Assembly (NCBI GenBank): GCA_051294905.1
Contig: CM119372.1
Span: forward strand, 11,162,001-11,226,000
Direction of reading: 5' to 3'
DNA: 64,000 nt
From: Botryllus schlosseri
Taxonomy: Eukaryota
The notes below the pieces were generated by a model. The model saw nothing but the letters and a program-made list of their open reading frames with translations, did not search any database and was not told the DNA's origin. Position numbers and translations under genes: made by a program. This document shows, piece after piece, positions 1-64,000 of this stretch (position 1 is the first letter of the stretch; each line of letters begins with the position of its first letter).

Positions 1-1260
1 TAATACAAGCTTAGTTGACAACTGGAAACTTCCATCAGGTATGTGTGTGTGCGTCAGAATCGTATGTGTGAAATGTAGTGACAGCTTTCTCCCCAAGTCA
101 TGAAGTAACAGCAATAAATGACAACTGTCCTGTCCGGCGTCCACCCTCTAGAACAGGGACGGCCTGCCCGGGGCCCAGCCCGGGAGGTTTTGAGTGGCCC
201 GCGGGTTAATTCTCGAAATTACTAATATTATCAAAAAAAAAATTACCAAAACCAAATAAACCAAATTTTGTTTAGCTTGACCACGAAATTTGGGATTTTG
301 ACGAATAAATTATCAGTTTCGACGCATTGGCGTAGCCAGGGGCCAGCAGCCACATTTTTCGTAGATCGTCCTATATAATGTACAATATTTCGCGCGGCTA
401 TGTCGGGGATCCACCAGAAGTCTTCATGTCATAATTGTTATTGATTTTGATACGTATTAATATATAAGTAATGTTTTCACCGTTACATCAACATTCATAT
501 ATAGTTCATATGGAACATATAGTTCATGATGTATAATTAAGTGCCCCCTGAATGTTTGATGACACCACCTCCTATCAGCAGTCAGCACTGCCAGTAAATC
601 TGATAATGAAAACGTATTTGCAATATGCGAATAACAATAGAATGAACGAATTTCATTCATTAACCAAGAAAAATTTTCGCGCTTCGCGCGAAGGTGTTGT
701 CGTCGGGATTTTCCACAATCATCATATTATCACATCATGTCTGTGAATGGAATATATATAACGATCGCCCCAGATGTTGTGTTAATCATCCAATAAGGGC
801 CCAAGTCCATCGTTTTTTACCTATTTTTCTTTATCTTTAAGGTTCATTTACGTCATCGAATTTTTCGCCCCCCCCCCAAATATTTTTTCTGGCTACGCCC
901 TTGCACATACGGCCCGCGAAAACATTTTGTGCTGCCCGAGATAGCATTTTAAGTATTCAACTGCCTGATTCCACATATATTTTTTTAGATTTGAGAACCT
1001 GAACTTCACCCTTGATCTGCTCCAAAAACCCGCAAACTCATCAACCTTCACTGTCAACAGCTACCATGTGGTGGACGATCATTCGATCAGCTATTATGTA
1101 ACATTTCTTGTTCACGATAAAACATCACCCGCTAATGATTCGTGACTGAAAATTGTAATAAAAACTTGGACGTAACCGTTCGTAAATGACTCGAATTGAG
1201 TCGGGCCAAACGATAAAATCAGAGGACTTGTGACTCGGAACGTCATTACTTGGTATACGA

Positions 1261-1542
1261 GTGGCGAGATAGCGCAGTGGTATAATCCGCGGCTGCAACA
1301 CCAATGGGTGCGGGTTCGAGTCCGACCGAGGTCGATCGACTTCCGAATTCCGATACCTAAGTGTTGGAGGTTTACCTAGGCTCCTCCTCGCCACATCATC
1401 CGCGTCAGCGGTGTCTTACAAAAAGCCTAGAGGTGGGCCGTGCTATAAGTCGGCAGTTACGGAAAATAAGAAGAATATCGGCCTGGTGTAAATGACCATA
1501 GTAGTCGACAAACACCATGAATACCCCAAAACAAACAAACAA
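1261..1542 (+). mobile_element. tRNA-derived SINE, apparently full length
   Basis: Pol III A-box-like TAGCGCAGTGG and B-box GGTTCGAGTCC in the first ~65 nt; (AAAC)n tail; perfect 13-bp TSD ACTTGGTATACGA at 1248-1260 and 1543-1555. Confidence 0.85.
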
Positions 1543-1730
1543 ACTTGGTATACGACCACGGACTCAACAAACTGTCATGGGGAATAGTAATATATCAAAA
1601 GGTCGTAGCTTGCGTAGCGTATAGCTATCTAATCAGGTCAGTATGGTAATAATCGGCATTCTGTTGCCCCCCATGATGTAGGCCTATGGTAAGTTACAGC
1701 CTGGGTGATATTCGGTCTCTTTATCCATGT

Positions 1731-2137
1731 TAGGCTTACCATATTTTGGAAATCTAAAAAGAGGACACTTTTTCAGAAATTTCAGACTTGCAAAACGGAG
1801 AAGAATTCTCAAAAACCGGTGAAAAAGGTCACCTTCTCCGCTCAGAGCTCAAAATACCGTTTTTCTCTCCACGTTGTCGGGTGGATGACTAAAAAAAAGG
1901 TCTCTTTTCGCTCAGAGCTAAATTCACCGTTTTTTACTCCGAAATACCCGCCGGAGCTTCATTTCTGTGCTAATTTGCGGCATATCGCTCGCAATTTGCT
2001 CTGAATCTGACCTAAATTATCAAAAAGGAGGACAATAAAATCTCAAAAAGAGGACAAAAGGGCGTCCTCCGAGGACACTTTCAAAAAAGTCAAAAAAGAG
2101 GACAAATCCTCTTAAAAGAGGACGTATGGTAAGCCTA
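1731..2137. mobile_element. hAT MITE, Blackjack-like (family A)
   Basis: TIR TAGGCTTACCATA at both ends, AAAGAGGAC subterminal repeats; homologous to copies at 10220, 19830 and 31608. No TSD visible on this copy. Confidence 0.85.
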
Positions 2138-2284
2138 GCATATAGGCCTAATAACTAAACAATGCATCCCGAAGGGGTACGCGGACCCCTGGAATAATGT
2201 CCAATCGCCGAAGAATCCATTGCTGTTGTTACAGCTGTAGAGCGTACCGCCACCTTACTCGTCACCGGCGATAATAACATGGAT

Positions 2285-4057
2285 TAGGGATGCCATACGT
2301 CCGGAATTTCCCGGACATGTCCGGAATTTCACCTTTAAAACTGCGTCCGGGAGGAATTTCTAAAACATGCCTACTAAATGTCCGGAATTTTGAAGTAAGC
2401 TCATAATGTTTTACTAAATCAACATAAACAATATTATTTTCGGGCAGAATGACGCTACATGAAATTTTTCTTCGCGCTGCGCGCGATTTAGTAGCACATA
2501 TATTGGTTTTAATATGGTGACTACCACCCTCGCAAAAGCTGCGATCAAAAATAAATAAATAAAAATAACATTCAGTTACAGAAATAAGTCTAATTGTAAT
2601 TGCAATCACAGGATAACGGTATATTCATAAAGTCGGTTTAGGGCGTTTGGACATGGCCTAACGATGTACATTGTACAATTACGCTCCTTGCATTTTCGAA
2701 GTCATATCATCCTCCACCATAGCTCTACCGCAAACTCTGATCATGTGGGCGGAGAGAGGATCAAATTATATAGTAATATATGGAAGAACCAATATTATTG
2801 ACACAATTCATTCAAATCAATTAACGACCAGATGCATATAGCAGTGTTGGGATGACTCGAGTCATGACTTGACTTTGCTAAAATGACTTTGCTTTGCTTG
2901 ACTTTGCTAAAATGACTCGACTTGACTTGACTTGGCGTGTCAGAAAAGTGGATTGACTCGTGACTCGGAGCAAAATTCACGAGTCAATTTCAAGTCATCA
3001 AGTAATCGGTGTCGATAAAAATCACCGTATCTTGCATATGTTCGGGTTGTTCGCGAAACGCTGGTGTAACCCGTGAGAGCGACCAATCATTCGAGGATCG
3101 TGCGTTTTACTGAGCCTCCAATGTTCTTTCACAAAACGAAGTGATCGAAGCTTACAGCTTACCTTGTCGTAAACTAGTAGTAGCCTAAAGCAATAGAATA
3201 GTATAATATCTATTTTTCTTCTCTGTTCTTACCTTAACCAAACCTCTTGTTTTATTGAAATTGAATTCGAATATAATTTATCTACTCCTCAACCATCTTT
3301 TTATATCATATCAATATGTAAATGGATTATGTATTGCATCTCATCAATTTGTTTTTCTCTTCTCTGTTTTTGGTTGATAACTATAAACTGAGGCTATATG
3401 CAATTACTTACGTAGTTCAACAGTTCTACGTATATGATGAGCTATATACTGCGCCTTCTTGGGTGTGTATATATTCAACTCTATATTCGTTCATCGGTTC
3501 AGAATCAATGACCTCTCGATCTGTATTTCAGAAAGCTAGCAAAATGCAATGACGTAACCTTGCCTCATACTCCGAAAAGCCCACTTGACTTGAATTGTGA
3601 CTTGACTCGTGACTTGACTTGACTCGACTTGACTCGAGTCACCTCCAAAAATCGAGTGACTTGACTTGACTCGAGTCACCTTCGGAAATCGATTGACTTG
3701 ACTTGACTCGAGTCAAAATGTGCAATGACTCGAAATAACTCGTGACTCGAAGGTAGTGACTTGATCCCAACACTGGCATAAGCCCTCAGAAACTGCATCG
3801 ATTGCCCTACTTTGGGCTCAAGATCAATGTTTATTTGGACGGGAGGGGGCAGAAAAATGTGGCTTCGGCCCTGGTTACAATAAATTACAACATACAACCA
3901 CATACTCCTGAACCGGATCGTGACCACCTCTAGTCGATAGACAAAGCTTGGCTGGTGTGACGTCATATTCATCAATGTGCTCATACCTCATTTTAAAATC
4001 CGTTAGTGGACGCTAAAGAGCGTCCGGAATTTGTGTTACAAAAATATGGTAACCCTA
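2285..4057. mobile_element. hAT MITE, Blackjack-like (family A2), with a nested family B element
   Basis: Ends TAGGGATGCCATA / TATGGTAACCCTA, GTCCGGAATTT repeats; homologous to 26041-27141; TSD degenerate. Confidence 0.75.
2842..3775. mobile_element. hAT MITE (family B, TGACT pentamer arrays)
   Basis: TIR CAGTGTTGGGAT; subterminal GACTT/GACTC arrays; partial TSD (GCATA). Confidence 0.85.
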
Positions 4058-4107
4058 TCATAGTTCCATTTTGCGAAGGCAAATCTAACTTTGGAAATGG
4101 CATGAGC

Positions 4108-4363
4108 TAGGGTTACCATATTTTGGAAATCTGAAAAGAGGACACTTCTCAAAATTTTTAGACTCATCGCAATACCGGAGGAAAATCCTGAAAAAATGGT
4201 AAATTCTTTGCACTTCGTGGTCGGTTGACTAAAGAAAAAGTCAACTTTCCGGCTCAGCTCCCGAAATAGCCGCCGGAGCGTTGTTACTTCAGTGCTGATT
4301 TGCTGTGTCTCAGTCGAATTTTGCCCTATAAAATCCTCTTGAAAGAGGACGTATGGTGACCTT
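4108..4363. mobile_element. Short hAT MITE related to family A
   Basis: TAGGGTTACCATA ... TATGGTGACCTT; TSD GCATGAGC/GCATGAAC (7/8). Confidence 0.75.
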
Positions 4364-4373
4364 GCATGAACAA

Positions 4374-4690
4374 TAGGGCTCTTCAAAAATGACTTTTTTT
4401 TCTCAAATCGTACTGGCTACTTGATAAAATTGTTAGGTTACCTAACTTAAGCCTACACACCAAATTTGGTTCAATTCCAACCAGTAGCCGCATGGCTACT
4501 AAAGAAGAAAGTTTCTATTTATAATATAAAAATAAATAACGAAAAATGTGAAATTTTTCTGTTCACCCAATGAAAGTATTAGGTTGTCTATAAAAATGAT
4601 GTTCTTCAAATTTGGTTCAATTCCAACGAGTAGAAGCGGAGTTATTGCCGTCAAAAAATTTGGATTTGAATGAAATAGTATTTGGTCACA
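4374..4690. mobile_element. Partial palindromic MITE (family D)
   Basis: Matches one arm of the complete copy at 36573-37117; right boundary approximate. Confidence 0.65.
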
Positions 4691-5075
4691 GAGTCTATTC
4701 GCAGCCTGTTAGGTCGCCCGCCACGCAAATTGGAATTCATTTCGTGTCAGCCCCAAAACAGCATGACATTACGAACGATAAATCAACCTAAACGTAACAG
4801 TATTGGGGAGAGAGTAGGTAAAGCTACTGCTGCAGAAGCGGTAATTCAGATCAGCGATGATAGAAGGCGCACCAGCCTACTGCGTATCAGGTCTGCCCCA
4901 CACCACACACCGTCGATAGTAGCACATGTGCTGCAGGAGATGTCAGTAACCTCAGATCGTAGGCCGCTATACACAGTCTATTGTCGCTAATTTGCATCAC
5001 TAATAACAAAATACTAAATTGCAAATGTATGGCGAAATATTGGACATAAAATCGGCATTTTCAAACATTGACAAA

Positions 5076-6037
5076 TCCAAGTCGCTTCGACATCTTCCTG
5101 TCTATTCATTGTACCGCATTTTTTGTGGTGTATTGAACTGATAAAATTGCTAATAAACCAATGATGATGATGATGATGATGAGGGTTTCGATTTCAACAT
5201 GGAAGCTGTTTCGACCCTGGCTGGCTACGTCACTTCATTTATGTGCATTGCGATATTTATTAACGTCGGGTAGGAAGTAGGCCTATACTGATTCAAGAAG
5301 TCTGAGCTATCGCGGCGGTTTCCTCAAAAAATCACTAAAAGACAAATGACTAGATGAACACATGTTTGTTAACTGCATACTTTCCAACACCAAACGGAAG
5401 CATTGGTCTATTGCCGACGGCTAAATGAATAGGAGAAATATTTGCTTATGACATCACAATAAAGCGGTGTACAGTATTACACTTGAGATAACATCGTACC
5501 ATATTGCTCATTAACCTGTGCGTCAACCTGTACTGACCCATAAACATGTCTTTGTGATAGCTAGCCATCGGCTCATTGTGATTCGGATCTGGTACACCCC
5601 TGTACACCCCATCCGAGTGGGACACCCTTTGCAAATTCTGGTACACCCTAGGCCCTAGGGTGTACGACAACCCCGGTTGAAGAGCACTGGACTAGACAGC
5701 TATTTGACTACTTCCTAAATTTCGGTAATGATCAATGTCTATGAATAGTGTGTGTGCTTGTAATCAGTATAGTGTGCAATGAGAAAATTAATAAGTTATA
5801 TCTCTGTATTATAGTTGCTGACTCATGTATTATATTCTCTGCATTACTTTTCATTCAGTGTGCACTGTGCATGCCTCTTATTTACTTCGCCTATAGGGCC
5901 TAGCCTAAGGTGGGTGTCTGATCTTAAAGGCTAGTACTCCAAGTTGTTTCGACACCTTCCTATCTTTTCATTGTATCGCAGTCTTGTGATGTTTTGAAAC
6001 GATGAAAACATTAATAAACCTGATTGATTGATTGATT
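5076..6037 (+). mobile_element. Two CR1/L2-type LINE 3'-end fragments (about 5076-5183 and 5847-6037)
   Basis: Shared 3' end ...GATAAAATTGCTAATAAACC followed by (ATG)n or (TGAT)n tails; same family as 45099-45620. Confidence 0.7.
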
Positions 6038-8558
6038 GCACAGCAGCTACACTCAATGTTTTATATACATTTAAATTATACAGGATTGGATGCCATGTTT
6101 GAATGATTCATAAATATCAGGATAGTAGAGAGTCCATGTTATAAAAACTTACAAAATATGTAAAAGGAAGGATATTTAGCTAGGCATTCTGTCATGTCAA
6201 TTGCATGATGGATAATTCGAGCTGCGCCACAATGAAACAATTTTGCATGCCGTCGTTAATCATATGCTTGCATATGTTTAATGGTTATATGTTAGTCATT
6301 TAACCGTCGCTGTGTGGCATATAATTTTCGAAGTAGCCTAAATGGGTAATACTGTTGGAGTCGTAGTTCTGTTAAGAAAATATAGTCGGAGTCGGTATAA
6401 GTTTAAAGACTCGAGAGTCGGTATATTGAAAATGTGTGGAGTCGGTGGTGAAATTTACCTACTCCACAGCCACGTTCGTTAATACTACACTTGATCATAA
6501 GAATGCGCCGACTACGCTTGATCGCCGACCTCTGTATTACACTAACTGGGTGGAATTCATGATAAGATTTGTCCGACATTTGTTGCTCCGGAAAAGACCG
6601 CCATATTCTGTTTAGTTTAGATGCTTTAGTGAAGGTGTGTGCAACGAGCGGATGCGCAACAGTGAGATGCAGGGATTTCGAGGCCAGCCTCTGTCGCAAC
6701 GGGACACACGCGAAGACATCGAGTTCCGGCCAATCTACGGCTGGGCAAAGTGAGGTGGCAACAAGATCGGCGATGATAAAACCTTAGCCAAAATTGACCG
6801 TCGCTGGTTGGCTATAAAACCTACGATATTGATATGTCTGTCAGACATTGTCTGGTCGTTTTAATGGTCGGCTCCGAATAGTGACTCCCTTACAATCTGA
6901 GTAGACAGCAGTACAAATACAGACAGACAGACAGACATTTATTGCTTCGTCAAACATAAAAAGTTGACTGGAGGTGACGATATGGCCAATAAAGGCCTTG
7001 TTACTCGTCACCTCCACGGCAGTGAAGTAATCAAGTGTATTCATTTTAATAAACATAACAGTGGACAGTCTGCAACATAGAAGAAAATAATAATCACAAA
7101 TATATATAACGAAGACAGCAACCATGGTAACACACCAGGTAAAGCAATATGAAATCAATAAATGGATGTATAATATATAAATAACACAATACAAATGCGA
7201 CCCGCAGAGCAAATAATGCACCCCAATTTGAAATCGCGTCGTGCACGTTGTCAACTTTCTCGCTCAGCGCCCATTTTCGTACACATTATCAGTTGGTTGA
7301 CTAAAAAAAGGCTCAGCTCCCGAAATTACTGCCGGAGCGTTACTTCAGTGCTGATTTACTGTATCTCAGTCGAATTTTGCCCTTATGTTTAACCAAGATT
7401 CTAAAAAAGAGAACAAAATCTCAGAAAGGAGGACATTTAGGCGTCCTCGGAGGACCTTTTCAAAAACGAGGACAAATCCTCGTAAAGGAGGACGTATGGC
7501 AATCGGCAACCCTACGCTATTCATACAATCAAGTAGGGTTGGGAAAAATCGATTCGATGCTGAATCGAAATACATGCAATTTCTGCGTGGCGAGATAGCA
7601 TAGTGTAGGCGGGTTACCAAATTTTGGAATCACAAAAGGGGGATAATTAAATAGTATATTCATATTGAAATGAACCCGAATATTTTCGGCTGACACTCGT
7701 CAGGGGTAATCGTCAGCAACTAGTAGAGAATTGGAAAGAACATTGTATATCAACAATCGTATCACAAAATATGACGTCACCAGCATGAAATTTCGAATGA
7801 GAGAGACGTTCAATGTACTATTTTTAGGTGATACACGAACTCCTTTTGTTGACAGAGTTTTGGTTGGTGTATTTTGATAAAAGTTGATTCCAAGGCACAC
7901 AAATGGAATTGTGAACGGGGATACTTTTACTATAGAATGCAAACATACATTACATTCTATACTTTTACCAAATTAGGAAAGTTAGTTGATCAAGACTGAA
8001 AACAGCCTATTTTGCTATTTTTAAAGGTCATTACCAGATCGATTTTTTTACCTAAAAAATTTAGACATTTTTGACTTTAAAAAATATAATTTTGACCTAA
8101 CGTAAGCAAATTGGGTGTTTTCCCATATGTTAGAATTGTACTACTTTACTTCATTTCTGGTTGGAACTGTCTGTCCTTACGAAGTAATTTGGCCTGAAAC
8201 TCTTTCGACTAAAAAACTGACGAATTTTTACTCGAAAAAACTTTATTTTAATGAAATCCAGCCCTGTGAAGAATACCAGGAGTTACATCACGAATTACGG
8301 TAGAAATAATTAAAATAAAACGAAAGATACTTTCCTACATTCTCGGGTAGGAAGTGTCTGGATGGCCAGGTCTAATCTGTTATGCACTCCTCTCAAAAAT
8401 ACGGCGCATTTTTTGCGAGTGAAAAATGCTTGCTGGCAGAATTCCTTTTTCAGAGCTGACACAAAGGTCCTGGAGGCTCCAGTTTGTCGAAAGGGTGAAA
8501 GCCCTTTTTCCGTATGTCTTAGAACATAAGGTGCAAAACGATCAAGGAGAGTATAGGC

Positions 8559-9498
8559 CAGTGTTGGGATCAAGTCACTACCTTCGAGTCACGAGTCATT
8601 TCGAGTCATTGCACATTTTGACTCGAGTCAAGTCAAGTCAATCGATTTTCGAAGGTGACTCGAGTCAAGTCAAGTCACTCGATTTTTGTAGGGTGACTCG
8701 AGTCAAGTCGAGTCAAGTCAAGTCAAGTCACGAGTCAAGTCACAATTCAAGTCAAGTTGCCTTTTCGAAGTATGAGGCATGATTACGTCATTGCGTTTTG
8801 CTGGCTGTATGAAATACAGATTGAGTGATCATTGATTCTGAACGAACAAACGAATATAGAGTTAAATATACACGCAAGAAGGCGCTGTATTGCTCACATA
8901 TACGTAGAAATGCTAAGCTACGTAAGTAATTACATAGTCTTAGTTTATAGTTACCAGTCAATATACAGAATAGAAAAACGAATTGATAAGATGCAATACA
9001 TTACCCACTTACAAATTGACATGATACAATTCGAGCCTGCGCCAATGGTTGATGACTATAAACTATATTCGAATTCAATTTCAATAACACAAGAGGTTTG
9101 GTTAAGGTAAGAACAGAGGACAGAAATATGCATTTTGCTACTTTACTATACTAGTTTACGACATCGTAAGCTATAAGCTTCGACCACTTCGTTTGCGGTC
9201 GAATTATTTGTGAAGGAACAATAGAGGCACAGTGAAACGCGCGATCATTGGATGATTAGTAGCTCTCACGGGTTACACGAGCGTTGCGCGACCAATCCGA
9301 CCATATGTAAGATACAATGATTTTTATCGACACCGATTATTTGATGACTTGAAATTGACTCGTGAATTTTGCTCCGAGTCACGAGTCAATCCACATTTTT
9401 GATACGCCGAGTCAAGTCAAGTCAAGTCATTTTAGCAAAGTGACTTGAGTCAAGTCAAGTCATACGAAAAAGTCATGACTCGAGTCATCCCAACACTG
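8559..9498. mobile_element. hAT MITE (family B), complete
   Basis: TIR CAGTGTTGGGAT; perfect 8-bp TSD GTATAGGC. Confidence 0.92.
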
Positions 9499-9619
9499 GT
9501 ATAGGCACATTAGAGCTCGCTACCTTATGATACGTTGCTCCAACTTAATGTTTCGCGAGTATATGAGAAGAGCAAATAAACTCACGATATTAATTGTGTG
9601 TTCTTCTCTTCAGCTCAAT

Positions 9620-11327
9620 CTAACTTTAGAATTCATCAGTTTAATAACGGGAAAGCAGCATTTAAACTACCACCAAAATCTGGATTTTTGTGGCATCTCG
9701 CAACCCGAGCCTCACCCAGAAAAATGAATTCATTTTTAATATTACAGTTGTATGCTACGATTTTACGGTCATGAATGACATACAGAACGCGCACATTAGG
9801 CTATAATTCTACCCAACACAGCTCTACAAAACATGTCTAACGCACGTGATTTCAAATTAGGGCAAATTAAATTCCTCTGCGTGTTGCATTTGTGCTACTG
9901 TCTACTCAGATTGCAAGAGCGGGACTATTCCGTGCCGACAACAGACCATATCCATATCGAAAGGTTTGGCCATCCAACATCAGTCGCCGCTGATGTTTTT
10001 GGTACCGCATTTTATTCGCGGTTTGTTGGCCAAAACCTTACGTCTTTATGTGCCCCGAAGCAGAAGGGGTTGACCTCAAAATGAACGGGTCTCATAGGCC
10101 TGTACCTGCTCGTTGCACACCCCTACACTAGTTCATCCCGTCGGTCTTCGGCCATGTTTTCCAGAAAAACCAGCCGGACAAATCTTATCATGAATTCTCA
10201 TCATAAAGCCACATTATGTTAGGCTTACCATACGTCCTCTTTTAAGAGGATTTGTCCTCTTTTTTGAAAGTGTCCTCGGTGGACGCCCTTTTGACCTCTT
10301 TTTTGAGATTTTGTCCTCTTTTTTGAAAATTTAGGTCAGATTTAGAGGAAATTGCGAGTGATATGCCGCAAATTAGCGCAGAAGTGAAGCTCTGGCGGGT
10401 ATTTCGGAGGGAAAAGCGGTGATTGTAGCTCTGAGCGAAAAGAAGTTTTTTTTTTTTAGTCATCCACCTGGCAATGGGGAGAGAAAAACGTTATTTTGAG
10501 CTCTGAGCGGAAGTGATGACCTTTTTTCTTTTTAGTCAACCGATCACGAAGTGGGATTACCGGTTTTTGAGAATTCTTCTCCAGTTTTGCATGTCTGAAA
10601 TTTCTGAAAAAGTGTCCTCTTTTTACATTTCCAAAATATGGTAAGCCTACATTATATGCGTGTCTCGCTTATCGGCTACAGCACCCAACGCAGTGACCTT
10701 GGATGATATGTAAAAACTACAGTCGGATTATTTTGCAATAAATTCAACTAACATTACCTACATAATAAAAGGTAGCTCTGGCACCGTGTCGACCCAAAAT
10801 TATACTCTTTGCAGTCCATACTTTAATAACCCTTGAAGGGGTGATAACTTGCAAATGGGAGTCTGTAATTATGGTAATTACTACTATCCTCGTGCCTCGC
10901 GCTAATCGAACAGTTATCACGAAAATATGATGATTGTTTAGCGAAAGAACGCAGAAAGTCAATTTGACGTCATTTTTCCAGCCTGACGCAGGCTCAGACG
11001 GGCTGATATGTACTGTATGTCTACCACTACACCAGCTTACAAACCAGGTTATTGGTTACGTAATAATTATAGTGCGAAAATATATATTCACTACGGCTGG
11101 TGAGAGCTACGATTAGTGGTGCTCGTAAGTTATACAAGTTTTTACAATTGCGTCGCCACTACAAAAGTTACACTGACCATAAATTTCCTATTAGGTTTAT
11201 TTGAGTTATTCTACGTCTGAAAAATTACCAATTATTCACGATTTTCATTCGCACTACCTTCGTCATTCGCACTGCAATTTTTTTCCTTCGCACCAGTGCG
11301 AACCGTCACACAGGTTGAAAAGCACTG
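9620..11327. mobile_element. Long non-autonomous hAT-like element (family E); left end not resolved
   Basis: Right end GGTTGAAAAGCACTG; colinear in reverse complement with 62331-64000. Confidence 0.7.
10220..10649. mobile_element. hAT MITE (family A) nested in family E
   Basis: TIR TAGGCTTACCATA; TSD CATTATGT/CATTATAT; absent from the second family E copy. Confidence 0.9.
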
Positions 11328-11800
11328 CTCTATTGCAATTCGTCAGAACTACTCCCAAGTAGAAAATGAAGATCTGAAAAGTACTCGAGTAGTTTCAAAA
11401 AGTAGATTTGGTCAGGGGGTCGCAAACTTTTAGCAGTTAATCGAAGGTTGCTACTTCTGAAATTGCAATGTACCCTTCACAGATAATGCAAGATGACCAT
11501 TGACCAATGACACTGCAAATAGGCCTAGGTTGAATTTTTGGAAATATAGGCTATTCATTACTCAGTTACAGCGATGCAGACCATACAGCGGCTATTTCAC
11601 CCGGTTGTTATGTGATGCAAACATATTCCTAAATTACTTCTTACTTTATAAAATTTTAAGTGAAAGATGAAACTTTGTAATTGACCACTTAGCGCAGAGT
11701 GTTTCAAATATCACAAAGTCCAACTCGCTGGGGGTCTAGGACGATTCTTGTAAAATATAGTTGATAAAACAATACACAAGTTACCAAGTTAGGATGACAT

Positions 11801-12652
11801 TCATCCACGTTTAATATATTTGTGATTAATTTTTACGAAAGCTTCCTTTGATAATCTATCAAAGAAAATGATACCAGATGCTTCCTCAATTTTTTCAATG
11901 GGTTGCAAGAATTCATTCGGATGTTTATCATGGTCCACTGGCTGATTTGGTACGATATATGACAGCATTTCCAGATGATTTTCTTTCTCACAAACAACAA
12001 CTTTAAATAAGTGAGTGGGCACAGCTATATGCCCAGGACCAATCACTTGATATGTCACATGTAGTCGTCCATTTTCATCAGGTTTTGGTAGATACAGTGG
12101 ACCAGTACAAATGTACACATTATCGTAAATTTTGACCAATTTCCTTACATATTTTTCAAGTCTATTCCAAGCATATTGATTGAGATTTGAATCTTGTGGA
12201 ATAACGTTAGACAGAAAAAATGTCTCGTCCATCCAGTCTTGATGTGCTCTGTGATTTGATGCTGCTGCAATATGACCTCTATCATACCCTGACCGATAAT
12301 AGTCAATATTCCTCGCACGAAACATGCCATTGATAGAGTCGTCTTCTGTGAATCTACTATTGGCTCGATCAGAATTTCTTTTATTCAATAAATCTTTATT
12401 CAAGTGTTCAAACACCCAAGTTGCATTCCTCAGGCGATTATCATATGAGAGAATGTAATTCTTTCGTATCTTTATGGAAGCATGACTGACGGGAAACCCG
12501 AACTTCATGATTGCACTTGGACGATTGCTGTTGACAGGTGAAGCAGCGCTGATGGAGGTTGCTTCAAGATTTCTACTCATGTTCAGGCCAAATAGGCTCC
12601 CGCCGAAGAAAGCTGCGGACAATCCAGCTAATTTCCAACTGTAACGTGTCAT
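11801..12652 (-). CDS. ENDOG: Endonuclease G, mitochondrial; single coding exon, 283 aa
   Basis: DRGH active-site motif (GYDRGHIAAASNH), TFFLSNVIPQ, WNRLEKYVR, VYICTGPLYLP, AVPTHLFKV; presequence-like N-terminus. Confidence 0.95.
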   Translation of the reverse strand: MTRYSWKLAGLSAAFFGGSLFGLNMSRNLEATSISAASPVNSNRPSAIMKFGFPVSHASIKIRKNYILSYDNRLRNATWVFEHLNKDLLNKRNSDRANSRFTEDDSINGMFRARNIDYYRSGYDRGHIAAASNHRAHQDWMDETFFLSNVIPQDSNLNQYAWNRLEKYVRKLVKIYDNVYICTGPLYLPKPDENGRLHVTYQVIGPGHIAVPTHLFKVVVCEKENHLEMLSYIVPNQPVDHDKHPNEFLQPIEKIEEASGIIFFDRLSKEAFVKINHKYIKRG

Positions 12653-13079
12653 TGCAATAGTACAATACAGGTCATTTAGAGTAGCCTACAGCTGCAAGAA
12701 CCAGCAAGAAATAATAAATGTCAATTCTCCCACTAGCTGTGACTAACAGAACAATAAATACACTTCGCTTATTCCTATTACTGCATTGTATAACATTTGT
12801 ACAACTGTAATTTATTTCACGAGAGCTTCATCGGACCAAAGCAAATTTTGAACTTGTGTAACTGTTCCTTTGCTGAAAACAGTTGAGTAGCCCTGCGGTG
12901 GTACGGCTAATGCATCAGGCTAATTCATCATCAAGCAAGAACTGCTCAAGTTCTGAAGAAACATAAATTCACAGTCTACTCATTTGGCATTGCGACTTTT
13001 GGTTGGCCTACGTTTCAGTGATACCCCATTGTTACTGCAAACTCTGGGGCATCGTTTTTACTATACCAGCGGTTGTAAC

Positions 13080-14751
13080 TAGGGCTGGGCACAATGATTA
13101 GAATCTGAATCGAGTATTAATTTTAATAAGTCGAGTAGTAAATACGATTTTTCCGAGTACCCTACTGAAATTATACGCTTCTCGTCACTGAACGTTACTT
13201 TGTCAACAAGGACTATAGTTTCGATAGTATTTTCCACTGTAGAAGCCCTGAAATGATTTGTCCTGTCCCAGCATGCGAAACACATATAGTGCAAGGCTAC
13301 GAACGTTGCTGGAAAGAACACATTTCCGAAGTACTGATCATCCTACAACATTGTCACTAAGTTCAATGAAATCGGTATAGTTGAAAAATTACCAAAGTAT
13401 TTTAAAAGTGATGGATAACAGACATTATATTCTTGCGGCTGGCATTAGAGGTACATATTGGAACTTTGACATATTACGTTCTGTTAGCACGTCATAATGA
13501 GCCAGAGTGGAATTGGTGGCAACGTCACGCAAAATTTTATGTTTAATTACTCAATTATTCTATGCAGAAAAGCTCTCATCACTAGGGCCATTTAAAGTCA
13601 TTAAAGTCATATTTTTTTCTATGCATCAGTAAGTCGTGAAATCAATTTTAACGCGAAAACCAGGTCCCTATGGGGTATATTAAGAAAGTTATAAAGTCAT
13701 ATAAAGTCATATTTTCCTGGTTAGGTCATATTTGAGTTATAAAGTCATATTGATGTATACTTTAAATAAAAAGTGCGAATTTAAGCGGTGAAGCAATTAA
13801 GCACTAAGAAAGTAAGGCAATTTCTGATTGAACGAAGGCAAGCTGTAAGGTTACCCTACATAACACTATACAGTCACAGACCTATGAGGTCACACATTGC
13901 ATTATGAGGTCACACATTGCATTGTGTTGCTACACAATATGTTTTACTTCTGTGCACTGAAGTATGACGTCATTTGAAGTTCAGTCAATGGGTAGACAGA
14001 AGGCTCTAACTCGGTCTACTTATATACAAATACATTTGGATTTGAATAAAATAGTATTTACGGTGGGCACCACTATAATAAATAATTGAAGAATTGGTCA
14101 CCGAAATATGCCTCCCACTACAATAATATTTCAAACTTGATACGGAAAATGGAGAGGCTAATGCTGATCTAAATGCCCTTGATTTCAGAAAAGATCCGCT
14201 TGAGCTCAAATATTACATTAAGAAGCGATTGGACAAAAACGATGTGAAACAAATTATGGAGCTACAAAGGCAAGACATTTCACCAGCGCTGAATGCAAAA
14301 CTGCAGAAGTGTCACTGTCAACCCACATCGTCGTCTGTGGAGCGCTCATTTTCCTTACTAAAGTCATTTTTACGTCCAAATTGTCACTTTAAAGACTCCA
14401 ATATTCCACACTACATGAAACTGTACTACAACAGTGGTTTAAAATAAAAATGGATGCGTATTACTGTTGTGTTGTGTATGTTTTACTCGTCAGTTCCATG
14501 AGTGACGTTGGTTACATGTAAAAATACACTATTTTCACATAAAGTCATATAAAGTCATATTTTCCATAAAATAAAGTCATATAATTGATTTTTTACGGTC
14601 ATATAAAAATGGCCCTACTCATCACACAGGATTTATTTCAAAAAATGAACCACTCATTATTAATGAGTGATAACTGATACTCGACTCGAAGCAAAATACG
14701 TGATTCATAATCAAATCACTCAGGTAGGCTACTCCATTTTACACAGCCCTA
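13080..14751. mobile_element. hAT MITE (family F) with a nested hAT deletion derivative
   Basis: Ends TAGGGCTGGGC / ACACAGCCCTA; TSD GTTGTAAC/GTGATAAC; homologous to 33486-35293. Confidence 0.75.
13583..14617 (+). mobile_element. Internally deleted hAT transposon with a transposase C-terminal remnant
   Basis: TIR TAGGGCCATTT; perfect TSD CTCATCAC; AAAGTCAT subterminal repeats; ORF 14229-14447 has the hAT dimerisation-type motif PTSSSVERSFS. Confidence 0.85.
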
Positions 14752-15001
14752 GTGATAACGGTATCTAGTCTACAATTTGCAGTATAGCTAAAACCACTAT
14801 ATAAGTACAATGTTAAAATACATCTCTAGTGCAACAATTTCAAGTTGATATTATTGGGTCACAGGTCACGGCAGATTGACAACAAAGAAAACCAAGCAAC
14901 TCACCAGTTGGCTATAATGGCTAAGTAGGTTACTGGCACTGGGGATTACAGACAGTTCTATATCTTCCTATGAAAGAATGGGCCTCTGCAGAAGAGACAG
15001 T

Positions 15002-15120
15002 GGTTGCCAGTGAACCCGTCCCTCGGTGAACCCGTCCCGTGAACCCGTCCCTCGGTGAACCCGTCCCTCGGTGAACCCGGCCCTCGATGAACTCGGCCCT
15101 CGGTGAATTCCGCCCTCGGG
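15002..15120. repeat. Tandem array of ~16-bp GTGAACCCGTCCCTCG units, probably a foldback MITE end
   Basis: About seven units decaying from left to right. Confidence 0.75.
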
Positions 15121-15469
15121 AAATTTTGAAATTAAGTGTATTAACAAGTATTAATATGAATTATTAAACTAATAATGTTATTATCAACTGATTTGTCGAT
15201 CTTGTAAGGAGGTCAGGGCATGCGTAGATCACGCAGTCACGGAGTGATCAGATCACGTGATCACGATTGCGTGGTCGGCTCATTGTTGAATTGACTTGGC
15301 GAGGGGCGAACGTGCGACGTTCGACATCCTCGTTTCTGTTCATGACATCGCATTGGGTCTTATCGCATTGTATATTGTGTGTGACTTGTTCAGATGAAAA
15401 ATATATCCCAACGATTGTTATTGCTCACATATCAACCACGCGTGGTCTGCTCGTTATTGCAACTGTAGG

Positions 15470-15808
15470 TTGAGGTGGGGTGTTAGGGTTGGCCGGTTGG
15501 GTAGGGTAGGGGGAGACATTAGGGTTCGAGGAGTGGGACATTGGGTTCGGGTAGGATACTAGGGTTGGGGGAGGGGGGATATTAGGGTTGGTGGAGGTGG
15601 GACATTAGGGTTAGGATGTTAGGGTTGCCGGAGGTGGGATATTAGGGTTAGGATATTAGGGTTGCCGGAGGTGGGATATTACGGTTGGGGGAGGGGGGAT
15701 ATTAGGGTTGGGGGAGGGGGGATATTAAGGTTGGGGTAGGATATTAGGGTTGCCGGAGGTGGGATATATTAGGGTTGGTGGAGGTGGGATATTAGGGTTA
15801 GGGTTACA
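15470..15808. repeat. G-rich minisatellite (GGGATATTAGGGTT-type units)
   Basis: Repeated TTAGGGTT cores separated by G-runs. Confidence 0.85.
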
Positions 15809-16089
15809 TATCAACTTGGCCTTTTTGCCTGATATATCAGGTGAGCAGCGATGATTTTCCAAGTTATAGTAATTTAATAAAAATAATTCAAAAATAAAAC
15901 ATAGTGTGAGCAGTGAGCACAGGACACCGATTCCATACAGGTCAACTATCACTACCGTATACCATTGAATTAAATTTTCTTGCTATTCATCATTGTTATG
16001 GCATAGTAATAACGTAATAAACACCGGAACATGCGAGTAAAATATTCAGCCATGTAGTACTGGTAGCCGGCGGTACCTACTGTAATAGA

Positions 16090-16258
16090 AAACAAATCGG
16101 TTGTCCGCGATGGAAGGAGACCGAAGAGTGCCGACTATTGTCACTAATCTAGAGCCAAGTGGCCGATCGAGGTAACACGTAAACAAATCGGTTGTCCGCG
16201 ATGGAAAGAGACCGAAGAGTGCCGACTATTCTCACTATTCTAGAGCCAAGCGGCCGAT
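16090..16258. repeat. 91-bp tandem duplication; second unit interrupted by a LINE
   Basis: Units start at 16090 and 16181; the missing tail CGAGGTAACACGTAAA resumes at 17338. Confidence 0.85.
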
Positions 16259-17337
16259 ACTACGAACCATATATTTTTCTCTTTTCCACTCTCACCTGCA
16301 ATATGGAATCGTAGTATGGGGAAGTGGCAAGTGCATGCAAAACATTTCTGTGCAGAATTCGAACCCTGCAAAACCGTGCGATACGGCTGATCTCATCTGT
16401 ACCTTTACGTACCAAACTATCGCCTTACTACCGTAAGCACCGAATTTTGCAAGTTGACGACCTATATCGCTTCGAAGTATCAAAAGTCATTCACAAATAT
16501 TTTTCCAATAGTTTGCCTCCTGTGTTTGATGACTTTTTCATGCCTGCTAAAAATGTCCACTCCCATTACACGAGATCCTCGTCTAAAGGAAATATCTACT
16601 TACCCCCACCCAATAGCAACTTAACTAAGAGGTCCATCGACTACTCGGGACCCTCGGGACCAGAGATGGCCACAGTCCGGTTCAGGAGCCGGAGCCGGAG
16701 CAGGATTTCATTGATTTTTTACCTGGCCGGACTGGATCCGGATTTTGAATTTGTAGTGATGGTCGGATTTTAGGCGGATATTTTGCTGCAATATGATTAA
16801 TTAGCATTGTTCTGGCAGGATTTTTCCGGATTCCGAACTGGACCTTCAACAGCCGGATTTTTTCGGACTCTTATTTTCCAATTGCTAGCCGGATCCGGAT
16901 AGATTCGGATCCCGAAATTTGGGAATCCGCCCATCTCTGCTCGGGACCTATCATCTGGAATGCATATTGCCACCACATATCCGTGAATTGCCCTATAATA
17001 GATTCAAAAAAGCCCTACTTGATCACCTCTTATCGTTACACTAACACTGTTGCCCTACCTCGCCCAGACATTGCTTCATTGATCATTTGCTACCATCGTT
17101 TAATTTTTCTTCTATTTTATTTTTTTAACTACTGTAACTTTTTTTACAGCCAGATTGTTTAGAGTCAAGTGTACCTGTTTGATGCTGGTGTGATCAGACT
17201 AGATGACCCTCACGGTCTTATCGATCATTCCTATCTAACACCGAATACTGTGCATGCATATTTTCTGTACCACCACCACTGCCGTGTGTTATGTATTTTG
17301 GTTTGATGAAAAATAAAGACTCTCTCTCTCTCTCTCT
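16259..17337 (+). mobile_element. 5'-truncated CR1/L2-type LINE (ORF2 C-terminus plus 3' UTR)
   Basis: LQYGIVVWG, LQNRAIRLI, HSHYTRSS, RSIDYSGP-IIWN with frameshifts; AATAAA followed by a (CT)n tail. Confidence 0.85.
16661..16939. mobile_element. hAT MITE nested in the LINE
   Basis: TIR CAGAGATGG; CCGGA repeats; perfect TSD CTCGGGAC. Confidence 0.9.
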
Positions 17338-17583
17338 CGAGGTAACACGTAAAGGTAAACAAATAACTGTAGTATAACCTGTGCTAAAGAGCAAGACCAA
17401 AATGAAATTTATATTTTCGCAAACAATACCGCGGTAGCTTTCGATTGATACACATTTTATCGAATTTAATGCTCGACAAGCCGGTCAAAAATTACCGTCA
17501 ATTTGCCTTTGATCAAATAGAAGTGTGACGTAAACCAATTTCATTGAGCCGTGAGATTTGCTTTTGTCCACGCCATATAGGAC

Positions 17584-17623
17584 TATTGAACATAACTAAC
17601 CTACCGTAGGTTAGTTATCTATA
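17584..17623. mobile_element. P-type excision footprint (two TIR stubs joined directly)
   Basis: TATTGA(AC)ATAACTAACCTAC-C-GTAGGTTAGTTATCTATA flanked by the perfect 7-bp repeat ATAGGAC. Confidence 0.7.
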
Positions 17624-19089
17624 ATAGGACACTATAGATAACTAACCTACGGATAGATGGGCAACACGTGATTCACGGTCGAGAGCCCAGATGCCGTCAG
17701 ATTTGTTGTCGCTTCATAGCATGAAGCGGCAGGTTGTTGGCCAGATTGATGTTTGGTGCAGATAGGAGGCCAGCCACTGGCGCGGCTATCATTGCATTAA
17801 TATCAGGAGGATATTTCGTGGGAAAAATAAGTCATGATATTCACTCTATTATTAATTGGTTTCAATATTGACTTCGGCTGAGATTTCCTTGAACTATTTT
17901 GGTTTGTATGATCATTAGAGCGGCCATGTTTTGACATGTCAAAATCGTAGTAGTACAAAAGTTGCCTATTTCTGAGCCAAAAACGTTTTTTGATGCTAAA
18001 CTACTTCGTTAGGACAGCTATAGTTCCTACCAGAAATGAAGATCTAAGAAGTTGGCTACAATTTTAGCATTATGTGGTCAAAAAAAACGCCCTAATAATC
18101 AGAAATAGGTTTTAGTATGTATTGCTAAATAAAGAAAATATGTTTTCATAATCCAGTCATAATTGATATGGAATAACTATATTTCGAATTACTGACTGAG
18201 GATATCATGTGTGCGTAGTGCTTGGCACAATTATTCTCGAATCTGAACATAATATGATTGCGGTGGAGGATGCATCAACGAGTCACAACTGGAGCTATTT
18301 CACTTCATCAAAGTCAGCTGTCATAAAATAATCCAGTTTTTAGGCAACATAGTCTTCTTGCTTTGCATGTTGATACTGCCTAGCCATGCAAAGATTCCTC
18401 CTATGTAAAAAAGAGGTAAACCAACACTATGGCTGAAACCTTGACGTTGGTGTGTTGGCTTTTGTCCAATATCAGCTGGCAATTCACTTCGCGATAGTGA
18501 CATATCAAACTGACACATATATCCTCAGTATTTATTATTTTCAATATTTAATATTATATTATATATATTATTCAATCGACTTTCGCTTGGGTATTGGGGA
18601 TGCATCGTAGGGCTTTGCCGATCTTTTCATTGCCTTTGATTGGGTGACATGATGGATGTCGTACGCTAGCTGTGAAATATCCGGATCTGTCCGTCTTCTC
18701 CCCATTTGTCTCTGCAATCACAATCCCAGTCAATAATCCTCCCCATTTGTCTCTGCAATCACAATCCCAGTCAATAATCTAACGCAGGGGTGGGCAAACT
18801 ACGGCCCGCGGGCCGCATGCGGCCCGCAAATCCGTTCTGTGCGACCCGCGAGAGTCTAAATAAACTTTTTATAAATATTGATACTATGCGTACTAAAAAT
18901 CGAGTTAATGCAGGGACTTGATCAACTTTTTCTTAGTGTATTTCACCTTGATAATTCTTATAGACAGTGCATCTGAAGAGGCGCGCGCAGCTGAGCTCGA
19001 CTGAAAAATGCCTCTAGCACATCTTGCGTGAACGTTCCAAGGGCCAACTTGGGCATTTCTTCGATGAGACGATCGCATAGAGTCTATGC

Positions 19090-20771
19090 CACTGGTTCCC
19101 AACTTTTTTCGACTCATCGCCCCCTTTTCAAACTCCACACCGATCATCGCCCACCAAATATTGGGAACCGAACAATGGGCATACAGACTGAAATCACTAG
19201 GCGAGTCGACTACGAAAAAAGTCAAGTTTTCGGCTCGACCTCGAAATTACCCTTTTCCAGCTAAATTATGGTCAGTTGACTAACAAAAAAGGTGATTTCT
19301 CCGACTTATGATTCCCAAAAGACCGCAACAGCACTTCGTCCCCCCTCCCCAATACGTTGGTCTTAACCCCCCCCCCCCTCCATAGGGCGATAAAGCTAGT
19401 TGGATTAATTCGCGCGAAGCGCGAAAAATTTCCATCATTCATGATTGAATCGGTCAATATGATCGGAAATTGCATATATATAGCTGTCAATTTTTTATCC
19501 TCTCTCTGCTCATGTATTCAGATTTACCGGTAAAGCTGGGTGAGGTGTTTCGGAAAATGTGGGGCCCGTAAATAATAATTGAAGATATTCGGGCGGCCTC
19601 GTCGGTATAATGACTTCGTTACGTAATGAAATTTTGTGGCCTGTCTGCAATGTAAAAAGATATTCAAATCGCACATACGTACTAAACTAAAAGACGCACA
19701 CGATTTAAAATTGGTATTTCTGCACTGGCAATCAATTTTTATCTGCGAGATGGCAGTTTGGTTGTGGGGTTCTGATTGCCAGGACAGGAACATTTAGGCG
19801 CCTATTGACAATTAAATATATATGTATATTAGGCTTACCATATTTTGGAAATCAAAAAAGAGGACACTTTTTCAGAAATTTGCAACTTGCAAAACCGGAG
19901 TAAAATTCTGAAAAACCGGGTAATTTTTCCCGATCGGTTGACTAAAAAAAAAAAGGTCATCACTTCTGCTCAGAGCTCAAAATAACGTTTTTTACTCCAC
20001 ATTGCCAGGTGGATGACTAAAAAAAAAAAAAATAAAAGGTCATCTTTCGCTCAGAGCTAAAATCACCGTTTTTCACTCCGAAATAGCCGCCGGAGCTTCA
20101 CTTCTGTGCTAATATGCGGCATATCACTCGCAATTTGCTCTAAATCTGCCTAAATTTTCAAAAAAGAGGACAAAATCTCAAAAAAGAGGACAAAAGGGCG
20201 TCCTCCGAGGACACTTTCAAAAAAGTCGAAAAAGAGGACAAATCCTCTTAAAAGAGGACGTATGGTAAGCCTAATGTATATCGTATATATATCGAAGTCG
20301 GTCAGCATAAAGGCAGTCCTTTTCCGCCAAGGTTTTCTCGTTCTGGCACACTTCTCGGAGTCGCATATGTTACATGGCCCGAAACTGCATATGTCTTGGT
20401 GCGTCATGGTGTGATAATAATGGCTGACGCCGAGATGCCCATTTCTATACCTCATGCGTATTATTACTTGGAGGAAGGGTATCCAATAAGCAAGAAACAT
20501 CTGACCACGAAATGGCGCGCAGCGCGAAATTTTTTTGAAAAAGTTGCCTAAATTTCCTAAATAATACGCTATAATTAATGTTAATTCACGAAAAAATTGT
20601 GGGCCTCCTTCAAGCCGCCCCCCCATCTCAATTGGGGTTTGGGTGTGGCAGTTACGGACATGGACGCCGATATAGCCATTTCAACGCGCCATCGCCCCCT
20701 TCGTCTGTTTTCGCCCCCTTGGCTATTTTCGCCCCCCTGGACCGACAAATCGCCCACGTTGGGAACCACTG
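19090..20771. mobile_element. hAT (Charlie/Buster-type) MITE in the left foldback arm
   Basis: TIR CASTGGTTCCCAAC; perfect TSD GTCTATGC; absent from the right arm. Confidence 0.88.
19830..20273. mobile_element. hAT MITE (family A), nested
   Basis: TIR TAGGCTTACCATA; perfect TSD ATGTATAT. Confidence 0.92.
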
Positions 20772-22746
20772 GTCTATGCCATAGACCCACCATATTCCGT
20801 GACGTGAAAATTAGGCCTTCCATTGTGGGTTTTGCCATCATTTGTTTTGGCTCACCACGACTTGCAGCATATTTCTAAAAAATTACATGATAACCCAAAA
20901 ATATCTCGAATAATAACGATATGAGGAACTGACCTTCCAACTCAATAATCGATCCGCAAATTCACTCAGCAATGTAATTCTTTCATCGTCCAGGCTGCAT
21001 ATCGGATAACTAATGCGGCATGTGACGATATTAAACCATCTGTTTTAGGTCATAAAATCAAGCCCCTTGTTATATAAGTGAAAATTCCATCCAAATTTCA
21101 TTGCGTGGCGCACCACACACCCTTTCGCGACAAACGTTCAAACCACTACAGACAATAGAGCGAATAGCTGCGGGACTCATGCACTTTGGGACCAAAAACA
21201 CATTTTCTCCGTAAGGCTGTAGTGAGTTTAGTCCGAAAGTGCACGAGCCCCGCAGGTCCGTCAATTACATGTTCCAGAATCATCATCCAAAAGTGGAAGA
21301 AAACGTTGAAAATTTTGACATTTTTCGACTTGGTCTTCGTGGTAGAGAACAGATCTACAAATTGGGATCTATCATCGTTTCTTAAAATGTCTTCGCGGCC
21401 CAAGTGGGCCGCAGCCAACCGGTTGAAAGGCACTGATCTAGACCAGAGGTGTCAAACATATTTTTTGCCTACTTTAGATCGTGGATTTAAATTAACATGG
21501 GCCAATGTAAATCCGGACTGGTAAAGTGCCAGGCTGCGCGAATCCACGTCAAACAGTCTTTGGATATCCGTCCATAATATATCTTGCCCTCTCCCATTCA
21601 TGTTCATGTATCGAGATCCCTCTGCTTTCGATGAATAGAGAGTTCCGTGTGGTCTGTTAGGAAATAAGAATATATCGGGTATGGAATTTCGGGACTGCTT
21701 TCACATGGTAGGCCTCCTAACATTTAATAAGTCAAGTAATACCCAGAATTTTCGTTGCGCTTCGCGCGCAGTAGATATGGCGTGACAAATATGTTTAAAC
21801 GAAAGTATCACTGAATATAATTTAAGATATCGGGTTACGTTCACACAGCATCACAGTAAGTATGCCCCCCCCCCCCACCATAACATTTGATACTATCGTT
21901 TCGCAATCTAGCAGTAACATGACGTGTCCAAATCCGGAAAAGTGAACCTTGACTTTTTTTCGTTAGACTTAGACCTGTTCTAGCAGACCACCGTTGAAAC
22001 TTTCTGGACAAACGACACATTATATATTACCGCTTTTTTTGTATTTTTCTTCAAATTACGGGCATTATTGTCATTGTTTCAGTTATTGTGTAAAATTTTG
22101 AAAACATACGAACTGCCATATTTTTAATCAACGTTTACTAATCACGCAAAGTGTTGAAGCCGTATCCGACACAACTTGTCACCAATGCTCATCGACTAAA
22201 CTAGGCGCCTTATAATATGGGGGAGGCGCCATGCCATGATATTCTCTAAAACGGGGTGTTCAAGTAAACAAAGAATTAGTAGCACATTCCATATCAATAC
22301 TATCATTTACATCCCATGATATGGACGACTGCCTATTCTGTCAAAAATTGACCCCGCCTGGGATGCATCAATATGAATCAAGCTCTTTACTCCTTCCTCA
22401 TAGCTTTTAGCAGTCCATGCGAACGAATTACGATAGTTTTCAAAACTACTTACTTGAGTAGCTTTAAAGTCAGTCAATTCTACTTCTACTCCAAGTAGTT
22501 TTAGGTTTCTTACGGAAGAAGTACTCATACTTGAGTAGATTTTTTCATCGCTACTTCTACTTCTACTTCTACTTGAGTAGCTTTCTTGACTACTTTGACT
22601 ACCTCTGGTAGTGCTCACCGTACTACAATAATATGATCTAAACTTATCAAGTAAAGCTGCCTTGAGGAGATGCTGAGGATCGGAGCATAGAAAAATTGGC
22701 CTTTCAGGAGCGTACGGATTTGGATCAGTAAAGAGTCCATCTAATG

Positions 22747-23921
22747 CAGCGGTTCCCAACCTTTTTGGTGCCGTGACCCTTTTATAACATTTGACAAGTT
22801 GCGGTGACCCCAAGGATAAAATTAGTTGAGTTGATCCTCCTTCACTGCACTTTTGGAGCTAACTAGTAGGGTACTAGGCTGTATATTAAATTTTACTTCT
22901 AAATAAATAAACAACACAACAAATCAACTTATCAACACAACAATTTGTTCAGTGAGAAGGCTGTGCTTGCTTCTTTTTAGCCAGATCTGAAATCCTTGGA
23001 GCAGTCTTTGCAAGAGCACAACGCAGATCATCTTCTGCATCCAGTCTGCTCCTGTATTTAGATTTGATAACCAACAAGCTTGAAAAGCCTGTTTCACAAA
23101 GGTATGTTGTTGGAAAAGGAAGAATCAGGCGCAATGCGATCTCAGACAGAACGGGATATGACTGCAAACTCTTGATCCAAAATTTGGTAACTGACTATGA
23201 AGAAAAATCAGTTTTTGCTGCATCACTGGTAATGAGTTCAATGAACTCCTCTTGTGCATTCTCAGGAACATCTCATAGACTGGGCCTGTCATATTGAATC
23301 TAAAACATCATTCTAAAGAACTAAGAATAGCAGCCTCGGAAATTCGGTCAGCTGTTCATGACCAATCATTATTATGAAGCTGCAAGGGCTTCCACTGACG
23401 TGTGGGATCGAGCGCATCAACACCTGAACCAATCCGGCATTTTAACGGTAATTTTGTAAGTACGTGCAAAAACGATACTCACATTCGACATCGGAGTACT
23501 CAGACTCAGTCTCAATATCACTTGGCAAATCCGTTACAATGGAAACCTCGGCCAGACTAGAATAAAAACTGCGAGAACACAAACAGCCGCTGTGACCGGT
23601 GTTGATAATATGTGTCATTCACTTGCTGTCACAATGCACATTCTGCCTTTTCTGTAAACATGCCAATATTGGAACTTTCAGTCAAAATTACGGCAATTTC
23701 CGATTGAGTTGAAACACGGAAAGTCGGTAATTTCGTCATGAAAAAAAATTCTGAACATGATTCCGCAAAGTTGTCATGAAGATGCAGTTGACCTTTAAGA
23801 GTTAACTTTCTAAATTTCTAAACTAATGAAATTCTAAACTTTTCAGAAGGCCTCAGGTGACCCCAGGCAAATTGTCAGGCGACCCCAGTTGGGGTCGCGA
23901 CCCACAGGTTGGGAACCGCTG
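22747..23921 (-). mobile_element. Buster/Charlie-type hAT deletion derivative inserted in a P transposase exon
   Basis: TIR CAGCGGTTCCCAACCT; perfect TSD ATCTAATG; ORF 22949-23167 LPFPTTYLCETGFS...KYRSRLD...QAQPSH is a Buster-type C-terminus. Confidence 0.92.
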
Positions 23922-25598
23922 ATCTAATGGAATCTTCTTTGTCCCAGCAATAACCTAGGCCTAATTTTCACGTCACGGAATATGGTGAGTCTATGCGATC
24001 GTCTCATCGAAGAAATGCCCAAGTTGGCCCTTGGAACGTTCACGCAAGATGTGCTAGAGGCATTTTTCAGTCGAGCTCAGCTGCGCGCGCCTCTTCAGAT
24101 GCACTGTCTATAAGAATTATCAAGGTGAAATACACTAAGAAAAAGTTGATCAAGTCCCTGCATTAACTCGATTTTTAGTACGCATAGTATCAATATTTAT
24201 AAAAAGTTTATTTAGACTCTCGCGGGTCGCACAGAACGGTTTTGCGGGCATTTTTTGGAAATTTAGTAAGATACTTAAACGTAATAAGGCGTTAGATTAT
24301 TGACTGGGATTGTGATTGCAGAGACAAATGGGAAGAAGACGGACAAATCCGGATATTCCACAGCTAGCGTACGACATCCATCATGTCACCCAATCAAAGG
24401 CAATGAAAAGATCGGCAAAGCCCTACGATGCATCCCCAATACCCAAGCGAAAGTCGATTGAATAATATATATAAGATAATATTAAATATAGAAAATAATA
24501 AATACTGAGGATATATGTGTCAGTTTGATATGTCACCATTGCGAAGTGGACTGCCAGCTGATATTGGACAAAAGCCAACACACCAACGTCAAGGTTTCAG
24601 CTATAGTGTTGGTTTACCTCTTTTTTACATAGGAGGAATCTTTGCATGGCTAGGCAGTATCAACATGCAAAGCAAAAAGACTATGTTGCCCAAAAACTGG
24701 ATTATTTTATGACAGCTGACTTCGAAGTGAAATAGCTACAGTTGTGACTCGTTGATGCATCCTCCACCGCAATCATATTATGTTCAGATTCGAGAATAAT
24801 TGCGCCAAGCCCTACGCACACATGATATCCTCAGTCAGTAATTCGAAATATTATTATTCCATATTAGTTATGCCTGGATTATGAAAATATATTCCCTTTA
24901 TTTAGCAATACATACTAAAACCTATCTCTGATTATTAGGGCGTTTTTTGACCACATAATGTTAAAATTGTAGCCAACTTCTTATCTTCATTTCTGATAGG
25001 TGCTATAGCTGTCCTAACGAAGTACCGGTAGTTTAGCATCGAAAAACGTTTTTGGCTCAGAAATAGGCAACTTTTTACCACTACGATTTTGACAAATTTT
25101 GACATGTCAAAACATGGCCGCTCTAATGATCATACAAACCAAAATAGTTCAAGGAAATCTCAGCCGAAGTCAATATTGAAACCAATTAATAATGGAGTGA
25201 ATATCATGACTTATTTTGCTCATGAAATATCCTCCTGATATTAATACAATGATAGCCGCGCCAGTGCCTGTGTACTGTATCACTAAATAACCTGTTGTGA
25301 TTGCCCTATATCCTATCTGCACCAAACATCAATCTGGCCAGCAACCTGCCGCTTCATGCTATGAAGCGACAACAAATATGACGGCATCTGGGCTCTCGAC
25401 CGTGAATCACGTGTTGCCCATCTATCCGTAGGTTAGTTATCTATACTATGATGCGACCTTTGCATCGCATGACTCAGAGGCGTGGGTACTCGAGTGAGTC
25501 GAGTCGCTGCTGGGATCTCGTTACACCGCGAAGAATTTCGATGCAAGTGAATTCCATCGTGCATCCTCATACCTCTGGGCTTCGTGGTTTTTTTTATA

Positions 25599-28500
25599 AT
25601 GACTGCGCCGGTTACGGTAGATTTACATCTGAATCCAGATGATTTCCAATCGGGTGCTTTGGAATTGGTACGGCTTGTAAGGCCGAATTGGACAGATGAA
25701 GTCGTATTAAAGGTAACAATCCATCTGGAGCGTCGGAAAATCATTTAACTGGTTGTATTATGTTACGCAGGTTTTTTCAAATGGTATAACCAATAAGATG
25801 CTGGGATATCATCGCAACGGCGATGAGTCGGACATGGTATTAATACGAATTAATGGAAATAAAACAGAAATCTTCCTTGATCGAGAGAACGAGGTTAGTC
25901 AACTTGCTAATCGTTGAATGCTTGTGCAGACACACGTAGTCGCAATGGAAATTAGGTGGAGCTGATCAACTCTCGATAATGGTAAGACTGATCGATTCCA
26001 TTGTAAAGTGCACAAAAGCAATGTCAAAGTCCATTTATATTAGGGTTGCCATACGTCCGGAATTTCCCGGACATGTCCTGGAGGAATTTCTAAAATATGC
26101 CGAAATGTCCGGAATTTTGAAGGCTTGAAGCAGGCTCAAAATTTTTTCGTAAATCAACATAAACAATATTATTTTCAAGCAGATTTATGCTATTCAAAAT
26201 TGTTCTTCGGGGCGCGGGCGAGTTAATGCAGCGTATAATGATATTAGTATGGGCTCCAGGCACCGACCACCCTCGCCAAAAAATGCAATCAAAATAAATA
26301 TAAATAACCATCATTTACTGAAATAAGTCTGATTGTAATTGCAATTATAAGCTAACGGTATATTCCTAGAGTTGGTTAAGGCCGATTGGATGCTTCAATC
26401 ACAGACAGTGGCTCCAAATCTTGGGGTTGTCCGCCTTTAGCTGGAGATTGCGATGATGTTGGACGTAATCAGCTTCCTAGGCCGTGAGTAAGTTTGGACA
26501 AGATGAATTTTTTTAGTAATCAGCAAGTTTTAAGCTTTGCCACGGAACATTTTCAACTGGGAAATGAGGTCGCGAGCATAAAAGGCTGGAAATCACCGGA
26601 TGTGCAACCTGCTGGTGCATTTTATAGTCGTCTAATATATCGAAGAATCAATATTATTGACAGAATTCATACATAAAATTTAACAGCCAAATGCATATAG
26701 TAAGTGCCCAACAAGTTACATCGACTACCCTATGGTGGGCCCAAGATCAGTGCTTTTTGGGCGGAAGGGGGGGGGGAGAGAAAATGTTGTTTCGGACCTG
26801 ATTAAAACACATAAACAGATAGCCGCACCGACGTAGCTGTATAGCAGGCCAGCAGGGCTGTCAAACACAAACCTGACAGGCTAAACACGGCCCGCCAGAG
26901 GATTTCATCCGGCCTGTGGAGGGATCTATTGCAAACCCTAGCAAGTAGCAATCGCCAGAGCTCACATTACAGATGGCCCAATTCATGACCTATGCTCCAC
27001 TTCATTCCTGTATACAGTGTATACAGTCGATGAGCAATGCTTTGTTTGTGTGACGTCATATTGACGGTCACCTCATTTTAAAATCCGCTAGTGGGCGCTA
27101 AAAGTGTCCGGAATTTGCTTCACAAAAATATGGCAACCCTAATTTATATCATCTTTTACTTTCGATTCAGTATGCATGCCTCCTCTTTATATTGTCTTGG
27201 CCAAGGTGGACATGTCTGATTTCAAAGACTACTTCAAGTCGTATCGCAATTTTGTGGTGTATCGAATTGATAAAACTTGCTAATATACCGAACTACACTG
27301 ACTACTGGTTTGCTAATTTCAGATTAAAAGTTTTATGAAATTGCATGCAGCTGGTTGTGCTCCCGAGTTATATTGCATTTTCAACAATGGACTTTGCTAT
27401 GAATATATTCCAGGAACTACCATCACAAGAGATGAAGTGAGAAGACCAGAAATGTTCAGGTATAAATTTCTAAATTATGCTTATCAGCTGTTATTATATT
27501 CTTTTGCATATATTTGCAGTTTAATCACTAAGCAAATGGTTAAATTGCACAAGATTGAGCACACTGACACCGTTGAAAAACAACCCAACTGTTTCACTTT
27601 GTGCAAGCAGTTTTTAGATCTTAGCTTTTCATCTCGTGCACCACCAGGCCGCAGGTACTTCTGTTACAAACCATTTCGAAACATGTTGGTACAACCTCAC
27701 ACTTGATTCTCAAATAGATTGAATGAGTTTGGCTCAGTTGAAGAAATTAAGCTTAGGGCAGAGCTAACTACCCTGGAGCAACATCTTCCTTTGCTATCAT
27801 CTCCATTGGTGTACTGTCACAATGATCTGCTACTTAACAACATCATATACAATAAAAGGAAAGGTACCGTAGGCTTGACAATATTTTGAGTGTGAATATG
27901 TTTTGAACTGATCAGTCAATTTGTATGTGCTCAGAGACAATTCATTTCATTGACTATGAGTATACTGGAGTTAACTACCAAGCTTTTGACATTGGGAACC
28001 ATTTCTGTGAATTTGCTGGTAAGTTGTTTGTGTAAGTTATTTGTGTACATCAGGGGTGGGCAACCTTTTTCATATTCACGGCCGCATTTCGATTACTTAT
28101 GTAGTCTACGGCCGCACTCCTGTGCATAAGCCGTAATCAACTAACTGGGCGTCAAATACCAATGTTGTACCGTCCATGTCCATTTCAGTTGAATTCCAGA
28201 CTTATCTAATTTCTCATATCGGCTTACTATACACACCGGAATCGCGAGTGGCCATGTTTTGAACAATCACCGTGAAAGTGATGGTCGCGCCAAGCGTGAA
28301 AATTTTTTCAGATTCACAATTAAATTTCGTCATCATTATTAGTATACTCACATATTGCAATCAATTATTTATCCTTTATCAGCCCATGTGATCAGATCCA
28401 CTGGTGGAGTTGATAGAGGTGGTGTCTTCCGAAATTTAGGGCAGTTGGTATTGGTCACTTTGTTGCATGCTATTATTTCCTGACCTTCCATCAGTATTGT

Positions 28501-30021
28501 CGGTAGGCTTTAAAGCGGAAATATATTGGAATCGCCTGAACCAGAGGTTCCCAACCTTTTCGGGTGTCGGGACCACATTTCAAACTTCAGTGTACAAATG
28601 GAGCCGCATGAAAACACTGAAGTATAGGCTACTTATAACGAAAATTTAAAGGTAGCTAGCCTACCTCTGCTCTCACCATTGAGTTGATTCAAAAGCATGC
28701 ACATGCACAATTGCACATATTCTTCTATAGATTCTATATCAGCTAATTTAGCATTGATACAAGCAAATTAACAAGTACTATAATGTCTTGATGTGATACT
28801 GATAGCTATTCATACATTCCTGCACTTTATGCACAAGTTTGCGGGGAATTAAACACTGAGCAATGTTGGATTTATTGCAATGTATACTTGTCTATAGATG
28901 AGCCTTTACTTTGATGTTAGTAAAATTGTGTCGAAATTTACTCCTTACAGAGACGTGATATAAAGGTCTATGACCAGCAGAACGCAAGATACATTGTTGT
29001 CTGACGGGTATTCATCCATGCGTTTGACGCCAGTCTGCAAGAATTCTCTTTCCCAACTTTCGGAAGCGGCCTAATACGGCTTTAGACATAACTAATGTCC
29101 CGCATTTTAGCATTCATATGCAGAAATTGCCTATAACTATTCATAGAAACAAGCAACAACTGTCCTCTATTATATTATTGTGGCATATTTAGAGGTCAAT
29201 CAGAGCCGCAAGAAGGCTTTCTTGGAGCCGCATGTGACTCTGAGAATCACTGGCCTAAACGTATCAGGAACAAATTTTTTTCGTGAGAAGCACACTATAC
29301 CAAGTTGGTATTTCTATATGGGGCGCATCATTTTTATCTGCTGTTCGCGTCTGTACTGTTAGACTCAGATTGCAAAGGGCACTACTATGAAGTGAAGCAT
29401 TGAATCGCGCTCAGCGCAAGGAAAATTTCAAGATTACTTGAAATTCAATTAATCAAAATTTCAATTTGCCCGTTGACGGCCGCCAACACATACTAATTAA
29501 ATTACGTGTGACGGCAGCACAAATTTCCTTCTACGGCTGCAGGTTGCCCACCCCCCGGTGTACATGAATTTCGTTTTGTGATAAAATTACCTGGAGGCTG
29601 TTTCTTCAAGGTGTTGATGAATTGGACTACTCCTTCTACCCTGGCCGAGATTTGCAGTTTGCATGGCTGACAGAGTATTTGCAACATTGGACAACAGATG
29701 GGCCTGTGACCAGTGATGATGTTGAAAAACTGTACATCCAAGTCAACAAATGTGCTTTGGTAAATTTTCTCGTACTAGTTGCAAACAATTACGGTCGAGA
29801 AATATGTTATTTATTATCAGATGTCACATCTGCTGTGGGCAACCTGGGCACTTGTTCAAGCCAAGTATTCAAATATTGATTTTGACTACGTCAAGTAAGG
29901 CTTATAATAATGCATTATTGCACCATGATACAATTTACCAGCTTCACTCAATTTGAATAGATATGCCAAAGACCGAATTGCTGAGTACTACAGCAGAAGA
30001 GACGAGTTTCTTTCACTTTAA
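25599..30021 (+). CDS. ETNK1: Ethanolamine kinase (ETNK1/ETNK2 homologue), 9 exons, 340 aa
   Basis: Exons 25599-25712, 25771-25893, 27323-27459, 27520-27654, 27718-27863, 27935-28018, 29611-29759, 29821-29894, 29961-30021, all GT-AG and in frame. Motifs GITNK, CHNDLLLNN, FIDYEY, FDIGNHFCEFAG. AATAAA at 30073. Confidence 0.95.
26041..27141. mobile_element. hAT MITE (family A2) in ETNK intron 2
   Basis: TIR TAGGGTTGCCATA; perfect TSD ATTTATAT. Confidence 0.92.
28051..29557. mobile_element. hAT MITE in ETNK intron 6, with a nested MITE at 28542-29252
   Basis: TIR core GGGGTGGGCAACCT; perfect TSD GTGTACAT; inner element TSD GCCTGAAC/GCCTAAAC. Confidence 0.85.
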
Positions 30022-30634
30022 AGTAACTGTTTTCTGAATTTTACCATACTGATTCCTGAACGATTTTACCATAATAAATCATATATGAATATGCAACGCT
30101 GCGTGTGCCATTTTTTCAACTACTTTATGATATGCACAGGGCACAGGGATCACCTCTCCCCATTTCTCACTGCTGCTTTTGTCATATTGATTAACAATAA
30201 CTACGATACACCCTTTTCACTGCCCTCCAATATTACAGTTGAAATAAGGCCTTCCTTCAAGAACTCAAACCTACAGCACAGACTCGGGTGTGGTACATGC
30301 CTTTTACTACCATCTAGCCTCAATTCAAGCTATCACCAAACCTATGTCAGTCGGAAATTAATCGAGTCATTAAATGAAATACTTCATTTGATGAACTCAT
30401 ATCCCACATACAATAGTAATCAAGCTAATGTTATTGGTGTTGCAAATTTGAAGCAATGCTTCAATTAAAGCACAGTAGTACTCAAGCTCAATCCACATTA
30501 TTGGTGTTGCAACCAATCGGCAGCGAGACTGACTGTCTTTAAGCTAATTGACATTCGAACCCACTTTCAAGATATTTCTGTACTTGAATGAGTTGTATGC
30601 GTGGGGCATACAGGTGCCTGTGTTTGTATTGCAC

Positions 30635-33600
30635 TCAAATCCTGGTTGCAGCTCGTAGTTTTGCAGATCTTGATCTAGCGTTGGCATTGATTTCCTCAAA
30701 CTGTGGAATGATGACTTTCTTTTTCAATGCAATCCACTTTTTATGAGTTTCACTCTGGGGAAGCAAGATGACATGTTAATTAGGAATTGGCAGAAGCACA
30801 GACTTCTACCTGTATAGTTGTTGAGCTGTTGTGAAAGAGTAAATCTTTGACTATTCTGTCCTCCAACGAATGAAAAGTGATTGTAACAATTCTACCACCT
30901 AAAAATGAAGAGTTAAAACATCGTTATTTTGGAGTAGCACACATCCGAGTGTAATCATACAGAGCTTTTGTGATGCCATTAATTCAGGCTTAGCACAAAC
31001 GGCAAGCCCCAGTATTTGAAGCAGCGTTTCTCAGACTACTGACAATCAGGAACTTCAAATTTATTTTTACTGCACTGCCAACACTTAGGTACCGGAAGAC
31101 TTGTGTTACTCCAATGTACCGGCATTTATTAGTTATTGGCATTGAAACCTAGAAGGAAGGATGCAACATTTTCTCTACACAAGTTTGTCTAGCCGCGGGG
31201 CATGATATTACTTTTTTGCAAAGTGATTTGACGCGGCGGATTGACCAGTGACTTGAAGCAAAATTTACGAGTCAATTTCAAGATGGGCTACCCACAGACA
31301 TAACCCAAATGAGTAGCCTATGTAGTTACTCCCGCCATTTACCCGCATTGATGTATTTTGACTGATAATTACAGCCATCACTGGCGTAGTTTAGCAGTTC
31401 TGCGTGTGTGGTACAATTCCTTTTTGCGTGCATACTGCATATTCAACTCTACATTCGACTCAATTCAGGATAATTCGGGACTCACTCTGTATTTCAAACA
31501 GCTAGCAAAATGCAGTGTTGGGATCAAGTCACTACCTTCGAGTCACGAGTCATTGCACATTTTGACTCGAGTCAAGTCAAGTCACTCGTTTTTGGATGTG
31601 ACTTGAGTAGGCTTACCATATTCTGGAAATCTAAAAGGGGGACACTTTTTCCGAAATCTGAGGCTTGCAAAACCGGAGAAAAATTCTCAAAAACCGGTGA
31701 ATTTATCCCACTTTGTGATCGGTTGACTAAAAAAAAAAAAAAAAAAAGGTCATCTTTTCGCTCAGAGCTGAAATCACCGTTTTTCACTCCGAAATACCCG
31801 CCGGATCGTCACTTCTGTGCTAATTTACGGCTTATAACTCTCAATTTGCTCTAAATCTGACCTAAATTTCTTACGCCCTTAAAAAGCGGGACGCTTTGCT
31901 GACTGGGCGGGACGCCGGGACAAGACGTTAAAAAGCGGGACTGTCCCGCCTAAAGCGGGACGTATGGTAAGCCTAGAGTTGAGTCAAGTCGAGCCACGAG
32001 TCTAGTCACAATTCAAGTCAAATTGAATTTTTGAAGTATCAGTGACTATTCAAAGTCATTACATTTTGCTAGCTGTGTGAAAGACAGAATAATTTTCCAT
32101 TTATCTTGCATCAAATAACGAATATGCCTGCAAATATGCTTGAAGTTTAATATGCATGCAAGAAGGCGTATATCACGCACACGTAGAACTGCAAATAAAA
32201 TACGCGACTAACTGTATAGCTATGCTATAGTCTGTTATTATATCAGCCAATAGGATCGAATACGAAGCCTCGAAAAGTTTTAACAAATTGATATGGATTT
32301 GAATAAACAAGAGGGTTAGTAAAGTTGATCAAAGCACAATACTAGCATTGATCCGTCTAAGAAACATAGATACATCAATTGATATTGTATTCTTCTACTA
32401 CTACTACTACGACAACGTAACCTGTGATCATTTTGTTTGTGGTCAATATATTTGTGATGCAATTATGGAGGATCATTCAAACGTACATTCAGTGAATGTC
32501 TGGTTACACTCACAAGTGACACAGACGTATCGCGAACAATACGATCATACACATAATACAGTGATTTGATTGCGACCGTTTACTTGATTACTTGAAAGTG
32601 ACTCGTAAATTTTGCTCCGAGTCAATCCGCATTTCTGAAGCGCCAAGTCAAGTCATACGAAAAAGTTGACTCGAGTCAAGTCACGACTCGAGTCATCCCA
32701 ACACTGGCAAAATGATGCAATGAATATGGATTATGCCTCGTACTTTGAAAATTTGAGTTGACTTACTCCAAAAATCGAGTGACTTGATCTCAACACTACT
32801 CACTAACTGCTTGGTTTCCTTCGTTGTAGTTTGAATCTAACTGTGACGCAGTGATACCAATGGGAGATTGTTGCACAACTGAAGTAATTGTTACATCATG
32901 TATTTACAGTGGTTTTTGCTACTGCAAAGGACAACAGTCTAAATACAGACCAGAATTCCAGAAAACAAATCATAAGTAATTTTCAACTTTAGTTGCTTAA
33001 CTAGATGCCATTCCAAGCTTACCTTGTAACGGGTCAATTCATATACATCATCATTTTCCCGCACATTAGTGTTGGTTAGAGACGAATATTCTTCGTCTCC
33101 AACAGTCATACCTGTGGTCATGTATTTCTCGATAGTCTTGAATCCTTGGTATAATTCATTCAATTCATCATTCACGAATATCCGAAGCGCCATGAAGCAT
33201 TTAGTAGCAGAATGGGTCCTGTGAGTGATGTACATAAGTCACAAATGGGTAACCAGGGGGAGGGTACTCGAATACAGTGTTCCCTTTCCAAAATGAGAAT
33301 ATTTCGAGACGTTACACTACTTGAATTGTCTGGTTTTTCATTGCTTACGTCCATTAGTAATGCGTTTTGGACGTCCGTGGCCGTATCTTAATGTCCTTTT
33401 GCTGAATGTTTTAAAGGTAACGCAGCGTTTTGACGAATCTCAACAAAATCACAAAAGGAATGTAGATAAGTCTTACATTCGCCTCTAGGGCCGGGCACAA
33501 TGATTCAAGTACTTGAATCTGAATGGGGTATTAGTTTTGATGATTTGAGTCGAGTAGTAAAATATGAGTTTTTCGAGTATTGAAATTATACGCTCCTCAC

Positions 33601-36600
33601 CATTGAAAGTTAATTTATCAACTAGAATTTTAGTTTCGATACCATTTTCCACTGTGGAAGCCTGGAAACGTCTATTTGTTGCATCGCAGCATACAAAACA
33701 TACCGTATAGTAAAAAGCTATGAACGTTACATTTCCGAAGTCATGATCAGCCCACAGCCTTGTCACAAAGTGCAATGAAATCGGTATCGTCGAAAAAATA
33801 CCAAAGTCGTATGGTCGAAAAAATACCAAATATCATATGATCGACAAAAAAGATCATCGCTCTATCAAATATGCCAGACCTGACGCGTGGAACAGTATCC
33901 CGCCTGCAATCCGACAGTCGACAAACATGTACTAGTCCCGTAGTCCGCCCTCAAGATTACAATACCACGACCTGACCTAACAATCTCGCCTTCCGTGATA
34001 TGCCACCCCATTTTTGTCTCTTGCTTTTCCAATACTATCTTCTTTTACTTTTCATTCAGTGTGCATGCCTCCTCTTTACGTCGCCTAGGCCAGTGGTCGG
34101 GAACCTATAGCTCTTTTGGATATAAGATATTGCTCTTTGCCAAATATTTATTTTTGTACTGAATTGATCAACATTGCAGCAACTTCTTAGTAAATTTTCA
34201 TCACGGTCAGAATAATTATTCTCGTGGAAGGATAAACATGTCTTTGAGAGGTAAAGACAATGCCATCTTCAGGTAAGGGGTTCGGACTCCCTCTTTTCAA
34301 GATCCTCAACTTTAAGTTACTGTTGCGCCGGCGACCACTATCACTCGCGAATTCCATGTATACCCAACTCGAAATCTTGGATTGTGCGATACCTAGCATA
34401 GCAGACATGGCGACACCCATATCACAACGCAGTTTTCAGATACACGTTGTCTTCCTTATCTACGGCGCTAAATGAATTGACGTGGACGTGACATTCACAA
34501 TTACAAACAACGCCATAGCTATCCTCGTTCTTGATTGGTAAGTAGCTCTGTAGTATCGGCGATAAAATGTATGCGTGAAGCGCAACGTTGTGTTACTGCC
34601 GAATACTTTGAGAATTACACGATTAGTATTTAGAATTTCGAAATCAGTGTGACAGTTACATTATATTAATATCAGTTATATTAAATTCGAAGCTATTTAC
34701 GATGAATTGCGTTATCGATGGTGAGGCTTGGCCCGACTGTGCCTTACCTCTCATTTCCAGCTTTATTTTTGAAAAACAAATACCAGTTTTACAGAGAAAA
34801 TGTGGCGCACACGACGAATCCATTGTAGTGAGTTCGAATTGAGGCTATTATGAAATCACAAATTTTCAATCGTGACGTGACAGTTGATTGACATATAAAT
34901 TATGGCTCTTTGGGAGTTGAAATGAAAAAAAAACAGGGCCAATATGGCTCTCCAGAAAAAAAGGGTTCCCGACCCCTGGCCTAGGACAAGGTGGGTGTCT
35001 GATTCCAAAGACTACTTCAAGTCGTTTCGACACCATCCTATTTTTTCGTAGTAACGCAATTTTTGTGGTGTATTCAACTGATAAAAATTGCTAATAAACC
35101 GAACTGAATTATCTTCAATGTGACGGATAACAGGCATTATATTCTTTGTGGTGGCATAAAAAGTACATAGTTGAACAATGACATATTACTTTCCGTTATA
35201 ACGTCATAATGAGTGATACTCGTATAGTCGACTCCAAGCATAATACGTGATTCAGAATCGAATCACCCAAGTACTCGATTTTGCCCAGCCCTACTCGCCA
35301 CAAGCAGACAAACATATTTGCGAACGACCTTAAAATATAATCTACGACAAATTTGATCCGATATGGAATATGGATTCCTCAGTCGCTGACAGTAAGCAAT
35401 GTCAAACATCAGGGGTTACTCATCACTTTAAGTTGCTGATCCCTGGTTTAGAACCCTTGCAATAACAATCATTAGATAGATAACTCGCCTCCTCCCGCAC
35501 GCATCCGTTCGTTTAGATCTTTTATCAAACGATGTTTCAATCACATCCGCCAGCTGTTTGGTCGTGAGAATTGGACCGCATGTTCTTCGATAATGTGTGA
35601 TAGTTCTGGCAATCTTCCTCGCATGTTTCTCTTCGCCGTACTTTTCTGTAGTTGCCAAGTGGAAGGAATTACAATCAAAATATTCAATGTTATAGGCGCT
35701 ATGTAACATCACAGCAACAATTGAAAGTTTTAAAAGTGGACAAGTTAATTGTTATGCAATCGTTTTTCAATGTGTCTCATGCTCAAATGTTGGGAAACCC
35801 TGGTAAGTTGGTTTTGTAAGACATACAGCCAAGTAATTGCTGGTAAAATTGAAAAGGAAATGCCTATATGATGAAGTCATGGTGGGGGTCTTACTTATTA
35901 CTTGTTGGCTTCATTACATTTTATAGAAGGTAGAAAGTTTTAGAGATTTATTGCTCTTTCCCGGTTAGGTCGGTGATGTGAGCGAGTGCGTATCAGTGCC
36001 GTGAGCAAAATTGATACACCAACTTAATCCGGCTCCATCACATGTTAGCTAACATGAAACATAAAGCCAGCCATACCATAGCATTCGCTTACCAAATATT
36101 ACTGATAAATCTTGGCAACTTGAATGGTTTACGATGTCCGCTGCAGTGATGGTCCTGCTACACCTAAACTTCTAAAATAATAGTTGCTCAACTTTTCCCG
36201 AAACTTGGCTGTGTACAGAAACACACCTAGTTCCATCCATTCGCATATCTAATGGTCCATCTGTTGCCAGTCCAAATCCACGACTGGGTGAATCCATCTG
36301 CATTGACGAGCAGCCGCAGTCAATGAGAGCGCCATTTATTGCACGAATGCCGTTCTCTTTCAGCAAAGCATCGAGGTCACTGAACCGACCAAGAAGAGGT
36401 AAAACTCTGCCCCTGCATATTTGAAAATGCATGAAAGTAACATTCATTGACAAATGTGGCAAATCAATTCTCAAGTACCTTCTGTTTACAAAAATGTAGA
36501 CGGCGATAAGTTTGCTAGATATAGTAGTGGTATAAGCGAAAGTATAGGCTGTCTTAAAAACCTCTTCCACAGTAGGGCTCTTCAAAAATGACTTTTTTTC

Positions 36601-37492
36601 TTAAATCGTACTGGCTACGGTACCTGATAAAATTGTAAGGTTACCTAATTTGAGCCTACACACCAAATTTGGTTCAATTCCAACCAACCAGTAGTCGCAT
36701 TGCTACAGGAGAAGAAAGTTTATATTTATTATATAAAAATAAATAGTAGTAAAATAGTATTTACGATGGGCACCACCATAATAAATAATTAAAGAATTGG
36801 TCACCGTAAATACTATTTTATTCATAATCCAAATTTTTCGAAGGCAATAACTTCGCTTCCACTGGTTGAAATTGAACCAAATTTGGTGAACATCGTTTCT
36901 ATAGACAGCCTAACACTTTCATTGGGTGAACAGAAAATTTTCACATTTTTTGTTATTTATTTTGATATAATAAATAGAAACTTTCTTCTCCTGTAGCAAT
37001 GCGGCTACTGGTTGGAATTGAATCAAATTTGGTGTATAGGCTTAAATTAGGTAACTTAACAATTTTATCAAGTAGCCAGTACGATTTGAGAAAAAAAGTC
37101 ATTTTTGAAGAGCCCTATTGCACAGTTTCACTGAAAGGTAAAGGTAGACACCTACATCCGTAACATTCGTAGTCTAGGCCTACATACCTGTATTTATCTG
37201 CTAAGTCTTTAGCAAGATCGTTAGCGTGAGGGTCTCTATCCAAAGCAACCAACTTGCATGTTTCGAACCGCTGTAAGATTTCTTTGCTATGCCCTCCAGC
37301 GCCAAATGTCATGTCAAGCATAACACCACCATTCGCCAAATACAGGCTATCAAGAACCTCTTTGACCATAACGGGATGGTGAAGTTTCATGTGACTTATT
37401 CCTGCTGCATTCGATGCAAATACTTTGTGAATACATGTGCCGTGTTCAAGAGAATGCCACCATTTTAACGTAGATTTAATTGATATCTTCAT
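30635..37492 (-). CDS. METTL15: Mitochondrial 12S rRNA m4C methyltransferase (RsmH/MraW family), 7 exons, 344 aa
   Basis: Exons 37492-37188, 36412-36227, 36163-36093, 35645-35489, 33218-33112, 30898-30810, 30754-30635. Motifs [63 protein letters not shown]. Intron 4 is GC-AG. Confidence 0.95.
31513..32706. mobile_element. hAT MITE (family B) inserted in an older family B copy (~31190-32797)
   Basis: TIR CAGTGTTGGGAT; perfect TSD GCAAAATG; flanks are decayed family B sequence. Confidence 0.88.
31608..31975. mobile_element. hAT MITE (family A variant), nested
   Basis: TIR TAGGCTTACCATA; TSD GACTTGAG/GAGTTGAG. Confidence 0.88.
33486..35293. mobile_element. hAT MITE (family F) containing a LINE 3' fragment (~33830-35110)
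   Basis: Ends TAGGGCCGGGCA / TGCCCAGCCCTA; TSD TTCGCCTC/CTCGCCAC; homologous to 13080-14751. Confidence 0.78.
34091..34978. mobile_element. Charlie/Buster-type MITE nested in the LINE fragment
   Basis: TIR CAGKGGTCGGGAACC; TSD GCCTAGGC/GCCTAGGA; homologous to 55011-56107. Confidence 0.85.
36573..37117. mobile_element. Palindromic TA-flanked MITE (family D) in METTL15 intron 1
   Basis: About 170-bp inverted arms starting TAGGGCTCTTCAAAAATGAC; related copies at 4374, 42255, 51076 and 60380. Superfamily not assigned. Confidence 0.85.
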
Positions 37493-37749
37493 CTGTGACG
37501 AACACAATTAATCAATATAGTGATAGCACTTTTCCGTAAACACCCATCAAGCAACCAGTATTGTTAAAACAACACAAACACTCCATTGGAAGACAAACAT
37601 TCACCATTGAAACAACTTCACGGAAGAATATACACATAAGCAATACTCATTTCAACTTTCTTGTTGTCCCATGATGCATCAAATGCATTCCATTTGCCGC
37701 AAACGGCAATATACATTCAAAATGGAGGTATACCAATAAACAAGGCTCA

Positions 37750-39057
37750 TTAATCAGCTTCTAAATTCTTCAATCTCAATACTACAGGAACAGATGTACA
37801 AGGGATCATCCCTAAATCGGTAACCACGGTCGCTATCAAATCTGGAGGGGTGACATCATAAGTCAAATTGAGTACTTTCAAATTGTCAAGCGCATTCCAG
37901 GAATCATAATTTACCAAGGTGGCGTTTGCAGCACAGCCATCTGTGGCTAAAAGATCTAAAGGGTCGCCGATTTCATTATTAACGATAGAATCAGTCTGAA
38001 CACGTTCACAAAACTTATACGTTTCGCAGCAAACAATCACAGGGATATTCTGACTTTGAGCTGCTAAGGAAACTAACGACGTGCCCACAGCCCCCACGAC
38101 ATAACCGTTAGACAAGAGGCCATGCGCCCCATACATGACTTTTGTGACTTCGGGCAAGAGAAACGTGATACCGGTTATCAACGAGTAGCTACAAGGGATG
38201 CCTGCTTTAGTGAGTTTCTGCAAAGCACCGATCCCGCTATGCTTTGGCCTACCGTCAACGATGATCACCCTGAAATTGCATCCAGCGTTGTGTGTGTCGA
38301 TTAGTACCCGATTTACAAGAGAAGAGCCGCCAATGATAAGGACGACGTCGCCGCTCTTAATTGTCTGCCTCGCAAATTTCGAGATGGCCTCTCCGGCGAG
38401 GTGTATGTTTACACGAACGTAGTTATCGAATGACTCGCAGAGCTTCGATTTCGCATCATCTTCGCTCCAATCACTCTTGCATTTGTTTATTTGAGCTTTC
38501 ATGAATTTGATTGCGTTTTGCATCGACACCGACAGAGGGCGGCACTGATTGAGGAAAGTTATACAAGGCTTGATGGAAGACTCCAAGTGCCGACTCAATT
38601 CCTTATCAGGCGGAGTGACGTAGTCGGTCACAACGTCCTTCATAGCATTTATCAAAGCAGCGCAGCGTGCATTCGAACCCGATATAACGCCTTCCGCATA
38701 ATGCAGCCCTAATCGTAGCACGGAAGGGTGGATCTTTGTACCACCAAATCCGAGCGCTTTTGTGATAGAAACGCTTCTCTGATACTGGTGCAAATGGGAA
38801 AACAACCCAACTTTCTTTGGTCCTTCCACTCGCTTTGGAATTTGTTCCTTTTCCATTTTCTTCGCGGTTCTCTTCATAACTTTAGGATCGTCTGCTTGAA
38901 TATTACTGGAAATGCGAGCGTTCTGCTGAGTCTTCCGTTTAGGTTCCGAATTGTCTTTTTCTGCCTTCTTCGCATTTTTCAAGGCTCTCTCCCTTTCTTG
39001 CTTTGCCCTTCTTTCAGCTTTCAATTCCTTTTTCGAAAGCCCACTTTGGATCTCCAT
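37750..39057 (-). CDS. EIF2B4: Translation initiation factor eIF2B subunit delta; single exon, 435 aa
   Basis: SKKELKAERRAKQE, LFSHLHQY, ISGSNARC, QCRPLSVSMQNAIK, VCCETYKFCERVQTDS, YDVTPPDL, GMIPCTSVPVVLR. Confidence 0.96.
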   Translation of the reverse strand: MEIQSGLSKKELKAERRAKQERERALKNAKKAEKDNSEPKRKTQQNARISSNIQADDPKVMKRTAKKMEKEQIPKRVEGPKKVGLFSHLHQYQRSVSITKALGFGGTKIHPSVLRLGLHYAEGVISGSNARCAALINAMKDVVTDYVTPPDKELSRHLESSIKPCITFLNQCRPLSVSMQNAIKFMKAQINKCKSDWSEDDAKSKLCESFDNYVRVNIHLAGEAISKFARQTIKSGDVVLIIGGSSLVNRVLIDTHNAGCNFRVIIVDGRPKHSGIGALQKLTKAGIPCSYSLITGITFLLPEVTKVMYGAHGLLSNGYVVGAVGTSLVSLAAQSQNIPVIVCCETYKFCERVQTDSIVNNEIGDPLDLLATDGCAANATLVNYDSWNALDNLKVLNLTYDVTPPDLIATVVTDLGMIPCTSVPVVLRLKNLEAD

Positions 39058-39838
39058 AACGACTTGAAGAAATTTTAGATATTTTCTACAAAGCTTTGGA
39101 AATATAATATTTCAATTAACAACATATACAAGTATATTTATATACATACAATACACATTATGGCACGTACATAATTCCAAGGCAGCGGTGAAATTCACAA
39201 TCATTGATAAGACGTGATGTTATACAGTCAAATGCAATAATATCCACAAAGCAGTTGAAGTATTATTGATAATTTGGTACAGTACAATTTTTGAAATGAG
39301 TTTCGATCCAACAGCAGAGGCACTAGGCCTTAAAAATTAACACAAATGCGGAATCAGTTTTGATATCACAGTTAGTCCAACTATGTAGCGGAACAAATTA
39401 ACCAAGATCCCAATGAAGATTGATGGGCTGCTTCCGTTACCAATCAAGGAAAAACAAACAAACACTAATCTAACAGGGATATAAATCATACAAAAAGTTA
39501 GTGGTACCAATAATGAAGAATAGTGGAAAATAGGTAATACGCATAAAATATAAAAAGAATAAACTACAGTGCTTCGTGTTAGCTCTACTGTTTAGTATAA
39601 TTATGATAATGTTCTGGAGACAACCACCCGCTTCAGAATCTTCACAAGCTAATAATACTGTATCAAATATTCATAAAAAGTACAGTGCAAATAACATACA
39701 TTATATTGAAGAAAATTGAGAATAACAAGTGCGTCTCCGAGGGTCTCCATTGCAAATTTCAGAGATGTCCTATATTGTGCTAAATTATAATGGTAATTGG
39801 AAAGAAAATTCATTTGGTAACGTCAGTGGTAATTCCAT

Positions 39839-42046
39839 TCAATCATATTGAGAACGACGATGGAAATCATTGGGACTTTGTTGAGTTCGCACTATCCCAT
39901 TTCTATGCTCTTGAAGTCTAACTGAAAGCTCGTGTCTCTCTTGGGCCCATCGTCGAGAATTCTCATTCAGTTGTGATTCCAACGACAGCGCTCGCTCTCG
40001 TGCTTGATCAAAGTTACGTTGCAACTGATCGTTATCCATATCGAGTCTCCTCCTTTGAAGCTTCATATCTTCCAACTCCAACCGAAGCCTGGCATTCTCC
40101 TGTACCAAAATAGAGGCCGTTTGATCAGACGCGGACCTGTCTACTTTTTCAACAGGAATTCTCGGCGGCGCTTTAGACTTCGTTTTCAACTTCTCTTCTT
40201 TTTTTAGGCTCTCTGCGAGCAGTTTTTCCATCTTTGCTATTACTTTCTCTTGCTGCAATGCCGTATTTTCCAATTTTTTAATCCTGTCCTGTTTCACTTG
40301 CAATCTCTCCTCAAACTCAGGAGGGACCGAAAGTGCTTTGCTGAGAAACTTCTTTTCGCGGTCGTTAGCTTTTATGAGTTGATTCTGCAACTGTTGCACT
40401 TTATCCTGATATTTCTTCAATTCCGCACTTTCCGCTTCCATCTGAGCTTTTGTAGCAACGTACTTTTCTGCCAACTGCTCCACCGTGAGTGCGCCGGTAT
40501 TTAAATCGCTTTGAATGATATCGACCAAATTCTTCCTTGTGAATAATTGCTTTTTCAACACTCGATTTTCTTCCTGCAGTCTTGCAATCGTGGATTTCAA
40601 GTGTGCGATGTCTCCAGTCATTTTCTTCACGGTCTCCTTCAATTTTTTTAACTCTTCAGCGTGATAAGACTTGACAGGCGGTTTTGCAGTGTAGCTCGGT
40701 CCTGTATTTTCTGGGAATATAGTTTCCAAAATATCACTGGGAGGGTATTCATCTTCATTAGCGAGGATTTCTGTTCTCTTTCTATCAATGGGTATCATAG
40801 TAGCCGGCGTTTCAACCACATTATGTACCGTTGGCAGTTCCTCGGAATGATGAGATTGAACAGGAGATGGATTATCAGCTGGTGTAGGTGCTGTATTTTG
40901 TCGATTGATTGAAGTTAACGACGGTAACAAAGAGAAATCGCCAACTGAAACCATTGTATCAGGTCTTTCCGAGTTAATGAGCCGGAGATATAAATCAACC
41001 CCAGGTGCGCCAGGCTCTGAATTGAAAAATTCAGTACTCGACTGAACTAGCAAGTCATTAATTTTAATACCTAGCTTGGCATCTTCCGACCTCAAAGCAC
41101 TGAATATTTCCTCATCCAACAGCAGAGTGGAGAAACCAATCGGGTTACGAATCACCCACGTAATGCTACTCATACTGGTGTTTGCAGTGTAGTATTCCAA
41201 AACCAGCGCCGAGTGCGTGGTAAACATTGTGGCGGTGTCGTGACCGGTAAACATGAAGGTGTGATTCCATATCGGCTTCTTGCCACCTTGACTCGCCGTT
41301 GTGATTTGAGGAAATCCTTGAATTTGTTGACTAGGGATTTCAAAAGCCGAAGGGTGGGGTGATGGTAGCGTGACCGTAGATGTTGTGATTCCCGCTGCTT
41401 GCTTGGTCAATATACGCTCCTTATACACGGAATAATCGGGTACGATTCTGGCCACGGCAAGTAGGGGACTGCTTGATGAAGCAAGTTCCTTATGAAACCC
41501 ACTAAGAATTACTTCCAGGCCACAAAATCCAAAGCTCGTCAGACGGGGAAGATGAGATTTCAGCAGTTGAATAGAAACATAGGCACGTACACCAGATCCA
41601 ATAGACTTTGTTGGTTGAATAAGCTCTAAGTGATACGGGTGAAATGGCACGAAATTTTTGATTGGAACTCGGTATGTGACAAGCTTTTCTTTTGATTCAT
41701 TGTCTGCTATCGTCAATATCATCTCTTCCTCGTCCACTTCAGCTTCCACTACTTGCATTGTGAGGATCTCTTCCCAAACCGGAGAATGGGTGGGTCTCAC
41801 TGTTGCATGTGTTGCGCTTTGCGCAGTTTCTTTGTCTCGTTCATTCGCAATGCTCTTCACGGAAGCGAAGGGTAGAGGGTCACTACCATCAAATTTTGAC
41901 GGTAAGCTTGTAGCCCCATGAACAATAATGTACATCTCAACAGAGCCTGGTTTGGAGACTACATGCTTATTATACACTGTCGGTGTAGAAGATGCACCAA
42001 CACCATTCCTTCTTCGAGGTGGAGCTTTCGTCCATTTTGGGGCCAT
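39839..42046 (-). CDS. CCDC33: Coiled-coil domain-containing protein 33 (C2 domains plus coiled coil); single exon, 735 aa
   Basis: VHGATSLPSKFDGSDPLP, FHPYHLEL, VARIVPDY, ALVLEYY and C-terminal SLESQLNENSRRWAQE match CCDC33 as recalled. Confidence 0.85.
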   Translation of the reverse strand: MAPKWTKAPPRRRNGVGASSTPTVYNKHVVSKPGSVEMYIIVHGATSLPSKFDGSDPLPFASVKSIANERDKETAQSATHATVRPTHSPVWEEILTMQVVEAEVDEEEMILTIADNESKEKLVTYRVPIKNFVPFHPYHLELIQPTKSIGSGVRAYVSIQLLKSHLPRLTSFGFCGLEVILSGFHKELASSSSPLLAVARIVPDYSVYKERILTKQAAGITTSTVTLPSPHPSAFEIPSQQIQGFPQITTASQGGKKPIWNHTFMFTGHDTATMFTTHSALVLEYYTANTSMSSITWVIRNPIGFSTLLLDEEIFSALRSEDAKLGIKINDLLVQSSTEFFNSEPGAPGVDLYLRLINSERPDTMVSVGDFSLLPSLTSINRQNTAPTPADNPSPVQSHHSEELPTVHNVVETPATMIPIDRKRTEILANEDEYPPSDILETIFPENTGPSYTAKPPVKSYHAEELKKLKETVKKMTGDIAHLKSTIARLQEENRVLKKQLFTRKNLVDIIQSDLNTGALTVEQLAEKYVATKAQMEAESAELKKYQDKVQQLQNQLIKANDREKKFLSKALSVPPEFEERLQVKQDRIKKLENTALQQEKVIAKMEKLLAESLKKEEKLKTKSKAPPRIPVEKVDRSASDQTASILVQENARLRLELEDMKLQRRRLDMDNDQLQRNFDQARERALSLESQLNENSRRWAQERHELSVRLQEHRNGIVRTQQSPNDFHRRSQYD

Positions 42047-42569
42047 TTGCTTTTAGCCAAATTTCAATACTACCGGTAACACAAACCACTATAGTGCAGC
42101 AGTATATGTTAGGTGTTCTAGTTGAAGTTATCACACAATTAGATTGGCAATGTTGGGAAATAGGCCTACCTATACGTTAACATACAGATAGGGAACAGGC
42201 CTGGAACTAGAGCAAAGATGGCTAGAACTAGCTAACTAAAGTGTTATGAACATTAGGGCTGTTCAAAAATAACTTTTTTTCCTGAATCTTGCGCGCTCCG
42301 TGATTAAATCAGTAGGTTGCCTTGAAAACGACGCACACCAAATTTGGATTCATTCCAACCAATAATTGCTGATTTCGTAGAGTTTGAAAATTTTGAGTTT
42401 ACCCATGAATGCAATTTTTCAGTCAACCCCATGAAATTGTTGCGCTGTCTTCAAAGACGATGCAAAACAAATCTGACTCAATTCCAAGCAGTAGAAGCTG
42501 AGTTATTTGAGTTTTTCTATAATATTTCTTAGATTATCCACCGATCAAGGATAATCCCCGAATTATCAG

Positions 42570-43248
42570 GGGTCGATAAAATTCACTGTATCATGCATAT
42601 GTTCGGATCGTTTGCGAAACGCTGCGTGTAACCTGTGAGAGCGACCAATCATTCAATGATCGTGCGTTTCATTGAGTCTCAATTGTTCACTCACAAATAT
42701 ATTGACCGAACGAAGTGATCGAAGCTTACAGCTCATGTTGCTGTAAACTAGTCATAGAGTAATGAAATAGCAAAATGTCTATTTCTGTTCTCTATTCGTA
42801 CCTTTACCAATACTTTGTTTTATTGAAATTGAATTCAAATATAGTTTATATATAGTCCTCAACCATTGGCGCAGGCTCGAATTGTATCATGTCAAATTGT
42901 AAATGGGTAATGTATTGGATCTTATCAATTTGTTTCTCTATTCTACATTTTGGCTGGTAACTATAATCTGAAGAGCCTCTATGTAATTACTTACATAGTT
43001 TCAGAGTTCTACGTATATGTGAGCGATACAGCGCCTTCTCGCGTGTATATTCAACTTTATATTAATTCATTGGTTCGGAATCAATGACCACTCAATCTGT
43101 ATTTCAGACAGCTAGCAAAATTCCATGACGTAATGATGGCCTCACTCTCACATACGCGAAAAGGCAACTTGACTTGAATTGTGACTTGACTTGACTCGAG
43201 TCAAAATGTGAAATGAAGGTAGTGACTTGATCCCAATTCCCAACACAG
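42570..43248. mobile_element. Truncated hAT MITE (family B)
   Basis: Colinear with 3005-3775; left end missing. Confidence 0.75.
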
Positions 43249-43734
43249 GTGTGCAGGTGCACTGTGCAGTGCATGCCTCTTATTTTTATTTACCGTAGGT
43301 ACCGGTACATCGGCAGGTTGTTGATCAACTGCAGGACTAGTTCCAATTTCTTTTGACTCCTATTCATCATTGTAACGCAATATTGTAGCGTTTCCAAATG
43401 ATGAAAATATTAAATAACTGAACGACAACAACAGCAATACAATACAAACAACCCCTCTCCCATGGATACTTCTGTTTTAGCCCTCCGTCTGCCGAGATTC
43501 AGTGATGTGTGACATAAAGATTATGTCTCATACGGACACTGGACAGAGCAGTCAATCCGGATGTTAAAATTGCTGTCAGCACTGAATTTCAGTATTATCC
43601 TCTTTCACATTGCCTAATATAGGCAGGCAGGCAGGCGGCCAGGCAGGCAGGCAGTACTTTGAACAATTTTTCGGTCGATCCAGATCCTAATATAGAGACA
43701 GCGAGATAGAGATCGTTGTTTTGGCTATAAAGAT

Positions 43735-44131
43735 AAAGATCATCGCTCTATCAAATATGCCGGACATGATGTGTGGAACAGTATCCCGCCGGTCATCCGG
43801 CAGTCGACGAGCATGTCCACATTCAAGTCGAAATACAAGCAATTACTAATAAATAAATACAGTCCATCCTCAAGATTACCGGACCACGACTGACCTATCG
43901 ATCTCGCTTCCCATGACATGCCGCCCTATTTCTTGTCGCTTCCTTTTTCTATACTATCTTCTTTACTTTCATTCAGTCTGCATGCCTCCTCTTTATATCG
44001 CCTAGGCCAAGATGGGTGTCTGATTCCATAGACAACTCCTAATCGCCTCGACATCTTCTTGTCTTTTCATTGTATCGCATTTTTTGAGGTGTATTGAACT
44101 GATAAAATTGCTAATAAACCAATGATGATGA
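43735..44131 (+). mobile_element. CR1/L2-type LINE 3' fragment
   Basis: Encodes RSIKYAGHDVWNSIP...FKSKYKQLL; (ATG)n tail. Confidence 0.85.
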
Positions 44132-44421
44132 TATCACAAAACATTCAAAATTCGGGAATCCGGTCTGATTATGTTAGCATTTGAACGTAGGGCTCCGGCT
44201 CCCGCTGCAAGCCCTGGTAATGAGGCATGTGCTGACTACTGATAGATATACATATATATATATAGATACACATATATGGGTTATATGTAATTGGTATTGC
44301 ATGTTGGCCTATATATGACTGTCTGTTTAATGTATGAGGTGACCAGCTGACTTGAAGACCTGAAGGCCGTATCGCTGGCCACCATTTCACAGCATTACTT
44401 TCTTACACCTGAAAATAAACT

Positions 44422-44452
<31 letters not shown>

Positions 44453-45098
44453 GAGTAGAGCTCCTCTCTCCTCCATGGCTAAAAGTGGTTCCATTTGGTG
44501 ACGTAATATCGCGCCATTCATCCGTCGATTAAACGGCAAAACCCGAACATATTTCCCTTGTGCCACAATTTATCATATGTGGCGGATAATATCGGCTTAG
44601 TGTCGGTTCAGGTTTAAATCAGTCTTAACTTTTGGAACAGTTTTATATATTCCACTCTTGCTACTCTGTAGCGTGGCCACCGGCCATGGCCAGGTGGCCT
44701 CGGCGCCGAAAAGACGCCGTGTCAAGTGTAAGATAATGAAAAATACGACATATTCATATATATTGACCAGTTCAGTTTATTGACAAATACATCCGATCAA
44801 TACAACATAAGATTACGATACAATGAAAATAGGAAGGCCTAGCAGCGACTTGGGGTAGTCTTTGAAATCAGCTACACCCTAGTCGATGTCAAGATGATGC
44901 ATAATTCACACCATTACACATTTGCAAACTAAATGAAAAGTAACAGAAGATAACACAAATATAGGACACGCAACAAAAAGAGATGGCTTGTGACGGAAGG
45001 CCAGGTCGCTATACCACATCGTGGTCCAGTAATCCCGAGCGCTGACATGTATTTATTCAGTATATAGAACTTGCTTTCAATGTGGACAATGGACAGGA

Positions 45099-45620
45099 CA
45101 TCATCATCATCATCATTGGTTTATTAGCAATTTTATCAGTTCAATACACCACAAAAATGCGATACAATGAAAAAACAGGAAGATGTCGAAGCGACAAGGA
45201 GTAGTCTATGGAATCTGACACCCACCTTGGCCTAGGCGATGTAAAGAGGAGGCATGCACACTGAATGAAAGTAAAGAAGATAGTATAGAAAAATAATGCG
45301 ACAAGAAATAGGGCGGCATGTCATGGGAAGCGAGATCGATAGGTCAGTCGTGGTCCGGTAATCTTGAGGATGGACTTTATTTATTTAGTAGTAATTGCTT
45401 GTATTTCGACTTGAATGTGGACATGCTCGTCGACTGTCGGATGGCCGGCGGGATACTGTTCCACACATCAGGTCCGGCATATTTGATGGAGCGATGATCT
45501 TTTCGGTCGATCATATGATATTTGGACGACGTGGACGCGCGTGTGTTGTACTTGTGCGCTTTTGATTGCTCGTCGACTTCTGGATTCCCGTCGAAATATC
45601 GTTCCACAGTTGCCATATAG
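45099..45620 (-). mobile_element. CR1/L2-type LINE 3' fragment
   Basis: ORF 45377-45643 HKYNTRAS...RSIKYAGPDVWNSIP...FKSKYKQLLL; (ATG)n tail. Confidence 0.88.
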
Positions 45621-45739
45621 CTACAGCCGACATATAAAACCAAATCCTAAATATGAGTGAATGTACGAATAAGATAATTAACCAATTTAGGCCTACATTC
45701 TATTTCTGTACTTGAAATAATCACAAGATTTATTCGATA

Positions 45740-45920
45740 GGCGTGTTGTGGGCGTCACGCAGAATGATGAAACGTGTTGCGTGCGTGGACTGGACAAACC
45801 GCCAGCTGATTGGAGCATTGAAGGGCGTAGGGTGGGTCTGTGGCTGTACCTCGGCGCCGTGTTGTAGTTAGGGTGGCAGTAAAGTAAGCCGTTGGTGGAT
45901 GGCGTTATGGCCATGATGTA
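45740..45920. promoter_or_regulatory. Candidate promoter, possibly bidirectional
   Basis: Local GC-rich non-repeat island between the divergent CCDC33 and NARS1 genes, with an inverted CCAAT box (GCTGATTGG, ~45805) and CRE-like GCGTCAC. Function is inferred. Confidence 0.4.
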
Positions 45921-46933
45921 TGTTGCTCAAGGCTTTTATGAGACGACTCGTTTTTGACAATTACGGCACCAATTTGAATCAACATTGACAATTTATTACT
46001 GATGCAATAAACTAAAGTTTCTCATCACGCTAGTTATATATAAACTGGTACATTTAGTTCCGTGTGACAACAGCGCTAAAGCAGCAACGTAAGAGTATAC
46101 TATATATAGGGAGAGGGACTGCATTACAATCTCTATGGTTAAACTAGCATAGTAGATAGGGAGATTGTCTTGTGAATCCATTGATGGTTTAAAGTAAGTT
46201 GGGTATTAGCCTTATAACTACTAACTAACTATACCTTACCGGTATACTTGAAGAGGTCTGTTTTGACATTTCACTTTATTCAATCTACGGCATTTCTTCC
46301 ATTCCATTGTTCCCAGACGTGCTAGGCTGATTGACTTGGGTTAAGCTTAGCTTCATGGTTTCGCTGACTCTTGATTAATGCGTGTCCATTGTAACACCGT
46401 TGTGGCGACCTGGCGTTCTCCCTAATCCAACCTAACCACTGGCCAGCCAAAAGTGTATGGAAAAAGCCGTCGAAATTGATGCTCAAGTCACCATTGAAAG
46501 TTAAATTGTGGTCGCTCAAACAGGTTTGAGCCTTTAAATGCTCTGTAGAAAATGAATGAATCAGTTATCACCATAATTGCTATATCTGCGTATACATTGG
46601 ACTCAATTGCCACTGTAAAAAGGTTGTAATGGCCTGCTCTGGTGGCGACGAGCTGGTATTTATCATACGGTATAGCTTATAGTGGCATTTCACAGATCTT
46701 TGAAGGAATATCACAACTGGCTCGACAGTCAACAGGAAGTCTAAATGGTATTGATATTCCTGGATGACGCGGTGGTTAGAAACTGCTAAAGCACACTGCA
46801 TGAAATTTATGCTGCGATATCGATAATGTCCTTTCGAACTAGCATTAGCAATGCATCTTTGTTTCATTCATCAGAAATAACTACATCATCGCTGTAGCCG
46901 TAAAGTTTGTTGTTAACGTGGCATCCTTCTATA

Positions 46934-49900
46934 ATGGAAAGTTTAACCATCAGTGGGTATTTCACATTTCCATCAATCAGTATTGGCATTGACAAATTGG
47001 TGCATATTTTTAGAGGAAATATACACCAGCGAAAAGAGAGGATGTGACATAGAAGGTCAAGGATCTGAAGCAAGCCCATTTAAGACAGTGTTGCAAGCAC
47101 TTCGTTCTGCTAGAGTTGAACCGTGGCCATCCATTTATGTCGATGCTAAAGAAGGAAATGTAGATATTTGGCATTTACCAATTTTATTACCGCCGAGTTA
47201 CACGCTTACCATGTTTCCAGGGCTATGAATCTGTTGCCAAGGCACAGCTGAAGAAGCAAGTGAAAATATATCAAGGTGAAAAAAGAAAAGATGATGCGCG
47301 AAAAGTATGAACTCGTGCACAAGCATCGAGTTCTAACTCCCATGAGATGCATGTTTTTCTTTTAGCAACGAGAACAGGAAGATGCGGATAGGCGTGAAAA
47401 AAACTTGGAGGATGCGAAGAAAATAACGATCGTAGAAGATAAATCTTTACCTGCAGCGAAAGAGGTAAGGCACTTGATTACAATATGTGCGTTGTGTGTG
47501 TAGGCATACTGTGTGTTTATCGAGTAGGCATTATTCGACCAGTACGGTAATTATTTTGTTAGTAGTTACTGCATGGTGCACAGTCCATATTCAGTGAACC
47601 GTGCATTTCGGGATTTTGGTATAATGTTTTGACAATCTAATACTGCATGACAGCGCCTCTTTGAACCTAATTAGTCATGCTTTGCTGATATGAAATTATT
47701 CTATCAATTTTAATACAGCTGAAAATTCGCCAGTGCGAAAACCATCGCGGCGAAAGAATAAAAGTTAGCGGCTGGGTGCACCGACTCAGAAGACAGGGTA
47801 TGTATGTGTCAATTGTTTCTTTTCAGTACGTCCTTTCGAATTGGTCTAGAAATTTTGTGGATAATCCTTGATGAATGATATTTTCTGAACAATATGTATC
47901 TGGAATTGTGTTGTTGTACTTCTGAAATTATGTATCAGTGCGGTGTTTAACCTACGGCTGTGAAAGTAAATCATGCGATTCAAACTTAATTAAACCACTG
48001 TTAAATTTCACTTCATTTCTTGAAACAAAATTTGTGCTGAGGTTGTTACAGATTTCAGTACAGTGTCTCGTTAGCGATGTTCAATGTTCATACTCCTTTC
48101 ATGGGATTTTATCGATGGAACATATGGTTTAACATTGAATTAATCCATTTTATAATCTATCATTGCCATTTCTTTTGCATTCCAAACATCTTTTTCTGGT
48201 CCATGGAATCATAAGCACCATTAACTTTATACCGCGATGGTCACGGTTTCACATCGGTATCAAATAAATCATAACCATCTGGAACAAGCAGTCCATCAGC
48301 CGACAGTATAGATTTCACGAGTCTGATGTAAATAAACACAATGGTCCTGTCCCCTAATATAATATTACTGTCCTGCAATATCACACTTACTGGCTGACTA
48401 ACAAATGATTGATTCTCCTCCTACACGTTCACTTGTGAGAGTTGTTTTTGTGCATGGTATTCTCTGCCCTGTTATCTTCTGCAATATGCCTGAACCTAAC
48501 ACGGCAAAGAGAAGACAAAATAATATTTATATGACGCTTTCTTCACGATATTTGGGAGGCATTCAGGTAGTGGATGGCGGCCATACGCATCAGAATTTAT
48601 TGAAAAAAAATGGCTGTGAATAGTAAGAAGGTTGGACAGTACCTAATCAAATGCAATCGTTCTATCCAAATTATTGACATAACTGTGCAAAGAAACAAAT
48701 TACACTGTCCGACTCGATCCTGTTTCTTCAAAATCGACTCTGGCTGCCCGTATCGGAAAAAGTATGAATCCATATCAATCAAAAAATGAAAATATGGCCA
48801 ATATTCACTTCGCGGCTTTGTCTTCATTCTCTACACTATCCAAATCAGAAAATTCGGCTCCTGCCCTAAATTGAAAAATCCAGCCGATATCTGCTTCTCC
48901 TTCACGCTCCACACTGATACGTATGTACCAGTGTTGGGATGTCTCGAGTCATGACTTGACTCGAGTCAGACTCGAGTCAACTTTTTCGTATGACTTGACT
49001 TGACTCGAGTCACTTTGCAAAAATGAAATGACTTGACTTGACTCGGTGCTTCAAAAATGTGGATTGACTTGTGACTCGGAGCAAAATTTACGAGTCAATT
49101 TCAAGTCATTAAATAAACGGTGTCGATTAAATCACCCTATCTTATGTATTTTCGCCATGTCGGTGTCACTTCACTTGTGAGAGCAACCAGTCATTCACTG
49201 ATTGCATGTTTCACTGATCCTTCATTGTTACATCACAAATAAATTGACCGCAGTCAAAACGATCACAGCTTACGTTGTCGTAGTAGCAATAGATTAATCA
49301 AATAGAAACGTGTCGTTGTTTATTAGACGGCTCATTGCTTACATTGCGCAGTGCTCACCTTTACCTCACCTTTACACTCTTGTATGATTTAAATCAAACG
49401 AATATATATAGTTTATGCGTTTCTATTCTCACGGATGTGTAGATGGGTACCATGATATTGTATTGTACCATATCAATTTGTTCAACTTCTCGAGGCTTCG
49501 TATTCGATCCGTTATATTGGCTGATAATAACAGACTGTAGTATGTAGCTTTACAGGTACTCACATATTCTATTAGCAGTTCTTCGTTTGCGTGAGCGATA
49601 CAACACCTTTTTACATATATATTTAACTTTATATTCGTTATTTGATTAAAGATAAATGGCCAATTATTCTGTCCTTCACCCTGTTAGCAAAATGTAATGA
49701 CTTTGCATCATTACTCATGCTGGGAAAATTCAATCTGACTTGAATTCTGACTTGACTCGTGACTTGACTTGACTCGGGTCACCTCCAAAAAACAAGTGAC
49801 TTGACTTGACTCGAGTCACCTTTGAAAATCGATTGACTTGACTTGACTCGAGTCAAAATGTGCAATGACTCGAGATGACTCGTGACTCGAAGGTAGTGAC

Positions 49901-52900
49901 TTGATCCCAACACTGGTATGTACCACTTGCAAATACAATTTATCTTCTCTAGGGAGGACACTGATGTTCATTGTGCTGCGAGATGGTACAGGCTACGTCC
50001 AATGTGTGTTGCAAGATAAATTATGCCAAACCTATGATGCACTTGTCTTATCTCCGGAAAGCACAGTTGCCCTGTATGGAACTCTGACGAAAGTCCCGGA
50101 GGGTAAATCGGTGAGTGGAAGAACATACCGATTTCACTGTTGTCAAGAATTCGCTCATCATTATTCCGTTTTCAGGCACCTGGGGGACATGAGCTGATTT
50201 GTGACTATTGGAAAGTGATTGGGCTAGCACCAGCCGGTGGCATAGAGAACGTTCTCAACCAAGACGCAGATGTAGATGTTCGACTGGACAACAGACATTT
50301 GGTTATACGGGGCGAATCCACTTCGAAAATTCTGAGAATACGATCCTACCTCATGCAGGCTTTCAGAGACCACTACTTTGACAATGGATATTTCGAGGTG
50401 TTGTATTGTGTGATGATATTCCTTGTGGTCGTATCAACTTTTGGGTAGAGGCCTACCTATTTTCAGTGTTAGGCTATTTGTTCAAGCAATATTTGAAACT
50501 GTCAACGTGTTGGCCATGGTCTATTGCAGTCGTTCCGCATATATTATACCTTTGTCGCAAGTTTCACAATAAGACTTCCGGTAACGCATTATAGGTCACA
50601 CCGCCTACACTAGTTATGACACAATGTGAAGGAGGATCGACCTTGTTCAAGTTTGATTACTTCGGGGAGCAAGCCTATCTGACGCAATCTTCTCAGCTCT
50701 ACCTTGAAACTTGCCTGCCCGCACTTGGCGACGTCTTCTGCCTTGCCGAATCATACCGGGCGGAGCAGAGCAGAACAAGGAGACATCTTGCCGAGTAAGA
50801 TGTCACGGTAACACAGTACCGTTAAAGAGTGATTTTCGTACACTGTGTGGGTGAAATCAAGCACAGTTTTCCTGGAAACGTTGTTTATTTTGACTTATCC
50901 AGCACCCTTCAGTTCAGAAGTCATGTAATTTATATCTCGACTCGGTCTAAGATCATGTCTTGAGGTTTCGGGACACGAGCTGTGCTATTTCAATGTGTCA
51001 CCAGAAATTCATGTGATTTTATATTGAAATTCAATATTGTGTGACAAAAGCTGTGACATGAAGGTTTCAAGTGCTTAGGGTTGGTAAAAAAACTTTTTTC
51101 CTGATTCACTGATTCAATTGTTAAAAAAAAAATAACTTGGCTCAGTTCCTAACGGTTGATGTGAACACACAGGAGTTGCAATTTTAACTTGCTATAAAAA
51201 ATTTTCCTGTCAACCTCATGAAATTGTTCGGTTGTCTAAAAGACCGATGCTTGACAATTTTTGCGCACTTCCAACCGGTATTGTGGCTCAAAATTCTGGA
51301 TTAGTAAAAATAGCCAGGGCGATGGGTAATCCCAGAATTGTTAACAAAAATCTTGAATAACTTCGCTTCTACAGGTTAGAATTGCGTCAGATTTGTTTTG
51401 CATTGTTTTTTTGACAGCTCGACAGTTTCATGGGGTTGACAGTAAAATTTGAAAATTATTCTGTGCTACCAGTTGGAATCAAGTCAAATTTGGTATACAG
51501 CGTTTTTATAGGCTACCTAGCAATTTCATCAGTGAATCCCTGGAATCCGCAAAAAAGGTTATTTTTGAACTACTCTAATGCTTGGGCAGGGTTGGCCTGG
51601 TCGTTTGTGACCCTATGAAATTTTGAGTGAGTCACACTTTCGAGACTGGGACCTTGTCGGTGGTCAGACGTGCTTGTCAGTTCTTCAATTAGTTAGATAT
51701 AATCCTTTGAACTGAGAACATATGTCAACATTGTATGTCATCTACGTCATCGAGTCATCCTAGGTGTGATTTTCGTTTCATGATACGTGACATAATATTT
51801 CAATTCTACTAAATCTACCGTATCCAGATATCAATGAGACTCCGTAAATCAATTTTATTAGTCTTTCAGCATTTTTGTATAATTATACTTGTTTTAGATA
51901 CACTCACGTGGAAGCTGAGTGCGCATTTATAACTTTCAATGATCTTCTTGACAAATTGGAGGACCTTGTATGCGATGTGATCGACAGAGTAATGAAAACT
52001 CCTGCTGGTCAACTTATTAAAGATCTCAACCCAGTATGTACATAATTTTTTAAACACTGTTGTATTCAATTGTATAATTTCTAGTTTTCCGTCTATTTAT
52101 GAACTCAACTACTACAATGAGTCTGATTTGTTGTGATGTGCGACCTTTTGAAATCTTGATTTGTTCAGGTAATAACATATCTGTTTTTGTTAGGATTTTG
52201 AACCACCCAAAAGGCCCTTTAAACGGATGGAGTATTCAGAAGCAATTAAATGGCTCAGAGAGCATGATGTCAAAAAAGATGATGGTACGTATTTCGCTAT
52301 AAGTTGGGCACCTAACTATAAATCAGAAACCGATCATTTAAATCAGTGTTTTTCAAGCTTTTTTCCTCCAGCGTCCTTAACACAAATTTCATGGTGTGGT
52401 GCCGCCCATATATTAAGAGGTGCACAAACGAAGATGAGGTACGGTCGGTCTTCTCGGGTTTAGACTTGACAATATCACATAGTTCGCGCTTGAATCGCGC
52501 CCGATGATCTGTTAACTTGGTAACGATCTAATTATTGTATGAACTATTATCGGGATCAAAATCATGGTTGTGGTGATATCCGTCAGGTACGGCTTATACC
52601 TACATAGCGGGTTCGGGTTCAAGAGGAATGTACACAACCTGATTTCAACTCTGATTGTCGATATGGTGAAGCTATATTGGGTTTAGTGTTATAGATGTTA
52701 TATATGTCTAATAAATTGACCTAAATTATTGTATAGACCTATTCTCACATTGAAATCAGTTTGGGTAAATAGAGAAAATACCGTGATTTTCCAAGTATAT
52801 TACGCCCCCATGTATAATACGCACCCTTGAAATGGCATGCAAATTCTGGGAAAAAGCCTGTGCCCATGTATAGTACGCACCCTGCATTTGCAGTACACGA

Positions 52901-55900
52901 ATAGCTGTTTTCGGTATACTATGTCGACATGTCGTTATGTTTTGCGATGTCACTGTTCAACAGGGCCGGCCAACCCGTGGCCCGCGGACCACATTTGGCC
53001 CGCGAGGTAATTTCAGAAATAAGTAATATTATAAAAAATGGATTGCACAGATTGTGAACTTGCAAGGCCAACCAAAAATTTGATTAGTCTGGCCGCAACA
53101 CTTCAGATGTGATGACTAAAATATCAGTTCCGATGCATTGGCAGATCCATGAGCTAGTCACATTTTGGTAGATCTTAGTACACTACAATAAAGCATAATA
53201 ATTTGCGATAGATTTATCAAAAGTAAAAATTTTCTACACGCTTCGCGCAACATGTTGTCATTCGATTTCTTGCTTTTAATATTGTTATCCCTTTGTGAAA
53301 ATGAAAGAACGCCTAATGTATCAGATTGAGTCTATTCGCGATTACGGGACCTTGCTTTTGCGCTCGCAGGAAGACCGTCGACTATGAAGCCTTGGCACAA
53401 ATTGATTGACGCATGTTGATCGAAGCTTTCGATATCGTTATGTCCTATGTCAAGGCGCCGAATAGTCCAGTCCTTGCAAACTGAGCCCAGCGATATACAG
53501 CAGGCCCGGAATAGAGTCGAGTGACAATATTATAGACCTATGAACTTCGAAAAATTTTCGCGCGGCTAGTGGCCCGCGCAATAGTTCGTCGATCGAATGT
53601 GGCCCTTTGACTGAAAAGGTTGGCCACCCCTGCTGTTCAACAATCATCACATAATCATCGCTAATCATTATGCGATTAACTGCATTGTCTCTAAACAAAA
53701 TTAGATAGCCGCAAAGCCTGTGAGGCCGGCAACACGATAGTTTAGGCCGGCGACACGACATCTTACGCACGCACGAGGCCTGTAACAGATGCGATTGCTC
53801 AGGCCAACGGTTTTGTCGTGCGCACCAGGTCTGATGCGAGTGCGACTGATTACGCAAGCGATTATATCTTGCGCGCATGGCCTGGTGTATATGCGATTGT
53901 TCAGGCCTGTCTTTGACACAATGGATTAGCGAGGATTGCCGCGCGCGCCTGCAGCAATGCTCGCTCGTTATCAATGATCTAATTTCGCTCGCGTACAAAC
54001 GGCAAACTAACTCAGCTTTGCTGCTCGTTAATTGGTAACACGTTTCTCGCTAATTGATAATACGAATTACTGGGCGCGATGGCTGAAAGTGATGCGAAAG
54101 TGATTGGAAACAAACATGAAGAAAGGTGTGATTTCAAGTTTTTTATTGAGGGAGATTTTTTCAAGCGTGCTGTTACCATGTATAATACGCACCCCCTGAT
54201 TTTAGGGCAAAAAATCGTGAAAATTTTGCGCATTATACATGGAAAATTACGGTACTGCACTCAGTTAACTTAATATGCAACTCATTATTATGCAATGTGC
54301 ATGTGAGGTTGTGGTGCACAACATTGATCAGAATCATTCTTCTTGGCATGATGAAAAAATATACTGACATTTTCATATGGTAGCTTTTGAATACAAGGAT
54401 ATTCAATTAACCATCTTGCCCAGAACGCTGTGAAACTTGTATTTTCTCACTGTAGGTAGTTATGCCATTTTTCGACATTAAGACTAGTCATGTATTGTGA
54501 GATACAATACATAGTTTGGAACATTTTGTTGGGAACACCCCTATCCAGTGTGATGGAACTAAGGATGACTTAGTGGTCTTAAAAGGACGCGCATGAAGCA
54601 CATAATCCACATTTGTATGAATTATTTTAAACATGTCATTTGTGGAAAATGTAGCATACATCGCCTGTACATTTCGAGCGAAATACTCCGATTTTGTCTG
54701 ATTTAATGAATTTTGTCAGAAGTAAATTTGCAACGATAACTCCGGGTTATATAGGACTGCAGTTCAACTGTTATAGAACGCTATATCTCCCGAGACATTA
54801 ACTTCGTTTTGTTAATATATTCGCTAAAATCTTTTCGACTGGCTCTCATCAGTAGCGACTGTCAGTGATCGGGTGAATCAAATTCGAAATGTAGGAACTA
54901 TTTTGTCTGTATGACATAATAACAAAAACAAACAACTAGTAGACAGGCAAGATACGGTAGTAACGATACAAAACAAACGTTAACAAGCATCTCCATGAGA
55001 ACTATTACACCAGAGGTCGGAACCTATGGCCATACATGGCTCTTTTGGGTAGAAGATATGGCTCTTTGTCAAATTTTCATTTTTGTACATTTATCAATAT
55101 TGCCGAAACTTGTCGAAACGCCTCGAAATCTTGGATTGCACGATAAGTTGATTGAGCGAAGAGAATAGCAGATATGGTTACGCCTGTATGACAATGCAGT
55201 TTTCAAATACTCATTGTCTTCCTGGTCCACGGCAATAAATGAACCTTTTTTCAAAAGTGACATTCACAATTACAAATTCAAATTACATACAACGCCGTAG
55301 CTATCAACGATCTTGATTGGTATGTAGCTTCTGTAGTAACGCCGTGAAAATGTAAGCGTTAAGCGCAACGATATATTATCGCCGAATATTTCAAGAACTG
55401 AAAAGTTAATCAATATTTAGATTTTGAAATCAGTGCGACAGTTACATTTGAATAATGTCACCTAATATAAATTGTAAACTATTAACGATGAATTGTGCTA
55501 CCACAGTTGAGGCTTGGCCCGTCTGTGCCTCACCTGTGCCTTAGCTATCCTTCTGCGCTTCATTTTCGAACAATATATATATATATACACGTTACATGAT
55601 TTTGGGGTTAAATATGTTCGAAATCCAGTCGTTCATGAACATCGATAGAAAATTCCAATAATAATCATTGAAGGTTTCACAATTTAATTTTCGTTCACTC
55701 ACAGGCGAGGCACTGTCTCACTTGCCTCTCCTGACCGATAGCAGGCGATACATATAAACGTAAGACCTTATAGCTTCCACACCCTTTTTAATGTCCACTC
55801 GTATGAATATAGCTTTATTATTTACATAAGCTTTCGCAGCTCTGCTCCTTTATCAGGTGTTAAAGCGAAATTAAAAAGATGTAGCTTGCGAAAGATCCAT

Positions 55901-57334
55901 GCAAAAGATCTATGTAACTCAAGTAACTCAGCATGGTATGAGTCTTTAAAGAGAAAATGGGGCGTACACGACGAATCCCATGTAGTGAGTTCGAATTTCA
56001 ATCGTGACGTACCGTACCAGTTGATTGACACGTATGGCTCTTTGGGTGTTGAATGGAAAGCATAGGGCCAATATGGCTTTCCTAACAGAAAAGGTTCCCG
56101 ACCCCTGCACTGCACCATCAATTGCAACTCCATGTTTCTTCAGCGCCCTCCAAATCGGCTCCTTCAAAATCTAAATGGCCCCCTGGTGGTCGTTGGCGCG
56201 AAGGTTAACAACCACTGATGTAAATGAATATGCCAGTGTAAAAAAACTTGAAAATTTCTCGTCTTTTGAGCCAAATGTGTTCAATTTTTTATCAGGACCA
56301 GTGGTACTTGTCATTCAATACTTGTATAATATATATGTATATATAAGTTTCCGCATCAAGTGAATTGTCAGTGGATCAGTGATTTACTGTACATTGCAAT
56401 CGAATGTTCTTTACGCTGCTGGGATACGACATAGTTTATTATATCCAGATCCGCCCTTCGTGTTGGGTTAACTATAATATATTTCATCATCATATGGTTG
56501 AACCTCGCACTGTAGGACCAAACTATTTTTCATTTATATGTTTACTGATACGATGCCAAGACTATCCATCCAAATTTTTGCCAGGTACATACTATGAATA
56601 CGGCGAAGATATACCAGAAATGCCAGAACGCAAGATGACGGATGCCATCAATGAACCTATTTTACTTTGCAAATTCCCAGCGCATATCAAGTCTTTCTAC
56701 ATGCAAAAGTGTGCTGACGACCCAACTCTCACAGAGTCTGTGAGTTATCTCGGTTCCTTTTAGCTCCGAAGCAAAGGATTTACTGTAATATTTTCCCACA
56801 ACAGGTAGATTTGTTGATGCCAAATGTTGGCGAGATAGTTGGTGGCTCTATGAGGATGTGGGATCATGCCGAATTGATGGAGGCATACAAAACTGAAGGA
56901 ATTTCATCCAAGCCATATTATTGGTACACAGATCAGGTGAGTTTCTTCTGTTTACACTACTGCATGAGGAACTTTTTAGACTTGTGAATACCGAGTGACT
57001 CAATTGGCGCATGGAGTCTCTCTTCGTCATCTGTGAAATCGGTAAATCAAATGTGTAAGGGTTGATTTGTTGTTCTTCTTGAGTGAATTTTTGACTTCTA
57101 GGATTAACTTACAATTTTGTTAAAGCGGTAATGAAAGATATCCCTTCATATGTTGTCCAATAATGTAGGAATATCTTATTGAGCATTTAATTGTGTATTC
57201 AGAGAAAATTTGGTACTTGCCCCCATGGCGGTTATGGACTGGGATTGGAAAGAATTTTGACTTGGCTGTGCAACCAATACCATATCCGCGACGTCTGTCT
57301 GTACCCACGATTCATTCAGAGATGCCAACCATAA
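46934..57334 (+). CDS. NARS1: Cytoplasmic asparaginyl-tRNA synthetase, 13 exons, 550 aa
   Basis: Exons 46934-46952, 47014-47159, 47221-47304, 47366-47464, 47719-47797, 49953-50110, 50176-50397, 50595-50794, 51898-52033, 52194-52284, 56585-56739, 56805-56936, 57203-57334. Motifs [55 protein letters not shown]. Exon 1 is the least certain. Confidence 0.96.
48929..49915. mobile_element. hAT MITE (family B) in NARS1 intron 5
   Basis: TIR CAGTGTTGGGAT; perfect TSD GTATGTAC. Confidence 0.92.
51076..51577. mobile_element. Diverged palindromic MITE (family D-related) in NARS1 intron 8
   Basis: Imperfect inverted arms similar to 36573-37117 and 42255-42540. Confidence 0.6.
52781..54252. mobile_element. 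pogo/Tigger-like (Tc1-mariner) MITE
   Basis: TIR CCGTRATTTTCCAWGTATA, flanked by TA on both sides. Confidence 0.75.
52961..53632. mobile_element. hAT MITE, nested
   Basis: TIR CAGGGnnGGCCAACC; perfect TSD CTGTTCAA; GGCCCGCG subterminal motifs. Confidence 0.88.
55011..56107. mobile_element. Charlie/Buster-type MITE
   Basis: Homologous to 34091-34978; ATGGCTC subterminal motifs; TSD degenerate. Confidence 0.75.
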
Positions 57335-58212
57335 CATATCGAACGTCTCATCTTCTTCACGGACGAACAAGGATGCTGCGTTGATGTCATCTACAAATAT
57401 ACCGTAACATACTGGAGGAGAATTGTTCAAAGTTAATTATTATCTGTGATAGAATGTGTCACTTGGAAGTTTTGCGATTCTCATGTGAATATGTTACTGT
57501 AGTTCCTTTGCATACTGATTGGGATGACTTGAATACAGGCAGGCTACTTTTTTCTCCCTGAACGCCTTTTTTCATTTCACGGTCAGGCCTGTTCTAACGC
57601 GCCAGTAGTTACATTTCAGAACATTATGACAATTAGACGTTTGTGTAGAAACTTTAGGTGTATGCATGTGGGTTGTGTCGACTAAGTTAGGTCGTTTTCT
57701 TTGCTTACTAAAGTCTATCAAGACATGCTAGGTTGTTTCTGTGGTGATATGAGTTTGTTCACTGTCGTAGTTCGGCATTTCGGTTCAAAATGAATGTTGT
57801 ATAATCCAAAACTTGTCTGCTGTGAGTCGGATATGTTATGTTGAATACGTGTAGTTCCTATTGTCGCTGACTAATAGCAATCACGAATCGCCATTTACGG
57901 ATATTGTGCAGTTGGCCTGTTCGTATTTCCTGTGTAGATGGTTTCCCGGCGGTCCTTGTTGAAGACGTGGTTTATTCATTTGTGTTGCAGTATTATTAGG
58001 CATGTCAGAACATGTTGCGTGTGGACAGTGAACACCTGTCGTTAATCGTCAATGAATTCACGTTCATTCACCCATTTATATGACTGTGGAAAGTAATCTC
58101 GTACTCTCTCAGTATTGGGATCAAGTCACTACCTTCGAGTCACAATTCATTTCGAGTCGTTTCACATTTTCACTCGAGTTAAGCCAATCGACTTTCGAAG
58201 GTGACTCTCAAG

Positions 58213-59063
58213 CAGACTTGGACAACTAGAAAATTTTCAGCATTCCTGAATTAGATTAGAATTAGAATAAGAGCTCCACAGTTTTTTTCAAACTAGATTA
58301 GAATTAGAGCTGCACAGTTTTTCCAAATTGGATTAGAATTAGAGCTACACAGCTTTTTTCAAATTAGATTAGAATTAGAACTAGAGTTAGTTACGTAAGT
58401 TCGCAAAAACTTGGAAATTGAATGAAATTGAATATGGGAAATGAATACAGCAAAATGCAGTTCACAGTGCGTGGTGCAAAAGGCAATGAGCGCCACATAT
58501 TTTTTTTATTAGACAACAACAACAGTGCATTCCCATAAACATGAGAATGGTTAACTTCTGTACACCAAGCTTGGCTCGATTTTTACTAAACTTTAATAAA
58601 ATATTACTTATTTTATGGTAACAGTGGGCATCGCCCATGTTACTCAGAATGGCGATGTACTAGCGTAAAGTTTTAGGAAGTAGAATGTTGTTCGCAGACT
58701 ACAAGCTACTCAAGCAGGCTATATTCGTCATAATATCTACTATGACTGCACGGTGTAAGTAAGGCGGTGGCGGCTTGGCACTGGATTTCCCTGCGCAAGC
58801 GGGATATTCTTTTTGAATCACTGCAATAGTGCAATATGCCTCGGACAAAGAGGCATTTTCAGGAAAACAATAATTAGATTAGAATTAGAGAATACGGACA
58901 TTTCACAAATTAGATTAGAATTAGAGCATTAAGAACATTTCACAAATTAGATTAGAATTAGACCATGGAAGCGTTTCACAAATTAGATTAGAATTAGATT
59001 ACTGGCATTTCGCCCTAATTTAGTGAAATTAGACAACTAGAATTATCTAGTTGTCCAAGTCTG
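58213..59063. mobile_element. hAT MITE with AATTAGATTAGAATTAGA subterminal repeats
   Basis: Perfect 18-bp TIR CAGACTTGGACAACTAGA; perfect TSD CTCTCAAG. Confidence 0.92.
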
Positions 59064-59586
59064 CTCTCAAGTCAAGTCACGAGTGAGTCAAGTTGGCTAT
59101 GTTCGAAGTATGAGGCATGATCATGTCATTGCATTTTTCGAGCTGTATGAAATACAGGTTGAGGGGTCATTGATTCCAGACCGATGATCGAAAATAGAGT
59201 TGAATGTATACACGCAAGAAGGCGCTGCTGAATCGCTCAGATATACGTAGAACTTTTAAACTACGTAAGTAACTGCGCAGCCCTCGTTTGTAGTTACCAA
59301 GCAAAATAGAGAATAGAGAAACCAATTAATAAGATGCAATACATTACCCCTTTACAATTTGATATGATACAATTCGGGCACGAATGCAATTTCAATTACG
59401 CAAGAGGTTTGGTTCAGGTGAGAACAGAAATATATACATTTTGCTACTAAAATTACTTTACTACTAGTTTAAGACAACGTAAGCTTCGATCACTTCGTTT
59501 GTGGTCAATTTATTAATGAGGGAACAATGAAGGCTCAGTGAAACGCACGATCATTGAATGATTGACCGCTCTCACGGGTTATACAC

Positions 59587-60033
59587 CAGAGATGACCGGA
59601 TTTGGAATTTATATGTCCCAATCCAAATCCGACGCTTCAAATCCTAATCCAGAACTTTTGCATATTCAAGTCCATGTCCAGTCCTAATCCGATTCCAACT
59701 TTAAATTAAGAAAAATGGCCAATTTATGCAAGGAAATTTTTCTTTCACAACCACCAATCCTCTTGATTCAAGATAACTTGGCAGAGGGCTGCAACTGGCA
59801 TGTTCATTGGCAACGAGTATACTATAGTGTAGTGTGTCATAAGTACATTATTAACTGATCTGAATAAAGTTTGTCGCCATTCGCCACATGACATATAAAT
59901 CTCCCAAGAAATCGGTAAATCCAAATCCTAATCCGTTCAAAAAATAATTTCTTATCCTAATCCAATCCAAATCCGAAAAAATTTCACAAATCCTGTTTTT
60001 TCAAATCCTAGTCCTAATCCATGCTCATCTCTG
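59587..60033. mobile_element. hAT MITE with AATCC repeats
   Basis: TIR CAGAGATGA; perfect TSD TTATACAC; partial inverted relative at ~60485-60600. Confidence 0.9.
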
Positions 60034-60611
60034 TTATACACCAGCGTTTCGCGAACAATCCGGTCATATACAAGATACACTGATTTTATCGACATCGATT
60101 ACTTGATGACTTGAAATTGACTCGTGAATTTTGCTCCGAATCACAAGCCAATTCACATTTCTGATAGTCAAAGCCATTTTAGCAAGGTGACTCAAGTCAA
60201 GTCATACGAAAAAGGTGAGGTTCCATGCGTTCGACAAGCCCGGTACCCCAAATGGACCAATATATCAATTCGTTAGGGTCGAGTAGCCTATAGTCTAGCC
60301 TGGTAAATGCCGATAATGCAAGCGTTCTCGCTACGCCGAACTTAAGCGTAAGTTCTACTCTCGCGCTCTGCGCACTTGCGATCTTCAAAAATGACTTTTT
60401 TCTCAAATTGTACTGGCTACTTGATAAAATTGTTAGGTTACCTAATTTAAGCCTACACACCAAATTTGGTTCAATTCCAGCCAGTTGGAATCGGATTAGG
60501 ATTGGACAGGACATGGACTTGAATATACAAAAGTTGTGGATTAGGATTTGAAGCTTTGGATTTGGATTGGATTAGGACATGGAAATTCCAAATCCGCTCA
60601 TGCAGTCTAGC

Positions 60612-60804
60612 TATATAGATAACTATCATCATTGGTTTATTAGCAATTTTATCAGTTCAATACACCACAAAAAATGCGATACAATGAAAAGAAAGGAAGA
60701 TGTCGAAGCGACTAGGAGTTGTCTATGGAATCGGACACCCACCTTGGCCTAGGCGATGTAAAGAGGAGGCATACACACTGAATGAGGTAGGTTGGTTATC
60801 AATA
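60612..60804. mobile_element. Second P-type footprint, with a LINE 3' fragment between the TIR stubs
   Basis: TATATAGATAACTA-[LINE 3' end, - strand]-GTAGGTTGGTTATCAATA; flanks GTCTAGC/TTCTAGC. Confidence 0.6.
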
Positions 60805-61194
60805 TTCTAGCAGTCAAAGATTATAGGTCTCTGACTTCCTGCCGCCATGTTGCGTCGTCACGAAAATTGCCGATGATTTTTCAGCTCCATGACCGATACC
60901 GATAATTCTTTCAAAGTGTGATATCGTCTCGATATTATCAGCATCTTTAGACATCTGGTTAGACTACCAGGCTTCCTGACACGCATTTGCGATGAATTAA
61001 GCATGATATCTCCAGAGTTACTCTCGATCTGGGGATTTGGAAGTACGCAATCATGGCCCAATCGACCGTCTAATCCAGGTTCATCATAATTTCACGATGC
61101 AGGTGTATGTATAATTGAGTGATGTGCATAGTGTCGTTAGTGGCTGGATTCATTGGCGGACTATAGGCGAGCCTAGCTCGTCTTCAGTCGCAAT

Positions 61195-61981
61195 CTACCT
61201 ATCCGTCGTTACATTCGCAATACCGTCTCGCCTGGCGTTTAGGTCTTCTGGGGGTCTTGAATATATACCTTGTCCGCCGAATACAACTCCTTTCTTATAC
61301 TGTTCCCTCCCAAGCGCTGGTTTTGCAACACGATGCAGTACGCAGCCATTCCTTGTCACCTCTGTTGAGATGACACGTGGATTCCCGCCAACCCTTCTCT
61401 TATTCCACCGATACCCGAAGTACACTAACGCCAATAATATTTCGAAGGCAATGATGAATCCTGCAACTCCGACCAAGGCTGTGGTCGAGGCAGTGGTGTT
61501 TGCATCGTCCACACACCCGCACGATGTGCTTGTTCGCGAAGAAGGTGAGCAGTGACGATTGAATGGCGATTCTTTGACTTTGAGATTAAGCTTGAAGACC
61601 TTCTCTCCGCCAGCGGAACGAATTACACATTCGTATTTCCCGCTGTCCTTGAGTCCGATGTCTTCCATCAGCAGGTGCCCCATATTTTCTACTGGCATTT
61701 TTTGCACGGGGATAATTTTTCCTAACGATAATAATTCAAATGATTTTTCTCATTGTCATATCGTTATCCGTCTAGAATTTTTCATACTCACCATTTCGAT
61801 ACCATGTATATGTTACCAGCTGCTTGGAATCTCCAGAAGTGTTGTATCGACATGATTGTATGAAACTATTCCCAACTTGTTCTGTGCGATCCTCCTCTAC
61901 TAGTTTAAGTTTTCCTACTGGTGGTTGACAAATATCAGACTGTGTCGAAATTTTTTCTTTGATGTCCGAAAAGTTCTTACC
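61195..61981 (-). CDS. 3' exons of a single-pass membrane protein with an Ig domain, probably LRR-Ig type; upstream exons not found in this window
   Basis: Exons 61981-61792 and 61721-61195 splice in frame: GKNFSDI...CQPP (LRRCT-like end), C...TWYRNG...DSGKYEC (Ig domain), hydrophobic ALVGVAGFIIAFEILLALVYFGY followed by a basic stop-transfer segment. Confidence 0.75.
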
Positions 61982-62330
61982 CTGAGGTGAATGAATAAGA
62001 AACTTATCAAGTTCGCAATATGCATCTAGGCGTATGACTCTAAATTAGGGGTTTTCAAATTTTTTTGGGCCGTGGCCAATCTTACGGTTTGAAAATGTTC
62101 TGTGGCCCACATCCTATAGAAAACTGCTCAAAATAGGACGAGAATTCTAGACTTATAATTAGGGTTTGACATTGTAATAAAAGCTAAAATCGAGGCGTTA
62201 GGCATAAAAATTGTCAAAATTGTTTACAAAGTCGAAATTTTTTTGCAAACAGCATGTCGTTGCTGTCGCTGAGGTTGCAGTGTCGGTGGACTTATACTTT
62301 GTCATTAATCGGCGTTAAAATGTCTATACC

Positions 62331-64000
62331 ATAGTGCTTTTCAGCCTGTGTGACGGTTCGCACTTGTGCGAATGAAAAAAATTGCAGTGCGAATGGCGAA
62401 GGTGGTGCGACGGTGCGAATGAAAATCGTGAATGATTGTTAATTTTTGTGACGTGGAATAATTCAAATTAACCTTATGGGAAATTCAAGGGCAGTGTAAC
62501 TTTTGTGGTTGCGACCCAATTGTAAAATCTTAGGACACACCACTAATCGTAGCTCCCACAAGCCGTTGTGAATTATTATTTTCGCGCCATAATTATTACG
62601 TAACCAAAATCCTGGTTCGGAATCTGATGTAGTGCCAGACATACAGTATATCAGCCCGCCTGAGCCTGCGACAGGCCGGAAAAATTACGTCAAATTGACT
62701 TTCTGCTTTCTTTCGCTAAACAATCATCATATGTCCGTAATAACTGTTCACTTAGCGCGAGACACGAGGATAGTAGTGAATACCATCATTGCAGGCGCAC
62801 ATTTGCAAGTTACTGTAACGTAAATTTTTACCCCCTTCGTGTTAGTAAAGTATGGGCCGCAAAGGGTTATTATGTAAGTAATATTTGTTGAATTTATTGC
62901 TAAAAATCCTGCGATAGCTTTTACATATCCAAGGTCACTGTGTTGGGTAGGCCTACTGTAGCCAATAAGCGAGACACGCAGAAAATATCGCTTTATCATG
63001 CGAATCCATGATAAGACTTGTCCGACTGGTTTTTCTGAAAACATGTTCGAATACCGTTGGGATGAACTAGTGTAGGTCATAGGGGTGTGCAACGAGCGAG
63101 TTCAGGACTATGTGACTCATTTATTTCGGTTCTATACCAATACCGAGAAAACCATTACCGAGAATGGACATTACCGAGAATGCCATTACCGAGAATGGAC
63201 ATTACCGAGAATGGACATTACCGAGAATGGTCATTACCGAGAATGGACACCACCGAGAATGGACATTACCGAGAATGGCCAATGTCAAGAATATAGCTTA
63301 CTGGGACTTTACGTTGTCGAGAAATTTATACCTGAGCATCGATACCGAATGTGGCGACGCCGTGATGCACACACACGACCTGTGCATATGCATAACATGC
63401 CTGCATTGCATATATTGCATTCTCGGTGGTGTCCATTCTCGGTAATGTCCATTTTCGGTGGTGTGCAATCTCGGTAATGTCCATTCTCGGTGGTGTCCAT
63501 TCTCGGTAATGGTTTTCTCGGTATTGACCGGACACCTTTATTTCGAGGCCAACCCCTTCTGCGTCGGGGCACATGAAGACGTAAAGTTTTGGCCAACAAA
63601 CCGCTGGTAAAATGCGGTGTCAAAGTATATGCGGTGACAAACATTTGCCAAAAATGACCGATGCTGGATGGCCAAACCTTTCGATTTGGATATGATCCGT
63701 TGTCGGCACGGAATAGTCCCGTTCTTGCAATCTGATTAGACAGTTATACAACTGCGACACCTAGATGAATTTAATTCACCCTAATTTTAAATCGCGTGCG
63801 TCAGACATGTTTTGTAGAGTAGAATTGTGGCGTGCGCGTAAAATGCCGTAAAATCGTATCATACTGCTGTAATATTAAAAATGAATTCCTTTTCATATGT
63901 GAGGCTCTGGTCATGACTCATGAGTTGCCACAAAACTCAAATTTTGGTGAGTTTAAAAAGCTGCTTTACCGTATTGAAACTGTCATGAATTCTCAAGTTA
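62331..64000. mobile_element. Second copy of family E, running off the window edge
   Basis: Reverse-complement homology to 9620-11327; end AGTGCTTTTCAGCCTGTGTG. Confidence 0.75.
63128..63536. mobile_element. Foldback MITE with inverted arrays of a 15-bp unit (MULE-like)
   Basis: GG...CC termini; CATTACCGAGAATGG-type arrays in opposite orientation at each end; perfect 8-bp TSD TTTATTTC; empty site visible near 10080. Confidence 0.8.

Follow-up and report, generated by a model that had tools for sequence, protein, structure and literature searches.

A dispersed P-superfamily foldback family in Botryllus schlosseri with a probable template-switch origin in a two-gene transposon

A 64,000-nucleotide stretch of the Botryllus schlosseri genome (contig CM119372.1, positions 11,162,001 to 11,226,000; called here the window) contains at 17633..25445 a long foldback with a transposase relic inside. 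How did this structure arise, did it form where it now lies, and what could it do to the host gene beside it? With a probability of roughly 0.83, it belongs to a dispersed family of P foldbacks that had a single template-switch origin in a two-gene P element, kept its symmetry by conversion, owed its mobility to a related split transposase acting in trans and, in the window, likely forms an insertion allele in a gene leader.

The element is non-autonomous, with its transposase relic on the minus strand. Its inverted arms, 17633-19081 (continued at 20780-20818 past a nested hAT) and 23957-25445, are identical at 1358 of 1411 aligned bases, with indels, and both element ends carry the TATAGA-type terminus TATAGATAAC. 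The minus strand carries the motifs DPQHLLK (22681), DDERI (20990) and TQDVLEAFFSR (19029) in this order. TQDVLEAFFSR recurs on the plus strand at 24042, where it marks the inverted copy of the catalytic-Glu exon. On all these points, as on the loss of the THAP part, the first-pass annotation was accurate; the HTH exons and most of ORF2, the second gene of the parent, are also missing from the window copy. The TQDVLEAFFSR motif is present as described, but its terminal SR is supplied by a MITE, the parent reading EAFFGNL. The span of 7.8 kb is likewise correct, but 2.9 kb of it represents two later hAT insertions, and typical copies measure 4.9 kb.

The left (3'-side) arm starts with a copy of the parent's 5'-type end (17633..18247, plus strand). 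This is followed by an 18-bp filler (18248..18265, plus), whose template lies in the parent's 5' interior around parent position ~2220, and by the ORF2 tail (18266..18326, plus), in which the C-terminal-domain-like second gene of the parent keeps its stop and ~20 last codons. Further inward are the final transposase exon (RQMGRRRT...KRKSIE stop; 18571..18711, minus) and a MITE piece with approximate bounds (18787..19005, no strand assigned), which we take to be of hAT type. A non-autonomous hAT-type insertion with the 8-bp target site duplication (TSD) GTCTATGC is nested at 19090..20771 (no strand assigned) and includes a common MITE (~19830-20274). The single-copy loop (20780..22738, minus) holds the middle transposase exons, with the RNase H and GTP-binding domains, and a family-wide insertion of ~0.9 kb. 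Next to it lies a nested hAT deletion derivative (22747..23921, minus; 8-bp TSD ATCTAATG) retaining a dimerisation-domain remnant (PF05699, E 1.7e-5). At the inner junction (23956..23963, no strand assigned), the inverted catalytic exon is joined to the RNase H N-terminal exon within TAGGCCTA. The junction does fall in this palindrome, as first noted, but the palindrome is incidental: it is present in 6 of the 15 copies with a readable junction, which rules it out as the cause. The right (5'-side) arm (23957..25445, plus) contains in order the inverted catalytic-Glu exon, the MITE piece, the last exon, the ORF2 tail, the filler (24765-24782, plus) and the true 5'-type end (24783-25445, plus).

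Queried singly, the short exons of the window copy give no Pfam match. The exons of the parent type have Pfam matches for THAP, HTH and RNase H, with PF12017 at 6e-7 and PF21787 at 2.7e-9, and a relative alignable to the window's exons (P0037) matches chain A of PDB 6P5A at 4.5e-19, which confirms the assignment to the P superfamily. For the THAP domain of the parent, a half-domain exon matches PF05485 with an E of 0.0013, below the cut-off, and the first exon has a CxxxxC start. Longer homologues were not found by single-exon search and were found by profile search.

The parent type has terminal repeats around two genes that face each other. One encodes a THAP transposase and stops short of the C-terminal domain; the other is the intronless ORF2 (~300 aa; intact at 309 aa), on the opposite strand. 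The best PDB match of ORF2 is the C-terminal chain of the P transposase (6P5A chain B), its own Pfam match is below the curated cut-off, and an ESM Atlas query returned no usable match. Judged from sequence profiles, ORF2 encodes a protein resembling the C-terminal domain. Its dN/dS is 0.10-0.25 in four unsaturated pairs. In 17 of 20 further loci, ORF2 and the transposase pieces face each other, and in none do they share a strand; matches to the ORF2 profile are confined to the opposite strand in 9/9 elements (best sense-strand iE 0.76). A basic tail followed by a stop closes the transposase itself in the eight elements listed, and P0037 ends 65 aa past the catalytic motif. In comparison, the C-terminal domain of the P element is located in the same protein, after a disordered linker (PMC7776569), whereas here it is a separate gene on the opposite strand. 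This layout is common to families down to 28% ORF2 identity. A search of the openly accessible literature on two-gene or split P transposases listed no paper describing one.

A search for intact parental copies recovered this two-gene type, but none of them combines an intact transposase with a near-identical 3' interior, as a direct parent would; the closest 3' parts are 94-95.5% identical to the foldback, and those of L048 and L050 83-84%. One copy, L061, has the same 22 terminal bases as the foldback, and its exons are ordered and, in a rough check, free of in-exon stops.

Each arm of the foldback is chimeric, with ~0.63 kb of the parent's 5' end, the 18-bp templated filler and then inverted 3' interior. 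The first-pass annotation had seen two 3' ends joined to each other, which does not hold, as the outer ~630 bp of both arms are the parent's 5'-type end. In a region-by-region comparison of arms and parent, leaving out positions 1182-1291, the divergence at reference-arm positions 500-655 is 3-5% for the parent's 5' end and 21-24% for its 3' end; for positions 341-500, only the 5' end has a counterpart. The outer junction has 18 exact matches, every one within a foldback copy, and the inner junction is common to 15 of 17 copies. Nine diagnostic sites distinguish the 5' and 3' sides, with mosaic tracts in four copies (L036, L039, L043, L046). The MITE piece is found in the 3' arm of 16/17 copies and has been copied into the 5' arm in two of the 17, the window copy and L044. 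It is likely that arm-to-arm gene conversion maintained the symmetry of the foldback; none of the foldback copies proved to be an intermediate with a single converted arm.

The foldback is a non-autonomous P-superfamily family that moved as a unit. At least 17 copies exist, the window copy included (L038 and L045 have common flanks and may count as one event); the other 16 are two-armed, and both termini are present at 16/16 paired loci retrieved. Divergence between copies is 1.3-1.8%. The window copy indeed shows no intact TSD, as reported earlier, but an exact 7-bp TSD flanks 15 of the other 16. The consensus over 17 sites is GT(A/T)3AC-like, with symmetrised counts at positions 1, 2, 6 and 7 of G 18/34, T 30/34, A 30/34 and C 18/34. 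The family thereby combines the TIRs and 7-8 bp TSDs of the P superfamily, the TSD of the window copy being degraded. Comparison with the empty allele indicates that CTATGAT (25446..25452, plus) is probably the remaining TSD copy, with its left counterpart down to one base, so that the apparent absence of a TSD likely reflects a 6-bp loss on the left.

These data suggest the following route. The parent would have broken within its 5' part; repair would first have copied an 18-bp stretch of 5' interior, then reverse-oriented 3' interior over ~0.75 kb, and finally rejoined the RNase H exon. Of the origins proposed by the first-pass annotation, template switching is supported. Before or after this repair, conversion would have swapped the ORF2 body on the 3' side for the 5'-type end. 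The symmetric product would then have dispersed by cut-and-paste with 7-bp duplications, mobilised in trans by a related split transposase, of which L061 is the probable source, and the window copy would have acquired its two hAT insertions afterwards.

Downstream of the element lies a choline/ethanolamine kinase gene of the host (25599..30018, plus), with its ATG 154 bp past the right end of the element and PF01633 matches on 4/4 exons tested (E 8e-11 to 6e-5). Neither this gene nor the two-gene nature of the parent figured in the first-pass annotation. An empty allele is found directly upstream of the ethanolamine-kinase reading frame in two probable-RNA contigs from two studies (runs X6 and X12), one of them spliced; their RNA label is a guess, and the contigs give neither start, strand nor copy of origin. 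A DNA contig, possibly from the source sample, carries the filled right junction with 0 differences. The window copy is therefore polymorphic, being absent from other haplotypes, and likely sits in the probable 5' leader of the kinase gene, parting the host promoter from the gene. Its principal effect is most likely that of a local insertion allele, not that of a host-selected silencer.

A silencing function, compatible with the origin described above, is nevertheless worth weighing, although we consider it unlikely. Like Mu killer, the foldback is an inverted partial duplication of a gene of an active family. Promoters of the kinase gene, or inward promoters of its own, would read through both arms, and small RNAs from a ~1.4-kb duplex would silence the P family. 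A plausible driver exists, as the insertion site falls within the spliced kinase contig of the empty allele. Promoters in the element ends are plausible too, since both genes of L048 begin 0.4-1.0 kb from the ends, an arrangement for which MuDR is a precedent (PMC3440606). The arms have 720 perfect 21-mers in common, of which 161-260 match parent-type copies exactly. However, the family amplified to at least 17 copies after the foldback had formed, and its probable mobiliser L061 contains only 6 of the 720 21-mers. Plus-strand AATAAA signals occur in the first arm at 18128 and 18859, before the 4.9-kb loop and its pair of hAT insertions. In one paper, Mu killer silencing did not follow read-through from the flanking gene (PMC3440606).

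The transcript evidence can be read in both directions. In run X12, a spliced joint from the catalytic to the last exon has the donor letter of the foldback 5' arms and not that of L048, L050, L052, L053 or L054, and a 400-bp contig is 98.5% identical to the foldback arm; together they could reflect transcription of the inverted arm in the outward direction. The joint is explained equally simply if a MITE-free parent segregates in the samples, and L064 has the same donor letter. Spliced sense transposase joints occur in X6 and X12, the runs with a guessed RNA label, and they speak against silencing. In a raw RNA run under another organism label (X22), reads fell in five bins only, nearly all of them continuing into unlike sequence, so that this run says nothing about expression of the element.

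A broader proposal is more doubtful still. It holds that a split-transposase P element gave a self-symmetrising mobile foldback with inward-directed promoters at both ends, which acts as a dispersing Mu killer by producing double-stranded RNA against its parent family. It would evade silencing itself because it is moved by an L061-type sister family with the same termini and almost no shared 21-mers, and its window copy would be driven by the kinase promoter.

Alternatively, an autonomous Galileo-like element could natively possess the long arms as its TIRs, with the short-TIR two-gene copies as a side branch. Galileo TIRs are long, can overlap the transposase end and come with 7-bp TSDs (PMC4168063). 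This is improbable, as all 17 long-armed copies are without THAP and HTH exons, their arms include both the templated filler and the tail of a truncated ORF2, and the two-gene layout recurs in distant families.

Even less credible is a one-off local rearrangement, in which hybrid-end or aberrant transposition joined two 3' ends in place, as the earlier reading had it. The missing intact TSD would fit, as would the position of the window copy against an excision-footprint-like mini-element of the TATAGA family (17584-17623) at the end of a high-copy MITE (17386..17632, no strand assigned). Dispersed copies with their own TSDs and common junctions refute such an accident, and the TSD loss is accounted for by the empty allele. 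A local hop from the adjacent footprint is rejected as well, because this MITE-plus-footprint arrangement pre-existed and is found at two other loci. An assembly artefact has a negligible probability: long inverted repeats are prone to misassembly and no single read or contig was seen across the whole element, but 53 mismatched positions and indels separate the arms, fixed 5'/3' differences are repeated at 17 loci, and the DNA contig confirms the right junction.

The dispersed foldback resembles several known systems. Its parent follows the THAP, HTH, RNase H and GTP-binding order of the Drosophila P transposase (PDB 6P5A/6PE2), with ORF2 resembling chain B, and footprint-like remnants of both ends occur as for the P element, which has 31-bp TIRs and 8-bp TSDs in comparison to the 7-bp TSD here. 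The first-pass comparison with Galileo was apt, since the arms are extended by internal sequence. According to PMC4168063 and PMC3573991, extended-TIR Galileo copies (D. willistoni copy 147; the D. mojavensis 2RT class) are non-autonomous P-superfamily elements whose ~1.5-kb TIRs incorporate >500 bp from the 3' end of the transposase, a fragment of another TE was transferred from TIR to TIR, and the 7-bp TSD has a GTANTAC-like consensus. Long, variable, internally extended TIRs and such TSDs are found here as well. Unlike Galileo, with one ~900-aa ORF, the parent is multi-exon with two facing genes, and the likeness is one of structure; in addition, the extended form gave rise to a whole family, at least 17 copies strong, and both its arms bear the 5'-type end. 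Maize MuDR, from a different superfamily, also has two convergent genes between long TIRs, and Mu killer is an inverted partial duplication with two 5'-type end copies beside a host gene (PMC3440606). Mu killer is a single locus with demonstrated silencing and a duplicated transposase 5' part, whereas the foldback is a mobile family with duplicated 3' exons, known from sequence.

Foldback formation by TIR extension is already known from Galileo in flies. Here, filler templating, arm conversion tracts and unit-wise spread are all readable in one non-fly animal genome. A P transposase split at the disordered linker suggests that the C-terminal domain is probably able to work as a separate subunit, which is relevant to P transpososome assembly and to the design of controllable two-part transposases. 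The silencer idea is directly testable in carriers and non-carriers, because the window copy segregates as a polymorphism. If hairpin RNA does arise from the kinase-leader copy, Mu killer would have a natural counterpart in an animal, with carrier and non-carrier haplotypes available for comparison.

A single inverted match dominates the self-comparison of the window, pairing 17633-19084 with 25445-23987. The left arm continues for another 39 bp (20780-20818) on the far side of a nested insertion. Of 1411 aligned bases, 1358 are identical between the two arms, and the inverted foldback proposed for 17633-25445 in the first-pass annotation is real. The element is a member of the P superfamily. 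The three transposase motifs DPQHLLK, DDERI and TQDVLEAFFSR lie in order on the minus strand, and TQDVLEAFFSR recurs at 24042 on the plus strand, which bears out the proposed duplicate of the catalytic exon. Two hAT-type insertions, each with an 8-bp target-site duplication (TSD), are nested at 19090-20771 and 22747-23921, the second retaining a hAT dimerisation remnant. The first is located inside a short inverted duplication, GCATAGA-G-TCTATGC (19075-19089 / 20772-20785), which looks like the footprint of an earlier hAT excision, re-used as target. Further inverted-repeat pairs in the window (2833-3780 / 8554-9507 and 43735-45502) are common non-autonomous elements. Upstream of the foldback lie a 16-bp tandem array (15007-15112) and a G-rich, telomere-like degenerate one (15465-15803).

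With 40 of 1001 candidates scored, the outer arm has at least 41 matches in the genome, from which 16 loci were fetched as paired candidates and seven as single ones. Both termini are present in all 16 paired loci, and 15 show an exact 7-bp TSD, the exception (L036) having a deletion in its flank. L038 and L045 have their flanks in common and, judged by these, may represent a single event. The TSD consensus is GT(A/T)3AC-like (17 TSDs: 15 foldbacks and the parent-type copies L048 and L050), close to the GTANTAC of Galileo quoted in an excerpt of PMC4168063. The usual copy is 4.9 kb long with arms of 1.3 kb; such copies are co-linear and diverge by 1.3% in the 5' arms and 1.8% in the 3' arms. 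This P family has repeatedly targeted the end of one particular MITE family (window 17584-17632; L032, L036, L039, L089, L090); L032 has that MITE end on one side and a terminus from a different P family on the other.

Three parent-type copies (L048, L050 and L052) contain 2.5 kb of 5' sequence missing from the foldback, with the THAP and HTH exons. Their second gene, ORF2, is intronless, 309 aa long and located near the 3' end on the strand opposite to the transposase; it is intact in L050. A genome search with ORF2 gave 130 matches. Transposase pieces face ORF2 on the other strand in 17 of the 20 loci fetched around such matches; three have no piece within range, and none has one on the same strand. 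The ORF2 profile matches the antisense strand only in 9/9 elements, and a basic tail and stop close the last transposase exon in the eight elements listed. Four ORF2 pairs give dN/dS values of 0.10-0.25, and one more pair is saturated. The representative library contains 34 relatives, none longer than 331 aa. The best PDB match of the profile is chain B, the C-terminal domain, of the Drosophila P transposase (E 1.9e-4), and 19 of 29 members match Tnp_P_element_C with E values no higher than 0.1 (the best being 1e-5), the match of ORF2 itself falling below the curated cut-off. In Drosophila P, this domain is attached by a disordered linker (excerpt of PMC7776569). ORF2 may provide the C-terminal domain in trans. 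Over the RNase H exon, an annotated protein of Ciona reaches 59% identity; it matches 6P5A chain A and likewise ends 65 aa past the catalytic motif. The P-type transposases P0046 (785 aa) and P0037 (635 aa), from other organisms, stop 65-78 aa past it and lack a C-terminal domain, which suggests a widespread split. Among the listings of openly searchable literature, outside Repbase and subscription journals, none describes a P element with two genes. A 2009 paper reportedly treats Ciona P elements.

Seemingly complete two-gene elements with TIRs, of several diverged families, were found at L061, L067, L068, L073 and L076 (C4, C1, C8, C10 and C1 of this genome, G000). L061, L068 and L076, with ordered exons free of in-exon stops and 7-bp TSDs, are candidate active split transposases. 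L069, L070 and L077-L081 are deletion derivatives that kept the ORF2 region and lost most of the transposase, with ORF2 intact in L069, L070, L077 and L078; this pattern may reflect ascertainment, ORF2 having served as the search query. About 35 matches in the genome, a numerous family, have ~166-aa open frames (e.g., L085) covering only the C-terminal half of ORF2-like sequence at 28-30% identity, and no transposase piece was seen in the one such locus fetched.

The element had been described as two 3' ends, which the parent contradicts: its 5'-type end is present in both arms. Arm positions 341-500 have a counterpart only there, and positions 500-655 differ by 3-5% from the parent 5' end versus 21-24% from the 3' end. 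Next inward is an 18-bp filler matching the parent 5' interior at about position 2220, followed by the last 20 ORF2 codons, the last and catalytic exons in reverse, and the join to the RNase H exon. The outer junction has 18 exact matches, all inside family copies, both window arms included. The inner junction of the window copy does fall in the palindrome TAGGCCTA, as first noted, but this palindrome occurs in only 6 of the 15 copies (of 17) in which the junction is readable. Because the filler is templated, the arms probably formed by template switching during break repair. Decayed ORF2 start, middle and tail are already found at the parent 5' end (L048, oriented 600-780), and the L061 3' TIR takes in the THAP start codon, which together indicate repeated end-to-end copying in both directions.

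At nine sites the 5' arms can be told from the 3' arms, and conversion tracts are present in several copies: the L036 3' arm is entirely 5'-type, and both L043 arms have a single mosaic in common. A MITE piece usually limited to the 3' arm is now also in the 5' arm of the window copy and L044. Arm-to-arm conversion has been proposed for Galileo (excerpt of PMC3573991), and in D. willistoni each of the two TIRs of Galileo copy 147 holds >500 bp of transposase sequence (PMC4168063). The foldback works like an extended-TIR derivative of Galileo, as anticipated; judged by gene structure, it would not belong to Galileo itself.

A choline/ethanolamine kinase gene starts at 25599 (ATG; PF01633 matched by 4/4 exons tested), and the foldback is likely inserted inside its leader. 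On the left, the element is flanked by the terminal part of a high-copy MITE that bears an old footprint, an arrangement repeated at two other loci. Two runs that are probably RNA, X6 and X12, come from different studies, and contigs of both carry an empty allele, in the order footprint end, 8 extra letters, right flank; they were the informative two of four runs, X20 having no contig over the flank and the X5 contig starting at 25452. The X6 contig lacks the first intron of the kinase gene, which has GT..AG borders. A DNA contig, possibly from the source sample, crosses the filled right junction with 0 differences; together with the empty allele, it shows that the insertion is polymorphic. 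The window copy has no intact TSD, as first stated, but 15 of the 16 other copies have an exact one; the simplest reading of the empty allele would be a TSD of CTATGAT whose left copy has lost 6 bp.

Its position in a host leader could make the foldback a silencing locus, acting through hairpin RNA like Mu killer. The arms have 720 perfect 21-mers in common, 161-260 of them exact in parent-type copies, yet L061, whose 22 terminal bases are identical and whose exons seem intact, shares only 6/720. In X12, a 400-bp contig is 98.5% identical to the arm, and a splice joint from the catalytic to the last exon has the donor letter found in foldback 5' arms, but this joint is explained equally well if those samples contain a MITE-free parent, L064 having the same letter, and contigs tell neither strand nor copy of origin. 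Also against silencing, spliced sense transposase joints occur in X6 and X12, and none in the DNA run X1 among the joint rows listed, beyond which lie 224 more. The same holds for the plus-strand AATAAA signals (18128 and 18859) that precede the 4.9-kb loop and for the spread of the family after the folding back. For Mu killer, flanking-gene read-through did not track silencing in one paper (excerpt of PMC3440606). A silencing role seems rather unlikely.

The foldback is a novel variant within a known type. What adds interest is its split parent, together with an insertion into a host leader that is polymorphic and can be tested.
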